64,000 bases of DNA. It comes from a virus (Duplodnaviria > Caudoviricetes). Below the pieces are notes generated by a model. That model was not told the origin of the DNA. It made no database searches and saw only the letters and a list, made by a program, of their open reading frames with translations. The stretch covers positions 1,336 to 65,335 of IMG/VR virus record IMGVR_UViG_3300025652_000060; one strand, 5' to 3'. How positions within the stretch are numbered: position 1 is the stretch's first letter; every line of letters begins with the position of its first letter. Below are positions 1-64,000 of the stretch, piece after piece. A program made the translations under genes and the position numbers.

Positions 1-2
1 GG

Positions 3-878
3 GACTTCGCTAATTCAAAACTAGGCGCTCCGGGAATTGTTCTAGTTGTTCAGCAGACTGACCTAGAGGAACCTGAAAAAATAGCAGACGGAACAATTAT
101 AGTTAGGGCTAACTTTACTGTTAAGCATAGAGCTACTATCACGGGAACGGCTACCTTACCGGATCCGCCGGCAGTTGGTGAAACATGGAGCGTTTTAAAA
201 GCTTATGATTTCACAGATGCTAACAATACCTTTATGACGGCCCCTATTCGTAACGTTTCAGGCGCAACGACTTTCTCGGTGGCTTGTATAATAAACATCG
301 ACATGACTCAAAATCTTTCCGGTAGAAATATTTGGTATTTCTACGGAAAAGAACTTGATGCCTCAGGCGGTAAATTTAGCGGGACGTGGATTAATTCGGC
401 TTTTAGTTTTGGGGTAGGTTCGGCCTCGACAACCTATAGACCTACTAGGGCGGATAAAAATTATCATTTAGTTTTTGTATATGACGGCAATGAATCAGGG
501 ACAGACAGAGCAAAGCTTTACGTGGACGGTGTTCATCTTTTAGATGAAAGTTCTGGAACAATACCCGCAGTAATTCCCTCAACTATTATGGACAACAATT
601 GTCATATAGGAACTAGGGAAGGTGACTTAGTTGGTTCCGGTATGTGGGACGATAAAATTATTGAGTTAAGCACCTTTTCAGACGCTTTAACTCAATCGCA
701 AGTGACTAATTTGTATAATGCCGGATCCTATTCAGATCCTACAGCTATTGGAACCTGTACGCACTCTTACTGGTTCGGGGACAACACTTTAGACACATCG
801 GAATTAATTATTGATAATGTAGGCAGCGCAAACATGGGTTGTTCTAATTTTGAAACAATAGATATTATAACTTTATAA
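3..878 (+). CDS. Tail completion/terminator-like protein fused to a C-terminal LamG/ConA-like domain (5' truncated by window edge)
   Basis: Frame is open from position 3 (DFANSKLGAPGIVLVV...) and aligns with 32746..33921; YHLVFVYDG...KLYVDG LamG motif; directly upstream of tail tube. Confidence 0.75.
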   Translation, partial: DFANSKLGAPGIVLVVQQTDLEEPEKIADGTIIVRANFTVKHRATITGTATLPDPPAVGETWSVLKAYDFTDANNTFMTAPIRNVSGATTFSVACIINIDMTQNLSGRNIWYFYGKELDASGGKFSGTWINSAFSFGVGSASTTYRPTRADKNYHLVFVYDGNESGTDRAKLYVDGVHLLDESSGTIPAVIPSTIMDNNCHIGTREGDLVGSGMWDDKIIELSTFSDALTQSQVTNLYNAGSYSDPTAIGTCTHSYWFGDNTLDTSELIIDNVGSANMGCSNFETIDIITL

Positions 879-891
879 CCAAGGAAAAAAC

Positions 892-2055
892 ATGACGATA
901 GGTGTAGTAGTAAATGAAAGTTCAATTTCATTAGTTAAAGAAGTGACAGAGGGAACAGTTGTTACCCCTTCAAGTGGTGCCGACTATCAAGAAGTTCTAG
1001 CCGGAACTTTAGAAATGACAAAAACTAGAGAAGAACTTTCTAGAGACACACTTTCTAGCACGACAGAGCAAGAAGCTTCACGCGTAGGAATTCCCGAGGT
1101 AACGGGCGCTTTAGGTGTTGAGTTTAGAGCTAGTGCAACAGAGGGAAGTTATCCGCAAGCCCTAGAAGTTTTAACAGAATCTTTACTAGGTGGAAAAAGA
1201 ACAGCGGCAACAAAAGACACGACAACCGGAAACACATCAACAGTGTTAACGTTTGCCTCACATAGTTATTTAGTTGGTGACATTGTTATGGTTAAAGAGG
1301 CCGGGGCTTTTGAGTGTCGTCCTATTTCTGCCGTTGATGCAACAACTATCACATTTCCTTTTGCTTTAGATAATGGAGCGCCGTCAGACGGTGTAACTGT
1401 TTCGGCAGTATCAACTTTTTATTCTGACACGGCCAACAGTTCAACTTTTTCAGCGGAACATAATGTAGGTAACGAAATTAAGCAGACAGTAGGCGGACTT
1501 AGAACTTCAAGTATGACTTTAGAAAACTGGTCAGCGGGGACAATTCCAACAGCGTCTTTTGCAATGGGCGGGTTATCGCTTGAAAGAACTTCTGCCGCCG
1601 GTTCATATACTCCGGACTTTACTGCCGACGCATTACCTCCGGTAGCTTTAGAGGCTTGCCTATGGGTTAACGGAACGTCTGTTTCTTATACTGAACTAGG
1701 CTTAAACATTGAGAATGAAGTTAACTTTATGAAAGACGCTTGTCAGGCTAACGGAAAACTAGGATCTAGAGTTACGAGTCAGACAACAACTTTCAACGCG
1801 TCAGTTTATTCAGACGATACAACCCTTACAACGTGGGACAATTTCAACGCGAATGACGACGTTTCTATTTTCTTTTATGCTTTTAATCCAAGCGCAACAG
1901 CGGGTGAATTCTCAGAGGCCGTTGCGGGTTGGTTACCTCAAGGTAAATTAATTGAACACCCTTTTGCAGACACAGACGGTATAGTTTCAGATAGCTTGGC
2001 AGTAAAATGTCATAGAAATCTAGGCAGTGACTCCGTTTTTCTTGGGTTTATGTAG
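892..2055 (+). CDS. Major tail tube protein
   Basis: 387 aa, beta-rich, precedes the chaperone pair and tape measure; homolog at 33935. Confidence 0.8.
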   Translation: MTIGVVVNESSISLVKEVTEGTVVTPSSGADYQEVLAGTLEMTKTREELSRDTLSSTTEQEASRVGIPEVTGALGVEFRASATEGSYPQALEVLTESLLGGKRTAATKDTTTGNTSTVLTFASHSYLVGDIVMVKEAGAFECRPISAVDATTITFPFALDNGAPSDGVTVSAVSTFYSDTANSSTFSAEHNVGNEIKQTVGGLRTSSMTLENWSAGTIPTASFAMGGLSLERTSAAGSYTPDFTADALPPVALEACLWVNGTSVSYTELGLNIENEVNFMKDACQANGKLGSRVTSQTTTFNASVYSDDTTLTTWDNFNANDDVSIFFYAFNPSATAGEFSEAVAGWLPQGKLIEHPFADTDGIVSDSLAVKCHRNLGSDSVFLGFM

Positions 2056-2065
2056 AAATAACTAT

Positions 2066-2116
2066 TGTTCCTATGCGTTGTTAATGATTTAATTTGTTAA
2101 ACAACACATAGGAGCA
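2066..2116 (+). promoter_or_regulatory. Hairpin sequestering the Shine-Dalgarno of the tail chaperone gene
   Basis: tgttcctatg...cataggagca stem; loop ATGATTTAAT also in the equivalent B hairpin. Confidence 0.6.
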
Positions 2117-2121
2117 TTTTC

Positions 2122-2538
2122 ATGGTTAACATTCTAAGGTTAAGTGACAGAGTTAAAGTTAAGGTTGGAAAGGTTACATTTCTTCTAGCGCCACTTTCAA
2201 ACGACAGAAAAAGAGAAATTGTTTCTTGCACGACTATGAGTGGCGGGACTTCTGTTTTTGATTATGCAAAAGCGCAACACCTCTATATTAAACATTCTTT
2301 AAAAGATGTTGAGGGTATTACTACTTATGATAATGAAAAATATGAACTTGATTTTGAGGGTGACTGTTTAACTGACGAATGCGTTTCGGATATTTTTACT
2401 ATTCCACAAAAACCCGAGCTAGTGTCATGCGCGTGGCAGATTCTAAGCGGCATACCTGATAAGGTTCTTAATGATGAGGGTAAGCCACTTAAAGGCGTTA
2501 CGTTGGAAGTGATAAGCTCACGGAGCAAGAAAAAATAA
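2122..2538 (+). CDS. Tail assembly chaperone (gpG-like)
   Basis: Between tail tube and tape measure; overlapping open -1 frame leads into the next ORF. Confidence 0.75.
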   Translation: MVNILRLSDRVKVKVGKVTFLLAPLSNDRKREIVSCTTMSGGTSVFDYAKAQHLYIKHSLKDVEGITTYDNEKYELDFEGDCLTDECVSDIFTIPQKPELVSCAWQILSGIPDKVLNDEGKPLKGVTLEVISSRSKKK

Positions 2539-2636
2539 GCCGCATCGTTAACCCGATAATAGACGCTTTATGTTTTAAGATCACAACTATTTCAGGCGTT
2601 ACCGATGCTGACTACATAGAAATTGTTTCAACTTTT

Positions 2637-3029
2637 ATGGTGGCCACTAACCATAATTTCAATTGCACCATGTGTAAGGCGAAATATCCGAGACAACCCG
2701 ATAAAAGAGACGCAATGTTTAAGCAAAAGAATTGCCGAACTGTTGCGCCTCAACCCTTGTTTGAATATCGCCCTACGCATTCAATGACCGGACACGCTGT
2801 TATAAAATACAGCACTTGCCCGCCTAATTTATTCAATTCCGGAACATTAAACTTGATTAACATGGTCAACAGTTTTGCAGAGGGATTAATGCCTTATAGT
2901 GGGGGACTATTGGAACAACCCGCGAAGTTTGTCGAGGTTATGGAATTAGTGCATAATTTAAAAGAAGAATACAACACCGAACAAACTAAAAAAATGGACA
3001 AATATAATGGCAAACGAGGTAAGCGTTGA
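2637..3029 (+). CDS. gpT-like C-terminal extension of the tail chaperone (probably made by -1 frameshift), Cys-rich
   Basis: -1 frame has no stop from about 2493 through this ORF; CxxC...C...CP motif shared with B. Confidence 0.65.
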   Translation: MVATNHNFNCTMCKAKYPRQPDKRDAMFKQKNCRTVAPQPLFEYRPTHSMTGHAVIKYSTCPPNLFNSGTLNLINMVNSFAEGLMPYSGGLLEQPAKFVEVMELVHNLKEEYNTEQTKKMDKYNGKRGKR

Positions 3030-4884
3030 AATTACCATTGAGGAAAAAGATGCTTTAAGAGCGTTGACTAAATTGACTCGGGGTATTGATACAACAACAG
3101 ACAAGGCAAGTAAGGGCGCTAAAAAAATGGACATGGCCTTTGCATCATTCGCGGGCAATCTTGCGGCGGGCGCAGCACTTAAAGGACTTGGGTTAATTAC
3201 TGACGGCGTGAAAGCCATGGTTTCACAAATTGGAACACTCACAGACGCCGCCAGTGTTCAAGAGGACGCAATAAACGACCTTAATAACGCTTTAGTCAGA
3301 GGCGGGGAATTCAGCAAGAAAACGTCTTTAGAAATGCAAAAGTTTGCAAGCGAATTGCAACAGGTCAGTAAGTTTGGTGACGAGGCTATACTTTCACAAA
3401 TGGCCTTCGCTCAATCAATGGGCGCAACGGGTGAACAATCAAAAACAGTTCTTGCGGCAGCGGCAGATATGGCAAGCGCATTAAACATTGATCTTAATAG
3501 CGCCGTCAGGAACATATCAAAAACACTAGGCGGTTACGCCGGGGAACTTGGTGAAGTAATACCGGAACTTAAAAACTTAACAGCGGAACAATTAAAAGCC
3601 GGGTTAGGTATTGACCTACTAGCGCAGAAATTCAAAGGCGCGGCAGAGTCACAAATTAGCACGTTCAGCGGAGCAATTGAACAGGCGTCAAACACGTTTG
3701 GTGACTTACAAGAAACTTTAGGTTTCACTATCACACAAAGCCCCGTTGTTATCGCAGCAATTAAAGGTTTATCAAAAGGCGTTCTTGCACTAGACGGAAT
3801 AGTTAAAGAAAATTCAGAGACAATAAGAAGTTACGCAGAGGGTGTTTTAATTGGTGCCTTAACAGGTGGTATAAACTTCGCGGGACAAGCTGTTATAAAA
3901 TTCAACGCTGTTCTAGTATCAACAAAAAACTTTATGAACTTCCTAGTAGACGGATCACTTGCGGCATTGCAAGGCCTCCAGGAATTTAGTGCGGGGCTTA
4001 TTGGTGCCGTCTCTAGTGTTCAAAACTTTCTAGGGTTATCAACAGAGGCCTCCGATTCATTACAAGCGTCAGTTTTAAGAAGTATAGAAGTTACAAAACT
4101 AGCTAGGCTTGCGAATGACGAGGAAGTGGCCAACAGAATAATGAGACAACAAGAACTTGCGGAAAACGTTACAATGGTAACGGAAACAATTAACACCGCA
4201 ATACTTTCAGAGGCTACCGTTAAAGAGGGAACTGATTTAAGAATTGTTCAGTCAGAAAAAAATAAACAGATACTATTAAAAAAGACTAGAGACGACGCAG
4301 AAAAAGCAAGACAGAAAGCCGCTGAACAAAACTTTCTGTTTCAAAAAGCTTGGGATAAACAAACACAAAAAGAAAAAGTTGCCTCACTTAAAGGCGCTTT
4401 AGGAACAATTGCTACATTACAACAGTCAGGATCTAAGGAAGGTTTTGCAATCGGTAAGGCAGCGGCAATTGCTGACCATGGAATTAATGCAGTTTCCGCC
4501 GTTTCAAAAGCTTTAGGATCCGCGCCGCCTCCGTTCAATTTTATTCTAGCGGGATTAGTAGGCGCAGCAATGGCAGTTCAAGGCGCTAAAATAGCAAGCG
4601 CGTCCCCTCCGGGTTTTGAAAATGGTGGTGTAGTCGGCGGCTTTACAGGCGCAAGCGCGGGGCCTGACAATGTTAATATCAATGCCCGTCGTGGTGAAAT
4701 GTTTTTGAATGCCTCACAACAACGTAACTTGTTTGACGATATTAATAACAGATCCACGGGAAGTAATGACGGCGAAACAATAGCGGCGTTAGTTAATCAA
4801 CCTATAATTCTACAAGTTGATAACAAGGAAATAGCACGGGCCGTAAGAAACGCGGAACGTGACGGCTTTCAGGTAGCAATATGA
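3007..4884 (+). CDS. Tape measure protein
   Basis: 625 aa, Ala/Gly-rich helical; C-terminal FENGGVVGG motif; position. Confidence 0.85.
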   Translation: MANEVSVEITIEEKDALRALTKLTRGIDTTTDKASKGAKKMDMAFASFAGNLAAGAALKGLGLITDGVKAMVSQIGTLTDAASVQEDAINDLNNALVRGGEFSKKTSLEMQKFASELQQVSKFGDEAILSQMAFAQSMGATGEQSKTVLAAAADMASALNIDLNSAVRNISKTLGGYAGELGEVIPELKNLTAEQLKAGLGIDLLAQKFKGAAESQISTFSGAIEQASNTFGDLQETLGFTITQSPVVIAAIKGLSKGVLALDGIVKENSETIRSYAEGVLIGALTGGINFAGQAVIKFNAVLVSTKNFMNFLVDGSLAALQGLQEFSAGLIGAVSSVQNFLGLSTEASDSLQASVLRSIEVTKLARLANDEEVANRIMRQQELAENVTMVTETINTAILSEATVKEGTDLRIVQSEKNKQILLKKTRDDAEKARQKAAEQNFLFQKAWDKQTQKEKVASLKGALGTIATLQQSGSKEGFAIGKAAAIADHGINAVSAVSKALGSAPPPFNFILAGLVGAAMAVQGAKIASASPPGFENGGVVGGFTGASAGPDNVNINARRGEMFLNASQQRNLFDDINNRSTGSNDGETIAALVNQPIILQVDNKEIARAVRNAERDGFQVAI

Positions 4885-5645
4885 TTAAATTTTTATCAAA
4901 CAATTTAGTTGAAACAGCAACGTTAACAGCGTCTACAGAAAACGCTCAATATCCTGTTTCTAATATACAAGACGACTTTAGAACTAAGACTTTCAGATCA
5001 ACAACTAATTCAGACAACGTTGTTATAGATCTTGGATCAACGGAACCTGTTGACTACTTAGCTATTGTAGATAATTGGAAAAATGGTTTCGGTGTTTCAA
5101 CTATTACAGTTGAGGCAAACGCCACTGACTCATGGGGGGCACCTAGCTACTCAACAACTTTAACCTTTGATTCTACTCATGGCATAGGACTTAAATCTAT
5201 AACGGAACAGTCTTATAGGTTTTGGCGTTTTGTAGTTACCGGATCACTTGGTTACTGCGAACTTGCTAACATTTTTATAGGTAAAGCCGTCGATATTTCA
5301 ACAAACGGAATTGACTATAATTGGAAATATAACAACAAGGATCTAAAGAAAGTTTCTAAGACAATATACGGTCAGGAATTTATAGACGATATGGGCCAAC
5401 AAAAAGAACTTACCGGGCTTTCAATGAAGGTCGTGGACACAACGGAGCTAGATCAATTTTTCAGCGTCTACGATGATAGAAGAACAGTTAAACCTATGTT
5501 CATACATTTTGACGATAGTAGTAATGTAATTTCAAACGACTCTGACCGGTTTAGTGGGTTCTATAAATTCGCAGCTGAACCGGGTATGGTTAACACTAAT
5601 TCAGGTTTCTGGACTATAGAGTTTTCTTTAAGGGAACAAAAGTAA
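4881..5645 (+). CDS. Distal tail-like protein with discoidin/F5-8-like N-terminal region
   Basis: Follows the tape measure; YRFWRF motif; homolog at 38138. Confidence 0.55.
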   Translation: MIKFLSNNLVETATLTASTENAQYPVSNIQDDFRTKTFRSTTNSDNVVIDLGSTEPVDYLAIVDNWKNGFGVSTITVEANATDSWGAPSYSTTLTFDSTHGIGLKSITEQSYRFWRFVVTGSLGYCELANIFIGKAVDISTNGIDYNWKYNNKDLKKVSKTIYGQEFIDDMGQQKELTGLSMKVVDTTELDQFFSVYDDRRTVKPMFIHFDDSSNVISNDSDRFSGFYKFAAEPGMVNTNSGFWTIEFSLREQK

Positions 5646-6094
5646 TGACTATGTTAGTTGTTGACGAGTTAGAAACAACCTTGTCACAAACATTTACAGT
5701 GTTCAAAAACAATAGACTAGATCTTGTAGCTATTCGCCCTTATATACTTTCACATAATAGCCCCGCCGGAACATTTACATTTAAACTATTAGACGGTGCC
5801 ACAACTTTATTTAGTGACACATTTACAGCGGCGGAATTAAAAACAGATATTTCAACAGCTAACGACTATGTAAGGATATGGAAAAATTTTTCAATTACTG
5901 TTCCGACCTTCCTAGAAAATGGTGACTACACTTTAGAACTTTCTAGTTCGGGCTATACTTATTCTGACGCTAGTTATTTAGGTTGGATAAAAGAACATGA
6001 GCATTTAACAAACGTTATTACTAACGACGACGCCACTAGCGCGCTACAATTTCCTAGATCATTCCAATTATTAACAAGACAGGATTCAATATGA
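5645..6094 (+). CDS. Minor tail protein
   Basis: Tail operon position; homolog at 38899. Confidence 0.5.
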   Translation: MTMLVVDELETTLSQTFTVFKNNRLDLVAIRPYILSHNSPAGTFTFKLLDGATTLFSDTFTAAELKTDISTANDYVRIWKNFSITVPTFLENGDYTLELSSSGYTYSDASYLGWIKEHEHLTNVITNDDATSALQFPRSFQLLTRQDSI

Positions 6095-7605
6095 CAAAAG
6101 TAATAGATTTTAATGACGGGTTTTCGTCAGGATCACAACCCACGGCAGAGGGGGCAATTGCTTCTTTCTATAAGGCCTATGCAAACAACGCAGCTTATGA
6201 GGCGGTTTTTACTGCCGTTGCGGGTTCGGTGTTTTGGGACACGACTCTAGACGTAGAAAAAGTTTACGACGGAACAAATTGGCGGACTACTGAACGCGCT
6301 TTAGATAATGCAGAGGCGGGGGATCCGGGCGTTAGTAATGACAACACGGAAGGTTATGAGGTTTTAAGTTTATGGCTTAACACTTCTAGTGGGGCTTTCT
6401 TTAGAGCAACAGACGTTTCAACAGGCGCAGCGGCATGGCAAGAAGTAGCCGCCGACTCTGTTCTTGATTCTCATATTTCAGCAACAGTGGCCCACGGAGC
6501 AACAGGCGCGGTTGTTGGAACAACTAACACGCAAACATTAACAAACAAAACGTTAGACGATGCTTTAACGGTTAAAGAAATAACAACACCCTCAACCCCG
6601 TCGAGTGGATATAAAAAAATATATGCAAACACTGACGGCAAACTTTATACCGTCGACGACGCGGGAACAGAAACAGAAGTGGGCGCGGGTGCTGCCGGTT
6701 TACCTATATTAGAACGCTTTTATAGTGAAGATTTTTCAGTTACAAGTAGCACGTTTTTCAGTGTAACCGGGAACGCTGCCACGCCTGATAATGCGGGAAC
6801 CGGATCAATGGCCGGGGGGCTTGTTACAAGTTCTAAAGGTGGTAGTTTTTCCAGTGAAAGGACTGTTGGGTTTCTAACTAACGGCGCGGGAACTAATGAC
6901 TTTTTCTTATCGGACGAAATTGCACTTGAGGAAAATCAAAACGGACGCCTTATAACTATAGTTCTAGATTATACTTATTCGGGTAACACGGCAGATATGA
7001 AATTTTTATTTCACGACTCTACTAACGATACTGTTCTTTCAACGTCGTCAGATCTAATCTATGCTTGCACAACTTCAAGTGAAGTAAAAAGATTAATTGC
7101 TTGTATATACGTCCCGGAAAATTGCGACGCTGTTAGATATGGTTTTCAAAACCAATTGTTTTCTAGTTTAAAAACTTTAAGCTTTACTCATGTTTCACTT
7201 TCAACTAGAGCAATAGACATTTATCAAAACAACCTACTCACGGCAGATGTTTCGTCTACTAGTGATATGGCAGATCTGACTTTTAGTAATTTAGAAATCG
7301 GAAAATACTATAGACTAGGCGGTTTTATTTACTCTAATTTCGCTACTGCTTTGAAAGTAATTGTTTATTCAAACGCGTCAGGCGCGGGAACGGAATACGG
7401 AATAATTTTTGACTGGTCTAATGGAAGTGGAACAGCACAAAACGGTTCGGCGGGTGTTAACCTTACATTTAGAGCGGTTACAACTAGCGTTTATTTCAGA
7501 TTAATATCACCGTTTTCTGACACTATATTAGGCGATAATACTTACGGCGAAACTTTTATTCAATTAACAGAGTTAAACAATACCGTGGCAACAACTAGGT
7601 TCTAG
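6091..7605 (+). CDS. Tail fibre/receptor-binding-like protein
   Basis: TQTLTNKT and TPSTPSSG fibre-type motifs; homolog at 39348 with a variable middle. Confidence 0.6.
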   Translation: MTKVIDFNDGFSSGSQPTAEGAIASFYKAYANNAAYEAVFTAVAGSVFWDTTLDVEKVYDGTNWRTTERALDNAEAGDPGVSNDNTEGYEVLSLWLNTSSGAFFRATDVSTGAAAWQEVAADSVLDSHISATVAHGATGAVVGTTNTQTLTNKTLDDALTVKEITTPSTPSSGYKKIYANTDGKLYTVDDAGTETEVGAGAAGLPILERFYSEDFSVTSSTFFSVTGNAATPDNAGTGSMAGGLVTSSKGGSFSSERTVGFLTNGAGTNDFFLSDEIALEENQNGRLITIVLDYTYSGNTADMKFLFHDSTNDTVLSTSSDLIYACTTSSEVKRLIACIYVPENCDAVRYGFQNQLFSSLKTLSFTHVSLSTRAIDIYQNNLLTADVSSTSDMADLTFSNLEIGKYYRLGGFIYSNFATALKVIVYSNASGAGTEYGIIFDWSNGSGTAQNGSAGVNLTFRAVTTSVYFRLISPFSDTILGDNTYGETFIQLTELNNTVATTRF

Positions 7606-7606
7606 T

Positions 7607-7810
7607 ATGATGAAACTAATAGCGTCCGCAATTTTATCAATAATGGCGTCCGGCCTAGCTTGGGTTTATGCTAGTTCGATAGATTTTGGTAAAGCAATTG
7701 CAGTATTGCAGAGTAAAGAGATAAGCCATAAAGAATTAATCTTGAGAGTGGATAGGAAAACGGATATTCTTAACAATAAATTAGACCGACTACTAGAGAG
7801 AAGAAAATAA
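7607..7810 (+). CDS. Small membrane coiled-coil protein (holin/XhlA-like)
   Basis: N-terminal TM helix plus C-terminal KLDRLLE; homolog at 40843. Confidence 0.45.
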   Translation: MMKLIASAILSIMASGLAWVYASSIDFGKAIAVLQSKEISHKELILRVDRKTDILNNKLDRLLERRK

Positions 7811-10353
7811 TGACAACAACTTATTCAGACTTTCAGGGCGCATCAAGAAGTGAAAAAGTTATTTTATGTCACATCGAACCGGCGGAACGGTTGTTAATAT
7901 GGACGTTAGACAGCGGCGCTATTTATAAAAGAACAACAGACTATTTTGTTATTGATATAAAAGACGCAACAACTTCTTTAACAGAGGCCTCTAGTGCTGC
8001 GCTTAATGCGGGTGAGTGGTTTTATGATATTGAATCAGGTGTCTGTTATATTAGAATGTCAGATAATTCAAACCCTAACACTAAAAACATTGTAGGATAT
8101 TATAGACAATTCTTTTCTAGTGGGCCTTTTGATTTACCTTATGATTTAAACACGGGCGCGGTTGTTCCTTATTTACCTTATCTTAAAAGTAATTCGGCAG
8201 TAACGAAACAATTAGACGAGGAACAAACCGGCGTTGCTTTAGAATCAGCTACTAAAGTAACTCTAGATAATACGTCAGCGCAGTTTGACGATAGTTTCGA
8301 CACTCTCTTTTATGAGAATAAGAACATACGAATTTACTCATGGTCACCAAGTATTGCAGTGACAGAGGCGCAAGTTCTTTTTGTTGGTGAGATTCAAGAC
8401 AAAACATTCAGTCCTAGTAAAATAGATTTTAATTGTAAGGACTATATCTATCGTCTGCGTGAATTCGTTAACCTTGACGTTTTTACCGTTGCTGACGGGG
8501 ACGTTCCTGACTCTCTTATTGATACGCCAAAACGTAGGATCTACGGGCAAGTTGACGGTGTAAAATGCGCGCCTATTGATAACACTCTAGACGGCTATAC
8601 ATTGACCGGGACTGTTTCAAGCGCGTCCGGGACTAATATCTTTACAGGTGTTGGAACTTCATTCCTTGACGAGCTTTCCCCGGGTGATACTTTAATTGTA
8701 GAACTTGCACTAGAGACAGTAAGCGTTTCTATTGAGGAAGTAACAAGCGACACTTCTATTATTGTTAACGAGGAAGTTGAGTCAGGCTTTAGTGGTGAGA
8801 CGGCAATTATTAACCCCGACAGGCCATGGCGTAAGAAAAACAGAAATTGGCATATTGCCGGACATAAATTAAGACAACCTACGACGACAATAGCAAGCGC
8901 GTCCCAACCTAATAGAATTGTACTAACGGACGGCGCTGACTTTTTCGCCGGGGATCTTATAGACGTTGACGGTTTCGACGTTAACATTAAAAGAATTTCA
9001 GGAAACAATGTAACCTTGAGACAAAACATTCCAAGTGGAACGCCGTCAGGTGTTGAGACGGTAACCCGTAATCCTATTTCTAAAGCTTTCTTAAATAAAA
9101 CAGAGGCCTTTATAAATTCTGACTGGACGGTTACCAATACAACAGAGGGAATTTTAAACCTTAACGTTCTAGCTGAATTTAATAGGGCGCCTAGAAGAAC
9201 AATGCCCGGAACTATTACATTTACAAACGCCTCTAGGAACGTAACCGCCACGGGCGTTAACCTAATAGATTATTTAAAGCCGCGTGATTGGTTACAATCT
9301 GACGACCTTACTCACACAACTTGGTATGAAATTCTAAGCGTAGAGGAAAATGATTTAACATTAAGAGTGGCCTATGCCGGATCAACACAAAGTTCTAGTG
9401 CATATAGAAAAAACCCGGATCTAATCGGGGACGACTCTTTAATTACTGTTAACTGTATAGGTTATGAGTCAGCGGGAACGTGGGTTAAAACTGCGTCCGA
9501 TGCTGTTAAACATTTACTAGAAAACGACTCTGCCGCTACTAACATTAACGCCGCGTCTTTCACAGAGGCAGACAGTGACGCGCCCTTTACTATATCTATG
9601 GTTATCCCTGAAACTTTAGGGAAAGACGCGCCGACAATTAAACAGGTCGTTACTAAACTGAACGCCTCTGTTTTTGGATCACTTGTTAGTAATTCAGATT
9701 TTGAAATGGTCTATAGGATCCTGACGCCTGAAAAACCCGAGGAACTTGAGGCTTTAGAACAGCATGACATTATAGGCGAACCAACCGTAAGAAGTAGAAA
9801 CGAAATTATTAGAAAGGTGATTTTAAAATATCGCCCGTTTGTTGACCGATTTACAGGTGAGGACTCTTTTAAAGCCATTATAAATGAATCAGATTTTGTT
9901 GATAACTATATTGGTTCTAGGCAAGAGTTAGCCGTTACGGTCTATTTATACGCCGCTAACGACGCCCTAGAGATAGCTGAACGGTATGCTCTTTATAATT
10001 CATTGAGTCAATCAACTATTACTATTAAAGGAAAGTTAAACCTAGCTACTAAAAGCCTTAATGATAAAGTTTGGATCAACCTAGATAGGATCTATAAAAG
10101 ATTCGGCGGACGGGATAGACAGAAAATAGGAATTGTAAATAAAATTAAGCTTGATGGAAATAGTACGGTGTTAGAATTTAATGATCTATCTAACGTATTT
10201 AATAGAGTTCCTAGTATAACGCCCGACTCTGCTAATGATTTTACAAGCGCAACAGCTAGTGAGAAAATTAAAAACGGTTACATGGTAGACAATGATCTAG
10301 AAGTTCCTGACGTTACAAGTGACGCGGAATTAGGAACTAACATAATAGGATAA
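7810..10353 (+). CDS. Large tail tip/baseplate hub protein
   Basis: 847 aa, beta-rich, in tail operon; 847-aa homolog at 41048. Confidence 0.65.
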   Translation: MTTTYSDFQGASRSEKVILCHIEPAERLLIWTLDSGAIYKRTTDYFVIDIKDATTSLTEASSAALNAGEWFYDIESGVCYIRMSDNSNPNTKNIVGYYRQFFSSGPFDLPYDLNTGAVVPYLPYLKSNSAVTKQLDEEQTGVALESATKVTLDNTSAQFDDSFDTLFYENKNIRIYSWSPSIAVTEAQVLFVGEIQDKTFSPSKIDFNCKDYIYRLREFVNLDVFTVADGDVPDSLIDTPKRRIYGQVDGVKCAPIDNTLDGYTLTGTVSSASGTNIFTGVGTSFLDELSPGDTLIVELALETVSVSIEEVTSDTSIIVNEEVESGFSGETAIINPDRPWRKKNRNWHIAGHKLRQPTTTIASASQPNRIVLTDGADFFAGDLIDVDGFDVNIKRISGNNVTLRQNIPSGTPSGVETVTRNPISKAFLNKTEAFINSDWTVTNTTEGILNLNVLAEFNRAPRRTMPGTITFTNASRNVTATGVNLIDYLKPRDWLQSDDLTHTTWYEILSVEENDLTLRVAYAGSTQSSSAYRKNPDLIGDDSLITVNCIGYESAGTWVKTASDAVKHLLENDSAATNINAASFTEADSDAPFTISMVIPETLGKDAPTIKQVVTKLNASVFGSLVSNSDFEMVYRILTPEKPEELEALEQHDIIGEPTVRSRNEIIRKVILKYRPFVDRFTGEDSFKAIINESDFVDNYIGSRQELAVTVYLYAANDALEIAERYALYNSLSQSTITIKGKLNLATKSLNDKVWINLDRIYKRFGGRDRQKIGIVNKIKLDGNSTVLEFNDLSNVFNRVPSITPDSANDFTSATASEKIKNGYMVDNDLEVPDVTSDAELGTNIIG

Positions 10354-10355
10354 AT

Positions 10356-10886
10356 ATGGCCTTCAATACAATAAGCGCGGCTTTAATTGCAGTTGGAAAA
10401 CCAATTTTAAAAAGCCTTTTTCAAACTATAAAAGATAATCAGGACGACCTAGACAGTAGAGTTACAACGGTTGAGGCGGGCGCAAGCAAGGCGCGTTTTT
10501 GGTCGTTACCAGTGTTAGGCGCATCAAGTTTCACAGTGGCAACAGGTGTTTCACAAATTAGAATCGACTCAACTATTGATATAACTGACGTTGTTATTGC
10601 AATCTATGACGACACAACGGCCATAACATCGGGGACACTTGAAATTGATATTGTTAAAGCAACGGGCGCCGGGGACGGGCCTGACTTTTCAAGTAGCACT
10701 TCGATTTTTACAACTAAACCCTCAATAGATTTTTCAACCGCTGACGATTTTGACGAATCAATTAATCAAGTTCTTAACGCTACCAATGCGGCAGTTGTTG
10801 AGGGTGACTATATTCAATTAAACATTACTTCCAAGCCCGCGGGCCTAGGAAAGTTCTTTATGTATTGCATAGGGGAAGGATCTTAA
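10356..10886 (+). CDS. Minor tail protein
   Basis: Homolog at 43594. Confidence 0.55.
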   Translation: MAFNTISAALIAVGKPILKSLFQTIKDNQDDLDSRVTTVEAGASKARFWSLPVLGASSFTVATGVSQIRIDSTIDITDVVIAIYDDTTAITSGTLEIDIVKATGAGDGPDFSSSTSIFTTKPSIDFSTADDFDESINQVLNATNAAVVEGDYIQLNITSKPAGLGKFFMYCIGEGS

Positions 10887-10889
10887 ATC

Positions 10890-11408
10890 ATGGCTTTACT
10901 AATTCCATTTAATAATCAACCGGTAAGTAATACGCATAAAAGTTCTAGCTACACTATTCCTAGCGGGAATTATGCAAAAGTTACCGTAACAAATTTATCG
11001 GCAGATTTTGAAATTGATTCTGTTGCGGTTATAAAAGCAACAGCACACACTTCAGTCGGGCTAGACACATCAACAACCGGGGACAAGTATATTAATCCCG
11101 GGCCATGGGCCATGATAGGTGTCATGTATCAATCGGGAACGGCGTCTATAGATATAACGCCAACAGGTTCGTCAATTCCACAACCTCACTTGTATTTAGG
11201 AACCTCACAAGCTATTTCAACAGCTACACAAATAGCGGTAACATTACAACCGGGTGACGCTGTTAACGTAACGTCCGCGTCTGCCGGATCTGTTTATGTT
11301 AGATTAAGCGCGATTAATCCAATGTTTCAGACGGAATTCTGGGTTGGGCCGGGGACTGACCTAGACGGGAACGGTTACCAAGTGGCACTATATAACATTA
11401 TTGAATAA
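10890..11408 (+). CDS. Minor tail/virion protein
   Basis: Very similar homolog at 44118. Confidence 0.55.
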   Translation: MALLIPFNNQPVSNTHKSSSYTIPSGNYAKVTVTNLSADFEIDSVAVIKATAHTSVGLDTSTTGDKYINPGPWAMIGVMYQSGTASIDITPTGSSIPQPHLYLGTSQAISTATQIAVTLQPGDAVNVTSASAGSVYVRLSAINPMFQTEFWVGPGTDLDGNGYQVALYNIIE

Positions 11409-11441
11409 CAGAGTGATAACACTCTAAACACGGAGTAAAAT

Positions 11442-11630
11442 ATGGAAATTTTTAAATGGGTTACGGCCAACTATCAAGACGTTCTTTTAGCTGTTGCTAG
11501 TGTTGTGGCGGCGGCAGAAGTTGTTGTAAGAATCACGCCGACTAAAAAAGACGACGGCGCAGTTGAGCGCGTTGGTAGTTTCGTTAGAAAAGTTATGGAC
11601 TTTCTAAAAGTTCCAAACGTAAAAAAGTAA
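11442..11630 (+). CDS. Putative holin
   Basis: 62 aa, TM segment, TPTKKDD motif typical of small phage holins. Confidence 0.65.
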   Translation: MEIFKWVTANYQDVLLAVASVVAAAEVVVRITPTKKDDGAVERVGSFVRKVMDFLKVPNVKK

Positions 11631-11710
11631 TGTCAGACAAAGGCTTTACAATGTTACTAGGCCTGTTAATTATGACGGGCCTTTTTATTTTTATCTTGAG
11701 GTGTTTATAA
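11630..11710 (+). CDS. 26-aa hydrophobic ORF overlapping a terminator-like hairpin
   Basis: TAATG-coupled start; MSDKGFTMLLGLLIMTGLFIFILRCL; positional equivalent in B. Confidence 0.35.
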   Translation: MSDKGFTMLLGLLIMTGLFIFILRCL

Positions 11711-11898
11711 TGTTCGGAAACATAAGAGCGGTTCTAGAAATAATTAAGTTACTATGGGAAACTTTCCAGTGGTTGAGCGGTAAGGTTGACGATATTACTT
11801 ATCACAGTAAAAAGAACGCTAGACGAAAACTTATAAAAGCAATCGGCGAAAAAGACGAGCAAGCTGAACTAGATGCTTTAGAGGAATTAGGAAAATGA
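11710..11898 (+). CDS. Putative inner spanin-like protein
   Basis: Start matched to the B homolog (MFGNIRAV); precedes a lipoprotein. Confidence 0.4.
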   Translation: MFGNIRAVLEIIKLLWETFQWLSGKVDDITYHSKKNARRKLIKAIGEKDEQAELDALEELGK

Positions 11899-12158
11899 AA
11901 CTCATAAAACTATTTGTTCTATCTTTTATCTTAGTAGCTTGCACTAGTGCAGCACCTAAAAGAACTTTTGAAGTTACCCTCTATAAGACTGACGCCGAAT
12001 GCATTAAGTGGAAAAAGAACGGGGAAGTTTTCGAGTTATGCAAACGTGACGAGGAATTTCCAAAAAAGCTAATAGGAATAAAAGCAGAGGACTACGCTAA
12101 AGAAAGGGACTTTCAAGACCTTTTAATTAACCGATGCAAGAAGTGGAAAAAGAATTAG
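11895..12158 (+). CDS. Lipoprotein, putative outer spanin
   Basis: Signal peptide with LVAC lipobox; lysis cassette position. Confidence 0.55.
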   Translation: MKLIKLFVLSFILVACTSAAPKRTFEVTLYKTDAECIKWKKNGEVFELCKRDEEFPKKLIGIKAEDYAKERDFQDLLINRCKKWKKN

Positions 12159-12338
12159 TTATTTTTTTCTAAAATCAGAGCGTTTTGCCCCGGTAGGTTT
12201 ATGCGAATCTTTCCCATATAGTTTTCTTAAAGCAATATCTATACAGTTTTTTACTTGAGGCTTTTGTTTATACCAACCGCAATAAAGCCCGTCTTTATGA
12301 AAGTCCCAAAATTCAGGTTCTAATTTATCATGTGTCAT
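12159..12338 (-). CDS. Hypothetical 59-aa protein (not in ORF track)
   Basis: MTHDKLEPEFWDFHKDGLYCGW...LYGKDSHKPTGAKRSDFRKK; clear homolog of 53168..53350. Confidence 0.8.
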   Translation of the reverse strand: MTHDKLEPEFWDFHKDGLYCGWYKQKPQVKNCIDIALRKLYGKDSHKPTGAKRSDFRKK

Positions 12339-12415
12339 AAGGATCCTAGAACGGGCGCCACTGCAAAGCTAACGCCCGTCTTTTAGAATCTAACTATACT
12401 CGGATATAGTCAGAA

Positions 12416-13006
12416 TTAAATTTCAAAATGTGTTGTAACTTCTTTTGTAAATTGAATAAGCCCGTCATTCGATAAACTTCCAATGTCAGCGGTCGTCATT
12501 CCTTTACTAGCTAACCATGCCGCTAAAGCAATTGCGTCCACTGTATTCGCTTTAGAATATGCGGCCCTTGCTTTATTCAGGTTAATTGTTCTTAACTGCG
12601 CTGCAATTTCCGCGTTAGTTAATGCTTTAACGTTTCCCGTTGCACCGTTTCCGTCGTCGTCTAAAGTTCCACATATCCCGCATATTGTTTCAATAGAGTA
12701 ACGGCGTAAGTAAGTAACGGCAGATCCAAAACCTTGCATATTGCTTTTGTCAGGGTTTATAGGAATAAAAGAATCAATAGATCCTTGTCCGTTTTCTTCT
12801 AGTAGCCTAGTAGCTAATCCACTAATCCCGTTTTGTTCTTCAAAAGTTTGAATCATAATAAGACCATTTTGTTCAAGCGCGGGCTTAACAGTATTTAACA
12901 GGCCTTCAAGATCAACGTACTTACTTTTAAAATGCGGGTTAGATGAATCTTTCTTAGGGTTCTTAACAGTATTCTGAAAGGCAAAATACTTTTTGTAAAT
13001 ACTCAT
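12416..13006 (-). CDS. erf: ERF-family single-strand annealing protein
   Basis: NPHFKSKYVDL and QGFGSAVTYLRRYS...DDDG ERF motifs. Confidence 0.9.
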   Translation of the reverse strand: MSIYKKYFAFQNTVKNPKKDSSNPHFKSKYVDLEGLLNTVKPALEQNGLIMIQTFEEQNGISGLATRLLEENGQGSIDSFIPINPDKSNMQGFGSAVTYLRRYSIETICGICGTLDDDGNGATGNVKALTNAEIAAQLRTINLNKARAAYSKANTVDAIALAAWLASKGMTTADIGSLSNDGLIQFTKEVTTHFEI

Positions 13007-13389
13007 TAGAAAGGAACGTCAGAAAGGTTAGGTTCAAAACTAGCCGGTTTAGAATCTTGAACAATTTGTTTTTGATCCTGTTTATCTATTCCGCCTAACA
13101 ATTGAATGTTAAAACAATTGATAACCGCCTTACTTTTTTTAACGCCTTCCTTTTCCCATGATTGAATTTCTAGGGAACCTTCGATAAAAACTTGCTTACC
13201 TTTAGTTAACCATTCTGAAACTGCCGTTGCTGACTTTCCCCATAAGCTAACATCAAGAAAAGTAACCTTGTCTTTACCTTCATTAATAGCAATTCCAAAA
13301 TTTGAAACAGCTTTACCGTTGTTAGTTTGTTTTAATTCGGCGTCACGGGTTAAGTTTCCTATTCCCATAAATTTGTTAATACCATTCAT
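13006..13389 (-). CDS. ssb: Single-stranded DNA-binding protein
   Basis: GNLTRDAEL, KGKQVFIEGSL, acidic DVPF tail. Confidence 0.93.
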   Translation of the reverse strand: MNGINKFMGIGNLTRDAELKQTNNGKAVSNFGIAINEGKDKVTFLDVSLWGKSATAVSEWLTKGKQVFIEGSLEIQSWEKEGVKKSKAVINCFNIQLLGGIDKQDQKQIVQDSKPASFEPNLSDVPF

Positions 13390-13392
13390 TCT

Positions 13393-13575
13393 TTATTCCT
13401 CCGTTTTAAGACCTAATTGGCCTATTCTTACAAGCTTAATAGCTTCTTTAATTCCTATAGTCATTTCAATCAATTCTAAAGCCGCCCTTAAACCTCTAGT
13501 TTCGTTTCCAAAACCAAGTGACTTTAAAAATAACTTATCTTTTTTCTCTAATCTATAATTACTAATCGGTGTCAT
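13393..13575 (-). CDS. Hypothetical small protein (possible DNA-binding)
   Basis: Same strand as and adjacent to ssb. Confidence 0.45.
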   Translation of the reverse strand: MTPISNYRLEKKDKLFLKSLGFGNETRGLRAALELIEMTIGIKEAIKLVRIGQLGLKTEE

Positions 13576-13659
13576 GCGAATAAGCTATAATTTTATATAC
13601 AAGCCTGTAAAGACAATATTAGAATAATTGTAAAAATAACCTATAACAAAGGACTTAGA

Positions 13660-14307
13660 ATGTTTAAATGTATGAAACGCGAATATGTTAAACCAACAGA
13701 GGCGCCCGCCTCAACAACGGAACAGAGACGTAGAAAGACGGGCCTTTTAATCGGGCATTCTTTAAAGGATCAAGGCGCTAACAATAAAGATTGGTTTCCA
13801 AGTTCGGCAGAGTGGTCAGTTGAATATGGAACTTACATAAAAGAATACGACATTGACGGGGACAAGTTTCTAGAGGAATACGAATTGAATCTAAAAGCTG
13901 CAAAAGTTTCCGGACTTACTTACGCCACTAGAGACGAGGGACGCGGGCGCAGAGGCGCGGCAGAAGAACTTGCAGAGGCAGACTGTAATGAAATAATTTC
14001 TATGCATTGTAATTCATATAACTCTAGGGCTATGGGTTTTGAAGTTTGGTACTTAGATGGCGTGATTGAATCAAAACGTTTTGCTGAAAGAACTGTTGCG
14101 GCAATGGCCCTTGAATTTCCTGACCATATTAATAGAGGAATCAAGAAAGGAACAAAACACTCACGCGCCTATGGTGTTCTAGACGCCGGACGGGATCATG
14201 GAGTTAGAAAAACTATTCTAGTTGAGTGGTATTTTATTGACGTTGAAAGTGATTTTATAACACCCGAAAAAATAGGGGCTTTCCTGAAACGTTACGGTGT
14301 TCATTAA
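13660..14307 (+). CDS. N-acetylmuramoyl-L-alanine amidase (Amidase_3-like endolysin)
   Basis: IGH...E...ISMHCNS...GFEVW...ILVEWYFID motifs. Confidence 0.8.
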   Translation: MFKCMKREYVKPTEAPASTTEQRRRKTGLLIGHSLKDQGANNKDWFPSSAEWSVEYGTYIKEYDIDGDKFLEEYELNLKAAKVSGLTYATRDEGRGRRGAAEELAEADCNEIISMHCNSYNSRAMGFEVWYLDGVIESKRFAERTVAAMALEFPDHINRGIKKGTKHSRAYGVLDAGRDHGVRKTILVEWYFIDVESDFITPEKIGAFLKRYGVH

Positions 14308-14597
14308 TGGAAAGTGGACACGCATGGCACGAATCTTTTTTGAATGAAAAACCAAAACCTATAAGGGAAACAACTATGAAAGGAATTTTAGAATTCAGCT
14401 TGCCCGTGGATCATAAGGAATATTATAACGCTGTTAATGGTTATAAATATCGGCAACACTTAATAGATCTAGTGGACGAATTAGAAAAAGAACAAAAACA
14501 ATGTCATGACACGGAAAAAGGTGAGTGTTTAAGAACAGTATTAAACAATATTTATAATTCCGCCGCCGCTTTAGACATTAAGATTTTCAGGGACTAA
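14307..14597 (+). CDS. Hypothetical protein
   Basis: Coupled ORF; MKGILEFSLP segment typical of small phage proteins. Confidence 0.5.
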   Translation: MESGHAWHESFLNEKPKPIRETTMKGILEFSLPVDHKEYYNAVNGYKYRQHLIDLVDELEKEQKQCHDTEKGECLRTVLNNIYNSAAALDIKIFRD

Positions 14598-14606
14598 ACT
14601 TTAAGA

Positions 14607-14861
14607 GTGAGGAAAATAATTCTGCTCTTATTTTTAGTTACTATAACAAGCCCCTATGATGATATTTATTGTTACGAATGCATCAATGCGTATGACATAG
14701 GGGAACCTCTAGAATATCAGATTAAAACTTATGGCCCCGAGGACGAAATTAACGAGGTCAGTTTTTCAACAGAAGAAACAAACCGTTTCATTAATAAGAT
14801 AGATTCTATTATAAATTATTCCCCTTATGTTTATCAAAACGATCAGGTAATAGACTTTTAG
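14607..14861 (+). CDS. Hypothetical secreted protein
   Basis: N-terminal hydrophobic signal. Confidence 0.4.
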   Translation: MRKIILLLFLVTITSPYDDIYCYECINAYDIGEPLEYQIKTYGPEDEINEVSFSTEETNRFINKIDSIINYSPYVYQNDQVIDF

Positions 14862-14885
14862 TTTTTATTCTCTAAACTTTTCTAT

Positions 14886-15626
14886 ATGGATATATACATA
14901 ATACCCGATAGACAAGTTAGGCCCGACGTAGAAACTCACTATAACAAAAGCATTGCCCGTCATATCGCAGAGGTAAAGCCCGACATTATAATTGATATGG
15001 GTGATTTTTACGATATGAAATCTTTAAGTTATTACGATAAGGGCAAAAAGTCCCATGAGGTTTTCAACTTTATAGAGGACATTGAAATTGGTAACCAAGT
15101 AGACGATGAATTTTTCCAATGGTTAAAAGAATTCTGGCCTATATATAAATCGAAAACAAAACGCTATAGGTTGGCGGGTAACCATGAGGATAGGATCCGC
15201 AAGGCTTTTGATTTTGGTGACTCGAATCTAAGGGAATTGATTAGACGTTTCCGCCCGGATCATAGCCGGTGGAATAAAGTAATTCCTTTTTTAAAAGTCT
15301 TAAAAATCGGCGGGGTTAATTTTTCTCATTACTTCCCTAACGACAATTCCGGAAAACCAATAGGAACAGCAAAACAATTATTACAAAAAAGACACGCCTC
15401 ATGTGTAGCCGGCCATCAACAAGGTTTTGACTACGCTGAACAATTAACTTTTGATAACAAAACAATTCACGCCCTAATTGCCGGATCTTGTTACTTACAT
15501 GACGAGGAATATAAAGGGCCTAATAACCACCACTTTAGGGGGACGGTTATATTAAGGAATGTTAAAGCGGGAATGTTCGATATTGAACGGCATTCTCTGA
15601 CTCACTTAATGTCAAAATATAAGTGA
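14886..15626 (+). CDS. Calcineurin-like metallophosphoesterase
   Basis: PD, MGDFYD, GNHE, FSH and GH motifs. Confidence 0.85.
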   Translation: MDIYIIPDRQVRPDVETHYNKSIARHIAEVKPDIIIDMGDFYDMKSLSYYDKGKKSHEVFNFIEDIEIGNQVDDEFFQWLKEFWPIYKSKTKRYRLAGNHEDRIRKAFDFGDSNLRELIRRFRPDHSRWNKVIPFLKVLKIGGVNFSHYFPNDNSGKPIGTAKQLLQKRHASCVAGHQQGFDYAEQLTFDNKTIHALIAGSCYLHDEEYKGPNNHHFRGTVILRNVKAGMFDIERHSLTHLMSKYK

Positions 15627-15811
15627 AATACAACAACAAGCCACAAAAGAAACAACAACCCCGTAAGGCTAGACGTAGGGAACAGCGCAGGGTATTCAAG
15701 AAGCGGTTTAAGGCGTTTTATGACGGCTTACCTGATTCGGATATGGACTATTACGAAAATGGTTTAGAACATACCCTAGAACCTGACTCCCAACCTAGTG
15801 GCGAGGAATAA
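15623..15811 (+). CDS. Small Arg-rich/acidic protein
   Basis: PRKARRREQRRVFKKRFK conserved in B at 48041. Confidence 0.7.
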   Translation: MKYNNKPQKKQQPRKARRREQRRVFKKRFKAFYDGLPDSDMDYYENGLEHTLEPDSQPSGEE

Positions 15812-15847
15812 AGACACTAATTGTAAGTAGACCTTCACGTTAGTAAC

Positions 15848-15926
15848 TTGAAATAATATTTGTGCAGCATCAAGCTACGACTTCCAAGCCTTTCTTATAG
15901 CCCCCGAAACATGGACGTTGACGGGG
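15848..15926 (+). ncRNA. Candidate conserved RNA element ending in an ANGGA-loop hairpin
   Basis: TTGAAATAATA..TTGTG and ccccg-aac-ATGGAC-gtt-cgggg; equivalent at 48264-48332. Confidence 0.4.
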
Positions 15927-15928
15927 TT

Positions 15929-15997
15929 ATTCTCCCCGGAGTGGTATTTTTCGGGATTTTCTCAAATTTTTCGGGATTATCTCCCAATGGGGAGAAT
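15929..15997. repeat. 69-bp cis element: inverted repeat enclosing two TTTTTCGGGATT direct repeats
   Basis: ATTCTCCCC/GGGGAGAAT ends; repeats at 15947 and 15967. Confidence 0.8.
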
Positions 15998-16225
15998 TTA
16001 CTGGACGCCTAGATATTCAGGGTTAATTGCTCTTAACCATTCTTCATTGGTTTTTAATTGATCCTTTAGGGATATAAGCCTAGAGCGTTCATAACAAAAC
16101 AAGCCCCGGTCAGAATCAATATAACCTAGCGCCTCAATACCTTTCACGGCCTCGACTACGCGGGACTGACATAATTCCTCTAGGTATTCTTTAAATTCTT
16201 TAACGGGAATTAACTGCGTTTCCAT
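15998..16225 (-). CDS. Hypothetical protein
   Basis: Homolog at 48490 (DRGL..YER). Confidence 0.7.
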   Translation of the reverse strand: METQLIPVKEFKEYLEELCQSRVVEAVKGIEALGYIDSDRGLFCYERSRLISLKDQLKTNEEWLRAINPEYLGVQ

Positions 16226-16236
16226 AATGGGTTTTC

Positions 16237-16638
16237 CTAATTGAGTGAATAGAGTTTAATTTCTATCCCTGATATTTCTCTATAATATTTAGACGCCGTT
16301 AGTGAAATAATTTGTGAGTCGTCAGCGTATGCACCGGGAAAGCCCGGGGAAGGGTTGAGCGCGTCTAGTAAGTTTTTAGCTAGGTTATCAACGTCACCAC
16401 TTCTTTTGTTAATCGGGTATTTTGTCTTAATAGTTTTCGGGGGCTTTATAAAGAATACTATTTCACAACGTAGGGCGCCCTCTAAAGGGTAGTCTAATTG
16501 TCCCCTTGCAATGGCCTGAACAGCTTTTTTGAACGCTACGTCTTTAGGATCCGAATGAGTGGACACGTTGTTGCCCCGTCTAGCGAATCGCGGACGGTGT
16601 TTAGGTGTTGGATCAATATCTAGATATAAATAAACCAT
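16237..16638 (-). CDS. rusA: RusA-like Holliday junction resolvase
   Basis: PKHRPRF, DVDNLAKNLLDAL, DDSQI motifs. Confidence 0.88.
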   Translation of the reverse strand: MVYLYLDIDPTPKHRPRFARRGNNVSTHSDPKDVAFKKAVQAIARGQLDYPLEGALRCEIVFFIKPPKTIKTKYPINKRSGDVDNLAKNLLDALNPSPGFPGAYADDSQIISLTASKYYREISGIEIKLYSLN

Positions 16639-16817
16639 TTATAAATGCTCGCTTAATCGCTTTAAAATAGCTAGTAAAACAAGTTTCTCGCCTATTTGCT
16701 GTAATTTCCAGGACTTGTAATTATTACATGGACGCGGGTTTTGCTTTCATTTTGCGTGGTATCTGTTAAATTGGTTTTAGAAAACAAGTTAACAACGACT
16801 TTAAAAAAGGCAAGAAC

Positions 16818-17006
16818 ATGACAACAGCACCATTAGACGCAATTCAAGAACTGGCAAAAAAACTAATTGCAGACGCAGACGAATTGAAAGCGGTAAGGGC
16901 TTTAGAGGTACACCGTGACCATGAGTTATATTTAGAAAACAGAATTGACCACCTTTTAGTTTCTTTAGAAGTTTGGAACAAAAAAATGATTAAGGAAGGT
17001 GAGTAA
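16818..17006 (+). CDS. Hypothetical early protein
   Basis: First gene of the rightward small-gene cluster. Confidence 0.55.
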   Translation: MTTAPLDAIQELAKKLIADADELKAVRALEVHRDHELYLENRIDHLLVSLEVWNKKMIKEGE

Positions 17007-17007
17007 T

Positions 17008-17172
17008 ATGAAAGAAACTTTAAAAATAAAAACACTTAAAGCAGAGTTAAAGAAATACGGTTGGACAAAAAATGATTTTAAGGTTGCTAAATATTGTGCA
17101 GCTAACGACGTTAAGCATTGGGAAAAAGATTTAAAAATACACCTACTTCAAAAAATTAAAGATAATAACTAA
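17008..17172 (+). CDS. Hypothetical 54-aa basic protein (not in ORF track)
   Basis: MKETLKIKTL...; SD AAGGTGAG upstream; fills the gap. Confidence 0.55.
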   Translation: MKETLKIKTLKAELKKYGWTKNDFKVAKYCAANDVKHWEKDLKIHLLQKIKDNN

Positions 17173-17193
17173 CCGCCCTACGGGCAATAGGAA
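17164..17193 (+). promoter_or_regulatory. Repeated leader motif, copy 1 (AATAACTAAC-GCCC hairpin-SD)
   Basis: aataactaaccgccctacgggcaatagga. Confidence 0.6.
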
Positions 17194-17198
17194 GTAAA

Positions 17199-17438
17199 AT
17201 GAAAAACACTTACTTAAAAGAATGGCTTATGACGATTGAAGAAACCGGAAGTGATAAGGGCAACAAAATGTTCTACAAAGCAATTGTGCCTATTGAATAT
17301 CACGAAGTTATTAATGGCGAGGTTATAAGAAAGACAGAAGTTAGTTTTGGTTTTGGTGATACTAAATTAGAAACTATAACTAACTTAATGGTAATTGTAG
17401 CAATAGATATTAAGAAATTTTATAGGGGAGTGAAATAA
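17199..17438 (+). CDS. Hypothetical protein
   Basis: SD and leader motif upstream. Confidence 0.55.
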   Translation: MKNTYLKEWLMTIEETGSDKGNKMFYKAIVPIEYHEVINGEVIRKTEVSFGFGDTKLETITNLMVIVAIDIKKFYRGVK

Positions 17439-17587
17439 TGAAAAATTTACTAAACAAGCTTTTTGATATTTTATCACTGGTTATCGTAGGGGCTTTTGCT
17501 TTTTGTAATATAGTGGCGGGCGTATATCTATGCATCATTTTACCGGTGCATATAACAATTAGATTAATCGGTTACATATTTAATTAA
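17438..17587 (+). CDS. 49-aa membrane protein (not in ORF track)
   Basis: TAATG coupling, GGGGAG SD, hydrophobic sequence. Confidence 0.55.
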   Translation: MKNLLNKLFDILSLVIVGAFAFCNIVAGVYLCIILPVHITIRLIGYIFN

Positions 17588-17598
17588 CATTAATGAGA

Positions 17599-17626
17599 AA
17601 TAACTAACGGCCCTCGGGCAAAGGAT
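17599..17626 (+). promoter_or_regulatory. Repeated leader motif, copy 2
   Basis: aataactaacggccctcgggcaaaggat. Confidence 0.6.
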
Positions 17627-17631
17627 AAATT

Positions 17632-17973
17632 ATGTTTGGATTAGGATTTTTAGATTTTATGGTTTTAGCATCAATAGGGCTTTTAATTTCTGCCGGTGCA
17701 ATTTTTGTTAACAATCTTGATAAAAGAAAAAAGGAAATGGAACGGTTTAGGTTAATGCCGACGGATCAATTACAGTTAGAAATTTCACGCTTAGAAAGAA
17801 AGATTGATAAGAGAGAAACAAACCATATTTTACATTTTTTAGTTTCCTGTTTCACTATATCATTATGGTTAATCCCATGGGTTCTTATCTCAATGAATAA
17901 TGCAGAGTACAGAAAACAGTATGAAAAATTAATTTCAGTGGCGCTAGATTCAAGATCTAACGGGGTAGCATAA
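17632..17973 (+). CDS. Membrane protein
   Basis: Two hydrophobic segments; TNHILH...LWLIPW motif. Confidence 0.6.
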   Translation: MFGLGFLDFMVLASIGLLISAGAIFVNNLDKRKKEMERFRLMPTDQLQLEISRLERKIDKRETNHILHFLVSCFTISLWLIPWVLISMNNAEYRKQYEKLISVALDSRSNGVA

Positions 17974-18170
17974 TGAAAAAGAAAGTTTATAAAACACCTA
18001 CTGACCGTTATAGATTCGGCGGGACAATGGGAAAGGTTGAAAAAATAGTTGTAACTAAATTAGGCGGGCCTACAAAAACCCTAGCTTTCTTGGTTAGTTT
18101 CTATCTGAAATATAAGTATTTAGCAGACGAGGAAGAACAGAAAATTAAACAACAGCTTAAAAGGCTATAA
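17973..18170 (+). CDS. Small basic protein (possible DNA-binding)
   Basis: Coupled ORF; weak resemblance to 50149..50388. Confidence 0.5.
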   Translation: MKKKVYKTPTDRYRFGGTMGKVEKIVVTKLGGPTKTLAFLVSFYLKYKYLADEEEQKIKQQLKRL

Positions 18171-18191
18171 CAAAAAAGGAAGGATAAAATT

Positions 18192-18422
18192 ATGTCAAAA
18201 CTAAGAACTAGAAAACAGATGCGTGACGCTTTAACAGAGGCGCAAGATGATATGAGACACATTATAGAAGGCTTAGAAAATGCCATCGAGGAATTGATTG
18301 ATCTTGAAGTGGACGCTTTTGAAATTGAAAAGAAAATGGACATTCTAGAAAGTATTAACAGCACTAAAAAGTTTATCAGAAAAGTTGATCTTGAAGAAAC
18401 TCAAAACGACTACGGTTATTAA
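18192..18422 (+). CDS. Small acidic coiled protein
   Basis: AAGGA SD; resembles 49926..50156. Confidence 0.6.
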   Translation: MSKLRTRKQMRDALTEAQDDMRHIIEGLENAIEELIDLEVDAFEIEKKMDILESINSTKKFIRKVDLEETQNDYGY

Positions 18423-18555
18423 TGCGTAAGTTAGGCGTAAGGGCGTGGCGTCGTGACACGTTAAATTAGTTAGATTATTTTTATATTCTGAATTTAGCAA
18501 TTCACTTAAAAAATTATCAATCTGTTTTGCCCTTCCTTGAGTAACACAGTTAAAT

Positions 18556-18598
18556 CTTACCCCCGGTTCTTGCTAAATTCACGGGGGTAAGGTTTTTT
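18556..18598 (+). terminator. Intrinsic terminator with a large loop
   Basis: cttacccccg/cgggggtaag stem followed by a T run. Confidence 0.75.
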
Positions 18599-18613
18599 AT
18601 AATGGAGTAGGTT

Positions 18614-18910
18614 ATGTTTAATTTTACAGGCGCGCAGGGCCTAGAGCTAATGAAAAGATTGACAGAAAAATCATGGTTCATTGGTGTTGGCGGAAAATAT
18701 CCGAACGCTAATGACATAAGAGAATTAGCGGATCTTATTAACGACATAGCTAATGAAAAACCACCTATGACAGAGGCAGAATTAATTGCCTACAATGAAG
18801 GTTTAGAACGTGGTAAGGCAATGGGCGCAATGGCGGCTAATAGAGAAATTCTAGAGGCCTTTCACCATGGGCGCATCAATGGAAAATTCTTTTCAGAGTT
18901 AGGCGAATAA
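18614..18910 (+). CDS. Hypothetical protein
   Basis: GGAG SD; AYNEGLERG motif similar to 50388. Confidence 0.55.
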   Translation: MFNFTGAQGLELMKRLTEKSWFIGVGGKYPNANDIRELADLINDIANEKPPMTEAELIAYNEGLERGKAMGAMAANREILEAFHHGRINGKFFSELGE

Positions 18911-19600
18911 ATGAAATATTTTAAGCATTATTCAGACGTAAGAAATAGCGAATCTATAGCGAATCTTTTAGAGGAATTAGGCCTAGAAGGTTATGCGCGT
19001 TACTGGATTTTACTAGAACTTTTAGCAGAATTATATGACGGAACAAGCACGAAATTCAAAATTCACAAACGAACTTTACGCACGGCGCTCCGGTTTAGAT
19101 CCGGCTTGCAAGCGGATAGCTACGCCGTTGCAATCGGGTTGCAACCGGGTTACACGGTTGTTGTAACCGAAACACATTATTTTATAGACGCAGCTATATT
19201 GTCGGAATTACAGAGTAGGGACTATAAAAAAGCGCGCTCTGACCGCGCAACAACCGCGCCTAAGAATAAGAATAAGAATAAGAATAAGAGTATATGTAAA
19301 ACACCGATTAAAAATGATTTTCAGGATCTTAATTTAAGCGACGCAGCAAAAGAATGGACTAAAAAAATAGGGCAACGCACAACAAAAAAGATGATTGATA
19401 AATATAAACCTGATTTTATTTTAGAAGAAATTTTAGAGGCGTACGAATGGACGCTAGACAACCCGGACAAGAAACGGCCTAACGTTGGGGGGTTTTTAAG
19501 TAATTGGTTTAAAAACTCTAAAAACCCTGACAAGCTTATTGTTGACCCGAATAGTCGGATAGACGCAGAGTTAATTGAAATGCTTACGGGGAAAAAATGA
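18911..19600 (+). CDS. Phage replication initiator-like protein (DUF4373/Lin1244-type N-terminus)
   Basis: YFKH...GLEGYARYWILLELL; KN repeat linker; upstream of an ATPase. Confidence 0.65.
   Translation: MKYFKHYSDVRNSESIANLLEELGLEGYARYWILLELLAELYDGTSTKFKIHKRTLRTALRFRSGLQADSYAVAIGLQPGYTVVVTETHYFIDAAILSELQSRDYKKARSDRATTAPKNKNKNKNKSICKTPIKNDFQDLNLSDAAKEWTKKIGQRTTKKMIDKYKPDFILEEILEAYEWTLDNPDKKRPNVGGFLSNWFKNSKNPDKLIVDPNSRIDAELIEMLTGKK
19262..19290 (+). repeat. (AAGAAT)n microsatellite encoding KNKNKNKNK
   Basis: Four exact hexamers plus a partial copy. Confidence 0.9.
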
Positions 19601-20397
19601 AAAACATCGGGGACATAACACCGCAAGAAATTCAAGCTAGAATTGCAGAGACGAGGAAAATTTATTTCAGATCTAATTTTTCTTTTTTGAATATTCATAA
19701 CGGGTTCCGTCCCGGTAACCTTCACGTTCTTATGGGAACTGCCGGATCCGGTAAGTCGACTTTCATAAGATCTGTTCTAGGGGACTGTTTAGAATCTAAC
19801 TCAATGCTTACGGCCCTAGCGTGGCAGAGTGAGGAAAGCACAACAGAATTACAAGTCAGTATGTTAACGCAAGGGCATAGCAGAGAAACACTTTCAAGAT
19901 TGAACGCCATAAGCGAGCTAGATAACCCTGACAAAAGCGTTGACGATATTCTAGAAAGCGCCCTAGTTATAGGCGCCAAGCTTATTGTATTCGATAATAT
20001 TACTACGTCCCGGTTTTACATGGACAAGAAAATCGAAACATCAAGCGCATTGATAACAAAACTTAAAACATTCGCGGCAGAGTATGAAATTGCAATTGTT
20101 CTAATTGCTCACACGAAAAAAGATATTCACGATAATTACGGGAAACTAATCACAGAGGCAGACATACGCGGCGGCAGTTCGGTTGTTAATATGGCACATT
20201 TTTTCTATGTGCTGCAAAAATTTCAATTAGGTTCTGAATTTTATCCGACGTTGAGAATTATAAAACATCGAGGTCAGGAAACGGATCACAAATTGTTTTA
20301 TTTACAATACGAATCTAAGACAATGTCATACACGCTAGACAGACAAATTGATTTTGAAGCTTTCAAGGAAAAATTTAACTCAAGGAACAAATTATGA
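19597..20397 (+). CDS. RecA/DnaB-like P-loop ATPase (helicase-like)
   Basis: GFRPG...GTAGSGKS Walker A, IVFD Walker B, AH and IRGG motifs. Confidence 0.75.
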   Translation: MKNIGDITPQEIQARIAETRKIYFRSNFSFLNIHNGFRPGNLHVLMGTAGSGKSTFIRSVLGDCLESNSMLTALAWQSEESTTELQVSMLTQGHSRETLSRLNAISELDNPDKSVDDILESALVIGAKLIVFDNITTSRFYMDKKIETSSALITKLKTFAAEYEIAIVLIAHTKKDIHDNYGKLITEADIRGGSSVVNMAHFFYVLQKFQLGSEFYPTLRIIKHRGQETDHKLFYLQYESKTMSYTLDRQIDFEAFKEKFNSRNKL

Positions 20398-20810
20398 TTG
20401 ATAAACTTTACTTATATTTTATCAAGACAAAATACTTAACCACCACCCCGGCAGACGTTGAGAAACTCAAGGAATTGAATGACAAGGTCAATGCGGTTGG
20501 GGCTAACGGCGGAATGTTAGGCGATAGCATTAAGGACGTAATTGAGACGAAATTATTAGGCGGTATTCTCAATCCGGACAAGCGTAAAGCTGACAAATTT
20601 ATTCTATCGACAAAATCAATTATGGACGCATTTATTGAATCTGAATTGAGTTACGAATCAAAAATGAACAGACTTGCACCGGGATCTGGGGAAGTTACAA
20701 CCGGGACGCTAGAGCACTTGAGCAAAAGCGTTGATGCAATTCGTCAGGATATTTTAAAAAACATGACGCCGGACGGCAGAAAAAAGGCTAACGCGTTAGG
20801 TTTAGTGTAG
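20394..20810 (+). CDS. Hypothetical protein
   Basis: Homolog at 52633 (IRQDI...MTP.G..KA.A.GL). Confidence 0.7.
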   Translation: MIDKLYLYFIKTKYLTTTPADVEKLKELNDKVNAVGANGGMLGDSIKDVIETKLLGGILNPDKRKADKFILSTKSIMDAFIESELSYESKMNRLAPGSGEVTTGTLEHLSKSVDAIRQDILKNMTPDGRKKANALGLV

Positions 20811-21122
20811 CGCGTTGGTAGGTTAATGGGAATTAAAAGTAAGGCATACAAATTAACATAGCTCTTAGAGCGCCTTAAACAATTCCAGGATCCACTTAAA
20901 CCATGTAGCGCGTATGTTTAGTTATGTAGCAAAAAATAAAGCTTAGAAACGAAATTAGAGGTTCAAAAATGTTAGGGAAATTACGGTATTTAATCGGGCA
21001 TGGAAAGGCAGCGGCGTCTTATCCTTATAGTGGTCGTTTTATATTTTGGTTAAAATTGCCCCGAGCAATACTATTTGAATTGATATTAACAGTTAAATTT
21101 TACCTAAAGGGAAGGGGACAAA

Positions 21123-21608
21123 ATGAATCTTAAAATGCTTAAAGGGTTAACTCAATACCCTAATAGAAAACTTGCGGATCTTGTCGGGTGTTCTTACTCA
21201 ACAGTTCAAACAAATATAAATCTTAATAGGGATCTATCTATACCCGAGCAACAGAAACGCCTAGAGGAAGTTTATAGATATGAGGAATTAATCAGGGGTA
21301 ACCCCGCCGATAAAATTCTGCTAGTTTATGAATATGAACAATTGACGGGAATTGATTTTGTCCCGGATATTGCTGACAAGAAAAACAGTGTCTATCAACG
21401 TAAAAACAAAAACCAACCTAGTCAGGATCTTAAAAGCGTAAGTCTACAAAGGCTAAAAGATATTCAATCAAATAATTATCAATCAAGAAGTTATGAGAAT
21501 CACACTTATGAAAAAGACATTATAGACAATGAGATTCAACGTAAGGAATTAGCTAAAAATAAAAAAGAACAACGCGCTAAAGAACGTTCAGTCAATTATT
21601 TTGTATAG
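21123..21608 (+). CDS. HTH-containing protein with a C-terminal domain shared with B 53365
   Basis: NRKLADLVGCSYSTV HTH; NNY...Y.NHTY motif. Confidence 0.6.
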   Translation: MNLKMLKGLTQYPNRKLADLVGCSYSTVQTNINLNRDLSIPEQQKRLEEVYRYEELIRGNPADKILLVYEYEQLTGIDFVPDIADKKNSVYQRKNKNQPSQDLKSVSLQRLKDIQSNNYQSRSYENHTYEKDIIDNEIQRKELAKNKKEQRAKERSVNYFV

Positions 21609-21616
21609 GGGGGATA

Positions 21617-21796
21617 ATGGGAATTGATTTTAAAGAGACGGCAATAAATAACATAGACGGTAAAAAGTTTAAATCTAATCACGTAAAAATTTTCGGAGTA
21701 CGGGAACGGATTAACTGTATCAAATGTGATTTATCATCTAGGCAAAAACAGGGTGAGGCTTTCACTTGTCCACATTGTAACGAGGAAAATAAATGA
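21617..21796 (+). CDS. 59-aa zinc-ribbon protein (not in ORF track)
   Basis: CIKCDLSSRQKQGEAFTCPHC; homolog of 54715..54912. Confidence 0.8.
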   Translation: MGIDFKETAINNIDGKKFKSNHVKIFGVRERINCIKCDLSSRQKQGEAFTCPHCNEENK

Positions 21797-21912
21797 TAGC
21801 TTTTATTTTTGGGTTAATAATTTTAATTTTAATAATCATGGCAGTGGTGGCCTTATTTTCTGCCATGCCATTTTGGGCGGCGATAATTATAACGTTGTTA
21901 ATTCTAGGGTAA
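21793..21912 (+). CDS. 39-aa membrane peptide (not in ORF track)
   Basis: ATGA overlap, GAGG SD, two hydrophobic helices. Confidence 0.5.
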   Translation: MIAFIFGLIILILIIMAVVALFSAMPFWAAIIITLLILG

Positions 21913-21916
21913 ATTT

Positions 21917-22183
21917 ATGGAACACTTAAATAGTATTTTTAAAAACGACAAAAAACTTATGAATGAACTCGATACGCTTAAAAAAGAGAATACTAAATTG
22001 AGACGATTTCTTAAAATGGACGGGTTTATAAAAGTTCTAAGAGACAGGGACGACTTAAAAGAAATTATTACGACCATGCAAAAGGATCTTGAGGAACTTT
22101 CTTTAGACACGACTAGCCCGGTAGTAAAATTACATACTAAGATCCTGAAAATCACAGAGAAAGCCAACAATTTGACGGCGTAG
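21917..22183 (+). CDS. Hypothetical coiled-coil protein
   Basis: ORF in operon. Confidence 0.5.
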   Translation: MEHLNSIFKNDKKLMNELDTLKKENTKLRRFLKMDGFIKVLRDRDDLKEIITTMQKDLEELSLDTTSPVVKLHTKILKITEKANNLTA

Positions 22184-22215
22184 GGTAACTTCCTTTAATC
22201 TTTAGTTATAGACGA

Positions 22216-22686
22216 ATGTTTATAATAACGAAGGTTATAACAATGAGTGAAGTTAAAGCGGTTGGACGGCCTACGCTGTTTAATGACGATCTAAAAGAAA
22301 AAATCTTAAAAATGGCAGAGGTAGGACTAACTGATAAACAGGTTGGTTATATTTGTGGTGTTACTTTCCAAACTGTTAACAATTGGAAGAAAGCAAACCC
22401 GGAATTTTTTGAGTCCCTAAAGATAGCTAAGGAATTAGCGGATAATTCTGTTGTGCAATCTATGTATAGAAAAGCTACCGGACAAGTTGTTATCACTGAA
22501 AAACATGAGGGTGTCGATGCTAACGGTAACATTGTAGACAAGACCGTTACAAAAGAAACAGCGCCCGACACATCAAGTATGATTTTTTGGTTAAAGAATA
22601 GGCAACCGGACAAGTGGCGCGATAAACAGGAAGTATCTCTAGAAGTTCAAACTATTCAGATTGATACTAATGACGCCGAACTCTGA
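22216..22686 (+). CDS. Terminase small subunit
   Basis: GRPT, HTH, PDTSSMIFWLKNRQPDKWRD; upstream of TerL (start may be 22243). Confidence 0.85.
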   Translation: MFIITKVITMSEVKAVGRPTLFNDDLKEKILKMAEVGLTDKQVGYICGVTFQTVNNWKKANPEFFESLKIAKELADNSVVQSMYRKATGQVVITEKHEGVDANGNIVDKTVTKETAPDTSSMIFWLKNRQPDKWRDKQEVSLEVQTIQIDTNDAEL

Positions 22687-23950
22687 AAACCTATTCAAGA
22701 AAACCATAACGCAAGTTAAGGCCATTGCATTACTAGCATCGGGCGCCTTACATATTATGTTATATGGTGGTTCTAGATCCGGGAAAACATTTATCTTATG
22801 TTACGCCGTAATTGTTAGGGCCTGTAAAGTTAAGTCTAGACACTGCATTCTTAGATTAAAATTCAATCATGCAAAACGCGCGATATGGTTAGACACGTTA
22901 CCTAAAGTAATGAATATTTGTTTTCCTACTCTTACTTATAAAACTAATTCAACAGACTACTATTTTACATTACCTAACGGTTCCGAAATATGGGTAGGGG
23001 GGTTAGATGATAAAAGTAGGGTTGAGAAAATTCTAGGTAATGAGTATTCAACCTTATACTTTAATGAGTGTTCAGAAATTCCATTAAGTTCAATTAACGT
23101 TGCGCTTACTCGATTAGCTGAAAAGAATACGCTCAAGAAAAAAGTATTCTACGACGAAAACCCGCCCACTAAAAAACACTGGTCATATAATTTGTTCATA
23201 AAACATTTTCACCCCATGAGTGAGGAACCTGTTGATCCTAATGAATATGTTTCAATGGTTATGAACCCGCACGACAACATAGACAATATAGATCCGGACT
23301 ACATAAAAAATATTTTAAGTAAGCTCCCCGAAAATGAACGCCTCCGCTTCCTCAGTGGTGAGTTTATGGACGGGGACGACGGGAGCGCCTACTATGAATT
23401 CAACCGCGAAGTCCACACAACTATGGACGCTATACAACGCCCCGGGACAACGTTTATCTCTATGGACTTTAACGTTGATCCTATGACGGCGGTTTTGTTT
23501 CAGTTCTACAATAATAGTATCTATGTGTTCGATGAAATATTTCTCCGTAATTCCGACACATATAAAATGTGCAAGGAACTAAAAGCCCGAGGCTATGCGG
23601 GATTAAAAGTTATTCCTGATTCTACAGGTGGTAATAGAAAAACGTCAGGCCGTTCAGATTTTGACATACTAAAAGAGAATGGTTTTCAAGTTATGCAAGT
23701 CTATAACCCGTATGTTACTGACCGGGTGAATAATATTAACCGGCTACTTTCTCAAGACAGGATCAAGATCAACCCGACGAAATGCAAAAAGTTGATAAAT
23801 GATCTTGAACAGGTATCATGGTTGAATAACAAGTTAGATCAAAGGGGTGAATCAAAACTCTTAACTCATATTTCAGACTGTTTAGGTTATGGCGCATGGA
23901 GACTTGATCCGTTAGTCGGAAAATCTAGAACAACAATAAAGGCAAGATAA
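22661..23950 (+). CDS. Terminase large subunit (PBSX/Terminase_3-like)
   Basis: YGGSRSGKT Walker A, YFNE Walker B, MDFN and HISDCLGY nuclease motifs. Confidence 0.92.
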   Translation: MILMTPNSENLFKKTITQVKAIALLASGALHIMLYGGSRSGKTFILCYAVIVRACKVKSRHCILRLKFNHAKRAIWLDTLPKVMNICFPTLTYKTNSTDYYFTLPNGSEIWVGGLDDKSRVEKILGNEYSTLYFNECSEIPLSSINVALTRLAEKNTLKKKVFYDENPPTKKHWSYNLFIKHFHPMSEEPVDPNEYVSMVMNPHDNIDNIDPDYIKNILSKLPENERLRFLSGEFMDGDDGSAYYEFNREVHTTMDAIQRPGTTFISMDFNVDPMTAVLFQFYNNSIYVFDEIFLRNSDTYKMCKELKARGYAGLKVIPDSTGGNRKTSGRSDFDILKENGFQVMQVYNPYVTDRVNNINRLLSQDRIKINPTKCKKLINDLEQVSWLNNKLDQRGESKLLTHISDCLGYGAWRLDPLVGKSRTTIKAR

Positions 23951-25398
23951 TGGACATTAGAGAATACGGAATTGCAGCAAGATTAATTCAAGAAATCGAA
24001 TCGGATCAATTCACAACTAGAAGAAAGCAAGAGTATAAATCATATAAAGTGGCAGAGGGGGGGCAACGTGAGTACGTTGTTCAAGAACTTCAAACACTAT
24101 TTCCCGAGTCGTGGAATACAATGCGCGTCTCTGACATAAGCGTTAGTAATAAGATCCTATCAAAATTTAGTAAGGCATATAAAGAAAGTCCTATTAGACG
24201 TTTCGGGAACCAAACGGACGAACTGGAAACTCTATTTAATGAATCTGATTTTGATTCACGCATGGCCGAATTCGACAGGGATTATAACCGTCAACGTTAT
24301 GGGCTTTTATGGGTTAACGAGGTTGAGGGTGAGGCGCAATTTCATTCATTAAAGGGTTTTGAATCTTTTGTTAAAAGGGATCCGGCTACAGGTAAATTGA
24401 AAGCCGTTGTAATTAACTACCCCGGGCGCGCTATAACTCACAGTGGAAATGGAAACGCGGACGGTATTGAACAATCACTAAGTGAAAACCAAGACGACGG
24501 ATCTAGTGAGCATAGAACTTATGTTATGTGGACGGCGGAATATCATGCCATGTGGGTTGTCTCTGATTCTGTTAATCAGGGTAAGACTGAAACGAAAATG
24601 GAAAGCGCAGAGATTGACGGTAACCCGGACGGGATTAACGACTTAGGACGCTTACCGTTTGTTTATAGATCTAAAAACTCAAGTACAAACTTACCTTTTG
24701 TTAATCAACTAACGAGTCAGTCAATAACCTACAATATTTTGAATTCAGACTTTCTAAGCGCAATGGCCTTGCAAGCTTATGGACAATTAGTTATCACACT
24801 AGGTGAGGATCAATCATTAGAACAAATGCATTCGGGTATGACGACAGCGTTACACCTACCTATTGTTCAAGGCGCTGACGTTCAGGCGGACGCTAAATAT
24901 ATCAACCCTAACCCGGATCTTGCGGGAATGAAGTTAACACTTGATAACTATGCGGGTGACATTACAAGCGAGCATTTAGGGCAATCTCAATCAATCAATT
25001 CTAATTCAACTTTCTCTAGTGGCCTAGAGCGTATTGTGGCGCAAGCTGACGTAACGGACATTATTCAGGGGAATCAGAGAATCTATAGTAAAATGGAAAA
25101 AGAAGTCGTAGAAATTCTACAGGCCTATTCATTACTAAGAGAAACAACAGACGAGTTAACTACAATTTTTCCACGCGCAAAAGTACAAATTTCAGACAAG
25201 GAAACTTTAGATAACATTAAGATCCGCCTAGATATGGGACTTATTACAAAAGTAGAGGCCTTACAGATTATAGATCCTAACTTAACTGACGAGGACGCTG
25301 AAACTAAACTTGAAAATATTGCCGACGGTCAGAGTAAAGTAATGAAAACCTTTCTAACACCCCCGGTAGTCGAGGAAAATAATGCCGATAAAGCTTGA
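23950..25398 (+). CDS. Portal protein
   Basis: 482 aa, directly after TerL; SGLER motif. Confidence 0.8.
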   Translation: MDIREYGIAARLIQEIESDQFTTRRKQEYKSYKVAEGGQREYVVQELQTLFPESWNTMRVSDISVSNKILSKFSKAYKESPIRRFGNQTDELETLFNESDFDSRMAEFDRDYNRQRYGLLWVNEVEGEAQFHSLKGFESFVKRDPATGKLKAVVINYPGRAITHSGNGNADGIEQSLSENQDDGSSEHRTYVMWTAEYHAMWVVSDSVNQGKTETKMESAEIDGNPDGINDLGRLPFVYRSKNSSTNLPFVNQLTSQSITYNILNSDFLSAMALQAYGQLVITLGEDQSLEQMHSGMTTALHLPIVQGADVQADAKYINPNPDLAGMKLTLDNYAGDITSEHLGQSQSINSNSTFSSGLERIVAQADVTDIIQGNQRIYSKMEKEVVEILQAYSLLRETTDELTTIFPRAKVQISDKETLDNIKIRLDMGLITKVEALQIIDPNLTDEDAETKLENIADGQSKVMKTFLTPPVVEENNADKA

Positions 25399-25870
25399 TA
25401 CTATTAGTTACGAGTTAGACCTAAAAGAGAAACTTAAAAAGGTTCCTAGATCTGAACGTAAGGAAGCAAAAGAATTAATAGGCGTCTATTTACTGGACGC
25501 TATTCTTAACGACACTGCCGGATCTAAAAGCCCGGTAAGTGGCAAGCGATTCAAGCCGTTGACTAAAGACTATAAGAAGTTAAAGAAATCTAAAGGAAAG
25601 GGAACTAAAGCTGACCTTAGATTGAATGAAGATATGCTACCTAAACTTATATCTAAAAACACTGTTGCGGGTGTAAAGATAGAAATGCGCACGGGATCCG
25701 AAAAGGAATTAGCAAAGGCCTTTAACCATAATACGGGTGACACTTTACCTAAACGTGACTTCCTACCTGACGACGGCGGCAGCGCGGTTGTTCCTAAAGG
25801 CAAAGGATCCGACCAGTTTAGAACATCAATAGTTAAGGGTATAGACGATATAATTGAGGACTTTCTTTAA
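25382..25870 (+). CDS. Virion morphogenesis-family protein (copy 1 of tandem pair)
   Basis: SPVSG..F.PL..Y, HNTGDTLPKRDFLP. Confidence 0.6.
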   Translation: MPIKLDTISYELDLKEKLKKVPRSERKEAKELIGVYLLDAILNDTAGSKSPVSGKRFKPLTKDYKKLKKSKGKGTKADLRLNEDMLPKLISKNTVAGVKIEMRTGSEKELAKAFNHNTGDTLPKRDFLPDDGGSAVVPKGKGSDQFRTSIVKGIDDIIEDFL

Positions 25871-26307
25871 TGGGAATTAAGGTTAAGAAGAAACTATTTT
25901 TAAAAGACTTACCTAAAGAAATCAATAAGCGTTTTGCTAGATCACTTAAAAACGATATTGCTGACGAAATTGTTAGTGAGATCCTACAAGGAAAGTCCCC
26001 GGTTCGGGGCCACAAGTTCATTCAATATTCAAAAAGTTATTCAAAAGTTAAGGGACGTAAAGCCCCGGTTGATATGTTAAAGGAAGGTAAACTTTTAGAA
26101 AGCCTAATAGTTAAACAAGACAAAAAAGGTCGGGTTGAGATATTCTTTAAGGATAAAAAAGCTATATGGCATCAACAGGGCAAAGGATCCTTGCCGGTTC
26201 GTAAGTTGTTACCCGCCAAAAAAGGTGAGCTTTTCAATTTAAAACTGACTAGAATTATAAACAAGATACTAGAAAAAGCTGTTAAGAAAGCGGCGAAAAA
26301 GCAATAA
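25870..26307 (+). CDS. Virion morphogenesis-family protein (copy 2)
   Basis: KSPVRG..F..Y, HQQG...LPVRKLLP. Confidence 0.6.
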   Translation: MGIKVKKKLFLKDLPKEINKRFARSLKNDIADEIVSEILQGKSPVRGHKFIQYSKSYSKVKGRKAPVDMLKEGKLLESLIVKQDKKGRVEIFFKDKKAIWHQQGKGSLPVRKLLPAKKGELFNLKLTRIINKILEKAVKKAAKKQ

Positions 26308-26308
26308 T

Positions 26309-26356
26309 TTTACAAATAGGTATTAAATTACTTAATATTTAAATGAACGAACGTTC
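26309..26356 (+). promoter_or_regulatory. Sigma70-like promoter plus small hairpin before the scaffold gene
   Basis: TTTACA-18-TAATAT; gaacgaacgttc; conserved in B. Confidence 0.5.
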
Positions 26357-26370
26357 AAAGGGAGTAAGTT

Positions 26371-26982
26371 ATGGAAAATCACGAAGGTGAAACAGGACAA
26401 ACAAACGACGAAAAGACTGAACAGTTAGATCCAAGTTTGAAAGCTAATGAAGAATTGTTAAACAAGATTAAAGAACTTGAATCAACAAACGACAGGTTAT
26501 TGAGTCAGTCAAAGGAAAACGCTGAAAAATACAGGTCGATTAGAGACAAGTCAGACGCAAAAGAAAAAGAAGAACTTTTGAAACAGGAAAACTATAAAGG
26601 ACTTCTAGGAAAAAAGAATGAAGAATATTCAAGCCTAGAGGAAAAGTTTAGTAACCTTAAAAAAGTTAGTCTTAAAAAAGACTTAGACTTTACCGTTGCA
26701 AAGCTTATTGACAAGCCCCTTGCTAATGGTGCCAGTGTTGACGACGTAATTGACCACGTTTTAAAGACAGGTGTTGTTGAGGTTCTAGACGATGAAAGTG
26801 GTTTCACTGGAATTGAGGAAGCTTACGCAAAAGTTAAAGAGTCAAAAGCGTTTTTGTTTGACGCAAAAAAGACTTCAATGGTTAACGTTCCTCCGGGCAA
26901 TACACCACCAAGGAATAAAAAACTAACGAGCGCCGAACAATTAAGTGGAGCGTTAACAAACATTTTCAAAAACAAAGGATAA
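26371..26982 (+). CDS. Capsid scaffolding protein
   Basis: Charged coiled-coil directly before the capsid gene. Confidence 0.8.
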   Translation: MENHEGETGQTNDEKTEQLDPSLKANEELLNKIKELESTNDRLLSQSKENAEKYRSIRDKSDAKEKEELLKQENYKGLLGKKNEEYSSLEEKFSNLKKVSLKKDLDFTVAKLIDKPLANGASVDDVIDHVLKTGVVEVLDDESGFTGIEEAYAKVKESKAFLFDAKKTSMVNVPPGNTPPRNKKLTSAEQLSGALTNIFKNKG

Positions 26983-26986
26983 AATT

Positions 26987-27835
26987 ATGGCAGACGCATT
27001 AATGGGCGTAACGGAAACATCGGCAAATAGCCATGAGGAAGTTTCAAGACTAGCTCAAACTTTTTTAATTCAACAAGCAAAACTTGCAAGCACGGTTACA
27101 GATTATTCTAGCCTTGCCGTTCCGGGTGCAGCTTCAATTGCTCTACCTAGAAGTGGGGGCTTTACGGTAGGAGACAAGGCAGAAAATACTTCCGTCGATG
27201 CGCAGGTTATCACGTACGCGAAAGATACTATTTCTTTAGACCAACATAGAGTAGTTCAATTTCTTTTAGAGGACATTGCCGGTGTTCAGTCTAACGTTTC
27301 TATTGTTCAAGATGCTTTAATGAAAGCAACAAAAGGCCTTGCGCTTGATATGGACACAAAAATTATTGCTGAACTTCGACTTGCGTCTGCCTCTGCGCCT
27401 GACCATTTAATCAAGTTTACTGACGCTACTAACGAGGACATTGAACTTGCTGACATTCTTAATGCAAGGGAATTACTTGTTGAGCAAAACATTGATCCTA
27501 GAGAATGCTACATGGGCGTAGGTTCAGATCAAGAACGTTATATGCTTGCAATTGATAACTTTATTTCAGCCGAAAAATATGGAAGTAACGAACCAATCAT
27601 GCAGGGTGAAATCGGTAGAATTTACGGCATGAAAGTCCTCGTACACACGGGATTTTCACAAGAAGCTTGTTTCTGGCACCCGTCAGCGGTTGGTTTTGCT
27701 ATTCAAGCCGGAACACGTTTTCAATCACAACCGGATCTTGCTAACCTTGCAACTAGATACTCTCTAGATTATATCGCAGGTTTTGAAGTTCTTGACAGTG
27801 GTAAAAGACAAGTTCAAATTTCTGAAACTCCTTAA
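26987..27835 (+). CDS. Major capsid protein
   Basis: 282 aa, GEIGRIYGMKV motif, followed by a terminator. Confidence 0.88.
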   Translation: MADALMGVTETSANSHEEVSRLAQTFLIQQAKLASTVTDYSSLAVPGAASIALPRSGGFTVGDKAENTSVDAQVITYAKDTISLDQHRVVQFLLEDIAGVQSNVSIVQDALMKATKGLALDMDTKIIAELRLASASAPDHLIKFTDATNEDIELADILNARELLVEQNIDPRECYMGVGSDQERYMLAIDNFISAEKYGSNEPIMQGEIGRIYGMKVLVHTGFSQEACFWHPSAVGFAIQAGTRFQSQPDLANLATRYSLDYIAGFEVLDSGKRQVQISETP

Positions 27836-27852
27836 TAGTTTCTTAATAATAG

Positions 27853-27878
27853 AGGGGGGCTTAACCGTCCCCCTTTTT
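27853..27878 (+). terminator. Intrinsic terminator after capsid gene
   Basis: aggggggc/gtccccct stem plus T run. Confidence 0.75.
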
Positions 27879-27891
27879 ACGTTGGAATAGA

Positions 27892-28116
27892 ATGGAAAAT
27901 CACACGTTAATTGCAGTGTCGATTGAGGCGCGAACTAGAAGTGAATTATCCGGTAAAATGTTATCAAATAACATCAAGTTAAATCATTTCTTTAGATACT
28001 TCGATATTCAAAAAGACGGTAAACGTTGGGTTGCATGGTATTATGCTGACATAAGAAATCAAGTTCTAGAACATCAAATTAAAATTGCACAACAAAAACC
28101 CGAGGTGACTGAATGA
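27892..28116 (+). CDS. Hypothetical virion-region protein
   Basis: Homolog at 63021. Confidence 0.7.
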   Translation: MENHTLIAVSIEARTRSELSGKMLSNNIKLNHFFRYFDIQKDGKRWVAWYYADIRNQVLEHQIKIAQQKPEVTE

Positions 28117-28373
28117 AGCCCGTTACCAAGGACATGGAAAAAAAGAAATTCATAGATCCTGACACTCAAACACCTAGCGTGAGGGTACAGTTAGGAAATG
28201 GTTTTCAACCTAACGCCCTAGCGAAATACGTTGAGGCCGTTTATACTAATAGCAATATGACAGTAACTTATAATTATTACGAATCTAGTTCTAAAGTTAC
28301 TTTATACGACACTATAGTTACTGATTATTCTGTTCCTCAAGACACGGAATTTTCGAGCGCATCATGGGCTTAA
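28113..28373 (+). CDS. Hypothetical virion protein
   Basis: Homolog at 63242. Confidence 0.7.
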   Translation: MKPVTKDMEKKKFIDPDTQTPSVRVQLGNGFQPNALAKYVEAVYTNSNMTVTYNYYESSSKVTLYDTIVTDYSVPQDTEFSSASWA

Positions 28374-28813
28374 AACTTAATCCCTTCACTGGAAAGTTTG
28401 ACCTAGTTTCTAAGGAAGTTGATAATTTTTCTTATAATTATATAGCTACCGGGATAACTGTTAAAGTCCCAACCTATCAACAGATGCTAGTTTATGAAAA
28501 CATAACGGTTGACGGGATCCTGGAAATTGATGGCGATCTAGTAATACTAGACTTTAACGTTCCTAGTAGAATAGCAACAACAGAAGAAACAGAAAATATA
28601 GACATAAATTTATACGAGGTTATCAGTCAAACGGCGTCGGGTATTACGACGGGCTTGAGTAACCCCGTTACAGGCTCTACAATAACAATAACGAATAGAA
28701 GCGGTGGCGATAATACCTTAAATATAACAGTACAAGGTACGGCTTCACCAATCATAAAAGATTTAGAAAGTTTCTCTCTAATATATAACGGAACCGATTA
28801 TGACATTACTTAG
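28364..28813 (+). CDS. Virion structural protein; the shared segment begins inside this gene
   Basis: LNPFTGKFD N-terminus; 3' part identical at protein level to 63496..63945. Confidence 0.7.
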   Translation: MGLKLNPFTGKFDLVSKEVDNFSYNYIATGITVKVPTYQQMLVYENITVDGILEIDGDLVILDFNVPSRIATTEETENIDINLYEVISQTASGITTGLSNPVTGSTITITNRSGGDNTLNITVQGTASPIIKDLESFSLIYNGTDYDIT

Positions 28814-28868
28814 AGATATGAAATCTATTGGCGAAACCTCTACAGGTAACACCACGACCACGCCTTTA
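28671..28868 (+). repeat. Near-identical direct repeat, copy 1
   Basis: Matches 63803..64000 with one mismatch (28741 G / 63873 A). Confidence 0.95.
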
Positions 28869-29957
28869 AGTAGCGGCGCTACATATACAGGCACAGGCGA
28901 GCAAAATGGTTTACCTCAAGTTGGGGTTATGCTCAAGACCGATAACGATGGGACTTTGTATTTTGATTTCTCTAACGATGGGACTAATTGGGATAGTACA
29001 TTCCCAGTTTCAGGATTTAGAGTAGCTAGTGGAGTATCAGAATTTCATACGGCAATAAAGCTAGGTAGATATTTTAGAGTTAGATTAGTAAACGATACGG
29101 GCGCTCAAACTTATTTAAGACTAACTACTTATTACGGAAATGACTTTGTTCCCTCTAGTGCCCCTCTTAATCAAACACTCGGAAGGGATAGTGATGCTCA
29201 ATCAAGCAGACCTTCAGATTTTACCGATGAAGTTTTAATTGGTAGACGTGGAGGGATAACTGCTTTTAATAAATTTGGTTATAGGTTAGATCTTGCAGCG
29301 GCAAGTGGTGAGCAAACTATATGGGCAACTACAGGGAACTTTGTTCCAATGACCACCGCCTCAACTTTTACAATTACATATACAAACACGGCAGATGGTT
29401 CAACTTCAAATGGTGCATTAACTTTATATTTTCAATATTTAGACAGTGATGGGCTTGCTCAAGTAGCGGTTCATACGCTTGGATCTACAGGAAGTGATGT
29501 TACAGCATTTAGCGGTTTAGGCATTAATAGGGTAGCTGTTTCAACTAGTGGAAGTACTCAGACGAATGGCGGCGATATACTTATCACAGAAACTACAGGC
29601 GGCACTACTCAGGCGGCTATATCTTCCGGCGAAGGGGTAACTCAACAAGCTATCTTCCATACAGACGCTAATAGTGATGGGGTAGCAAAATATCTTTGGT
29701 TTAATGTTAATAAGATTTCAGGCGGTGGATCTCCTAGAGTAACAATCAAGGGCTATGTATTTAATAGAGAGTTTGAAACACGCTATGAAGTATTCAGAGC
29801 AACAATTGATACAGGTGTGGAGAATACAATGGAAATCGTGCCGCCAATATCTTTCAAGTTATCACCTACAGATATTTTATATTTCGTTGGAGATACTGAC
29901 ACCAACAATACTATTATCTCCATGAGATTTAGTTTATTTGAGTATAAAAGGACATAG
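28800..29957 (+). CDS. Virion structural/decoration protein
   Basis: 385 aa, Thr/Gly beta-rich; RYFRVR and FNKFG motifs. Confidence 0.55.
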   Translation: MTLLRDMKSIGETSTGNTTTTPLSSGATYTGTGEQNGLPQVGVMLKTDNDGTLYFDFSNDGTNWDSTFPVSGFRVASGVSEFHTAIKLGRYFRVRLVNDTGAQTYLRLTTYYGNDFVPSSAPLNQTLGRDSDAQSSRPSDFTDEVLIGRRGGITAFNKFGYRLDLAAASGEQTIWATTGNFVPMTTASTFTITYTNTADGSTSNGALTLYFQYLDSDGLAQVAVHTLGSTGSDVTAFSGLGINRVAVSTSGSTQTNGGDILITETTGGTTQAAISSGEGVTQQAIFHTDANSDGVAKYLWFNVNKISGGGSPRVTIKGYVFNREFETRYEVFRATIDTGVENTMEIVPPISFKLSPTDILYFVGDTDTNNTIISMRFSLFEYKRT

Positions 29958-29960
29958 TTT

Positions 29961-31772
29961 ATGACAAAACTAATTATAAAAAATGATACAACACCGAGTA
30001 CCCCAGAGAGTGGGAAAACTGCGCTCTATATTGATTCAACAACTAAAAAACTTGTTTCTAAAAACGATGCAGGGGTTGAAACTCTTTACGATGAGGCGGG
30101 GGTTGCATCATCAACTAACGCTTTAAATTCAGCAACAACAACGGTTAATGTATCGAGCGCAACGGCTCCCACAGTAGGGCAAACACTTACTGCAACGTCA
30201 GATAGTGCAGCTACATGGCAAGATGCAGCCGCAGGAATAAATTTACCAGTCTCATCTACAGATAATGCCATCGTTAGATTTGATGGAACTTCCGGTGATG
30301 CAATTCAAGATTACACTTCAAGCCCACCAACAATATCAGATGCAGGGATAATAAGTGCGCCCAATGCCTCATGGGCACAGTCAGAAAGATTCGGTGCAAA
30401 CACATCGGTTACTGGTGCTCAAGCTTCCACCTTTGGTTATAATTCAGCAGGGGCAAATAGAGGCACAGGGATAGGCTGCGTAGCGGAGGCATTCGGTGAC
30501 CAGAGTACAGCAATCGGTTATAATGCCGAATGTACTGTGGCGGCAGCAGTAGGGGTTGCAATAGGTGGAACTTCAACGGCAAGCGCCCAGTTCGCAACAG
30601 CAATCGGTTACGCCACGACAGCCGATGGCGACTATTCATTAGCTCTAGGCGCTGAGTGTGATAATGGCGGCTTTGCTAATAGTATTTGTATGGGTAGGCA
30701 ATCAACAGCATTAAGAGCAAGTTCTTTTACCCTTGGTTCAGTCAATGGTTATGTTAATTATGTAACTATAGGAAGTGGTGAAGAACAGCATACAGGAACA
30801 ATTAAAGATTTATTAATAACAACTTCAAACCAAATAACAAGAACAGACCAAGTTAGTGCAGATATAAGCATTCTTGGTGGCGCAGGCACAGGCACAGGAC
30901 TAGGTGGCTCGGTAATCCTTAAAGCTTATGAGATTGGAACCACTGGTTCAGTAACTCAAACAACAGCCTCTAGTTTATTAGAGGTTAATGCTGAACAAGA
31001 AGTTATTTTAAATGCAGAAGATAATGCTACCGCAGATGCTAATCTTTGGAATAACTCATTATCTTTTTACTTAGATGAAACAGCAGGTCTACCAGTTGTA
31101 AAAACCAAGAACAGTATAGCCACGATAGAAACTTTTGAAATAGCCGGAACTAAAGACGTTACCTTTACTTCAAGCGCATTAGGTACAATCCCTTTGACAG
31201 CTAAGGGTGTAGCTTCTCAAACTGCAAATCTTTTTAGTGTTCAAGATAGCGCATCAAAAGAATATTTACAGATTATGGCAGACGGTCAGGCAAGGCTTGA
31301 CGGTGGAACTAATTACGTTGGTACCTCTACCTTAACTTTAGGTGGTGATACATTAGCACTAGCGCTAGATAGTACAGGGAAAAACGGACTTGCTACGAAC
31401 GGAAATGGAAACAATTTAGCAATATTTAATAATGATTTAAGAATGCTGTATTTCACAACAAGTGGAATTACTCTTGATTACCCTGTTAGTGCTTCTAATG
31501 GAACTGTCTCAGCTCCGACTTATAGATTCGGTGGAATGGCAGATGGTGGACTTTGGCGAGATTCAGCAAATGATAGTTTAAATATGGCAATCAATGGCGT
31601 TAACAAAATGGAGTGGGATGATAACTATGTAAGCACACCAGTTCCTTTCGCAGCGGGTAGTTATGCAACAGGCTCCCTTCCTGCAGCCGCAAGTTTTGAA
31701 GGGCATATCGTTTATGATTCAACAACTCAAACAATGAAATGGTCAAACGGTACGGCTTGGGCAACAATTTAA
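29961..31772 (+). CDS. Fibre protein with YadA-head-like repeats
   Basis: STAIG/VAIG/TAIG/LALG repeats; C-terminal WSNGTAW. Confidence 0.65.
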   Translation: MTKLIIKNDTTPSTPESGKTALYIDSTTKKLVSKNDAGVETLYDEAGVASSTNALNSATTTVNVSSATAPTVGQTLTATSDSAATWQDAAAGINLPVSSTDNAIVRFDGTSGDAIQDYTSSPPTISDAGIISAPNASWAQSERFGANTSVTGAQASTFGYNSAGANRGTGIGCVAEAFGDQSTAIGYNAECTVAAAVGVAIGGTSTASAQFATAIGYATTADGDYSLALGAECDNGGFANSICMGRQSTALRASSFTLGSVNGYVNYVTIGSGEEQHTGTIKDLLITTSNQITRTDQVSADISILGGAGTGTGLGGSVILKAYEIGTTGSVTQTTASSLLEVNAEQEVILNAEDNATADANLWNNSLSFYLDETAGLPVVKTKNSIATIETFEIAGTKDVTFTSSALGTIPLTAKGVASQTANLFSVQDSASKEYLQIMADGQARLDGGTNYVGTSTLTLGGDTLALALDSTGKNGLATNGNGNNLAIFNNDLRMLYFTTSGITLDYPVSASNGTVSAPTYRFGGMADGGLWRDSANDSLNMAINGVNKMEWDDNYVSTPVPFAAGSYATGSLPAAASFEGHIVYDSTTQTMKWSNGTAWATI

Positions 31773-31785
31773 TAAAGGATAAGTG

Positions 31786-31938
31786 ATGGACGAGAAAACA
31801 AAAAACGCATTGGAAATGATTAAGCAATTATGCGCAGCCTTTATAGGGAACCTTGAGCAACACGAAAACATTCAAGGCGCTATTAATTTAATAGAAAAAG
31901 AATTAAGCGGGAGCGATAATGTTAAAGATAAAAAATAA
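31786..31938 (+). CDS. 50-aa protein, possible fibre chaperone (not in ORF track)
   Basis: AAGGA SD; MDEKTKNALEMIKQLC... Confidence 0.55.
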   Translation: MDEKTKNALEMIKQLCAAFIGNLEQHENIQGAINLIEKELSGSDNVKDKK

Positions 31939-32749
31939 ATTAACAGTTTTCCATGATGATAACTCAAGCTTTTCAGATTACTCTAGAGAGGCATTGGATT
32001 TTGACCGTGATACTTTTACGCTCACTCTTGATTCTACTACTGCTTATCTCTACGTGGGCTTTTATAAACCATTGAACGCTTTTTATTGCGAGCTAGGAAC
32101 CGCCAATACGAATGCGGGGGTTCTTGTTGGGGAATATTACAACGGAAGCTCATGGGTTTCTATTACTAATATGTATGATGAATCTAGCTCGCTAACTAGA
32201 TCTGGCTTCATTCAATGGGACAGAGGTTTAGATAATGAGGCTGAGGTTGAGATTAATTCCGAAACTATGTATTTCTATAGATTTCGCCCATCCGTAACTC
32301 ATTCGGCTACCGTGATTAATGGGCTTAATATTGTTTTCTCCGATGATACGGATCTTAAAAGAGTATTTTTTGAGGCTTCTAATTTTCTTCCTAGTGGAGA
32401 GACTTCGCATATCCTTACTCACGTTGCAGCGAGAGATCATATTATTCAGGTTCTAAGAAATAGCGGAGCCTTTAAGCAATCTACTTCCGAGCGCAAAGAT
32501 ATTACGGCTCTAGATCTGCATGATATGGGACAAGTTCGCCTTGCCTCTACTTACCTTACCTTATCAATGATTTTCGGTTCAGTTATGGACGATCCAGACG
32601 GATTATATAAAATGAAATCAGATGATTATAAAACAGACTTTTCATTAGCTATCAAAGCGCCTTTTATAGATCTAGATCGTGATGATGATGGCAAGAATGA
32701 TGCTTCTGAGAAAGTTCAGGAAAGAACTTTAAGGATCCATAGACAATGA
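31919..32749 (+). CDS. Putative head-tail adaptor with an N-terminal beta domain
   Basis: Position; helical C-terminal half ending in DLDRDDDGK. Confidence 0.5.
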   Translation: MLKIKNKLTVFHDDNSSFSDYSREALDFDRDTFTLTLDSTTAYLYVGFYKPLNAFYCELGTANTNAGVLVGEYYNGSSWVSITNMYDESSSLTRSGFIQWDRGLDNEAEVEINSETMYFYRFRPSVTHSATVINGLNIVFSDDTDLKRVFFEASNFLPSGETSHILTHVAARDHIIQVLRNSGAFKQSTSERKDITALDLHDMGQVRLASTYLTLSMIFGSVMDDPDGLYKMKSDDYKTDFSLAIKAPFIDLDRDDDGKNDASEKVQERTLRIHRQ

Positions 32750-33921
32750 GTTCAAATCAAACATTAATACTAGAGGCAATGGAATTAAGAATGGTGGCGC
32801 TAAATTTAGGGCGCACTAAACTTGATTACACTTATGATTTAGAAAAAAATAGCAAGCGTGGAGAAACTAACTCTTATGGGCTTGGTGTTGGTTCTGGTGG
32901 TGAAGCACTTGGAACCAATAAGTCTTTAACATTAGATCAAGAGTTTTTTGTGGTGCTTACTCAAAATTATGTGCCACGCTCGGATGATGATGCCGAGAAG
33001 TTAGCACTTGTTGCTCTCTATGATGATTTAGAATTTATCACTAGGGATTTTGCTAACACTAAAATAGGCGCTCCAGAGATTGTTCTTGTTGTTTCCCAAA
33101 CAGATATAGAGGCTCCCGAGAAAATAGCAGACTCAACCTTAGCTTTAAGGGCTAATTTTAATATAAAACATAGAGCGACGATTAGTGGAACAGCAACATT
33201 GCCAGACCCGCCTGCAGTTGGTGAAACATGGAGCGTTTTAAAAGCTTATGATTTCACAGATGCTAATAATACTTTTATGACAGCACCTATTAGGGGCGTA
33301 GCAGGCGCAACAACTTTCTCGGTGGCTTGTATAATAAACATCGACATGACTCAAAATCTTTCCACTAGAAATATTTGGTATTTCTACGGAAAAGAACTTG
33401 ATGCCGCAAACGGTAAATTTAGCGGGACGTGGAATAATTCGGCTTTTAGTTTCGGGGTAGGTTCTGCAACAACAACGTTTAGACCAACGAGAGCAGATAA
33501 GAATTACCATTTAGTTTTTGTATATGATGGCACCGAAGCAGGGACAGATAGAGCTAAACTTTATGTTGATGGCGTTCATCTTTTAGATGCCAGTTCTGGG
33601 ACAATCCCCGCAGTAATTCCCTCAACTATTATGGATAATAATTGTCATATAGGGACGAGAGAGGGTGATTTAGTTGGTGCAAGTATGTGGGATGATAAAA
33701 TTATTGAACTTAGTACGTTCTCAAATGCCTTAACTCAGGCTCAAGTAACTAATTTATATAACAGCGGTTCATACTCAGACCCGACAGCCATAGGGACTTG
33801 CACACACTCTTATTGGTTCGGAGATAACACTTTAGACACATCGGAATTAATTATTGATAATGTAGGCAGCGCAAACATGGGTTGCTCAAACTTTGAAACA
33901 ATAGATATTGTAACTTTATAA
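32746..33921 (+). CDS. Tail completion/terminator-like protein with C-terminal LamG/ConA-like domain
   Basis: Full-length homolog of 3..878. Confidence 0.7.
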   Translation: MSSNQTLILEAMELRMVALNLGRTKLDYTYDLEKNSKRGETNSYGLGVGSGGEALGTNKSLTLDQEFFVVLTQNYVPRSDDDAEKLALVALYDDLEFITRDFANTKIGAPEIVLVVSQTDIEAPEKIADSTLALRANFNIKHRATISGTATLPDPPAVGETWSVLKAYDFTDANNTFMTAPIRGVAGATTFSVACIINIDMTQNLSTRNIWYFYGKELDAANGKFSGTWNNSAFSFGVGSATTTFRPTRADKNYHLVFVYDGTEAGTDRAKLYVDGVHLLDASSGTIPAVIPSTIMDNNCHIGTREGDLVGASMWDDKIIELSTFSNALTQAQVTNLYNSGSYSDPTAIGTCTHSYWFGDNTLDTSELIIDNVGSANMGCSNFETIDIVTL

Positions 33922-33934
33922 CAAGGGAAAAATT

Positions 33935-35098
33935 ATGACTATAGGTGTAGTAACAAACGAATCTAGTATCGCTTTAACTGTTGAAGTAACAGAGGCAACG
34001 GTAACGACGCCTGCTAGTGGTGCAGATTATATTGAGGTTTTAGCGGATTCGTTAAGCCTATCAAAAACTAGAGAGGAACTTTCTAGGGACACAATGAGTG
34101 GAACTACAGAGCAAGAAGCTTCAAGAGTTGGCATTCCAGAAGTTTCTGGGAATATGGGCGTTGAATTTCGTGCAAGTGCAACGGAAGGTGCTTACCCTCA
34201 AGCCTTAGAGGTTCTTTGTGAATCTTTACTAGGTGGAAAAAGAACTGCAGCGACAAAAGATACAACCACAGGAAATACTTCAACTGTGCTTACGTTCACC
34301 TCTCATTCTTACCTTGTTGGTGATATTGTTATGGTTCAGGAAGCGGGAGCTTTTGAATGTAGACCGATTTCTGCAGTTGATTCAACTACTATTACCTTTC
34401 CATTCGCTCTAAGTAATGGAGCGCCTAGTGATGGCGTTACAGTTTCAGCGGTTTCAACTTTCTACTCTGATACAGCTAATTCAACAACTTTCTCAGCCGA
34501 GCATAATGTCGGTGGCGAAATTAAACAAACTTGTGGCGGTTTAAGAACTCAATCAATGAGTTTAGAAAACTGGTCTGCAGGAACAATACCTAGTGCAACT
34601 TTTAATGTTGCAGGAATCTCTCTAGAAAGAACGGACGCAGCCGCTAGTTATGCTCCAGACTTTTCAGCCGATGCACTTCCACCAGTAGCTCTAGAGGCTT
34701 GTCTTTGGGTAAATGGAACTTCTGTATCTTACACGGAGCTTGGTTTAAATATCGAGAATGAAGTTTCTTTTATGAAAGACGCTTGTCAGGCAAATGGAAA
34801 ACTAGGATCTAGAATCACAAGTCAATCAACATCATTTACGGCTTCTGTTTATTCAGATGATACAACTCTCACAACATGGGATAATTTTAATGCTAATGAT
34901 GACGTTTCTGTTTTCTTTTATGCTTTTAACCCTAGCGCAACTGCAGGCGAATTTTCTCAAGCCGTTGCAGGGTGGATTCCTCAAGGAAAACTAATTGAGC
35001 ATCCGTTTGCCGATGTAGATGGTATCGTTTCTGACGCTCTCTCTATTAAAGCGCACCGTGATAATGGCTCAGATTCTATATTTTTAGGATTTAATTAG
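33935..35098 (+). CDS. Major tail tube protein
   Basis: 387-aa homolog of 892..2055. Confidence 0.8.
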   Translation: MTIGVVTNESSIALTVEVTEATVTTPASGADYIEVLADSLSLSKTREELSRDTMSGTTEQEASRVGIPEVSGNMGVEFRASATEGAYPQALEVLCESLLGGKRTAATKDTTTGNTSTVLTFTSHSYLVGDIVMVQEAGAFECRPISAVDSTTITFPFALSNGAPSDGVTVSAVSTFYSDTANSTTFSAEHNVGGEIKQTCGGLRTQSMSLENWSAGTIPSATFNVAGISLERTDAAASYAPDFSADALPPVALEACLWVNGTSVSYTELGLNIENEVSFMKDACQANGKLGSRITSQSTSFTASVYSDDTTLTTWDNFNANDDVSVFFYAFNPSATAGEFSQAVAGWIPQGKLIEHPFADVDGIVSDALSIKAHRDNGSDSIFLGFN

Positions 35099-35108
35099 GC
35101 TCAAAGCT

Positions 35109-35160
35109 TTACCCCTTGAGGTGTTGATGATTTAATACCAAAAACACCTTAGGGAGGTAA
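35109..35160 (+). promoter_or_regulatory. SD-sequestering hairpin before the tail chaperone gene
   Basis: ttaccccttgaggtgtt...aacaccttagggaggtaa; loop ATGATTTAAT. Confidence 0.6.
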
Positions 35161-35162
35161 TT

Positions 35163-35585
35163 TTGTCTAAGATTATGCGCCAAACTGATAGAATTAGAAT
35201 ATCAGTCGGTAAAACTGTATTTATTGTTAGCCCATTAACACAGATCCAAAAAATTGAAATTTCTGAATGCACTAAGATAGATCTAAATGGTGAAATGGTT
35301 TATGATCTGACTAGAGCGCAGACGCTTCTTATCAAGTATGGCTTGAAAGGAATTGAGGGAGTTACCGATGGTGACGATGAACCTTATTCTTTAACTTTTG
35401 AGAATGGAGTTCTTTCAGATGAATGCCTTTCGGAAGTTTTTACCCTAGAAGAAAGAAATCTATATATTCAAGCTGCGTGGCAATGCCTAAACAGCATACC
35501 AGACAAGCTCACCGACCCTGTAAACGGCAAAAAACTGAAAGGGGTTGCTCTAGAGCGAGTGGGAAAGAAGAAAGCGGTAGAATAG
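35163..35585 (+). CDS. Tail assembly chaperone (gpG-like)
   Basis: TTG start with GGAGG SD; homolog of 2122. Confidence 0.75.
   Translation: MSKIMRQTDRIRISVGKTVFIVSPLTQIQKIEISECTKIDLNGEMVYDLTRAQTLLIKYGLKGIEGVTDGDDEPYSLTFENGVLSDECLSEVFTLEERNLYIQAAWQCLNSIPDKLTDPVNGKKLKGVALERVGKKKAVE
35561..35567 (+). other. -1 ribosomal frameshift slippery site G GGA AAG
   Basis: In-frame heptamer identical to the lambda G/GT site; -1 frame open to 36082. Confidence 0.85.
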
Positions 35586-36082
35586 AAGGTGGGACTCCAA
35601 ATTACCTAATGGAGTTTTTAGCTGAGGCAATTAGAACATCAAGCTCATTATCTACTGCGGATTATATTTCTATAATTTCTACTTATACGGCAATGACTGA
35701 CCTCACTTTCAATTGCCATACTTGCAAAAAGAAATACCCTAGAGATCCAGACAGGCAAAAAAAGCACCAAACCAGATCTGGTTGCTTTAATGAATTCCCA
35801 GATCCTATACTCAAGTATTCGGGCGCAAATAAAACCCCGATGTTTGGGACGCCTAATATCAACTACTTTAAATGTCCTGCGCAGCTTTATTCTCATTATT
35901 GGTCATCAATTATTAATCTTGAAAAAGATTTCTCAGAGGGTAGAATGCCTTATGAGGGGTCTTATCTGGATCAACCTTCCTTAATTGTAGAAGCATTCAA
36001 TTTGATTCATAATCTAAAAGAAGAAACTAATATTAAACAGCAACAAGTTCTGGATAAATATGGCAAACGAAGTAAGCGTTGA
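35567..36082 (+). CDS. gpT-like frameshift extension, Cys-rich
   Basis: -1 frame; CHTC...C...CP; homolog of 2637..3029. Confidence 0.7.
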   Translation, partial: EESGRIEGGTPNYLMEFLAEAIRTSSSLSTADYISIISTYTAMTDLTFNCHTCKKKYPRDPDRQKKHQTRSGCFNEFPDPILKYSGANKTPMFGTPNINYFKCPAQLYSHYWSSIINLEKDFSEGRMPYEGSYLDQPSLIVEAFNLIHNLKEETNIKQQQVLDKYGKRSKR

Positions 36083-38141
36083 AATCACCATCGAAGAAAA
36101 GCAGGCTCTCAGAGCTTTAACTAAGTTAACGAAAGGTATTGATACCACGACTAAGAGCGCCACGAAGTCTGTTGGCAAAATGGATAATGCTTTTAGTTCT
36201 TTCGCAGGCAATCTTGCTGCCAATGCTGTTGGAACTGGAATCAAATTCCTAGCGGGGTCTATAAAAGATTTCGGGCTTTCAACTATTACTGCGGCTGCGC
36301 AAACTGAAAAGCTTAAAACTCAACTAGATATTTTAACAGGATCCACTAGAGTTTCCGCTGCGCTTTATGCAGATCTTGTCGACTTCTCGGCAACTACTCC
36401 ATTTCAGTTAAATAATATTGCTGAGGCGGGCGCACAGTTAATCTCATTCGGTTTTGAAGCTGACACAGTCAAGGAAAGATTAAGATCTATAGGCGATGTT
36501 GCTGCAGGATCTAATTCAGATCTAAAAGAAGTTTCGTTGATTTATGGTCAAGTAGCGGCTGCGGGTAAATTAACAGGTGAGAGATTACTCCAGTTCCAAG
36601 AAAGAGCCATTCCTATCGGTCCTGCAATTGCCAAAACAATGGGCGTTGCTGAATCATCCGTTAAGAAAATGGTTAGCGATGGGAAAGTTCAGTTCGCTGA
36701 TTTTGAGAGAGCTTTTAATTCTATGTCAGAAACAGGCGGTCTTTTTCAGGGCGCTATTGATAAGCAATCCAAAACTATTAATGGTTCGCTTTCTACTCTA
36801 GGCGACAATTTCGATATTCTAAAGTCTGCCATTGGTGACGCTTTCGCTCCCGCTGTTATTGGTGGAGCCAAGGCATTAACTGAGATCTTTCAAGCAATGC
36901 TACCCCTTACTAAAACTATTGCGACAAATTTCGCTGCGATGGGTGCGATGTTTTTCGCTGACGATGAGGCTGAAAAAGCTAAGGCGAATTTAAAGGGTCT
37001 TAGAAATACAATGGAGGATGTTCTATCCACCACCAAGTCAGTGAATAGCGTTCTCGGTGAGGATAGTTGGCTAGGTAGAATAAATAGATCTAGAGCCGAT
37101 GCCAGAGTAGCCAATATAAAAGCAGAAATAGATAAGCTTACCGCTTCATTAGTAAAACTAGGTGAGACAGATGAGGGAGCCGTTGCTGCCATCGCCTCAG
37201 ATGAGTTTAGAAAATTCACTCCCACAGAAAAGAAAAAGGAAGAATCTGCACCAGATCCTACAGAGCAAGCGAAAGCAGACGCAAGGGTATTAAAAGAGAA
37301 AGCCATTCTAGCGGAGATTACAGCAATTAGAGCTGAGGGCGATCTACTGGAATCAGAAAGACAATTGATGCTTAAAGAAGCTGCAGGATTACTGACTGAG
37401 GAAGATTTTGTAAAACTGCATGATATTGAGGCAGAAAAATTAAATATAAGAGCGCAAGCCGAGCAAGATAAAATTGATCTAATTAAAAATGGTAATGAGA
37501 GGCGATTAGCTGAGGAAAAATTAGTTGCAAAAACTTCTGCAGATTTTCAAAAGCTAGAAACTAAAAGGCAAATTGATGAGCTTAAAAGAAGACAAGCTCT
37601 AGAGAAATCTATAGCAGCCGCTAAATTACAAACCGCTGCAAATGTATTGCAAGCAGGGTTAACATTAGCAAAAGAAGGGTCAGTTGCTCAGAAAGCAATT
37701 CTTTCAGCACAAGCCGTAATGAATACATGGGTAGGCGCAACGGCTGCACTAGCACCGCCACCATTAGGACTTGGTCCTGTTTTTGGTATTCCATTGGCAG
37801 CCTCAGTTGTTGCAATGGGCTTAGCGAATGTTGCTAAAATTAATGGGGTTGGATTTGCAAACGGTGGAGTAGTTGGCGGCTTTGTTGGCGCAACACCTGG
37901 TCAGGATAATACTTCCTCTAATGGGATTGGTTTAAGAACTGGGGAAATGGTTTTAACTGCCACGGATCAAAAAACTTTATTCGATGATATTAGAAGTAGA
38001 AAAGGTGGCAATGATGTTAATGGAGTGAATACTGCGCTCATGGAAATCATTTCTCAACCTGTAATTATTCAAATAGATAACAAAGAAATTGCGAGAGCTA
38101 CTAGAGATGCCCAACGTGATGGGTTTAGGATTTCAGCATGA
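36060..38141 (+). CDS. Tape measure protein
   Basis: TPFQL...YGQV..AGKL tape-measure motif; FANGGVVGG C-terminus. Confidence 0.9.
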   Translation: MANEVSVEITIEEKQALRALTKLTKGIDTTTKSATKSVGKMDNAFSSFAGNLAANAVGTGIKFLAGSIKDFGLSTITAAAQTEKLKTQLDILTGSTRVSAALYADLVDFSATTPFQLNNIAEAGAQLISFGFEADTVKERLRSIGDVAAGSNSDLKEVSLIYGQVAAAGKLTGERLLQFQERAIPIGPAIAKTMGVAESSVKKMVSDGKVQFADFERAFNSMSETGGLFQGAIDKQSKTINGSLSTLGDNFDILKSAIGDAFAPAVIGGAKALTEIFQAMLPLTKTIATNFAAMGAMFFADDEAEKAKANLKGLRNTMEDVLSTTKSVNSVLGEDSWLGRINRSRADARVANIKAEIDKLTASLVKLGETDEGAVAAIASDEFRKFTPTEKKKEESAPDPTEQAKADARVLKEKAILAEITAIRAEGDLLESERQLMLKEAAGLLTEEDFVKLHDIEAEKLNIRAQAEQDKIDLIKNGNERRLAEEKLVAKTSADFQKLETKRQIDELKRRQALEKSIAAAKLQTAANVLQAGLTLAKEGSVAQKAILSAQAVMNTWVGATAALAPPPLGLGPVFGIPLAASVVAMGLANVAKINGVGFANGGVVGGFVGATPGQDNTSSNGIGLRTGEMVLTATDQKTLFDDIRSRKGGNDVNGVNTALMEIISQPVIIQIDNKEIARATRDAQRDGFRISA

Positions 38142-38902
38142 TTAAATTTTTAGCAAACAATCTAGTAGAGGGCGCAACTATTACTGCCTCATCTACTAAT
38201 GCTCAATATCCCGCTGCTAATATAGCGGAGGATTTTAGAACTAAAGTTTGGCGATCAACTTCAAACTCTGACAATGTAGTTTTTGATATGGGTTCAACCG
38301 AGCCAGTTGATTATCTTGCCATTGTAGATAATTGGCAATCGGGCTTTGGGGTTTCAACTATTACTATCGAAGCAAACGCAACCGATTCATGGGGTGCGCC
38401 TGCTTATTCTACTACGCTTACCTTTGATGCTGTTAATGGGATAGGCTTAAAGTCAATCACTGAACAATCTTATAGGTATTGGCGCTTTGTATTGACTTCC
38501 TCTCTGGGATATTGCGAGCTTGCTAATATTTTCATAGGGAAAGCCGTGGATATTTCAACTAATGGCATTGACTACAGTTGGGAGTATATGAATAAGGATC
38601 TTAAAAGAGTTTCGACTTCTAGGTATGGTCAAGAATTTATCGACGATATGGGACAGCGAAAAGAATTAACAAATCTTTCAATGCAAGTTCTAAATACAAC
38701 CGAGCTAGATCAATTCTTCGAGGTTTACGATAATCGCAAAACAACTAAACCGATGTTTGTCGATTTCGTAGATGAGAATAATATCATTTCAAATAATTCA
38801 GATAGATTTAGCGGTATGTATAAATTTAGTGACGAGCCTCAGCTCGTTAATAGATCCTCAGGGTTTTGGAACACTTCTTTTTCTTTAATGGAACAAAAAT
38901 GA
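38138..38902 (+). CDS. Distal tail-like protein
   Basis: Homolog of 4881. Confidence 0.55.
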   Translation: MIKFLANNLVEGATITASSTNAQYPAANIAEDFRTKVWRSTSNSDNVVFDMGSTEPVDYLAIVDNWQSGFGVSTITIEANATDSWGAPAYSTTLTFDAVNGIGLKSITEQSYRYWRFVLTSSLGYCELANIFIGKAVDISTNGIDYSWEYMNKDLKRVSTSRYGQEFIDDMGQRKELTNLSMQVLNTTELDQFFEVYDNRKTTKPMFVDFVDENNIISNNSDRFSGMYKFSDEPQLVNRSSGFWNTSFSLMEQK

Positions 38903-39348
38903 CCAAGCTAGTGGTTGAAGAATTAAATACTACTCTTACTCAGACCTTTACTTTAAATAATGAAGGAAGGGCAACGCTCTCTGCGATTCATCCTTATGTT
39001 TATATGCACAATGCGCCTGCGGGGACATTTACTTTCACTTTGAAGTCTGGAGCCGATTCGTTAGCCTCAGCTTCTTTTGATAGTGCAGAAATTAAAGCGG
39101 ATCTTTCAACCTCAAATAATTACGCCCACCTCTGGAAAGTTTTGGATTTCTTAACAGATCCTATTCAGTTGGGACAAGGGGAATATACCCTAGTGCTTTC
39201 CCATTCTGGTTATACTTATTCGGATGGCAGCTTTTTAGGATGGGTAAAAGAACATGAAAACGAAACATATATAATTGACGGAGCGCCTACGAGTGATTTT
39301 GATAATCCACTGGCATTCAGATTTTATTCTTTAAAGGAAATAAGATAA
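38899..39348 (+). CDS. Minor tail protein
   Basis: Homolog of 5645; start set to ATG 38899. Confidence 0.5.
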   Translation: MTKLVVEELNTTLTQTFTLNNEGRATLSAIHPYVYMHNAPAGTFTFTLKSGADSLASASFDSAEIKADLSTSNNYAHLWKVLDFLTDPIQLGQGEYTLVLSHSGYTYSDGSFLGWVKEHENETYIIDGAPTSDFDNPLAFRFYSLKEIR

Positions 39349-40841
39349 TGACAAGGTCTATAGATTTCAACGATGGTTTTTCATCTAACTCTACTCCAAC
39401 AACAGCCGCCTCTATTGCTAATTTTTTAGCGCCTTATGCTAACGATGCTGCTTATGAAGCTGCCAATACCGTTGCCGATGGTTCAGCCTATTATGATTCA
39501 ACTCTCCATATTCAAAAGATCTATGCAAATGGAACTTGGCGAACTACGGAGAGGGCGCTTGATAATGCTACTGCAGCGGATCCAGTTGCGGGCGATGATT
39601 CCGATGATGGTTATGAGGTTTTATCTTTGTGGCTCAATACTTCTAGCGGTGCTTTCTTTCGATGCACAGATGCAAGCGTGGGCGCAGCCGTATGGCAAGA
39701 AATCGCAGCCGATTCAGTTCTAGATTCTCATGTTGCAGCTACCGCAGTTCATGGAGTTGCCGAAGTTGTTGGAACTACTGACGCTCAAGTTCTTACTAAT
39801 AAAACTTTCGATGATGAAATTACAATGAAGGAAATAGCTAGTCCATCGACGCCTGCGAGTGGCGACATGGCTCTCTATTTTAAAACAGATAATAAACTTT
39901 ATAGTAAAGACGATGCAGGCACAGAAACAGAAATAGGAATTGTAGCCGCAGGTAAAGCAGACCTTGCAAGATTTTACACTCAAGATTTTGTTGATGATGA
40001 CTCGACCATTTTCACAGTAAGTGGAAAGGATGCCACTCCAGATAATGCAGGCACAGGCACCTCAGGAATGTCCCTTGCTAATGGAACTGACTCTGTTCAA
40101 TTCCTATCAAGCACTACGGCTCAAAACTCTTTTAAAATGACTGACGAAATTGCAGTTGGCGATAGAATAAATGGGAGATATGTCACCATTACAATGGACT
40201 ATAAGCATTTCAATGGAACCGATGGGCTTTTCAAATTTCTTTTACATGATTCAACTAACGATGCTGTTCTCGCAACGAGTGATGATATTTTTTATACAAC
40301 AAGCGCAGCCGTTTCTCTCTATCGCAATTTTACTGCCTCTGTTTTAATCCCTAAGTCTTGCACGAATATTCGATGGGGTATTCAGCAAGCGGGCACAACT
40401 AATCTTAAATCTTTAGAAGTAACTAACGTTCAAATGACCACCAAAGAGATTGACGTTTTTCAAAACAATATCTTATCGGCAGACGTTTCATCGACAAGCG
40501 ATATTGCAGACTTTTCTTTCACAGGAATAACAATAGGAAAGTATTATAATATCGGTGGGTTTTTATACACTAGCGCAGCAACGGCTTTAAAAGTTCTTGC
40601 CTACTCAGCCGCCTCTGGTGGTGGTACTGAATACGGAGAGGTACTGGATGATAGCAACGGTAGTGGGACAACGGAGAATCAATCGACTGGTGTTAATTTA
40701 ACCTTCCAAGCTGCTAGCACTACTTTATTTTTTAGATTAATTACACCATTCGGGGACTCATTGTTAGGCGATGGGACAAGGGGTGAAAGTAACATAACGC
40801 TAACCGAATTAAACAACATTAGAGAAACAGATAGGTTCTAA
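39348..40841 (+). CDS. Tail fibre/receptor-binding-like protein
   Basis: Homolog of 6091. Confidence 0.6.
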   Translation: MTRSIDFNDGFSSNSTPTTAASIANFLAPYANDAAYEAANTVADGSAYYDSTLHIQKIYANGTWRTTERALDNATAADPVAGDDSDDGYEVLSLWLNTSSGAFFRCTDASVGAAVWQEIAADSVLDSHVAATAVHGVAEVVGTTDAQVLTNKTFDDEITMKEIASPSTPASGDMALYFKTDNKLYSKDDAGTETEIGIVAAGKADLARFYTQDFVDDDSTIFTVSGKDATPDNAGTGTSGMSLANGTDSVQFLSSTTAQNSFKMTDEIAVGDRINGRYVTITMDYKHFNGTDGLFKFLLHDSTNDAVLATSDDIFYTTSAAVSLYRNFTASVLIPKSCTNIRWGIQQAGTTNLKSLEVTNVQMTTKEIDVFQNNILSADVSSTSDIADFSFTGITIGKYYNIGGFLYTSAATALKVLAYSAASGGGTEYGEVLDDSNGSGTTENQSTGVNLTFQAASTTLFFRLITPFGDSLLGDGTRGESNITLTELNNIRETDRF

Positions 40842-40842
40842 T

Positions 40843-41046
40843 ATGATGAAACTAATAGCAGGAGTAATTCTTTCAGTTATGACAAGCGGGCTACTTTGGG
40901 TTTACGCAAGTTCGATAGATTTTGGTAAAGCCATTGCGGTTCTAAAATCACAAGAGTTGAGCCATAGGGATTTAATCAGGTCTGTTGATAAAAAAATTGA
41001 TAAGCTAGACGATAAGATTGATAGACTTTTAGAAAGGAAAAAATAA
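40843..41046 (+). CDS. Small membrane coiled-coil protein
   Basis: Homolog of 7607. Confidence 0.45.
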   Translation: MMKLIAGVILSVMTSGLLWVYASSIDFGKAIAVLKSQELSHRDLIRSVDKKIDKLDDKIDRLLERKK

Positions 41047-41047
41047 A

Positions 41048-43591
41048 ATGGCATCAACTTACGATGAGTTCGCAGCTAAAACCACAAGCGAAAAAGCTAT
41101 CTTGTGCCACATAGAGCCTGCGGAGCGCCTGCTAATATGGACGCTCGATTCTGGAGCCATCTATACCCGCTCTACGGACTTTTTTGTAATAGACGTTAAA
41201 GTAGGCACGGTAAGTCTTACCGAGGCTTCTAGCGCAGCTTTAAATGCGGGAGAGTGGTACTATAATTTAGAAACTGGCGTTTGTTATATCAGAATGAGTG
41301 ATGATTCTAATCCAAGCGGTAATAACGTGGTGGGTTATTATAGACAATTCTTTTCTAATATCCCTATGAGTTTGCCGTATGATCTTGGATCTGGTGCCGA
41401 GGTTCCTTATTTGCCTTATGTTAAAAGTAATTCAGTTATGGCGAAAGCTTTGGATGAGGAACAAACAGGCATTGCTCTAGAGTCGGTTACTAAAATCATT
41501 CTGGAAAATACTGACGGATTTTTCGATGATACCTATGATACTTTATTCTATGAAAATAAAAATATGGCGCTGTACTCATGGTCGCCTTCGATTCCTATAA
41601 CAGAAACCAGAACTTTATTCATTGGAACTATTCAGGACAAATCGTTTTCGCCTGTTCAGATCTCATTCAATTGTAAAGATTTTGTTTTTAAATTAAGGGA
41701 AAAGTTAACTCTCCCATTATATTCATTAGGTGATGGGACAATTCCTGAATCAACTATCGGGACTCCCAAGCGCAGGATCTACGGAAAATGCGATGGGGTC
41801 GAATGCGTTCCGCTTGATAATGTTTTAGATGGTTATGATCTAACTGGAACTTTAATAGGTGGAAATAATTCAGATCATGTTGAGGGCGTGGGGACTTTTT
41901 TCCTATCAGAATTATCACCGAACGATACTCTGACAATTGTTCTAGCTAAGGAAACTCTAAGCCTATCTATTGAATCAATCGAAAGTAATACAGAGCTTAC
42001 CTTAACTGAGGAAGTGGAGACTGATTTTCTTTTAAAGAGCGCAACAGTCAAGCCTAGAATTCCATGGTCAGGAATGAATAGGCGTTGGTCAATCGCAGGG
42101 CACAAGCTGAGAGAACCGACAACAACTGTCGCAAGTGCAACACAGCCTAATAGAATGATTCTAACGGATGGTTCAGATATTTTTGAGAATGATATTCTCT
42201 CAATAGACGGGACTAGCGTTAGCGTAAAAAGAATAGAGGGGAATAATTTAACTCTAAATCAAAACCTAGCATCTACTCCAAGTGGAGGTGAGGCAGTAGT
42301 TAAAAACCCTGTATCTAGAGCCTTCCTAGGGACGGACGAGGGATTTATAACAAGCGAATGGACTCTAAGTAATACGACTGAGGCAATCATATCTTTCTCT
42401 GGGTTAGCTGAATTTAATCTAGCGCCTAAAAGAATTCTCCAAGGATCCAATACTTTTACTAATGGCTCCAGAACAGTCACGGCTAGTGGAGTTAATTTTA
42501 CCGATTATTTAAAATCTAGGGACTTCATTCAGAGCGATGATATTACTCATACGAATTGGTACGAAATTCTAGCAGTAGAAGAAACTGAGATAACTTTGAG
42601 GGATGCTTACACAGGGGGAACCACTACTGGTGGTACTTTTATGAAAAACCCAGTATTCCTAGATGATGATTCCTTAATTACAGTGGATTGTATTGGATAT
42701 GAAAACGGATCAAGCCAATGGGTAAAAACTGCAAGCGACTGTGTTCTCCATTTATTAGAAAATGATTCCGTAATCACTAATATTAATTCTCAATCATTCA
42801 CCGATGCGGATAATGATGCTCCCTATATTATGTCGATGCTAATTCCAGAAAGAGTGGGCGATGATATCCCGACTATAAAAGACGTAATTTCTGATATTAA
42901 TCAAACTGTTTTTGGCTCCCTTGTTACCAATACGGAATTCGAGGCGGTCTACAATATTCTAACCGCAGAAAAACCTGAGGATCTAGAAGTTATTAAGCAA
43001 CATGATATTATCGGAGAGCCTACTGTTAAAAGTAGAAACGAGATAGTAAGGAAAGTTAATTTAAAATATCGCCCTTTCGTAGATCGCTTTACTGGAAAAA
43101 GTTCTTTCCAAACTTATGAATACACTAATGATTTTGTTGATGATTATATAGGCTCTAGACAAGAAAAAGATCTCACCGTTTTCCTTTATTCTGTATTGGA
43201 TGCGGTTGTGATGGCTCAGAGAGTGGCGCTTTATAGATCTTTAAGTCAATCAATAGTAAGCGTAAAGGCTAAACTGAATCTATCGGATAAAAACTTGAAT
43301 GATAAGCTCTCTATAAGTCTTGATAGGATTTACAAAAGATTCAGTGGAAGGGATAGAAAGAAAATAGGGATTATTAATAAAATTACTACCGATGGGACTA
43401 ATTCAACAGTAGAATTTAATGATCTTTCCAATATTTTCAATAGGGTAATGAGCATAGCGCCTGACGCAGCCCTAGACTTTACATCGGCTCTAGATACTGA
43501 GAAGATTTTAAACGCCTATGTATGCGATGATTCTCTAGAGGTGCCAGATACTTCTAGCGATGCAGAACTAGGCTCTAACATTATAGGATAA
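41048..43591 (+). CDS. Large tail tip/baseplate hub protein
   Basis: Homolog of 7810. Confidence 0.65.
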   Translation: MASTYDEFAAKTTSEKAILCHIEPAERLLIWTLDSGAIYTRSTDFFVIDVKVGTVSLTEASSAALNAGEWYYNLETGVCYIRMSDDSNPSGNNVVGYYRQFFSNIPMSLPYDLGSGAEVPYLPYVKSNSVMAKALDEEQTGIALESVTKIILENTDGFFDDTYDTLFYENKNMALYSWSPSIPITETRTLFIGTIQDKSFSPVQISFNCKDFVFKLREKLTLPLYSLGDGTIPESTIGTPKRRIYGKCDGVECVPLDNVLDGYDLTGTLIGGNNSDHVEGVGTFFLSELSPNDTLTIVLAKETLSLSIESIESNTELTLTEEVETDFLLKSATVKPRIPWSGMNRRWSIAGHKLREPTTTVASATQPNRMILTDGSDIFENDILSIDGTSVSVKRIEGNNLTLNQNLASTPSGGEAVVKNPVSRAFLGTDEGFITSEWTLSNTTEAIISFSGLAEFNLAPKRILQGSNTFTNGSRTVTASGVNFTDYLKSRDFIQSDDITHTNWYEILAVEETEITLRDAYTGGTTTGGTFMKNPVFLDDDSLITVDCIGYENGSSQWVKTASDCVLHLLENDSVITNINSQSFTDADNDAPYIMSMLIPERVGDDIPTIKDVISDINQTVFGSLVTNTEFEAVYNILTAEKPEDLEVIKQHDIIGEPTVKSRNEIVRKVNLKYRPFVDRFTGKSSFQTYEYTNDFVDDYIGSRQEKDLTVFLYSVLDAVVMAQRVALYRSLSQSIVSVKAKLNLSDKNLNDKLSISLDRIYKRFSGRDRKKIGIINKITTDGTNSTVEFNDLSNIFNRVMSIAPDAALDFTSALDTEKILNAYVCDDSLEVPDTSSDAELGSNIIG

Positions 43592-43593
43592 TT

Positions 43594-44118
43594 ATGGCTT
43601 TTTCTAGTGTTTCAGCAACTTTATACGCAGTAGGCAAGGCGGTCACTAATGGCTTATTTTCTACGTTAAAAACTAATCAAGATGATTTAAATACTCGGCT
43701 TGCATCCGTTGAGGCGGTGGCATCTAAAAGAATTTTCTGGAGTGAAAATTTATTGGCAGCAAGTAGCTTTACGGCTGCGACTAGCGTTGCAATTATTAGA
43801 GTTGATGCCGCTATAGATATTACTCAGGCGCTAATAAGTATCTATGATGATACAACAGCCATCACCTCAGGAACTCTAGAAATTGATATTGTTAAATCAA
43901 CTTTAGGCGGTCCAGATTTTACTTCAAGTGTTTCAATTTTTACAACAAAACCAAGTATAAATTTTTCTACGGCTTCCGATTATGACGAGAGTTCTAATCA
44001 AGTTTTAAATGCGACCAATGCTTCCTTATCGGAGGGTGACTATATTCGCCTAGACGTTACGAGCAAACCCGCAGCCCTAGGAAAATTCTTTATATACTGT
44101 ATCGGAGAGGCTTCATAA
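43594..44118 (+). CDS. Minor tail protein
   Basis: Homolog of 10356. Confidence 0.55.
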   Translation: MAFSSVSATLYAVGKAVTNGLFSTLKTNQDDLNTRLASVEAVASKRIFWSENLLAASSFTAATSVAIIRVDAAIDITQALISIYDDTTAITSGTLEIDIVKSTLGGPDFTSSVSIFTTKPSINFSTASDYDESSNQVLNATNASLSEGDYIRLDVTSKPAALGKFFIYCIGEAS

Positions 44119-44633
44119 TGTTACAAATTCCTTTTAATAATAATCCTGTATCAATTACTCATAGATCATCTAGCTATACTATCCCTGCGGGAAATTATGC
44201 GAAAGTTACGGTCACTAATCTTAGTGCGGATTTTGAAATTGATTCTGTTGCGGTAGTTAAGGCAACGGCTCATACTTCCAATGCTCTAGATACTTCCACT
44301 ACTGGTGATAAATATATAAACCCAGGTCCATGGGCGATGATTGGAGTGATGTATCAATCTGGAACGGCTACTGTAAATATTACGCCAACAGGTTCAACAA
44401 TTCCTCAGCCTCATTTATACTTAGGGACTTCACAAGCTATTTCAACCGCCACGCAAATTGCTGTAACTTTACAACCCGGTGATGCTGCTAACGTAACATC
44501 GGCGGCTGCAGGCTCATTATACATGAGACTTAGTGCGATCAATCCAATATATCAAACAGAGTTTTGGGTTCCTGCGGGAACGGATCTTGATGGTAATGGT
44601 TATCAGGTGGCTCTTTATAATATAATTCAATAG
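44118..44633 (+). CDS. Minor tail/virion protein
   Basis: Homolog of 10890. Confidence 0.55.
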   Translation: MLQIPFNNNPVSITHRSSSYTIPAGNYAKVTVTNLSADFEIDSVAVVKATAHTSNALDTSTTGDKYINPGPWAMIGVMYQSGTATVNITPTGSTIPQPHLYLGTSQAISTATQIAVTLQPGDAANVTSAAAGSLYMRLSAINPIYQTEFWVPAGTDLDGNGYQVALYNIIQ

Positions 44634-44669
44634 AAAAAGGCATAGGGCTTTTTTAAATAAGGGATAAAT

Positions 44670-44858
44670 ATGGAAATTTTTAAGTGGCTTACTGCCAATT
44701 ATCAAGACGTTTTATTATCAGTCGCAGCCGTTGTTGCAGCCGCAGAAATTGTTGTTAGAATTACTCCAACTAAAAAAGATGACTCAGCCGTTGAAAGAGT
44801 TGGTGCAATCGTTAGAAAACTAATGGATTTTTTCAAAGTTCCAAACGTAAAGAAATAA
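44670..44858 (+). CDS. Putative holin
   Basis: Homolog of 11442. Confidence 0.65.
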   Translation: MEIFKWLTANYQDVLLSVAAVVAAAEIVVRITPTKKDDSAVERVGAIVRKLMDFFKVPNVKK

Positions 44859-44950
44859 TGATTTCTGAGAATGGAAAACTATTAATAGCAGCCTTGTGGA
44901 TAATCGCAGGGCTTTCTATTTTTCTTCTAAGGGGTTTTTATGTTTGGTAA
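44858..44950 (+). CDS. 30-aa hydrophobic ORF overlapping a terminator-like hairpin
   Basis: TAATG-coupled; MISENGKLLIAALWIIAGLSIFLLRGFYVW. Confidence 0.35.
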   Translation: MISENGKLLIAALWIIAGLSIFLLRGFYVW

Positions 44951-45128
44951 TATTCGAGCGGTTTTAGAAATTATAAAATTGCTCTGGGAAACCTTTCAAT
45001 GGCTCAGTGGAAAGATTGACGATATTACTTATCATGGAAAAAAGAATGCTAGGCGAAAGCTTATAAAAGCTATTGGTGAAAAGGATGAGCAAGCGGAACT
45101 AGATGCTCTAGAGGAATTAGGAAAGTGA
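44940..45128 (+). CDS. Putative inner spanin-like protein
   Basis: Near-identical to 11710. Confidence 0.4.
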   Translation: MFGNIRAVLEIIKLLWETFQWLSGKIDDITYHGKKNARRKLIKAIGEKDEQAELDALEELGK

Positions 45129-45388
45129 AGCTATTGAAATTGCTTGTTTTATTATTCGTTCTCGTTGCTTGCTCTAGTGCGGCTCCTAAGCGGGATTTTT
45201 CAGTTATCCTATATAAGACAGATGCCGAATGCGTAAAATGGAAACTAGAGGGGCAAGTTTTTGAGCTATGCAAGCGTGATGAGGGTTTCCCGCAGAAACT
45301 AATCGGAATATCCGCAACTGATTATGCGAAAGAGCGGGATTTTCAAGATCTGTTAATTAATAGATGCAAGAAATGGAAAAAGAAGTAA
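45125..45388 (+). CDS. Lipoprotein, putative outer spanin
   Basis: LVAC lipobox. Confidence 0.55.
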   Translation: MKLLKLLVLLFVLVACSSAAPKRDFSVILYKTDAECVKWKLEGQVFELCKRDEGFPQKLIGISATDYAKERDFQDLLINRCKKWKKK

Positions 45389-45425
45389 TGAATTTAAGGG
45401 ATAAAAAAGACTGAATAATCATTAC

Positions 45426-45465
45426 AAAAAAAGAGAGAGAGGCAACATGCAAACCTCTCCCTCTC
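45426..45465 (-). terminator. Intrinsic terminator for the leftward ssb-SSAP unit
   Basis: A run, then gagagagagg/cctctccctctc stem. Confidence 0.55.
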
Positions 45466-45485
45466 GGCAAGAAAAGGGTAAATGA

Positions 45486-46070
45486 CTACCCTATAATTTC
45501 ATTAAAAGATTTTAATACTTTCGCTAAATTCGCTGCGCTCATACTGGCAAGATCGTTAGGGTTTTTGCATCCCGCTTCTTTTAAAGCGTGAATTAACTCA
45601 TCCTTAACCTCACCGTCAGGCGCATCGCCTACAATAGATCTAATCTCATTCCTAGCTTCACCTAGAGAATCATCTTCCTCTGGTAGATCCTCTCCCGCAT
45701 AGATATATAATCCAAGCCCATGCCGAGCAATCGCTTTAGTTAAAGCCCTTTGAATAGAATTATTAACATCGGTTGAATTAATTTTAGCAATCTGGATTGA
45801 TTGATTCTTAAAGTCCATAATCGGTAAATATTCAATATGCTCTAATTCCTCTATAGTTACTCCGACCTTTACCCATGCGGTTCTGCCATCGTCCCAATAA
45901 ATTCGCCCATTATCTTGTTCATAAACAATTGAGGTCGCTAATGGGTATTTCTTTTTAAGCTCACTCCAAGCCCATGCCCATGATAAATAAGAAAGTTTTC
46001 CTTTCTTTTTAATTCGCTCTCCAACATCAATAGAATTTAAGGCAGCGAATACCTTAGTTGGCGCTACCAT
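45486..46070 (-). CDS. DUF1071/Sak-type (Rad52-like) single-strand annealing protein
   Basis: [33 protein letters not shown] motifs. Confidence 0.88.
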
Positions 46071-46456
46071 TGAGGTGCATCCGCTACTGGTTCAGATTTT
46101 TGCGCTTGGTGCTTTTGATCTTGATGATCGTTAGAATCTAAAAATTGAACATTGTTGGCATTAATCTCGGTGGTGTATTGCTTAACACCTTCTTTGTTTT
46201 CCCATGATCTAGTCTGCAGTTTCCCTTCAACATAAGCTTGCTTTCCTTTGCCTAAATATTCTGCACATATCTCCGCAAGTTTTCCCCAGACTACAATTCT
46301 GTGCCATTCAGTTCGCTCACGCATTTCCCCAGATTTGTCTTTAAATTTCTCACTTGTTGCCATTGAAAAATTACAAACCTTTGTCTCTCCAAGATCTTTA
46401 AGCTCAGGGTCACCGCCTAGTCTTCCTACTACAATTACTTTGTTAACTCCGCTCAT
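46064..46456 (-). CDS. ssb: Single-stranded DNA-binding protein
   Basis: [38 protein letters not shown]. Confidence 0.95.
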
Positions 46457-46663
46457 TCTAATCCTTCCTTTTTTATCGGGTTTTTAGCCCATCGTTTTCC
46501 TATCTCACGTTCTATAACAGATAGGATTTTAAAATCTATAGACAAGAACCTATAATTCTACCTAGTATAATGCAAGGGGGAATCATGCAGAAAAATAGCT
46601 TAATAGATATTATAATCTGCGCAGCTTTGTCCTTACTACTAACTTATTTATTATCGGAGGTTT

Positions 46664-47245
46664 TTGATGTTCAACTGCTTAAAGAGGGATTACAGGCAGC
46701 CTACTAGGGAATACGGTTCCCATGGCGAGGGCGAAAGCTTTCAGCCAATATGGGGGTATATAATTCCTCATATTGATGAGGCTCAGGGCGCAGAAACCAA
46801 AAAAGGATTATCTGAGTATTCTTATGGCGGGATGATCGCCAATTATAATAACAATTTTATTGCATGGGATGATCGTGATGATGGTGGCGTAAAATCTGCA
46901 ACTAAAAGATTGGTGGCTCACGGAATTAATGCAACTTTTGAAGATCACAAAAACGCATACAATCACAAGGTAGGCGGTGCTGAGATCCTTATAATAAAAG
47001 GTGATGAGCTTTCTAAATTTCATGCCGAAAGAATCTTAGAAGCATTCGCTTTAAAATTCCCTGATAGAAATATTAGAGGCGTTAAAGAAATGCGAAAAGG
47101 TGGGAGAGGATATAATAATCTTTTGCTTGCTAAAAAAGGTGGTGCAGACGTTGCCTTGCTTGGTGAATTATTCTTTATAGATAATCCAAATGATTTTATA
47201 GATCCTAAAGTATATGCTGAATTTATTCGAGACGTTTTGTCTTAG
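46664..47245 (+). CDS. Amidase_3-like endolysin
   Basis: PH...GA...EY, H.NA...GAEI, RGVK, ELFFIDN motifs. Confidence 0.75.
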   Translation: MMFNCLKRDYRQPTREYGSHGEGESFQPIWGYIIPHIDEAQGAETKKGLSEYSYGGMIANYNNNFIAWDDRDDGGVKSATKRLVAHGINATFEDHKNAYNHKVGGAEILIIKGDELSKFHAERILEAFALKFPDRNIRGVKEMRKGGRGYNNLLLAKKGGADVALLGELFFIDNPNDFIDPKVYAEFIRDVLS

Positions 47246-47348
47246 CCTGCTTTTAATTTAGGCATCTGGTTTGAATAAACCCCTTGCCTATCTCTGACCG
47301 TTTTTCTCAGGATCTTGCTTTTTAAAGTCTATAGTCTAAGCTTTTTAA

Positions 47349-48062
47349 ATGGCTAAAAAAAATAAATGTATCCTTGTAATCCCAGACCTTCACATTCCAT
47401 TTCACCACCAAGATAGTTTTGTTTTCTTGAAATCGGTTCGAGATAAATATTCTCCAGACCGTGTTGTAAATTTGGGCGATGAGATTGATAACCACTCAAT
47501 TAGTTTTCACGATTCGGATCCTGATTTAATGTTTTCACCTTCGCAAGAATTAGAAAAAGCAATCTGGTATCTAAAAGACCTTTACGAAATCTTTCCTAAA
47601 ATGGATTTGGTAGAATCTAATCATGGGAGCCTTCATTATCGCAGGGGGAAAGCCCACGGCATCCCGAGACATTTTTTCAAATCTTATAAAGAATTACTAG
47701 AAGCGCCAAAGGGATGGAACTGGACTTTTGATCTAGTTGTTACTGCAAGTGATGGGAGCGATATTTATTTTCATCATGGGCTTTCTAAGAACGCTTTAAA
47801 AACTTCGCAGAACAAATCAATGAATCACTGCTGTGGTCACTTTCATAGTGAATTCGGGGTTAAGTTTTGGGCTAATTCCAGACAATTGTTTTGGGCAATG
47901 AATACTGGCTGCCTAATAGACGATACAGCTCTCGCTTTCGAATATGGAAAAAACAATCTCGCTAAATCAATTCTGGGATGCGGAATAATCATCAACGGAA
48001 TACCCAAACTAATTCCAATGGTACTAAAAAAGAATGGACGATGGGACGGAAAACTACTGTAA
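47349..48062 (+). CDS. Calcineurin-like metallophosphoesterase
   Basis: PDLH, LGDEID, SNH, HHG and GHFH motifs. Confidence 0.85.
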   Translation: MAKKNKCILVIPDLHIPFHHQDSFVFLKSVRDKYSPDRVVNLGDEIDNHSISFHDSDPDLMFSPSQELEKAIWYLKDLYEIFPKMDLVESNHGSLHYRRGKAHGIPRHFFKSYKELLEAPKGWNWTFDLVVTASDGSDIYFHHGLSKNALKTSQNKSMNHCCGHFHSEFGVKFWANSRQLFWAMNTGCLIDDTALAFEYGKNNLAKSILGCGIIINGIPKLIPMVLKKNGRWDGKLL

Positions 48063-48235
48063 GGCAACCACCTCGAAAAGTTCCACGTAAAGCAAGGCGC
48101 AGAGAACAGCGCAGGGTATTTAAGAAGCGGTTTAAAGTCTTTTTTGACGGTGAGCCTGATTCGGATATGGATTATTACGAAAACGGCTTAGAATGGATGC
48201 TAGAACCCTCTGGAGATTTACCGCAGGATGATTGA
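48041..48235 (+). CDS. Small Arg-rich/acidic protein
   Basis: Homolog of 15623; start set to ATG 48041. Confidence 0.65.
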   Translation: MGRKTTVRQPPRKVPRKARRREQRRVFKKRFKVFFDGEPDSDMDYYENGLEWMLEPSGDLPQDD

Positions 48236-48263
48236 TAAAGTTAGTAGGCATTATTTACCTGTA

Positions 48264-48332
48264 TTGAAATAATAAATTGTGTTCATTCATCGACACTCCT
48301 TGAATAATCCGTGGAGCATGGAAGCGAAGCGG
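48264..48332 (+). ncRNA. Candidate conserved RNA element with an ANGGA-loop hairpin
   Basis: TTGAAATAATA...TTGTG; ccgt-gga-gc-ATGGAA-gc-gaa-gcgg. Confidence 0.4.
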
Positions 48333-48399
48333 GTTTCTCTACTATTGCGACCTAGTATAATAGTGGTCATTTGACCATTTTAAATTCCGTTCTAGTATA

Positions 48400-48468
48400 A
48401 TTCTCCCTACAGTGTGATTTTTCGGGATTTCATCAATTTTTTCGGGATTTTCTAACTATAGAGAGAAT
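48400..48468. repeat. 69-bp cis element (same geometry as 15929..15997)
   Basis: ATTCTC/GAGAAT ends; TTTTTCGGGATT at 48418 and 48438. Confidence 0.8.
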
Positions 48469-48489
48469 TACTATATCCCTTTAGGGAGA

Positions 48490-48717
48490 TTATTGAATTC
48501 TGGTATATTTAGGATCCGCAACTAATATCCAAGCCTCGTTAGTTTCTAAAGTATTCTCATGGGCGGTTTTCATCCCTCGCTCATAAGGCATCAAACCTCT
48601 GTCTCTTTCTATAAAATCAAAAGCCTCAATCTTTTTAAGAGAGCCTACTATCTGTTCCATGCAGCATTCATATAATTCTTTTTTGAAATCATAAGCGCAT
48701 ACTAATTCTTTTTCCAT
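48490..48717 (-). CDS. Hypothetical protein
   Basis: Homolog of 15998. Confidence 0.7.
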   Translation of the reverse strand: MEKELVCAYDFKKELYECCMEQIVGSLKKIEAFDFIERDRGLMPYERGMKTAHENTLETNEAWILVADPKYTRIQ

Positions 48718-48724
48718 GGTAATC

Positions 48725-49108
48725 CTAATTTATTGGGTAGATCCTAACGATTATGCAAGCGTCCTCAGCATAATATTTGCAGGCGGTAAGTTTTATAATT
48801 TGAGAATCGTTTTTAAAAACAACGCCTTCCATGCCATCGAAAACCGATTTAGTTAGATTATCAATATCTGGTTTAACGTGAGGGTATTTTCTCTGAACTG
48901 ATTTAGGTGGCTTGATAAAAAAATCTATCTCAACTTTCAATGCTCCAGTTAAAGGCTCATCGGAATATTGGTTTTTAGAAAGCTTCCCTATTTCAGTTTC
49001 ATAGGCTTTGGTTTTCGCATCTGTATAACAGATAACGTTTTTCCCCCGCCTTGCGAATCTTGGTCTGCCTTTGGGGAATGGTGGTAAATCAAAATATAGA
49101 TTAATCAT
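48725..49108 (-). CDS. rusA: RusA-like Holliday junction resolvase
   Basis: PKGRPRF, KPDIDNLTKSVFD, NDSQI. Confidence 0.9.
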   Translation of the reverse strand: MINLYFDLPPFPKGRPRFARRGKNVICYTDAKTKAYETEIGKLSKNQYSDEPLTGALKVEIDFFIKPPKSVQRKYPHVKPDIDNLTKSVFDGMEGVVFKNDSQIIKLTACKYYAEDACIIVRIYPIN

Positions 49109-49202
49109 TCAATAATTCTCTAATGATTGGCGTAAAAAGGCTATATATTCGTTAAGTAGCTGAAAACTCGATGTGAATTATTTTCATAAGGCAAAAAAAG
49201 GC

Positions 49203-49230
49203 TTGAAACTAACTTCAGTTGATATATAAC
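49203..49230 (+). promoter_or_regulatory. Sigma70-like early promoter
   Basis: TTGAAA-16-TATAAC ahead of the small-gene cluster. Confidence 0.45.
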
Positions 49231-49264
49231 TATATCTAGAAACCGAATATAACTGGAGCTAAAA

Positions 49265-49471
49265 ATGGCAATGAATGAGCAAAAACTAAAAGAAATGGCA
49301 AGAAAAATACTAGAAATCAGATTAAGCCTTGAGTGTAATGAATCTATTATTGATACCGTCTACCTTACTAATGGCGAACTAATGGGAGAGGCTTTGGTGG
49401 ATATCCTTTTAGATCTTGGAATGAGTTCTGAGGATATTGATGGCGAATTAGAAAACGCTTGGAGGGCATAA
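49265..49471 (+). CDS. Small acidic early protein
   Basis: GGAG SD. Confidence 0.6.
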   Translation: MAMNEQKLKEMARKILEIRLSLECNESIIDTVYLTNGELMGEALVDILLDLGMSSEDIDGELENAWRA

Positions 49472-49707
49472 TAATGAAAAAGCATATTAAAGAAATTCAG
49501 ATTAATAAGAATTTAAAAATTGTTCTCAGGGAATGGAATAACTGCACTCCTTATGTGGTTCATAAATATAATATTTCTGAGGACTGTTATTATCAGGGAA
49601 CATATTGTTGGAATATTAAGGAAGCTGATAGCGAATTTGAAATTATGGTTAATGATAACCTTTGTTTAACTGGAGATTGGAATGGCGAAAATAGCAGAAA
49701 TGACTAG
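49459..49707 (+). CDS. Hypothetical protein
   Basis: GGAGGG SD; real start probably the internal MKKH. Confidence 0.55.
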   Translation: MEGIIMKKHIKEIQINKNLKIVLREWNNCTPYVVHKYNISEDCYYQGTYCWNIKEADSEFEIMVNDNLCLTGDWNGENSRND

Positions 49708-49734
49708 AGAGGAATTACTCGGAGGCGGTGAATA

Positions 49735-49929
49735 ATGATGAGCAACGAACAATGCGTAGAATTTTTTGATGAACATATTTTAGCAGGGGTCATTGCCCAT
49801 TATGGAGCCGATGATACCACCGCAATTGCTTATGAATTCGGAATCTATATTGACGGACTTTGCAAGGATGGTGAAATTACAAATTTTCAATACGAAAATT
49901 ATACTTACTACGATGAGGATGAAAAATGA
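49735..49929 (+). CDS. Very acidic small protein
   Basis: GGAGG SD; YIDGLCKDGEIT motif. Confidence 0.6.
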   Translation: MMSNEQCVEFFDEHILAGVIAHYGADDTTAIAYEFGIYIDGLCKDGEITNFQYENYTYYDEDEK

Positions 49930-50156
49930 AGAAAGTACAATTAACAAAAAGCCAACTAGCAGGGCGCTTAGAGCTTGCGGATATTTATAGGGATGATGCC
50001 GTAGATGATTTAAAACAGATTATACTAGATATTCTAGATCTAGATTCTGATTCTTTCGATTATGCAGACCAAAAAATTGAAGTAATGGAACAGGTTTCTA
50101 GAACATTGCGGGCGCTTAGGGGCTTAGACTTAACCGATTGGGATTGGAATGAATAA
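49926..50156 (+). CDS. Small acidic protein
   Basis: Resembles 18192. Confidence 0.6.
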   Translation: MKKVQLTKSQLAGRLELADIYRDDAVDDLKQIILDILDLDSDSFDYADQKIEVMEQVSRTLRALRGLDLTDWDWNE

Positions 50157-50388
50157 GCCAAAAAGAGGTAGACCATTTAAGGATGGGGTCAAAAAGACCT
50201 CAGCCGATTATAAAACTATTCATATTAATTTAAAGGATCGGCAATCTGAAACCATGGTGGCTACAGAAAAAGGTCCGACTGAATTTTTTAATATGCTTTA
50301 TGATTTTTGGTATCAGAATTTTGATTTATATCAAGAACAGGATCAACGCAAAAAAGAATTTCTCAAAAGACTAAAAAGGACAAAGTAA
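50149..50388 (+). CDS. Small DNA-binding protein with an AT-hook-like motif
   Basis: KRGRP motif. Confidence 0.5.
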   Translation: MNKPKRGRPFKDGVKKTSADYKTIHINLKDRQSETMVATEKGPTEFFNMLYDFWYQNFDLYQEQDQRKKEFLKRLKRTK

Positions 50389-50588
50389 TGGAAGTTTTAA
50401 AAAATTATTTAGAGAGCCGATTCCCAACATTGAATGAAATAGATAAGGCTCATATAGAATCGCTCATTAAAGATATTCAGCATAAATGCACCTCAGAAGC
50501 TTATCAGGCGGGATATGATGCGGGGCGCTTGATTGGAACAATTGAGGGAGAGAGAGAGGAAAGGCTCAGACAGCAAGGTTGGAGCTGA
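50388..50588 (+). CDS. Hypothetical protein
   Basis: AYQAGYDAG motif. Confidence 0.55.
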   Translation: MEVLKNYLESRFPTLNEIDKAHIESLIKDIQHKCTSEAYQAGYDAGRLIGTIEGEREERLRQQGWS

Positions 50589-50677
50589 TTCTCTTAGTTG
50601 GCGCATCGAGCTTGTCGATTCTTTAACTTGGTGCGAAAGTTATCTTTCACAAATTTACAGCCTAGGGAGGGCGCAAA

Positions 50678-51028
50678 ATGAAAAAATTATCTAGTAATGA
50701 ACGATTTGAAATGAATTCCGCTATTGCGAAAGTCTATAGATACGGAGAGGGGATGCAGGAATCTCTAAGAGAGCTTGCCTCTATAATGGGCGCAGATCTT
50801 GGAAGCTCAATAAGAAGTGATGCATCAATCAATACCCTTGAGGGAATGATTGTGGAGTCTATGATTTTTAAGAACGGAGAGGGCGTAAATATGCTTTGGT
50901 ATGATTCGCTTTTCGATAAGGTTCATTTATATAGAAAACACTTAGAAAATGAAGAGATTCTCAGTAAATCAGAAACGGTCTGGAATGCTGATACGCTAAA
51001 AAGCGAATCAAGAACATCGGTTCTATAA
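50678..51028 (+). CDS. Hypothetical protein
   Basis: GGGAGG SD. Confidence 0.55.
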   Translation: MKKLSSNERFEMNSAIAKVYRYGEGMQESLRELASIMGADLGSSIRSDASINTLEGMIVESMIFKNGEGVNMLWYDSLFDKVHLYRKHLENEEILSKSETVWNADTLKSESRTSVL

Positions 51029-51777
51029 TGCCACGAAATAGGATGATTAAGCCTGATTTTTGGGCGGACGAAAAAATAGCTGAGTTACCTCTGGGTGCTC
51101 GTTTATTATTTATCGGAATGTGGAATTTTGCCGATGATATTGGCGTTATAAGAGCAAATCGAGCTTATTTAAAAGCAAGCGTTTTCCCTTATGATGAGAA
51201 AATAACATTCCAGAATATAAATGATTTTACCAATATGATGCAAAGCTTAGGGCTTTTGAAATATATGGAAAGTAAGCGAGAAGGGTATTTTTGCATCCCT
51301 TCTTTTTTAAAACACCAGACAATTAACAAGCCAAGCACTTTTAGGAATATCGAAGGGTCTGAGAGGTTTAACGTATTGGAATTATTCGATTCATGGAACT
51401 ATCACGGATCAATCACTGAAGGCTCCATGCTGAAAGAGAAAGAGAAAGAGAAAGAGAAAGTAAAAGAGAAAGAGAAAGTTACTACATCGGATGACTCCGA
51501 TGTGATGAGTCCTGAGAGATTAATGGCAGGATGGAATTCAATTACCGAACAATATAAAATGCTGCCTAAGGTAATAAAACTTTCCCCTATAAGAAAAAAG
51601 AAGGCTTCTAATGCGATTAAAATAATTCCCGATAAGAAAGATTGGGAAATGATTCTAGGAGAGGTGACTAATAATAAATATCATCTAGGTGATAATGATA
51701 GGGCATGGAAGGCAAATTTCGACTGGCTTTTTAAAAATGAAAATTACATTAAACTTTTAGAGGAATCGAAAGCATGA
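51028..51777 (+). CDS. Phage replication initiator-like protein
   Basis: RMIKPDFWADEK...RLLFIGMWNFADD.G N-terminus; KE repeat; WKANFDWL C-terminus. Confidence 0.75.
   Translation: MPRNRMIKPDFWADEKIAELPLGARLLFIGMWNFADDIGVIRANRAYLKASVFPYDEKITFQNINDFTNMMQSLGLLKYMESKREGYFCIPSFLKHQTINKPSTFRNIEGSERFNVLELFDSWNYHGSITEGSMLKEKEKEKEKVKEKEKVTTSDDSDVMSPERLMAGWNSITEQYKMLPKVIKLSPIRKKKASNAIKIIPDKKDWEMILGEVTNNKYHLGDNDRAWKANFDWLFKNENYIKLLEESKA
51433..51480 (+). repeat. (AAAGAG)n microsatellite encoding KEKEKEKEKVKEKEKV
   Basis: Eight hexamer units, two degenerate. Confidence 0.9.
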
Positions 51778-52649
51778 AAGTACAAACTGGAGCAATGACC
51801 GAGGCAGAGGCAATAAAGCTAAGGAAAGAAATTAATACTATAGAATTTCAATCCCAATTCCTTTTCTTAAAAGACCATAACGGATTTAGGCGAGGGGAAT
51901 TACATACTCTCACAAGCCCGAAAGGGTCTGGTAAATCATCCCTCATAAAAGGTTTTTTGATAGAATTTGCGGCACAAAAGAAAAGGGTGTTAGTAATTCT
52001 ATCAGAGGAAAAAGTGAGTATGTATAGGCTGAACGTCTTTGAAACCATATTAAAGATATGCAAGGGGGATAATGATCTGGCAAACAGCTTGCTTGATAAT
52101 ATTTTATTTACCTCCGAATTGGATATTGACGATAAGGACAAAACGCATAGCAATTTTTTCAAATCAATAAAAGAGCTAGTAATAACTCAAGATATTGATA
52201 TTTTAATTTACGATAATTATACCACTGGGTTACTCGCAAGGGGTCAGCTTAATGAACAAGAAAAAGGGGTTGATAGATTTAAGCAATTAACCACCAGACT
52301 AAATATTGCCACGCTCTTAGTTTATCATACAGCGAAAGGGGTTGATGTTTATAAAAAGATTTTAGATGGCGATGATATTAGAGGCAGCGCAAATTCGGTG
52401 AATGTTGGGAGTTATAATTACCTTTTAGCTTTCTATCATAAGACGGAACCGAAAAGAGCTTTTCTTATTATTGATAAATCTAGGTATCACACCAAGGCGA
52501 ACAAAAAAGTTTACGAATTAAAATATGATATTGAGGGTGGAATTTATACCGACGATATTCGGTCAGGTTTTGATATTATGCAGAATCTAATAGACGGTAG
52601 AAAAAAATCAGGATCAATAGGAGGTAAGGCAAATGTTAATTTCAATTAA
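51774..52649 (+). CDS. RecA/DnaB-like P-loop ATPase (helicase-like)
   Basis: HNGFRRGELH, GSGKS, IYDN, DIRGS. Confidence 0.75.
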   Translation: MKVQTGAMTEAEAIKLRKEINTIEFQSQFLFLKDHNGFRRGELHTLTSPKGSGKSSLIKGFLIEFAAQKKRVLVILSEEKVSMYRLNVFETILKICKGDNDLANSLLDNILFTSELDIDDKDKTHSNFFKSIKELVITQDIDILIYDNYTTGLLARGQLNEQEKGVDRFKQLTTRLNIATLLVYHTAKGVDVYKKILDGDDIRGSANSVNVGSYNYLLAFYHKTEPKRAFLIIDKSRYHTKANKKVYELKYDIEGGIYTDDIRSGFDIMQNLIDGRKKSGSIGGKANVNFN

Positions 52650-53031
52650 GTTTTATAAGAATTTTTTACTCTCAAAATATAGTGAGGATGAGTATGCAAA
52701 AGATAAACTGCGGGAGCTTTTTAAATATTTCGTAGCATCGCAGCCATTATCTAGCGAAGAAAAAGACGCTGTAGAATTAGAAACCCTAGGCGCTATCCTC
52801 CCTCCAGATCATAGAAGGGTAAACGATTCAATTTTAGAGAGCCACGATATTATTCAGAGCTTTTTAAATGATGATTACGTATCGATGGCAGGACGGCATG
52901 AGCAGAATAAAATAGAATTAAATTCGGATCTTAATTCTCTAGAAAGAAGCGTAGAGAAAATTAGGCAGGATATTATGAAAGGTATGACCCCTGAGGGAAT
53001 TGAGAAAGCCAAGGCAATGGGCTTACTTTGA
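52633..53031 (+). CDS. Hypothetical protein
   Basis: Homolog of 20394. Confidence 0.7.
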   Translation: MLISIKFYKNFLLSKYSEDEYAKDKLRELFKYFVASQPLSSEEKDAVELETLGAILPPDHRRVNDSILESHDIIQSFLNDDYVSMAGRHEQNKIELNSDLNSLERSVEKIRQDIMKGMTPEGIEKAKAMGLL

Positions 53032-53167
53032 GAGATATATTTGGATATTCCAAAGCATTTTGTTCATATCCTTATTGCGGGCGCTTATGGTTTTGGAGCC
53101 GAGCGCCTAGAACAATTTATAGGGTAATCATCCTTGATATTCGAACTTTCTGGAGGCAACGTAAGGA

Positions 53168-53350
53168 ATGGAAAAAGTAGAAGAACTAGAGCCATTCGAC
53201 TGGGATTTTAATAAAGACGGTCTATGGTTAGGATGGGTAAAACCTAGAGAGCTAGAAAGGAATTGTATAGATAAAGCATTGAAGGCGCTTTATGGGAAAG
53301 ATTCACACAAGCCAACAGGCGCAACTCGATGGGATTTTAGAAAAAAATAA
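53168..53350 (+). CDS. Hypothetical protein
   Basis: Homolog of 12159..12338 (minus strand). Confidence 0.75.
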   Translation: MEKVEELEPFDWDFNKDGLWLGWVKPRELERNCIDKALKALYGKDSHKPTGATRWDFRKK

Positions 53351-53364
53351 ACTGGAGAATTAGA

Positions 53365-53592
53365 ATGAGAGAACCAAGTAATGACTTGAGAAAGGTCACG
53401 CTCAATACGCTTTTAAAATTAAGAAAGAATAATTATATAAGCGTCTATTATAAAAATCATACCTACGATAAAAATCTAGTAGAGAATGAAATCAAAAGAA
53501 AATTAGAGAAGAATAAAAAGGTTTGGTGCTATCAATGCGAGATAATTCATATTCAGATTGAATGTCCATCCTGCCGAGAGGTGGAAAAATGA
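53365..53592 (+). CDS. Hypothetical protein with a C-terminal zinc ribbon
   Basis: NHTY domain shared with 21123; CYQC...CPSC. Confidence 0.65.
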   Translation: MREPSNDLRKVTLNTLLKLRKNNYISVYYKNHTYDKNLVENEIKRKLEKNKKVWCYQCEIIHIQIECPSCREVEK

Positions 53593-53792
53593 TAATTCAA
53601 TCGGCAACAATGGATAAAATATCTGAGCTTCTACCGAAAGGTTCTAAACTTCTTTATTTTGATGATGATGGGCTGCGGTTATTTATCGCTTATGAATTTA
53701 ATGGAGTTGGTTATAAAACAACGGTGAAATCTACCAGTTACATGGGAGCGCAAGGGCGCAAGGGAAAGGTGAAAAATGATAATGCTAATTAG
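53562..53792 (+). CDS. Hypothetical protein
   Basis: ORF in operon; start probably the internal MIIQ. Confidence 0.5.
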   Translation: MSILPRGGKMIIQSATMDKISELLPKGSKLLYFDDDGLRLFIAYEFNGVGYKTTVKSTSYMGAQGRKGKVKNDNAN

Positions 53793-54033
53793 AGAATGCT
53801 CGGAAGGAATTACTCATCACGAGGTTATAAAGAATGAGGCATCGCTACTAAATTATTTTGCGGTTCTTCTTTTCGATGATGATCCAGTTGGTTTAGAAAT
53901 CGCAACGAATTACATAGGGTCAAAAACCCCTGCGTTTACCATAGGTGATGATTTCAAGGCTTGGATTATATATAATTACGAGATAGTGGATGAGAGCTTT
54001 CAAGGGAAAATTATAAACGGAAAGTTGGTTTAA
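53776..54033 (+). CDS. Hypothetical protein
   Basis: Overlapping ORF in operon. Confidence 0.5.
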   Translation: MIMLIRECSEGITHHEVIKNEASLLNYFAVLLFDDDPVGLEIATNYIGSKTPAFTIGDDFKAWIIYNYEIVDESFQGKIINGKLV

Positions 54034-54034
54034 T

Positions 54035-54229
54035 ATGAAAGAGAATGAACAGCAAAAGGCAGCAATGGACGAATTTCGCAGCGTCTTATATCAATGGAGT
54101 AAAGAGAACGGTCGAATCTTAAAAGGCGATCAAGTTAAACTTTTTGGCGCAGGATATTTTGCGGGAATGAGAAAGATTGGTGATGAGGTTCAAAGGCTTA
54201 AAGAAATGGAGAAAGGTGATGAGGGATAG
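54035..54229 (+). CDS. Hypothetical protein
   Basis: ORF in operon. Confidence 0.5.
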   Translation: MKENEQQKAAMDEFRSVLYQWSKENGRILKGDQVKLFGAGYFAGMRKIGDEVQRLKEMEKGDEG

Positions 54230-54413
54230 AATACTAGACGTTCTAAATGAGTATGTAGAAAAATATGGAGAGGAATTGAATTACGTATCTTTCCCTGAGG
54301 GGTTTAATGTTCTCACTCCAAACGGTAAAGATCGCCTAGATGGTGATAGTCTTATGGGTCATATCAGAATCAAGGAACTAGAGGAAGAAATTGAGAGGCT
54401 AAGAGATGCTTAA
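54177..54413 (+). CDS. Hypothetical protein
   Basis: ORF in operon; start probably the internal MRDR. Confidence 0.45.
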   Translation: MVMRFKGLKKWRKVMRDRILDVLNEYVEKYGEELNYVSFPEGFNVLTPNGKDRLDGDSLMGHIRIKELEEEIERLRDA

Positions 54414-54714
54414 AGAGATAAAAACACAAAAAGACAAAGTTAAGGCACTTTTGCGTGATTATCCAGAAACCAGATCATGCGATAAATTATTATGGCTTGG
54501 ATTTATGAGGCTATACGGTGGTTTCGCAGATCTTTCCGAGCTTGATTATAGAAGGGTGAGAAAAATCATCCTAGAAGCAGCGCCCTTTGAGTCAATTAGG
54601 CGATGCAGGCAAAAGCTTCAAGAACATAATCCAGAGCTTTCGGCTACGGATATAGTTAAGGAATTTAGAGGCAAGGAACAAAAAGATATGTCTGATTATT
54701 TTGGGGGTAAATAA
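54406..54714 (+). CDS. Hypothetical phage protein
   Basis: PETRSCDKLL...ESIRRCRQKLQ motif common in phages. Confidence 0.65.
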   Translation: MLKEIKTQKDKVKALLRDYPETRSCDKLLWLGFMRLYGGFADLSELDYRRVRKIILEAAPFESIRRCRQKLQEHNPELSATDIVKEFRGKEQKDMSDYFGGK

Positions 54715-54912
54715 ATGGCGCAGGAATTTAAAGAAGTAGCTTTTTCTAATATAGATCAAAAAAAGTTTAGAAAGAATTATAATAAGATTTTCGGTGAGCG
54801 TGAAAAAATAGACTGCGCTCATTGTGACTTATCATCCAGACAGAAAAAGGGAGAGGCGTTTCAATGCCCCCATTGTAAAAAGAAGAACTATTCGGAGAGA
54901 TTGAATGAGTGA
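54715..54912 (+). CDS. Zinc-ribbon protein
   Basis: CAHC...CPHC; homolog of 21617. Confidence 0.75.
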   Translation: MAQEFKEVAFSNIDQKKFRKNYNKIFGEREKIDCAHCDLSSRQKKGEAFQCPHCKKKNYSERLNE

Positions 54913-55384
54913 GGAAACATTTGAAGAGTTTATTCAAAGAATGAAAGAGAGAGCAACAGAGGAAGGCATAGAAATATCGGCTAGCTTTAGTATCTTTCAG
55001 CTTGAAAATTCTTGCGAGTATATTTGGAACCATCAACAACAAAAATTAGATAAGTGTAACAAAACTATGTCACGACAGCTTGCTGACATTAAAATGTTAC
55101 ATAAAGAGCTAGACACCAAAGACGCTGAGATTAAGGAGCTTGATTGTAGGTTATTGGTAGAAAGTGATAATAACAGGATTGCCGAGCATCGAATAAAAGA
55201 ATTAAAGAATGAGATAGGTAAATGGTTATCTCATGTCACTAAGTTAGACGATATTTTAGAGACACTTAGGGAGATTAATAGTACCTATAAAAAAGCCGAG
55301 GACGATTTAGAGGTTAGCTGCTTAATTGGAGAAATATTAGACCGCCCTGAAGTAAAAGCTTTATTAGAAAGGGATAAGATATGA
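54905..55384 (+). CDS. Hypothetical coiled-coil protein
   Basis: Heptad pattern. Confidence 0.55.
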   Translation: MSEETFEEFIQRMKERATEEGIEISASFSIFQLENSCEYIWNHQQQKLDKCNKTMSRQLADIKMLHKELDTKDAEIKELDCRLLVESDNNRIAEHRIKELKNEIGKWLSHVTKLDDILETLREINSTYKKAEDDLEVSCLIGEILDRPEVKALLERDKI

Positions 55385-55713
55385 AAGAGCTTGGAATAGA
55401 ATCTAATGATTGGAAAATGAAATTTCAATCAGTAAATGAGACTAAAGAGAGAATCGCCAAGGAACATTATAATTATCAATGCGAGATAGAATCCCTCACC
55501 AATAAACTAGAGGAGCTTGAGGGTGAGAATAAATTAGCTCTCAAGGTAATTAAGGGACTTAACCCTGAGGCTATTCTTGAAACGAGCTTACTTAACGACT
55601 CCCTCACCAATAAACTATTGGTGCTTACTAGGTGTTACTACGATAATGGTGAGGATAACAAAGGGTGTTTGTGCCAAGGCTGTAAAAACAAACAATCAAT
55701 AAAAGGAAAATGA
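55381..55713 (+). CDS. Hypothetical protein with an internal SLTNKL duplication
   Basis: 18-bp direct repeat at 55492 and 55600; Cys-rich end. Confidence 0.5.
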   Translation: MKELGIESNDWKMKFQSVNETKERIAKEHYNYQCEIESLTNKLEELEGENKLALKVIKGLNPEAILETSLLNDSLTNKLLVLTRCYYDNGEDNKGCLCQGCKNKQSIKGK

Positions 55714-55716
55714 ATA

Positions 55717-55941
55717 ATGGAAAAAGAAAGTATAATTTTAGGCGCTGCTAATCTCAGGCTAATTGATGAGGTTAAGAATTTAAAGGCGATCATAACTGAG
55801 AATGAAAAGGATCCTAGCAATTTCAAGGAAAGATACTACGAGCTTGTCGATTCTTACTGTAAATTAAAGGGCGATTTTTTAGCCGAGAAAAGAAAGTCCA
55901 CGGCTTTAATGCTTAGATGCGGAGATTCTGGTGGAATCTAA
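55717..55941 (+). CDS. Hypothetical protein
   Basis: ORF in operon. Confidence 0.5.
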   Translation: MEKESIILGAANLRLIDEVKNLKAIITENEKDPSNFKERYYELVDSYCKLKGDFLAEKRKSTALMLRCGDSGGI

Positions 55942-56063
55942 GAACTGGAAAGCGATAGATCATTCGTGGCGCACAGGGCTGAGGGGTAAGTGTCAGGCTT
56001 GCTCAAGTAATAAATAAAAGATAACTTAAATCGTGCGGATCTAAAAAGTCCGCTCGCCTTCCT

Positions 56064-56122
56064 TGCGCAATGGGTTATGATGGCTTTCTTTCCAGTTTTC
56101 CGTCATGCCCTTTGCGTTTTTT
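56064..56122 (+). terminator. Intrinsic terminator with a large loop
   Basis: cgcaatgggttatgatgg/ccgtcatgccctttgcg stem plus T run. Confidence 0.7.
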
Positions 56123-56170
56123 GACTCTCCAGACTATTTCTCGTAGGATTTATGAATCAGGGAGAACTCC

Positions 56171-56785
56171 ATGAAAAACCAGTGTGAACGCATTGTTGAA
56201 ACAGAACTGCATAAATTAGTACCGCATCCAAAAAACCCCAATACGCATTCTGAGGAACAGATTGAGCGCCTAGCTAAATTAATAAGCTATCAAGGCTTTC
56301 GTTCTCCCATAGTCGTATCAAATCAATCGGGCTTTATAATCGTAGGGCACGGAAGGTTAGAAGCTGCAAAAGGCTTAGGGCTTGAAACGGTTCCAGTAAT
56401 ATACCAAGATTTTAAGGATGAGGCGCAAGAATACGCCCACATGACCGCTGACAATGCCATTGGCTCATGGTCTAAATTAGATTTCTCTCAGATTAATACG
56501 GATATTTTAGAACTCGGTCCTGAATTGAATATCGAACTTTTAGGTATAAAAGAATTCACAGTGGATCCAAGCGAGATAGAACTGCCAGATTTAAAGGCAG
56601 GCGATAACGGACCGTGTCAGAAAGTAACTTTTACCTTATCAGATGAACAGGTTGATAAGGTGAAGGAAGCAATGGAAAAGGCTAAATCTTTCGGACCGAT
56701 ACATGATGACCTAAATGAAAATTCAAACGGTAATGCCCTTGCGAGAGTGGCTGAATTATTTATAAGTAGCTGCGATGTCAGCTAA
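56171..56785 (+). CDS. ParB/Srx N-terminal domain protein
   Basis: PHPKNPN.H, GFRSPIVV, IVGHGRLEAA, ADN motifs. Confidence 0.85.
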   Translation: MKNQCERIVETELHKLVPHPKNPNTHSEEQIERLAKLISYQGFRSPIVVSNQSGFIIVGHGRLEAAKGLGLETVPVIYQDFKDEAQEYAHMTADNAIGSWSKLDFSQINTDILELGPELNIELLGIKEFTVDPSEIELPDLKAGDNGPCQKVTFTLSDEQVDKVKEAMEKAKSFGPIHDDLNENSNGNALARVAELFISSCDVS

Positions 56786-57404
56786 AAGCATTGAAATTAA
56801 ACCGATTAGCTCCAAGGATGCAAATGCGATCTGTAAAAGATTTCATTATTCTGGGAAAGTTGCTGCGATTTCACAGCTCCATTTTGGCGTTTTTTATAAG
56901 GGTCAATGTGAAGGGGTAATGCAATACGGACCGCCAATTGATAGGCGCAAGTTATTACCATTAGTTAAGGGCACAAAGTTTAATGATTTTCTTGAGCTTA
57001 ATCGAATGGCTTTCTCTGATAATCTCCCTAGGTTTTCAGAATCTAGAGCCATTGGAATCGCTCATCGAATTATTAAAAAGAATTATCCACATATTAAGTG
57101 GATCATATCGTTTGCAGACGCAACGCAATGCGGTGATGGGACAATCTATCGAGCCTCTAATTTTCTGCTAACTGCTATTAGAAAAAACTCTACTATCTAC
57201 AAATTGAAGGATGGTGAGGTAGCCGCCAAGCACGGTACGTCTAAGAAGGATTTTAATGGGGCTGAGAGGCTTGTTGGGTATCAGTTGCGATACATTTACT
57301 TCTTAGATCCAAAAATGCGGGAGAACCTAACTGTGCCAGTGATTCCGTATAGTGATATTGAAAGATTAGGCGCATCAATGTATAAAGGAAAAGTGCGTGG
57401 GTAG
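56775..57404 (+). CDS. mom: Mom-family DNA adenine modification (carbamoylmethylation) enzyme
   Basis: HYSGK, GVMQYG, LELNRM, SESRAI, ISFADATQ..DGTIYRASNF motifs typical of Mom-like GNAT proteins. Confidence 0.8.
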   Translation: MSAKSIEIKPISSKDANAICKRFHYSGKVAAISQLHFGVFYKGQCEGVMQYGPPIDRRKLLPLVKGTKFNDFLELNRMAFSDNLPRFSESRAIGIAHRIIKKNYPHIKWIISFADATQCGDGTIYRASNFLLTAIRKNSTIYKLKDGEVAAKHGTSKKDFNGAERLVGYQLRYIYFLDPKMRENLTVPVIPYSDIERLGASMYKGKVRG

Positions 57405-57469
57405 TTTAAAAGTAAAACAGACTAATTCCATTAGTAAGAAAGCGGTGCATTACCGACTTCCACGCTCCA
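57395..57469 (+). tRNA. Atypical tRNA-Gly(UCC), probably non-proteinogenic
   Basis: Acceptor GCGTGGG/TCCACGC, discriminator T, encoded CCA; D stem GTTT/AAAC; anticodon TCC at 57427-57429; T loop TGCATTA; no D-loop GG. Confidence 0.8.
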
Positions 57470-57488
57470 TTATAATCCCGAGATATTT

Positions 57489-57848
57489 ATGAGCGATGAA
57501 AAAGATTTAGGCGGTAGACCTAGAATAGAAATTGATATGGCTGAACTTGATAAGCTCTGCACTTTGCAGGCGACCATTGAGGAAATGGCATCATGGTTTG
57601 ACTGCTCAATTGATACGGTAGAGAGAAGAATTAAAGAGCATTCTGGTAAAGGATTTGCGGAGTATTTCGCACTAAAGAGAGGAAAGGGTAAGATATCCCT
57701 TAGAAGAAAGCAGTTCGAAACCGCCATGAGTGGAAACGTAACCATGCAAATCTTTCTAGGGAAAAACTACTTAGGGCAATCCGATAAGCAAGAAATAGAT
57801 CATAAGGTTTCTGAAATCAAAATTTCTGGCGACGATGGAGACCTCTGA
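57489..57848 (+). CDS. Terminase small subunit (different family from A)
   Basis: GRP, HTH, SLRRKQFETA..GNVTMQIFLGKNYLGQ.D. Confidence 0.85.
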   Translation: MSDEKDLGGRPRIEIDMAELDKLCTLQATIEEMASWFDCSIDTVERRIKEHSGKGFAEYFALKRGKGKISLRRKQFETAMSGNVTMQIFLGKNYLGQSDKQEIDHKVSEIKISGDDGDL

Positions 57849-59106
57849 GGGATTTAAAAAAACCCTTATTCAAGTTAAGGCGATTACGCTTCTAGCGGGT
57901 CATGCTCTCCACAATATGCTTTATGGTGGATCCAGATCTGGGAAAACTTTTATCCTATGCTATGCGGTTATTCTAAGAGCCTGCAAAACTAAATCAAGGC
58001 ATTGCATTTTAAGATTAAAATTTAATCATGCGAAAAGAGCCATCTGGTTAGATACAATTCCAAAAGTAATGAGCATCTGCTTTCCAGACCTTACTTATAA
58101 AACTAATTCCACTGATTATTATATCGTGCTGCCTAATGGCTCAGAGATCTGGGTCGGTGGATTGGATGATAAGAAACGAGTGGAGAAAATTCTGGGGAAT
58201 GAATACTCTACTCTTTATTTTAACGAGTGTTCTGAAATTCCTTTAAGCTCTATTAATATTGCCCTTACTAGATTGGCTGAAAAGAATTCACTAGTTAAAA
58301 AGGTTTACTATGATGAGAACCCACCAAGCAAAAAACATTGGAGCTATTGGCTCTTTATAAAATTTTGGCATCCGGAGGCTGAGGAAGAATTAGACCCTGC
58401 AGATTATTCCTGCATGGTGATGAACCCTAAGGATAATCTTGAGAATATAGATCCTGATTACATAAAGAATATTTTAAGCAAGCTACCCGAAAACGAACGC
58501 ATCCGCTTCCTCAATGGTGAGTTTGTGGACGGGGACGATGGGGTCACTTACTACGAATTCGACCGTGAAATCCATACAAGTTCTGAGGCTATACAAAGAC
58601 CAGGTACTACTTTCATAGGGATGGACTTTAACGTAGATCCTATGACGGCGGTTCTGTTTCAATTCTACAATAATACTATCTGGGTTTTCGATGAGATATT
58701 CCTTCGCAATTCCGATACCCCTAAAATGTGTAAAGAATTAAAACGTAGAGGGTATGCGGGGCTAAAAGTTATCCCTGATTCTACAGGTGGAAATAGGAAA
58801 ACGTCAGGTAGATCTGACTTTGAAATACTAAAGGAAAATGGTTTTGTATGCGAGAATGTTTATAACCCTTTCGTAACTGACCGAGTTAATAACCTGAATA
58901 GACTTTTAGCAGCTAATCGCATTATGATTAATCCTAAGTGTAATAAACTTATCAACGATCTTGAACAGGTCGCTTGGAAAGATAATAAACTAGATCAAAA
59001 GGGCGAATCGAAGCTCTTGACCCATATTTCTGACTGCCTAGGTTATGGTGCTTGGAAAATGGAGCCAATAGTCGGCAAATCAAAACGAGCAATAAGGTTA
59101 AGTTAA
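57835..59106 (+). CDS. Terminase large subunit
   Basis: Close homolog of 22661. Confidence 0.92.
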   Translation: METSEGFKKTLIQVKAITLLAGHALHNMLYGGSRSGKTFILCYAVILRACKTKSRHCILRLKFNHAKRAIWLDTIPKVMSICFPDLTYKTNSTDYYIVLPNGSEIWVGGLDDKKRVEKILGNEYSTLYFNECSEIPLSSINIALTRLAEKNSLVKKVYYDENPPSKKHWSYWLFIKFWHPEAEEELDPADYSCMVMNPKDNLENIDPDYIKNILSKLPENERIRFLNGEFVDGDDGVTYYEFDREIHTSSEAIQRPGTTFIGMDFNVDPMTAVLFQFYNNTIWVFDEIFLRNSDTPKMCKELKRRGYAGLKVIPDSTGGNRKTSGRSDFEILKENGFVCENVYNPFVTDRVNNLNRLLAANRIMINPKCNKLINDLEQVAWKDNKLDQKGESKLLTHISDCLGYGAWKMEPIVGKSKRAIRLS

Positions 59107-60596
59107 TGGACATTAGAGATTATAGAGTAGCAGAACAATTGATCCAAGAAATCGAAAGCAACCAATTCGCAGAGCGGAGAAAGCAAGAATATAAGGCTTA
59201 CAAAGTTGCTGAGGGTGGTCAGCGAGAGTATGTTCTTTCAGAGCTGCAGGGTTTATTCCCTAAATCATGGGACACCATGAGGGTTTCAGATATTTCTGTA
59301 AGCAATAAGGTTCTTTCTAAATTTGCAAAAGCCTACAAGGATAGCCCGATTCGTGGACTTGAGAGTCAGACCGATGAGGTTAATGATCTATTTACGGAAT
59401 CGGATTTTGATTCCAGAATGGCTGAATTCGATAGGGATTATAATCGCCAAAGATATGGGCTTTTATGGGTAAATGAGATCGACGGAAAGCCATCATTTCA
59501 TTCTTTAAAAGGTTTTGAGTCTTTCGTTAAAAGAGATCGCCAAACTGGAAAGCTTCAAGCCGTTGTTATTAATTATCCAAGCGAAGTTATTACTTATAAT
59601 TCTAATTCCAATGCCGATGGTATCGAGCAAGATCTTTCAGAGAGTCAAGATGATTCGAGCGCAGAGTCTAGAGTCTATGCGATGTGGACGGATGAATTCC
59701 ATGCGGTCTGGAGAATTACAGAAAAAGAAATCAGAGGTGTAAAAACCTCAAGCGTTGAGATGGTAGAAATCGAAGGCAATCCCAATAATGTAAATGATCT
59801 GGGTAGGCTTCCTTTCGTTTTTAGATCTAAGAACTCATCGGTAGATCTACCATTTCTTAATCAATTAACTGAACAATCAATTACCTATAATGTATTGAAT
59901 TCTGACTTTCTAACTGCGATGGCTCTCCAAGGGTATGGACAGTTAGTGGTTACGATGCCTGAGGATATGGCGGTTGAATCTATGCACAGTGGAATGACTA
60001 CCGCAATGACTCTCCCAATTGTTCAGGGAGCCGATGTTCAAGCCGATGCTAAGTATATTAATCCTTCTCCAGATCTTGCGGGAATGAAATTGACCCTTGA
60101 TAATTATGCGGGAGATATTACTGGTGAGCATCTAGGGCAAACTCAATCTGTTAACTCTAACCAAACCTTTTCTAGTGGACTTGAGAGAGTAATAGCGCAA
60201 GCCGATGTTACCGATATCATCCAAGGGAATCAGAGAGTTTATTCTAAAATGGAAAAAGAGGTAGTGGATATCCTTAGAGCTTACGGTCAATTAGCCGATG
60301 GCAAAAATGAATTAACTACAATCTTTCCGAAAGCAAAAGTGCAAATTTCCGATGCTGAAACACTGACTAATATTAAAACAAGACTAGAGCTTGGATTAAT
60401 CACTAAGGTTGAAGCTCTGCAGATCATAGATCCGAATCTGGATGATGATGATGCGGTAAAGAAGCTTGCAGAGATAGGAAAACAGAATAATGAAGCTATA
60501 GAGGCTTTTAGAGGTGGGGATAATGCCGATAGAACTGGACGAGATAAGCTACGAGTTGGATCTGACCGAGAAGTTGAAAAAGATTCCGAGAAATAA
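59106..60596 (+). CDS. Portal protein
   Basis: Homolog of 23950; start set to MDIR. Confidence 0.8.
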   Translation: MDIRDYRVAEQLIQEIESNQFAERRKQEYKAYKVAEGGQREYVLSELQGLFPKSWDTMRVSDISVSNKVLSKFAKAYKDSPIRGLESQTDEVNDLFTESDFDSRMAEFDRDYNRQRYGLLWVNEIDGKPSFHSLKGFESFVKRDRQTGKLQAVVINYPSEVITYNSNSNADGIEQDLSESQDDSSAESRVYAMWTDEFHAVWRITEKEIRGVKTSSVEMVEIEGNPNNVNDLGRLPFVFRSKNSSVDLPFLNQLTEQSITYNVLNSDFLTAMALQGYGQLVVTMPEDMAVESMHSGMTTAMTLPIVQGADVQADAKYINPSPDLAGMKLTLDNYAGDITGEHLGQTQSVNSNQTFSSGLERVIAQADVTDIIQGNQRVYSKMEKEVVDILRAYGQLADGKNELTTIFPKAKVQISDAETLTNIKTRLELGLITKVEALQIIDPNLDDDDAVKKLAEIGKQNNEAIEAFRGGDNADRTGRDKLRVGSDREVEKDSEK

Positions 60597-61008
60597 GCGA
60601 AAGGAAGCGAAAGAATTAGTTGGGGTTTATCTTTTAGATGCCATCCTGAATGATACTGATAACGCCAAGAGTCCAGTAAGCGGGAAAAAATACCAAGCCC
60701 TCAGTAGCGACTATAAGGCGTTTAAAAAGAAAAAAGGTAAGGGTACTAAGGCTAATTTAAGGCTAAACGAGAAAATGCTCCCAAAATTAAAGTCTAAGAA
60801 TACCGTAAAGGGCGTTAAGATCTTGATGCGAACAGGCTTGGAGAAAGAGCTTGCGAAGGCTTACAACCATAATGTTGGTGATACTTTACCTAAGCGTGAT
60901 TTCTTGCCAGATGATGATGGCGCTCCAGTTAAACCTAGATTGAAAGGATCCGACCAGTTCAGATCTGATATTGTTCGAGGGATTGATGATATCCTAGAGG
61001 ACTTTTAG
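60523..61008 (+). CDS. Virion morphogenesis-family protein (copy 1)
   Basis: Homolog of 25382; start set to MPIE. Confidence 0.6.
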   Translation: MPIELDEISYELDLTEKLKKIPRNKRKEAKELVGVYLLDAILNDTDNAKSPVSGKKYQALSSDYKAFKKKKGKGTKANLRLNEKMLPKLKSKNTVKGVKILMRTGLEKELAKAYNHNVGDTLPKRDFLPDDDGAPVKPRLKGSDQFRSDIVRGIDDILEDF

Positions 61009-61442
61009 TGAGCATCACTATTAAGAAGAATTTAAAATCATTAAAAACATTCTCAAGGGATGTTAAGAAGAATTTCTCTAGAAAATTAAAGGATGATATT
61101 GCAGACGAAATCATAGTGGATATTATTCAAGGGAAATCACCTGTTCGAAATCATACTTTCAAGCCTTATAAGAGTATTAAATATAAAGGGCGCAAGCGTC
61201 CTGTTGATATGTTCAAAACTGGAGATCTATTAAAATCTATTCATGTAAAACAAAATAGGCTTGGAGAGATCCTAGTCTCTTTTAAGGATGAAAAAGCAGA
61301 ATGGCATCAAGAAGGTCAAGGAAAACTGCCAGTTAGAAAGCTTTTGCCAGTTAAGAGAGGCGAAAAGTTCAATATAAGACTTACTAAATTCATCAACAAA
61401 ATTTTAAAACTTGCTGTTAAAAAGGCAGTAAAGAAGCAATAA
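61008..61442 (+). CDS. Virion morphogenesis-family protein (copy 2)
   Basis: Homolog of 25870. Confidence 0.6.
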   Translation: MSITIKKNLKSLKTFSRDVKKNFSRKLKDDIADEIIVDIIQGKSPVRNHTFKPYKSIKYKGRKRPVDMFKTGDLLKSIHVKQNRLGEILVSFKDEKAEWHQEGQGKLPVRKLLPVKRGEKFNIRLTKFINKILKLAVKKAVKKQ

Positions 61443-61443
61443 T

Positions 61444-61491
61444 TTTACAAACGAGTAAGAAATTACTTATTATTTAATCGAGCGAACGCTC
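61444..61491 (+). promoter_or_regulatory. Sigma70-like promoter plus small hairpin before the scaffold gene
   Basis: TTTACA-18-TATTAT; gagcgaacgctc. Confidence 0.5.
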
Positions 61492-61503
61492 TAGGAGTTA
61501 ATT

Positions 61504-62106
61504 ATGGTCGAAGGACAAAAAGAAGCATCAACGGAAGAAAAGGCAGAATTGCCAAAAACAGAAGTTGGGGAAAAAGCATTATTAGATAGACTGGCGCAAT
61601 TAGAGTCAACTAATGAAAGGCTATTGGCACAATCAAAAGAGAATGCCGATAAGTACCGATCAATGAGGGACGCTAAGGACGCAAGCGAAAAAGAAGAACT
61701 GTTGAAGCAAGAAAATTACAAAGGACTTCTAGGGAAAAAGAATGAAGAATATTCAGCCCTTGAGGAAAATTTTAATACTCTTAAAAAGACAGCTCTTAAA
61801 AAAGATTTAGATTTTACCGTTGCAAAGCTTATTGATAAGCCGCTTGCTAATGGTGCCAGTGTGGACGATGTGATCGAGCAAGTTCTAAAAACTGGAGTTG
61901 TAGAGATCCTAGAAGATGAGAGCGGGTTTGCTAATATCGAGGAAGCATACAACAAGGTAAAAGAATCTAAGGCTTTTCTTTTCGATGCAAAAAAGTCGAC
62001 CATGATTAATGCGGTTCCAAGCGGTCAAGCTCCGTCAGGAAAGAAATTAAGTCAGGGCGAACAATTAAGTTCAGCTCTAGAATCTATCTTTAAAAATAGG
62101 GGATAA
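61504..62106 (+). CDS. Capsid scaffolding protein
   Basis: Homolog of 26371. Confidence 0.8.
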   Translation: MVEGQKEASTEEKAELPKTEVGEKALLDRLAQLESTNERLLAQSKENADKYRSMRDAKDASEKEELLKQENYKGLLGKKNEEYSALEENFNTLKKTALKKDLDFTVAKLIDKPLANGASVDDVIEQVLKTGVVEILEDESGFANIEEAYNKVKESKAFLFDAKKSTMINAVPSGQAPSGKKLSQGEQLSSALESIFKNRG

Positions 62107-62108
62107 AT

Positions 62109-62957
62109 ATGGCAGACGTATTAATGGGAGTAACGGAAACAACCGCAGCTTCTCACGAACAAGTATCAAAACTAGCTCAGAGCTATTTAATTCAACAAGC
62201 AAAACTTGCTGCAACGGTAACTGATTATTCTTTTCTTGCAGTACCAGGTGCCGCTTCTGTTGCACTTCCTAGAAGTGGGGGTTTCACGGTTGGCGACAAG
62301 TCAGAAAATACGGCAGTAGATGCGCAGGTAATTACGTACGCAAAAGATACAATTTCTCTAGATCAACACCGTGTTGTGCAATTTCTTTTAGAGGATATCG
62401 CAGGGGTTCAGTCAAATGTAGCCGTTGTTCAAGATGCTCTAATGAAAGCAACTAAGGATCTTGCTCTAGATATGGACAACAAGATTATTACAGAACTTAG
62501 ACTTGCTTCTGCTTCTGGTCCTGACCACCTAATCAAGTTCACAGATGCCACTAACGAGGACATTGAGCTTGCTGATATTCTTAATGCTAGAGAGCTTTTA
62601 GTTACTCAAAACATTGACCCAAGAGAATGTTACATGGGTGTAGGCGCTGACCAAGAAAGATATATGCTTGCAATTGATAACTTTATTTCAGCCGAGAAAT
62701 ACGGAAGTAATGAACCTATCATGCAAGGTGAAATCGGTAGAATTTACGGAATGAAAGTTCTTGTTCATACTGGTTTTTCTCAAGAAGCTTGCTTCTGGCA
62801 TCCTTCTGCAGTTGGTTTCGCTATTCAGGCAGGAACTCGTTTTCAATCACAACCAGATCTTGCAAATCTTGCGACTAGATACTCTCTAGACTATATCGCA
62901 GGTTTTGAAGTTCTTGACAGTGGTAAAAGACAAGTTCAGATTTCTGAAACTGCTTAA
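62109..62957 (+). CDS. Major capsid protein
   Basis: 282-aa close homolog of 26987. Confidence 0.88.
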   Translation: MADVLMGVTETTAASHEQVSKLAQSYLIQQAKLAATVTDYSFLAVPGAASVALPRSGGFTVGDKSENTAVDAQVITYAKDTISLDQHRVVQFLLEDIAGVQSNVAVVQDALMKATKDLALDMDNKIITELRLASASGPDHLIKFTDATNEDIELADILNARELLVTQNIDPRECYMGVGADQERYMLAIDNFISAEKYGSNEPIMQGEIGRIYGMKVLVHTGFSQEACFWHPSAVGFAIQAGTRFQSQPDLANLATRYSLDYIAGFEVLDSGKRQVQISETA

Positions 62958-62980
62958 TAATTATTTAATTATTAATATTG

Positions 62981-63009
62981 AAGGGAGGGTTTCGGCTCTC
63001 CCTTTTTTT
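62981..63009 (+). terminator. Intrinsic terminator after capsid gene
   Basis: aagggagggt-TTCG-gctctccctt plus T run. Confidence 0.8.
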
Positions 63010-63020
63010 CTAGGCGCTAA

Positions 63021-63245
63021 ATGGAAAACTCTACGTTAATAGCTGTGTCGCTTGAGGCACGAACGAGAAGTGAGCTATCAGGCAAGCAATTGCTTAATAA
63101 TGCCAAACATAATACCTTTTTCAGATACTTTGATTTTCAGAAAGACGGAAAGCGTTGGGTATGTTTTTATTATGCCGATGCAGCACCTCATTCAAGGCAA
63201 ATTGAAAAGCATCAAATAAAATTCCCTAAGGATGGTGAGGAATGA
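63021..63245 (+). CDS. Hypothetical virion-region protein
   Basis: Homolog of 27892. Confidence 0.7.
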   Translation: MENSTLIAVSLEARTRSELSGKQLLNNAKHNTFFRYFDFQKDGKRWVCFYYADAAPHSRQIEKHQIKFPKDGEE

Positions 63246-63505
63246 GTAGCACAATCACTAAGGATGCGGAAAAAAAGAAATTTATTGACGGATCATCTCA
63301 GGAACCAAGCGTTAGGGTTCAGATCGCCAATGGTTTTCAGGTAAATAAATTAGCAAAATATGTCGAGGCTGTTTATACGAATAGCAATATGACTGTAACA
63401 TATAATTATTATGAATCTAGCTCTAAGGCTACGCTATATAATTCTATCGTAACCTCTTATTCTGTTGCACAAGATACAGAATTTACGAGCGCAGAGTGGG
63501 CTTAA
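63242..63505 (+). CDS. Hypothetical virion protein
   Basis: Homolog of 28113. Confidence 0.7.
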   Translation: MSSTITKDAEKKKFIDGSSQEPSVRVQIANGFQVNKLAKYVEAVYTNSNMTVTYNYYESSSKATLYNSIVTSYSVAQDTEFTSAEWA

Positions 63506-63945
63506 AACTCAATCCCTTTACTGGAAAATTTGATCTAGTTTCTAAGGAAGCTGCTAATTTTTCTTATAACTATATTGTTGCGACTCAAACCCTAGAGGTT
63601 CCAGAGTATCAACAAATGATGGTGCATGATGCCTTAACTATTGATGGGGTTTTAGAAATAAATGGAGAGGTGATACTTCTAGATTTTAATATCCCTAGTC
63701 GATTAATAGAAACCTCGGTGAGCGAATCTATAAACATTGAAATTTACGAAGTCATTAGACAAACTGTGTCGGGTATTACGACAAGCTTGAGCAATGCTAT
63801 TGCAGGCTCTACAATAACAATAACGAATAGAAGCGGTGGCGATAATACCTTAAATATAACAGTACAAGGTACAGCTTCACCAATCATAAAAGATTTAGAA
63901 AGTTTCTCTCTAATATATAACGGAACCGATTATGACATTACTTAG
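63496..63945 (+). CDS. Virion structural protein
   Basis: Homolog of 28364. Confidence 0.7.
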   Translation: MGLKLNPFTGKFDLVSKEAANFSYNYIVATQTLEVPEYQQMMVHDALTIDGVLEINGEVILLDFNIPSRLIETSVSESINIEIYEVIRQTVSGITTSLSNAIAGSTITITNRSGGDNTLNITVQGTASPIIKDLESFSLIYNGTDYDIT

Positions 63946-64000
63946 AGATATGAAATCTATTGGCGAAACCTCTACAGGTAACACCACGACCACGCCTTTA
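63803..64000 (+). repeat. Near-identical direct repeat, copy 2 (runs off the window)
   Basis: Matches 28671..28868. Confidence 0.95.

Follow-up and report, generated by a model that had tools for sequence, protein, structure and literature searches.

Silva et al. (Nat Commun 2026, PMC13219725) showed that Mom of phage Mu moves glycine from Gly-tRNAGly onto N6 of dA, after which a rearrangement gives the carbamoylmethyl form. This use of a charged tRNA was established only recently. According to the same paper, all three E. coli tRNA-Gly isoacceptors serve Mu Mom and Gly-tRNAAla is no donor, from which it follows that the enzyme reads the tRNA, beyond glycine alone. The locus described here raises the question of whether some phages bring such a tRNA with them. 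In a 64,000-nucleotide stretch of DNA from an IMG/VR phage record (the whole stretch is hereafter called the window), a mom-like gene runs at its 3' end into a tRNA-Gly-like cloverleaf, and a first-pass annotation, which named Gly-tRNA-Gly as the Mu Mom donor, read the RNA as a glycine tRNA supplied by the phage for Mom. The use of that donor is borne out by PMC13219725 and the reading, as far as sequence comparison can carry it, is supported by the analysis presented here.

The gene order in the window is ParB_N, Mom, RNA (Table 1). The 3' end of the ParB_N gene overlaps the start of mom by 11 nt and opens what is a conserved cassette: a ParB homolog lies immediately 5' of mom, on the same strand, at 146 of 156 related loci (those with at least 400 nt of upstream sequence). 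On the other side, a small-terminase-like gene begins 19 nt past the CCA of the RNA, and because of this spacing we place the RNA within an operon; no terminator-like site was found between the two. A blastn search with positions 56000-58500 against a collection of cultured phages gave no match. A search for sequencing runs listed six, all of DNA, which bears neither way on expression.

Table 1. Features of the mom locus, in window coordinates.
Feature	Position	Strand	Basis or remark
ParB N-terminal-domain gene, 204 aa	56171..56785	+	Pfam ParB_N E 1.8e-08; PHROG ParB-like families
Mom-family GNAT gene, 209 aa, predicted Gly-tRNA-dependent N6-adenine DNA modifier	56775..57404	+	PF25680, phrog_1384, PDB 8bv8
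tRNA-Gly-like RNA, 75 nt	57395..57469	+	sequence; cloverleaf fold; covariance model R1
Acceptor stem, 5' strand GCGUGGG	57395..57401	+	pairs with 57459-57465
U8-A9-G10, the mom UAG stop	57402..57404	+	sequence; nine distinct family members have the mom stop beginning at RNA position 8
D arm, stem GUUU/AAAC, 7-nt loop AAAAGUA without G18G19	57404..57418	+	sequence, fold
Anticodon arm, loop AUUCCAU, U33, UCC (57427-57429), A37	57420..57436	+	sequence
T arm, stem AGCGG/CCG-A-CU, bulged A 57456, loop UGCAUUA	57441..57458	+	sequence, fold
Acceptor stem, 3' strand UCCACGC, discriminator U73 (57466), encoded CCA (57467-57469)	57459..57469	+	sequence
Small-terminase-like gene	57489..57848	+	PHROG terminase small subunit families, E 1.3e-05
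Large terminase gene	57835..59106	+	Pfam Terminase_6N, Terminase_3; phrog_2

By its sequence the 209-residue product is a Mom, as had been proposed from the letters of the DNA. It matches Pfam PF25680 at 171.4 bits (cut-off 27.1; E 2.5e-50) over profile positions 2-201 of 202, phrog_1384 at E 1.2e-49 and, with phmmer, the Mu Mom structure PDB 8bv8 at E 6.7e-23; the identity of SfMu Mom to the window protein is 36.9%. In the phmmer alignment R77 (in ELNR) and S90 (in SESR) of the window protein are matched to R at position 102 and A at position 115 of the 8bv8 chain; with a numbering offset of 9, as we infer it to be, this A would fit the Mu S124A mutant. Both residues are invariant in 9 relatives (alignment A1). 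Mu R111 and S124 are reported to be essential (PMC13219725), and their probable equivalents thus appear to be kept in the window enzyme. The Pfam domain stops short of the C-terminal tail, the part of the gene that meets the RNA.

The cloverleaf itself carries every sequence feature that the first-pass annotation had listed for 57395-57469. It shares its first 10 nt with the end of mom, namely the last codons and the stop, which occupies RNA positions 8-10. The acceptor stem of the window copy consists of G1-C72, C2-G71 and G3-C70 followed by U-A, G-C, G-C and G-U, and the T loop has UGC in place of UUC, with G55 for U55 and without A58. The minimum-energy fold computed by RNAfold is the cloverleaf (-18.5 kcal/mol, z = -2.61), an energy equalled by one of 200 shuffles. 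It had been anticipated that tRNA scanners might miss this RNA, and they do: ARAGORN reports no tRNA gene within the whole 64-kb window, and the Rfam tRNA model (RF00005) gives no match at E <= 10 within 57200-57700. A covariance model (R1) trained on 23 relatives, all from other contigs, finds 57395-57469 at 57.6 bits (E 1e-11) as its sole match in the 64-kb window. The presence of a tRNA-like RNA at the end of mom is therefore far beyond chance.

How widely is this arrangement distributed? Among 166 sources, made up of the window and 165 loci with Mom relatives, the covariance model finds the RNA in 156 (85 of the 86 phage sources, that is, the window and 85 IMG/VR loci, and 71 of the 80 genome loci), though many of these loci are related, so that the counts are not independent events. 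The carriers are phage contigs and prophages of many bacterial phyla. Of 155 plus-strand copies, 149 start no more than 100 nt from the end of the Mom match, and in about 620 kb searched there was no covariance-model match at E <= 0.1 away from these Mom-linked sites. Tandem copies occur in locus L081 and in the cultured Psychrobacter phage vB_PmaS_Y8A, where the two lie within an unannotated gap, and copies on the opposite strand occur in locus L131 and in Microbacterium phage Appa. A recurrent, covarying tRNA-Gly with GUGC near mom homologs, which had been suggested as something to look for, is thus found, with G55 as the majority state. The RNA does not simply follow the gene, since the Mom frame enters or crosses the RNA in 93 of 123 distinct plus-strand copies (76 are read through whole and 17 contain the stop).

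The family model also scores canonical tRNA-Gly, and other tRNAs more weakly: on three E. coli tRNA loci it gives 43-58.6 bits for tRNA-Gly (58.6 for glyU), 31-39 for tRNA-Thr and 9.6 for tRNA-Tyr. Since it does not single out the Mom-linked form, matches in whole genomes need the T-stem bulge or adjacency to mom to be told apart. In a Bradyrhizobium genome all three non-canonical copies, each of 70 nt, stand at the 3' ends of Mom genes, and two other matches that were inspected are ordinary tRNA-Gly; beyond those classified, the model gave five matches at 44.1 bits and two at 42 bits.

Not every Mom relative has the RNA. With filters off, it was not found at eight related loci with enough sequence (L108, L110, L111, L115, L138, L165, L167 and L168), and L111 has only a truncated tRNA-like stretch of 14.9 bits. 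For more distant Mom-like genes, the flanks fetched at 14 loci of cultured phages (SfMu, GEC_PNG14, Q69, Alsa_2, NotEvenPhaged, Zartrosa, Melnitz-2, P12002L, MKC-IRE-02, SRH2, Maureen, Stickynote, Thornton and LP-031) held no credible element; a match about 1 kb upstream in Melnitz-2 (19.7 bits, E 0.034) was treated as noise. Mu and 13 other cultured phages therefore have no such RNA nearby, and a private carrier is not required for Mom chemistry.

Where it is present, the RNA is under structural selection. Paired cells make up 96.5%, 96.9% and 98.1% of helix cells in three alignments, against 33-47% with the partners slid, and changes on both sides are seen at 15, 17 and 19 of 21 pairs, though the alignments behind the largest of these pair counts were produced by fitting sequences to the model, and members of the first set were chosen because their acceptor stem pairs. 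From a plain MAFFT alignment RNAalifold independently arrives at the acceptor and anticodon stems and at the T stem with its bulge, with compensatory changes in 12 of 15 pairs. Acceptor pairs 4-7 covary across the family, as does the D stem where there is one (GCAU/AUGC, GUGU/ACAC, GCAA/UUGC). The T-stem bulge, absent from E. coli tRNA-Gly, is found in 120 of 124 distinct members (119 of 123, plus the minus-strand L131).

Because the Mom frame so often continues into the RNA, one could suppose that what is conserved is a C-terminal peptide of Mom, ..GG[A/S]xPTxxL[Q/H].., encoded by these nucleotides, and that the RNA is a by-product. Of the 76 distinct copies (of 123) that the Mom frame reads through, 59 are in the one frame that yields this peptide, and 85 of 124 copies have no stop in that register. 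Translated and untranslated copies nevertheless keep the structure and the key nucleotides equally well. Where the T arm and 3' acceptor strand are untranslated (43 copies), the acceptor stem is 100% paired and the T stem 96.4%; the 60 copies with these parts in frame 0 have 99.3% and 99.7%, respectively, and the 20 copies with them in either remaining frame 98.9-100% and 100%. Compensatory changes about 20 codons apart cannot arise from selection on a protein, the Pfam Mom domain ends ahead of the tail, and Mom of the window stops at RNA position 10. We reject this explanation, which the equal pairing of translated and untranslated copies largely refutes and for which we see next to no chance.

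The nucleotides conserved within this fold are those of a glycine tRNA. GlyRS identity elements are G1-C72, C2-G71, U73, C35 and C36 (PMC9976931; also the portions of PMC7826273 drawn on here), in keeping with the U73, C2-G71 and C35/C36 named in the first-pass annotation, and the window copy has this full bacterial set. Across the family, G1-C72 and C2-G71 occur in all 126 distinct rows (60 + 66) and G3-C70 in 120 of them; U73 is found in 122 of 124 distinct members, and CC is present within the anticodon loop in all 124. CCA is encoded in 104 of 124, and the 20 copies without it keep the discriminator. ARAGORN calls nine of 110 element-bearing loci, and the amino acid, when it names one, is Gly (5 of 5); three of 18 loci reach the Rfam tRNA threshold. 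Features used in decoding are far less constant. U33 is present in 42 of 124 distinct members, the window copy among them; the anticodon loop has 7 nt in 83 (again including the window copy) and another length in 41; position 34 is A in 64; and in 43 the D region is merely 8-9 nt long, so that there is no D arm, such D-armless forms being 68-70 nt in all. The commonest starts of the T loop among the 124 are TGCA (28), GGCA (23), TTCA (14), TGCG (11) and TTCG (10), and G rather than U is the majority state at position 55. Bacterial GlyRS identity is thus near-invariant in the family while decoding features are often lost.

This pattern bears on whether the RNA could be an ordinary phage tRNA-Gly(UCC) decoding GGN codons that happens to adjoin mom. 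The window copy, with its 7-nt loop, U33, UCC and A37, could perhaps decode, and a few relatives are near canonical, with L024 and L170 scoring above the Rfam tRNA threshold; in phage Appa an annotated tRNA-Gly(ccc) adjoins a Mom-like gene. The same window copy, however, is missed by ARAGORN and by Rfam (E <= 10), lacks G18G19 and A58, has G55 and a bulged T stem, and is accompanied by no other tRNA that ARAGORN can find in the window. The family conserves neither U33 nor loop length nor the D arm, and with the RNA linked to Mom in 156 of the 166 sources the adjacency is not incidental. We therefore hold a decoding role to be very improbable.

Somewhat less improbable, though still doubtful, is that the RNA donates no glycine but acts by binding Mom or a host factor, either as a decoy for defences that target tRNA or as an uncharged mimic that keeps Mom inactive until late infection. 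Linkage to Mom and likeness to tRNA-Gly would fit such a role, and GNAT toxins are reported to target tRNA-Gly (PMC13219725), but nothing points to it directly. A decoy for anticodon nucleases should keep a normal anticodon loop, and here loop size and position 33 vary, while conservation of the full charging identity set and of CCA points to aminoacylation.

The reading we prefer is that the RNA is a dedicated, non-ribosomal glycyl carrier for Mom, to which we give a probability of roughly 0.6. The ParB-like gene, mom and the tRNA-Gly-like RNA would form one cassette, with the RNA transcribed together with mom and cut out in the manner of a tRNA, by RNase P at G1 and by trimming of the 3' end to CCA, or addition of CCA where it is unencoded. 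Because it keeps G1-C72, C2-G71, G3-C70, U73, C35 and C36, the host glycyl-tRNA synthetase would charge it with glycine, and Mom would then move the glycyl group from its 3' end to the N6 position of adenines in the DNA of the phage, in the same way that Mu Mom draws on Gly-tRNAGly of the host. Features on which EF-Tu and the ribosome depend have been lost: there is no G18G19, position 55 is G and not U, the T stem is bulged, and U33, a loop of 7 nt or a D arm is missing from many relatives as well. Such losses would create a private pool of glycine that does not compete with protein synthesis. Processing, charging and use by Mom are steps that we infer, as is avoidance of EF-Tu, which is suggested by the T-stem bulge and the lost decoding features.

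The overlap of RNA and reading frame invites a further proposal, since each transcript could give either Mom protein or carrier. A widespread subfamily of Mom may bring its own tRNA-Gly-derived cofactor gene, charged by GlyRS yet orthogonal to EF-Tu and the ribosome, and excision at G1 would strip the stop from the mom message and so couple supply of the carrier to self-limitation of a toxic enzyme. We consider this fuller scheme evenly balanced between right and wrong.

The same overlap speaks for the most serious alternative, in which the RNA would be no glycine donor but would act in cis within the mom transcript, as an RNase P or other tRNA-processing site through which the operon message is cut or stabilised, a limiter of Mom synthesis through a non-stop message, or a site at which Mom binds its own mRNA. 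The element lies inside the operon just ahead of the terminase gene, with no terminator after it, and the Mom frame enters or crosses most copies, the stop in the window being U8-A9-G10 itself. With the frame running through the RNA, excision leaves a mom message without a stop, which fits regulation at least as well as it fits a cofactor role, and mom of phage Mu is tightly controlled. A processing signal, however, needs only the shape of the acceptor and T arm, and not a near-invariant U73, C35C36 in a loop or the G1-C72, C2-G71 and G3-C70 pairs; the 20 copies without encoded CCA retain the discriminator, as ordinary tRNA genes do; and the tandem (L081, Y8A) and opposite-strand (L131, Appa) copies fit an RNA that acts in trans. 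On this evidence we regard a purely cis-acting role as unlikely. The RNA could be both a processing site and a donor.

A glycyl carrier of this kind would have partial counterparts in several known systems. With the Mu system (PMC13219725; 8bv8) the locus shares the enzyme family PF25680, in which the essential residues appear to be kept, and a predicted glycyl ester on an acceptor end GCG.../...CGC-U-CCA like that of E. coli tRNA-Gly genes. Mu, however, uses host tRNA-Gly, and no RNA was found near SfMu mom, whereas the donor candidate described here is non-canonical, is encoded with the enzyme and overlaps its stop; the main text of PMC13219725 makes no mention of an encoded or tRNA-like RNA. 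Compared with canonical tRNA-Gly (RF00005), the window RNA has the cloverleaf, the GCG/CGC acceptor, U73, CCA and an NCC anticodon; it is without the G18G19, U55 and unbulged T stem of the canonical form, and the family is often without U33, a 7-nt loop or a D arm.

A functional parallel may be the non-proteogenic tRNAGly of staphylococci, in which, as the first-pass annotation had noted, the T loop departs from the usual form. In the portions of Rietmeyer et al. (NAR 2021, PMC7826273) drawn on here, TGC or TGT replaces TTC in the T loop, EF-Tu binding is weak, and the tRNAs feed FmhB. Along with FmhB/FemA/FemB and their tRNAs, the Mom system would share retention of the GlyRS determinants, the T-loop UGC (in the window), a glycine carrier outside the ribosome (predicted here) and weak EF-Tu binding (reported there, predicted here). 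The staphylococcal tRNAs, however, are chromosomal, full-size, confined to one bacterial lineage, detected by scanners and used for peptidoglycan. The Mom-linked RNAs belong to phages and prophages, are fused to the gene of the enzyme, often lack the D arm, have a T-stem bulge and are predicted to serve DNA modification. They are an analogue, and not a member, of the staphylococcal NP1-NP3 lineage.

The one earlier report of a Mom-linked tRNA-like RNA that we found is that of McMurdie et al. (BMC Genomics 2011, PMC3146451), who described a conserved 76-bp tRNA-Gly-like "pseudo-tRNA" inside a mom homolog in Dehalococcoides ssrA genomic islands; PMC7824862 makes no mention of one, although more on the point may stand in the supplementary figures of PMC13219725 and of PMC3146451. 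As described in the relevant portions of the 2011 paper, a ParB-domain gene lies just 5' of mom there too and the element was mislabelled by annotation pipelines; in a comparison by description only, that RNA is in the first 150 bp of mom and the window RNA at the 3' end. Those portions gave the pseudo-tRNA no function, Mom's dependence on tRNA being then unknown.

Plant viral RNAs carry at their genomic 3' ends tRNA-like structures that can be aminoacylated and that end in CCA, with a pseudoknotted acceptor. The window RNA differs from these in its plain 7-bp acceptor, its place within the operon of a DNA phage and its linkage to one enzyme.

For annotation, the family marks a gap, as most copies are missed by tRNA scanners and by Rfam while gene callers run open reading frames through them; presence of the RNA could help to predict which Mom-like genes carry out glycine chemistry. 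As natural RNAs of 68-76 nt, some of them D-armless, its members offer material for working out which parts of a tRNA are read by GlyRS, by EF-Tu and by Mom, and the two copies in the cultured phage vB_PmaS_Y8A make the idea directly testable. If a large subfamily of Mom does encode its own glycine carrier, tRNA-dependent hypermodification of DNA would go beyond the use of tRNA scavenged from the host. The phage would bring a self-contained system whose activated glycine forms a private pool, orthogonal to translation, as a counterpart of the staphylococcal cell-wall tRNAs, and its RNA would be the first dedicated aminoacyl carrier for DNA modification that is linked to its enzyme.

The window covers nearly the whole of a 65,335-base virus record that is rated complete, and its Mom-family gene lies in a run of genes in which a ParB N-terminal-domain gene, overlapping the mom start by 11 nt, stands upstream and genes for a protein resembling small terminase subunits and for the large terminase stand downstream. 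The assignment of the protein to the Mom family in the first-pass annotation was upheld by HMM search against PF25680, and the protein also matches the structure of Mu Mom, 8bv8 (E 6.7e-23). Its R77 (in ELNR) and S90 (in SESR) align with chain positions 102 (R) and 115 (A) of 8bv8, which would be R111 and the S124A substitution of Mu Mom under a numbering offset of 9, deduced because it fits both positions. Both R111 and S124 are described as essential by Silva et al. (PMC13219725), and their equivalents are invariant in nine relatives.

Positions of features in the window and at related loci
Feature	Location	Strand	Basis or remark
ParB N-terminal-domain gene, 204 aa	window 56171-56785	+	E 1.8e-08
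Mom-family gene, 209 aa	window 56775-57404	+	PF25680, 171 bits vs cut-off 27.1, E 2.5e-50; phrog_1384, E 1.2e-49
tRNA-Gly-like element, 75 nt	window 57395-57469	+	covariance model R1, 57.6 bits, E 1e-11
Small-terminase-like gene, 119 aa	window 57489-57848	+
Large terminase gene, 423 aa	window 57835-59106	+
Two different elements, head to tail	L081 2286-2354 and 2356-2423		1 nt apart
G+C-rich hairpin and T run	L097, just after 1466		a few bases past the element CCA
60-nt element-like stretch	L111 2225-2284		32 nt after mom; 14.9 bits, E 0.15
Fluoride riboswitch RF01734	L122 2726-2786	-	61.5 bits, E 1.2e-14; ~450 nt downstream of element
250-aa opposite-strand ORF	L123 2306-3058	-	between mom and element
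tRNA-Gly-like gene	L131 2163-2236	-	just after mom, opposite strand
Two different elements, head to tail	L174 (Psychrobacter phage vB_PmaS_Y8A) 3156-3223 and 3228-3296		4 nt apart
tRNA-Gly-like gene	L183 (Microbacterium phage Appa) 2163-2237	-	just after mom, opposite strand

The annotation had also described a tRNA-Gly-like cloverleaf at the 3' end of this gene, and on inspection all the sequence features it listed are present; the minimum-energy structure predicted by RNAfold is a cloverleaf (z = -2.61). Standard tools pass the RNA over, as the annotation had thought tRNA scanners might: ARAGORN reports zero tRNAs within the whole window and the Rfam tRNA model has no match at E <= 10 at the element. 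Taken alone, the window copy makes a suggestive but weak case.

The case is carried by related loci. Searching with the Mom protein yielded 12 IMG/VR loci. A nine-protein alignment yielded 457 viral relatives, the best 80 being retained (seven of them contigs already among the 12), and species-representative genomes yielded 140 relatives, again with the best 80 retained. The genome loci look like prophage regions, and their record titles name Bradyrhizobium, Micavibrio, Gallibacterium, Limnohabitans, Larkinella, Treponema and many Bacillota, as well as Planctomycetota, Actinomycetota, Verrucomicrobia and other MAGs. In the DNA 3' of the Mom matches one element comes up throughout: GCG and four free bases, then a conserved T arm, then four complementary bases and CGC-U-CCA. 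A blind scan that looked near the Mom ends for any 7-bp helix with NCCA after it picked the element up in most loci. A covariance model (R1), built from 23 gap-free 76-nt copies (alignment A3) with the cloverleaf written over the alignment, found 85 matches, every one on the same strand as Mom, when both strands of the window and 85 viral loci (350 kb) were searched, and 70 in the 80 genome loci; its matches amount to 124 distinct element sequences. L023 and L118 were added by a further model (R2) made from the genome matches. Altogether the element is present in 156 of 166 sources examined (the window, the 12 and the best 80 of 457 viral relatives, and the best 80 of 140 genome relatives), confirming the Mom-linked tRNA-Gly-like RNA that had been noticed in the window. 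Two of the ten remaining sources (L067 and L096) end 2 and 32 nt past the Mom match, and in eight related loci no element was found despite available sequence. L111, a Tenericutes-labelled MAG, has a 60-nt stretch in which an acceptor stem, both D and T arms and an ACCA end are present but hardly any anticodon arm; it may be a decayed or more reduced relative.

The copies covary as a tRNA-like fold would, which is the recurrent pattern 3' of mom homologs that the annotation had proposed looking for. In A3, a MAFFT alignment not fitted to the model but with an acceptor helix chosen for pairing, 96.5% of cells are paired over 23 distinct rows, against 35-44% in slid controls, and both sides have changed in 15 of 21 pairs. 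The corresponding values, biased towards structure since the alignments are model-fitted, are 96.9% against 33-43% and 17 of 21 pairs for A4 (60 distinct rows) and 98.1% against 36-47% and 19 of 21 pairs for A5 (66 distinct rows). From a plain MAFFT alignment of 91 copies, RNAalifold independently recovers acceptor and anticodon stems as well as a bulged T stem, with compensatory changes in 12 of 15 pairs.

Some features are kept across most of the family. All 126 distinct rows have G1-C72 and C2-G71, and 120 have G3-C70, the discriminator is U in 122 of 124 distinct elements, and every one of the 124 has CC in the hairpin loop. The set kept in the family is the bacterial glycine identity set reviewed by Giege and Eriani (PMC9976931), and Rietmeyer et al. 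(PMC7826273) give the identical set. CCA is encoded in 104 of 124 elements (102 ending UCCA, 2 ACCA), and the ends of the others resemble those of tRNA genes to which CCA has to be added. The main alanine identity mark, G3-U70, replaces G3-C70 in four distinct elements (L062, L078, L085 and L143), and these might be prone to alanine charging or might serve it; L105 and L136 have C3-G70. Elsewhere the molecule is irregular. U33 is found in only 42 of 124 elements, 64 have A and 48 have U at position 34, the anticodon loop is 7 nt long in 83 (6 in 25, 8 in 13, 5 in 3), 43 have a D region cut down to 8-9 nt with no D arm, and T-loop position 55 is mostly G, not U. Among the kept features is also a bulged nucleotide in the 3' strand of the T stem, seen in 120 of 124 elements (A in 99, U in 18, C in 2 and none in 4 of the 123 plus-strand copies, with one more A in the minus-strand copy of L131).

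Because the Mom frame enters or crosses the element in many copies, we considered whether the conserved nucleotides instead encode a C-terminal tail of Mom. Among 123 distinct plus-strand copies the frame runs through the whole element in 76, stops inside it in 17 (nine at position 8, by the U8-A9-G10 stop seen in the window) and stops before it in 30; 59 of the 76 read-through copies share one frame, with the tail ..GG[A/S]xPTxxL[Q/H].. Where the T arm and 3' acceptor strand are untranslated (43 copies), the acceptor is 100% paired and the T stem 96.4%; the values are 99.3% and 99.7% where they are read in frame 0 (60 copies), and 98.9-100% and 100% in the other two frames (20 copies). The structure is no different by translation state or frame, and we therefore reject a conserved peptide as the cause of conservation: the nucleotides are conserved as RNA and the peptide is a by-product. 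Each of the three registers across the element is often free of stops (in 51, 57 and 85 of 124 copies), and shared ancestry may be enough to explain the predominance of one read-through frame.

E. coli tRNA-Gly genes share the GCG.../...CGC-U-CCA ends of the element but lack the T-stem bulge, and they score 43-58.6 bits with the family model (tRNA-Thr, 31-39; tRNA-Tyr, 9.6). ARAGORN recognises the element in 9 of the 110 loci that bear it (as Gly in five, as '???' in four), and the Rfam tRNA model exceeds its threshold in 3 of 18. Element forms range continuously from near-canonical tRNA-Gly (L024, L170) to 68-nt D-armless molecules, and this continuum suggests descent from tRNA-Gly.

The distance between the start of an element and the point where the nearest upstream Mom match ends is 30 nt or less in 123 of 155 plus-strand elements, 31-100 nt in 26, 101-300 nt in 2 and more than 300 nt in 4, L123 being one of the last. 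Thirteen loci have tandem Mom paralogs, with the element after the second copy only; by record title twelve are Bacillota (L132, L139, L152, L154, L158-L161, L169, L171-L173), and the other is the viral contig L077, whose second match is weak (24% identity). In one Bradyrhizobium genome all three 70-nt model matches overlap Mom 3' ends, those of three different genes. Of 156 related loci in which the sequence upstream is long enough, 146 have a same-strand ParB-domain gene immediately before mom. Psychrobacter phage Y8A and Microbacterium phage Appa share this pairing; in Arthrobacter phage Zartrosa the ParB gene is one small gene further upstream of the Mom-like gene. The L097 hairpin resembles an intrinsic terminator, and no terminator-like site follows the element in the window. 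The fluoride riboswitch of L122, a Micavibrio MAG, is probably unrelated to the cassette.

Mom-like matches occur in 285 cultured-phage records, of which the only close one, Psychrobacter phage vB_PmaS_Y8A (60% identity), has the gene order of the window, ParB, Mom (annotated hypothetical), gap and small terminase, with two tandem elements filling the unannotated gap. In Microbacterium phage Appa (25.5% identity) the ParB and Mom-like genes are followed by an annotated tRNA-Gly(ccc). Nothing credible was found near the Mom-like genes of fourteen other phages (25-37% identity), Mu-like SfMu included. The private RNA is therefore the mark of one large Mom subfamily and not of every Mom-like gene.

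The chemistry of the enzyme gives these observations a context. Silva et al. (Nat Commun 2026, PMC13219725) report that Mu Mom moves glycine from Gly-tRNAGly to N6-dA, bearing out the donor named in the annotation; all three E. coli isoacceptors work and mischarged Gly-tRNAAla fails, and the authors suspect recognition near the acceptor end and raise the possibility that drawing on the translation machinery of the host does harm. In its main text that paper mentions no encoded tRNA, no tRNA-like or pseudo-tRNA, and neither ParB nor Dehalococcoides. For Dehalococcoides islands McMurdie et al. (BMC Genomics 2011, PMC3146451) describe a conserved 76-bp tRNA-Gly-like locus that follows a ParB-domain gene and is labelled 'pseudo-tRNA' by pipelines, and propose no function for it; there too the ParB-domain gene precedes mom, but the locus falls within the opening 150 bp of the mom homolog, whereas in the window it lies at the 3' end. 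The parallel drawn with staphylococcal non-proteogenic tRNAGly is likewise in print, Rietmeyer et al. (PMC7826273) describing TGC/TGT in the T loop, weak sequestration by EF-Tu and preference by FmhB. A literature search over main texts found no paper tying Mom to its own tRNA-like RNA, and as far as these searches show the proposed functional link to the newly established chemistry of Mom is unpublished.

Comparison across the loci shows linkage to mom, and shows that determinants of charging have been selectively retained while those of decoding have been lost. Under the mechanism we propose, the RNA would be excised from the operon transcript, charged with glycine by GlyRS, used poorly by EF-Tu and the ribosome, and used by Mom. 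No RNA sequencing run was found to contain the stretch, a result that weighs neither for nor against the proposal. The T-stem bulge falls in the 3'-strand region linked to EF-Tu binding specificity (work cited in PMC7826273, its reference 60), and we therefore conjecture that it could be an EF-Tu antideterminant or a Mom determinant. Alternatively, the element could act chiefly as a regulatory part of the mom transcript: the Mom frame enters or crosses it in 93 of 123 distinct copies, and excision at G1 is predicted to leave the message without a stop codon in the same number, so that some regulatory coupling is likely. The opposite-strand copies of L131 and Appa would be more in keeping with an RNA that acts in trans than with a cis element. 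A private RNA is not needed for Mom chemistry. The RNA family is real and widespread, and standard annotation largely fails to see it. Sequence analysis supports, as far as it can reach, the candidate self-contained glycylation system proposed for this phage, with the RNA best read as a candidate dedicated glycyl carrier for Mom, made orthogonal to translation and provided together with the enzyme.

What the first reader, a model, noticed from the sequence alone, without database searches (positions are those of the whole stretch)
57393..57404. The mom stop codon lies inside the tRNA, so tRNA maturation would truncate mom mRNA
Seen: the mom ending GTG CGT GGG TAG supplies the tRNA acceptor strand, and TAG (57402-57404) is tRNA positions 8-10. 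Inference: RNase P cleavage at 57394/57395 would leave a non-stop mom mRNA (a tmRNA substrate), while terminating ribosomes would block tRNA folding. One transcript would then yield enzyme or cofactor. This could limit a toxic enzyme, a job Com does in Mu. It also makes gene and tRNA genetically inseparable.
Basis: partly seen in the sequence, partly recalled or inferred. Interest (0 to 1): 0.7.

Follow-up and report, generated by a model that had tools for sequence, protein, structure and literature searches.

The report
Mom gene ends inside private tRNA
A phage gene for the DNA-disguising enzyme Mom runs into a deformed glycine-tRNA gene that probably supplies the enzyme's glycine, so one RNA copy can serve as message or as cofactor precursor, but not both at once.

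Summary
Confirmed. The Mom-family ORF 56775-57404 ends with TAG at 57402-57404. That TAG is positions 8-10 of a 75-nt cloverleaf (57395-57469) with anticodon UCC, U73 and an encoded CCA.

ARAGORN and Rfam miss the element, but it is real. A covariance model finds it beside 155 of 165 Mom relatives, with 97% pairing and double changes in 20 of 22 pairs.

It keeps the GlyRS identity set. It also has an extra bulged base in the T stem, G55, and no GG in the D loop. So it looks chargeable yet unfit for translation. It is most likely Mom's own glycyl carrier, since Mu Mom uses Gly-tRNAGly (PMC13219725).

The overlap is common but not universal:
- Mom's stop lies in or beyond the element in 107 of 139 distinct loci, and upstream in 32.
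- The exact TAG-at-8-10 form occurs in 11 loci and changed at least 3 times.
- The T arm is read in all three frames, so its conservation is at RNA level.
- In another clade the element sits inside mom's 5' end.

Message and cofactor precursor therefore compete on each transcript. Whether this limits Mom through non-stop decay is untested. A tRNA-Gly-like locus inside mom was printed in 2011 without a function.

The parts
56171..56785 (+). ParB N-terminal-domain gene. Its stop overlaps the mom start by 11 nt.
   Evidence: ORF list; Pfam ParB_N E 1.8e-08; PHROG 620/498. The same gene order occurs in Psychrobacter phage Y8A.
56775..57404 (+). mom: Mom-family GNAT gene, 209 codons plus the stop.
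   Evidence: Pfam PF25680 E 2.5e-50. It is 37% identical to Mu Mom over 206 residues, with the ELNRM arginine and the SESR serine kept.
57402..57404 (+). mom stop codon TAG, which is positions 8-10 of the tRNA-like element.
   Evidence: Sequence; ORF end. The same arrangement occurs in 11 of 139 distinct loci.
57395..57469 (+). tRNA-Gly-like gene (75 nt). It has anticodon TCC at 57427-57429, a bulged A at 57456 in the T stem, discriminator T at 57466, and an encoded CCA at 57467-57469. The predicted RNase P site is 57394/57395.
   Evidence: R1 gives 75.1 bits, E 3.3e-16, and this is the only hit in the window. Covariation is shown.
57489..57848 (+). Small terminase subunit gene, starting 20 nt after the element. 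TerL (57835-59106) and the portal gene follow.
   Evidence: PHROG 309/606; Pfam Terminase_6N/Terminase_3 for 57835-59103.

Best explanation
57395-57469 encodes an RNA derived from tRNA-Gly. It belongs to a family that is physically fused to genes of one Mom clade.

Shown here:
- The family exists.
- It has four covarying helices.
- G1-C72, C2-G71, G3-C70, U73, C36 and mostly C35 and CCA are nearly invariant.
- The T stem carries a constant extra bulged base.
- The element is tied to mom.

Inferred:
- It is transcribed within the ParB-mom-terS message.
- Host RNase P cuts it at 57394/57395, and it is trimmed to its encoded CCA.
- Host GlyRS charges it with glycine.
- It gives that glycine to Mom for the N6-adenine modification of phage DNA.
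- The bulged T stem, G55 and the GG-less D loop probably keep it off EF-Tu and the ribosome. That would make it a private carrier that does not drain translation.

In most relatives the element starts 2-23 nt after the last conserved Mom codon (the MY[KRL]G motif). Mom's frame therefore runs into it, and here it stops at the TAG formed by positions 8-10.

Consequence (inferred): ribosomes finishing mom must unfold the 5' acceptor strand and the D arm, and cutting the RNA out removes mom's stop codon. Each transcript copy therefore serves either as message or as cofactor precursor at any one time.

I take the fusion itself to be what is selected: co-transcription, linkage, and perhaps the timing of processing after translation. 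I take the exact stop position to be incidental.
For: Element and family:
- R1 hits 155 of 165 distinct Mom loci at E<=0.01. Two of the ten misses are contigs that end 2 and 32 nt after mom.
- On the model-fitted alignment A4 (101 hits), 97.4% of cells pair, against 69.4% in shuffles and 36-45% when partners are slid. 20 of 22 pairs have double changes.
- On MAFFT alignments not fitted to the model, 96.2% pair and 18 of 22 pairs have double changes (A3). The T stem, which played no part in picking the sequences, covaries in 5 of 5 pairs with the bulge kept (A2).
- RNAalifold finds the acceptor, anticodon and bulged T stems by itself.

Glycine type (counts of 101): G1 101, C2 101, G3 98, C72 101, G71 101, U73 98, C36 101, C35 83 (alignment slips), CCA 95/88/93.
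- These match the GlyRS determinants printed in PMC7826273 (passage).
- ARAGORN calls tRNA-Gly (tcc/acc) at the mom end in L024, L036, L103, L104, L108 and L109.
- RF00005 passes gathering in 3 of the 20 loci I sampled out of 165.

RNA-level rather than peptide-level conservation: among 89 read-through loci, the T arm is read in phase 0 in 63, phase 1 in 17 and phase 2 in 9.

Link to Mom chemistry: Mu Mom takes glycine from Gly-tRNAGly, accepts all three E. coli isoacceptors, and rejects Gly-tRNAAla (PMC13219725, sections 9 and 10).

Unfit for translation (of 101): the bulge is present in 100 and position 55 is G in 78. Loops of 5-6 nt occur in many members.

Fusion:
- The MY[KRL]G motif lies mostly 2-23 nt before the element.
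- No + strand promoter-like site lies inside mom and no terminator-like site follows the element.
- The -1 base is a pyrimidine in 105 of 139 and -2 is A in 99 of 139.

Stop position is labile: at least 16 category changes on a tree of 125 Mom rows, and 6 different positions in the window's six-row clade.
Against: - There are no RNA data. Transcription, cleavage, charging and use by Mom are all inferred.
- The odd D and T loops might also hamper RNase P, the CCA enzyme or GlyRS.
- Mu Mom needs no private tRNA, and Mu has no such element.
- The conserved T-arm motif also occurs without a Mom-family ORF in 6 of 35 genome loci. Another 8 of the 35 were cut too short to judge.

Against calling the stop position incidental:
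- Mom's frame stays open through the whole element in 87 of 106 loci, against 88 of 212 for the other two frames.
- In 7 loci of another clade the whole element lies inside mom's 5' end instead.
- These two points hint that passage of ribosomes through the element is itself selected. The counts are not corrected for shared ancestry.
Confidence: 0.55

Rival explanations
1. The overlap is a selected brake on a toxic enzyme. RNase P cleavage makes a stop-less mom message, and trans-translation tags and destroys the Mom made from it. Terminating ribosomes in turn block tRNA folding. This would replace the Com control of Mu.
For: - The stop lies in or beyond the element in 107 of 139 distinct loci.
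- Upstream stops are not enriched in the short linker.
- The window phage and its relatives show no com-like gene between ParB and mom. The mom start overlaps the ParB-like gene.
- In the 5'-embedded clade, processing would likewise cut mom off from its start.
- Mu needs tight control of mom through Com (annotation).
Against: - 32 of 139 loci and the cultured Psychrobacter phage have the stop upstream and keep the element.
- Overlap versus no overlap changed at least 6 times on the Mom tree.
- The stop position varies among close relatives.
- No data exist on cleavage, tagging, Mom level or toxicity of this clade.
- The same geometry could equally protect the message while it is being translated, which would be the opposite effect.
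Confidence: 0.18
2. The element is a cis-acting mimic that is never released or charged. Mom, or GlyRS, would bind the tRNA-like fold in its own message to feed back on translation of mom or terS. This would work like the tRNA-like operators of some synthetase messages.
For: - The element is always on the mom transcript and usually inside the ORF.
- In one clade it covers the start region of mom.
- Here it lies 20 nt before the terS start.
Against: - A binding mimic would not need an encoded CCA (88-95 of 101), U73 (98 of 101), or the anticodon C35/C36 that GlyRS reads.
- Tandem copies (L160, L173) and a copy on the opposite strand (L050) fit a gene product better than an operator.
- Some members are ordinary enough to pass RF00005.
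Confidence: 0.1
3. It is a general phage tRNA-Gly, used for decoding GGA/GGG or to replace host tRNA cut by defence nucleases. On this view it merely sits next to mom.
For: - A few members look canonical: RF00005 passes in L103, L089 and L107, and ARAGORN calls some as tRNA-Gly.
- The motif occurs without Mom in 6 of 35 genome loci.
Against: - The bulged T stem is present in 100 of 101 and G55 in 78 of 101. Many members have 5-6-nt loops or no D arm.
- It is the only tRNA-like gene in a 65-kb phage.
- It abuts mom in 155 of 165 loci across many phyla.
Confidence: 0.07
4. There is no RNA function. The conserved stretch would be a C-terminal peptide of Mom, a decayed tRNA or attachment-site remnant, or a terminator.
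For: - In 88 of 139 loci the mom frame reads through the whole element, giving tails such as GGAxPTxTLQ.
- tRNA finders are silent in the window.
Against: - The same nucleotides are read in three frames: 63, 17 and 9 of 89.
- Here and in L001 the frame stops at positions 7-8.
- Four helices covary.
- The cloverleaf is complete, not a 3' fragment.
- No T run or terminator-like site follows it.
Confidence: 0.02

Closest known systems
'Pseudo-tRNA' / tRNA-Gly-like locus inside the mom homologue of Dehalococcoides ssrA genomic islands (McMurdie et al. 2011, BMC Genomics 12:287, PMC3146451; passages read; its Figure S1 not seen)
   Same: - It is a conserved 76-bp tRNA-Gly-like locus (anticodon 'DCC') embedded in a Mom-homologue ORF next to a ParB-domain gene.
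- My pattern scan finds the same T-arm motif at the 5' end of Mom ORFs in Chloroflexota and Dehalococcoidia contigs.
   Different: - There it lies in the first 150 bp of mom. Here it lies at the 3' end and holds the stop codon.
- There it is in an integrative island. Here it is in a phage packaging operon ahead of terS.
- No function was proposed in 2011, before Mom's co-substrate was known.
Phage Mu Mom with host Gly-tRNAGly (Silva et al. 2026, Nat Commun 17:4787, PMC13219725; outline, sections 9, 10 and 14 and term finds read; supplements not seen)
   Same: - Same enzyme family (PF25680; 37% identity).
- The co-substrate is a glycylated tRNA-Gly with a 3' CCA.
- Recognition is thought to centre on the acceptor end.
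   Different: - Mu has no such element within 1.5 kb of mom (no R1 hit at E<=1) and scavenges host tRNA.
- Mu controls mom by Com.
- The paper's main text names no phage-encoded tRNA: 'phage-encoded tRNA' 0 and 'tRNA-like' 0 occurrences.
Non-proteogenic tRNAGly (NP1-3) of Staphylococcus aureus, used by FmhB/FemA/FemB (Rietmeyer et al., NAR 49:684, PMC7826273; abstract and passages read)
   Same: - These are specialised glycine carriers that keep the GlyRS determinants.
[quoted passage not shown]
- They serve a GNAT-fold transferase outside translation.
   Different: - They are free-standing cellular tRNA genes with a normal cloverleaf. They have no bulged T stem and no overlap with the enzyme's gene.
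- Their target is peptidoglycan, not DNA.
- The family here is not of the staphylococcal lineage.
tRNA punctuation of mitochondrial transcripts, the MALAT1/mascRNA pair, and bacterial mixed mRNA-tRNA operons such as tufB or secG-leuU (recalled; no call)
   Same: Excision of a tRNA or tRNA-like fold by RNase P defines the end of a neighbouring long RNA. Overlaps of an ORF end with a tRNA are known in mitochondria.
   Different: - Mitochondria complete stop codons by polyadenylation, which bacteria do not do.
- mascRNA is not aminoacylated.
- In the bacterial operons the tRNA does not contain the neighbour's stop codon and is not the cofactor of the neighbour's product.

Membership tests
Canonical tRNA (Rfam RF00005 / ARAGORN) | Scores above the family threshold in standard finders | tested here: not met
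   ARAGORN finds 0 in the window. Rfam finds 0 at gathering and no tRNA match at E<=10 in 57200-57700. RF00005 finds 0 in the whole record.
Canonical tRNA (Rfam RF00005 / ARAGORN) | Cloverleaf with 7-bp acceptor, 4-bp D stem, 5-bp anticodon stem and 7-nt loop with U33 and a purine at 37 | tested here: met
   Sequence. The acceptor has 7 pairs, the D stem is GTTT/AAAC, the anticodon stem has 4 pairs plus one G/A, and the loop is ATTCCAT. The helices covary in relatives.
Canonical tRNA (Rfam RF00005 / ARAGORN) | Regular 5-bp T stem, T54-psi55-C56 loop and G18G19 in the D loop (elbow contacts; feature list recalled) | tested here: not met
   There is an extra base at 57456 inside the T stem. The T loop is TGCATTA (G at 55) and the D loop AAAAGTA has no GG. 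Family-wide, the bulge is present in 100 of 101 and G55 in 78 of 101.
Bacterial tRNA-Gly as a GlyRS substrate | G1-C72, C2-G71, U73, C35, C36 (printed in PMC7826273, where the second pair reads C2-G70); G3-C70 (recalled) | tested here: met
   All are present in the window's element. Family counts of 101: G1 101, C2 101, G3 98, U73 98, C36 101, C35 83.
Bacterial tRNA-Gly as a GlyRS substrate | Actually charged with glycine | not testable with these tools
   This needs an aminoacylation assay or acid-gel northern.
Mom family (Pfam PF25680) | Profile match above the curated cut-off over the whole domain | tested here: met
   E 2.5e-50, 171.4 bits against 27.1, profile positions 2-201 of 202.
Mom family (Pfam PF25680) | Catalytic R111 and S124 of Mu Mom (PMC13219725 abstract) | tested here: inconclusive
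   The arginine of ELNRM and the second serine of SESR align and are invariant in A1. That these are R111 and S124 rests on my inference of a +10 numbering offset, based on the spacing of 13 and the paper's delta-10 construct.
   75.1 bits, full model 1-76 (the window is a seed row, so the score is inflated). All the named features can be read.
   Window: overlap of 10 nt (57395-57404). Family: 154 of 155 hit loci are on mom's strand (L050 is opposite). Reverse test: 21 of 35 motif loci touch a Mom ORF, 6 do not, and 8 cannot be judged.
Non-stop mRNA / trans-translation substrate made by tRNA excision | RNase P cleavage upstream of the stop codon, with SsrA tagging of the product | not testable with these tools
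   Only the geometry is shown. No RNA-end or protein data exist.

The most novel reading that the evidence does not exclude
The tRNA-like cofactor gene is placed inside the reading frame of its own enzyme on purpose: at the 3' end here, at the 5' end in Chloroflexota elements. Ribosome traffic and tRNA maturation then compete for every transcript. Translation unfolds the RNA and shields the message. Excision by RNase P and 3' trimming takes away mom's stop (or start) codon. The phage thereby sets the enzyme-to-carrier ratio and their order in time, and caps a toxic enzyme through non-stop decay, without any regulator protein.
Probability: 0.2. Interest if true: 0.8.

Novelty: new variant of a known kind. 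Interest (0 to 1): 0.6.

Why it matters
Mom's use of charged tRNA-Gly was settled only in 2023-2026 and was described as scavenging of a host resource. A large Mom clade was sampled here: 165 loci from phages and prophages of many phyla. These loci carry their own glycine-tRNA look-alike fused to the gene.

That look-alike appears built to be charged but not to decode. This suggests an orthogonal aminoacyl carrier for DNA modification, parallel to the cell-wall tRNAGly of staphylococci.

It would explain the orphan 'pseudo-tRNA in mom' printed in 2011. It offers a natural tRNA scaffold that may escape EF-Tu. It also points to unannotated genes in deposited phage genomes, for example two copies in Psychrobacter phage vB_PmaS_Y8A.

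The ORF-tRNA overlap gives a simple, testable case of one bacterial transcript that must choose between being a message and being an RNA precursor.

Tried and rejected
- tRNA finders on the window were silent: ARAGORN, Rfam at gathering and at E<=10, and RF00005 on the whole record. I do not take this as absence, because the comparative evidence overrides it.
- Single-sequence folding was uninformative: z -1.88 for 80 nt and z 0.13 for 161 nt.
- blastn 'distant' of 56700-57560 against the phage collection gave no match.
- A genome-contig scan with the single protein found no relative. The alignment-based scan succeeded.
- RNA evidence: no RNA holder is listed for 56300-57900. Read laying was not used, since only DNA contigs of freshwater metagenomes hold the stretch.
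- Conserved C-terminal peptide: rejected, because three reading phases are used.
- Terminator or attachment-site remnant: rejected (the cloverleaf is complete; no integrase lies nearby).
- Presence in other Mom clades: none in Mu, Aeromonas pAEv1818 or Pseudomonas F_KK2074sp, and none in six distant Mom-like loci. These were 10 loci picked by me from the 169 phage records, each with 1.5-2.5 kb flanks only.
- The search of earlier findings by place, by sequence and by six words returned nothing.
- A paper search for GlyRS identity elements failed on a malformed term and was not repeated.
- Supplements of PMC13219725 (gene neighbourhoods of about 9,600 homologues) and of PMC3146451 (Figure S1 of the tRNA) could not be seen. 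They may already show part of this.

Full report
**What is at the coordinates**

ORF 56775..57404 (+) codes 209 residues and ends GTG CGT GGG TAG. It is a Mom-family protein. Pfam PF25680 gives E 2.5e-50 over profile positions 2-201 of 202, and PHROG 1384 also matches. It is 37% identical to Mu Mom.

The gene upstream is a ParB-N-domain gene whose stop overlaps the mom start. Downstream follow a small terminase gene (start 57489), the large terminase gene and the portal gene. The window is nearly all of a 65,335-b virus record rated complete.

From 57395 the sequence draws a 75-nt cloverleaf with anticodon TCC, discriminator T and an encoded CCA ending at 57469.

**Is the tRNA real?**

Not by the usual finders:
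- ARAGORN finds 0 genes.
- Rfam finds 0 at gathering and no tRNA match at E<=10.
- RF00005 finds 0 in the whole record.
- The fold alone is not remarkable (z -1.88).

The reasons can be read in the sequence. There is one extra base (57456) inside the T stem. The T loop has G where tRNAs have U55. The D loop has no GG.

**Relatives**

Mom relatives were fetched from three scans:
- IMG/VR with the single protein: 12 loci.
- IMG/VR with alignment A1: the best 80 of 457.
- One-genome-per-species contigs: the best 80 of 140.

This gave 165 distinct loci, 45-71% identical to the window's Mom, from many phyla. Seven of the 172 fetched were the same contigs twice.

The printout of the mom 3' ends showed the same element everywhere, with acceptor positions 4-7 changing in step on both strands. 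A simple rule (7-bp acceptor, GCG start, T, CCA) hits 117 of 161 true sites. It hits 3 of 161 on the reverse complement and 2 of 158, 7 of 144 and 1 of 135 at three control offsets.

**Covariation**

- The T stem was not used to pick the sequences. It pairs in 98.2% of cells, and all 5 pairs show double changes, always with the bulge kept (A2).
- On 46 members with a D arm (A3), RNAalifold predicts the acceptor, anticodon and bulged T stems by itself.
- With the D stem added, 96.2% of cells pair, against 70.9% in shuffles. 18 of 22 pairs have double changes, and slid controls give 36-45%.

**Covariance model R1**

Model R1 finds the element in 83 of 92 loci and in 72 of 73 loci, which is 155 of 165.

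The ten misses are:
- L015 and L146, contigs that end just after mom.
- L027, L029, L030, L034, L057, L084, L086 and L087.

One hit (L050) is on the opposite strand. The fitted alignment of 101 hits gives 97.4% pairing and 20 of 22 pairs with double changes. That alignment leans towards the model.

**What kind of RNA**

Column counts on the 101 hits:

| Feature | Count of 101 |
|---|---|
| G1 | 101 |
| C2 | 101 |
| G3 | 98 |
| C72 | 101 |
| G71 | 101 |
| Discriminator U | 98 |
| CCA | 95 / 88 / 93 |
| C36 | 101 |
| C35 | 83 (some alignment slips) |
| Position 34 | A 55, U 38 |
| Bulge in T stem | 100 (A 77, U 20, C 3) |
| Position 55 | G 78, U 23 |

The conserved set is the GlyRS determinant set as printed for S. 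aureus tRNAGly (PMC7826273). G3-C70 is recalled from E. coli work.

The family grades into normal tRNA-Gly. ARAGORN calls tRNA-Gly at the mom end in six loci, and 'tRNA-???' with a two-base anticodon in seven more. RF00005 passes gathering in 3 of the 20 loci I sampled. Other members have lost the D arm (68-70 nt) or have 5-6-nt loops.

The element therefore descends from tRNA-Gly. It keeps what GlyRS reads and the CCA end, and it has lost features that EF-Tu, the ribosome and the elbow contacts rely on. That last point rests on recalled tRNA knowledge and on the staphylococcal analogy.

**Why glycine matters**

Mu Mom transfers glycine from Gly-tRNAGly to N6 of adenine. It accepts all three E. 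coli isoacceptors, rejects Gly-tRNAAla, and is thought to read the acceptor end (PMC13219725, sections 9, 10 and 14). The authors describe this as scavenging a host resource. Their main text has no mention of a phage tRNA.

The element is absent near mom in:
- Mu, Aeromonas pAEv1818 and a Pseudomonas Mu-like phage.
- Six distant Mom-like loci.

It therefore marks one Mom clade. That clade has a C-terminal MY[KRL]G motif that Mu Mom lacks.

The only cultured member I found is Psychrobacter phage vB_PmaS_Y8A (60% identity, same ParB-Mom-terS order). It has two tandem copies in a 166-nt gap that its GenBank record leaves unannotated.

**The overlap itself**

There are 139 distinct loci, counting the window. 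For 125 of them the frame was set by the Mom match, and one row (L070) was corrected. Mom's stop lies:
- upstream of the element in 32
- inside it in 19
- beyond it in 88

Of the 32 upstream cases, 13 are loci where the element follows a second Mom paralogue or a small other ORF. Pfam was run on 10 of those 14 special loci: six have a second Mom, one has a Tad2-like gene, and three match nothing. Most of the remaining upstream cases are Bacillota, with the stop 4-47 nt before the element.

The exact window form, TAG at positions 8-10 as the stop, occurs in 11 of 139. It needs at least 3 changes on a FastTree of 125 Mom rows. The three-way category needs at least 16 changes, against a shuffled mean of 34.8. 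Overlap versus upstream needs 6, against a shuffled mean of 17.1 (both were computed before L070 was corrected).

In the window's well-supported clade of six rows the stops lie at element positions 8, 7, 53, 78, 86 and 6. The overlap is thus the rule in this clade, while the place of the stop drifts.

**Peptide or RNA?**

Read-through tails look conserved (GGAxPTxTLQ). But the same T-arm nucleotides are read in phase 0 in 63 loci, phase 1 in 17 and phase 2 in 9 of the 89 read-through loci. Here and in L001 they are not read at all. The conservation is therefore at RNA level.

Two results speak against pure accident:
- Mom's frame is open through the whole element in 87 of 106 loci. The other two frames are open in 88 of 212. 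This is not corrected for ancestry.
- A pattern scan for the T-arm motif found 36 genome stretches. In 7 of them, mostly Chloroflexota, Mom homology starts 0-6 nt after the CCA. The nearest in-frame start lies inside or upstream of the element, so the element is translated as Mom's N-terminus.

That second arrangement was printed in 2011 for Dehalococcoides islands as a 'pseudo-tRNA' with a tRNA-Gly-like fold in the first 150 bp of a mom homologue beside a ParB gene, without a proposed function (PMC3146451).

In the reverse direction, 21 of 35 motif loci touch a Mom-family ORF, 8 are cut too short to judge, and 6 have none.

**Mechanism**

I read the element as Mom's private glycyl carrier, made from the same transcript as mom.

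No sigma-70-like site lies inside mom on the + strand, and no terminator-like site follows the element (consensus scans only, and the host is unknown). The base before position 1 is a pyrimidine in 105 of 139 loci, and -2 is A in 99 of 139. This fits an RNase P substrate (preference recalled).

The consequences of the geometry are inferred, not shown:
- A ribosome ending at TAG covers the 5' acceptor strand and the D arm.
- A cut at 57394/57395 leaves mom without a stop.

Because loci without overlap persist, I rate the fusion as selected and the stop position as incidental. I keep the regulatory reading as the main rival.

**Novelty**

My paper searches found only two relevant sources: the 2011 observation and the Mom biochemistry papers. 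None links the two. Supplements were not visible.

Earlier notes of this scan on other genomes reach the same 'private carrier' reading. They are not independent evidence.

What is new here:
- The 3'-end form that contains the stop codon.
- Its frequency and lability.
- The frame analysis.
- The conserved T-stem bulge.

Noticed in passing
L173:3156-3223 and L173:3228-3296 (OQ059336.1, Psychrobacter phage vB_PmaS_Y8A): Two tandem copies of the element (53.2 and 52.8 bits) fill the 166-nt gap between the Mom gene (annotated 'hypothetical protein') and terS. The record annotates nothing there. The mom stop lies 8 nt before the first copy.
   Followed up: partly
L160:3286-3354 and L160:3356-3423: Two tandem copies lie one base apart. 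The mom frame reads through both, giving the repeated tail GGATPTxTLQ.
   Followed up: no
L050:3163-3236 (minus strand): This is the only locus of 155 where the element lies on the strand opposite to mom, directly after it (65.3 bits).
   Followed up: no
L051:3132-3989, L071:3132-3980, L073:1743-2708, L079:3132-3980, L088:3132-3983, L156:3117-3995: Bacillota-type loci carry two Mom-family genes in tandem (Pfam E 1e-36 to 1e-51 for the second). There is a single element, placed after the second gene.
   Followed up: partly
L089:3231-3533 and L089:3546-3618: A Tad2-like (Thoeris anti-defence) gene sits between mom and a nearly canonical tRNA-Gly (UCC; RF00005 47 bits). It is a counter-defence cluster.
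   Followed up: no
L030, about 3220-3290: After mom there is a shorter tRNA-like stretch with a D arm, a canonical TTCGATT T loop and an ACCA end, but seemingly no anticodon arm. R1 does not hit it.
   Followed up: no
L188, L197, L199, L203, L210, L211, L213 (element ends at 2196, 2757, 279, 2955, 213, 2673 and 4689 on the element's strand): In these contigs (mostly Chloroflexota) the element lies at the 5' end of the Mom ORF and is read as its N-terminus. This is the arrangement printed in 2011 for Dehalococcoides islands.
   Followed up: partly
L185, L189, L192, L204, L208, L214: The conserved T-arm/acceptor motif occurs without any Mom-family ORF on that strand in the held stretch. The neighbours (a GFO/IDH/MocA oxidoreductase, a glycosyltransferase, and unknowns) give no clue.
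   Followed up: partly
window 56775-56785: The mom start ATG lies 11 nt before the stop of the ParB-like gene. The ParB-Mom pairing recurs in the Psychrobacter phage (8-nt overlap) and in the Dehalococcoides islands. This suggests that the two proteins work together.
   Followed up: no
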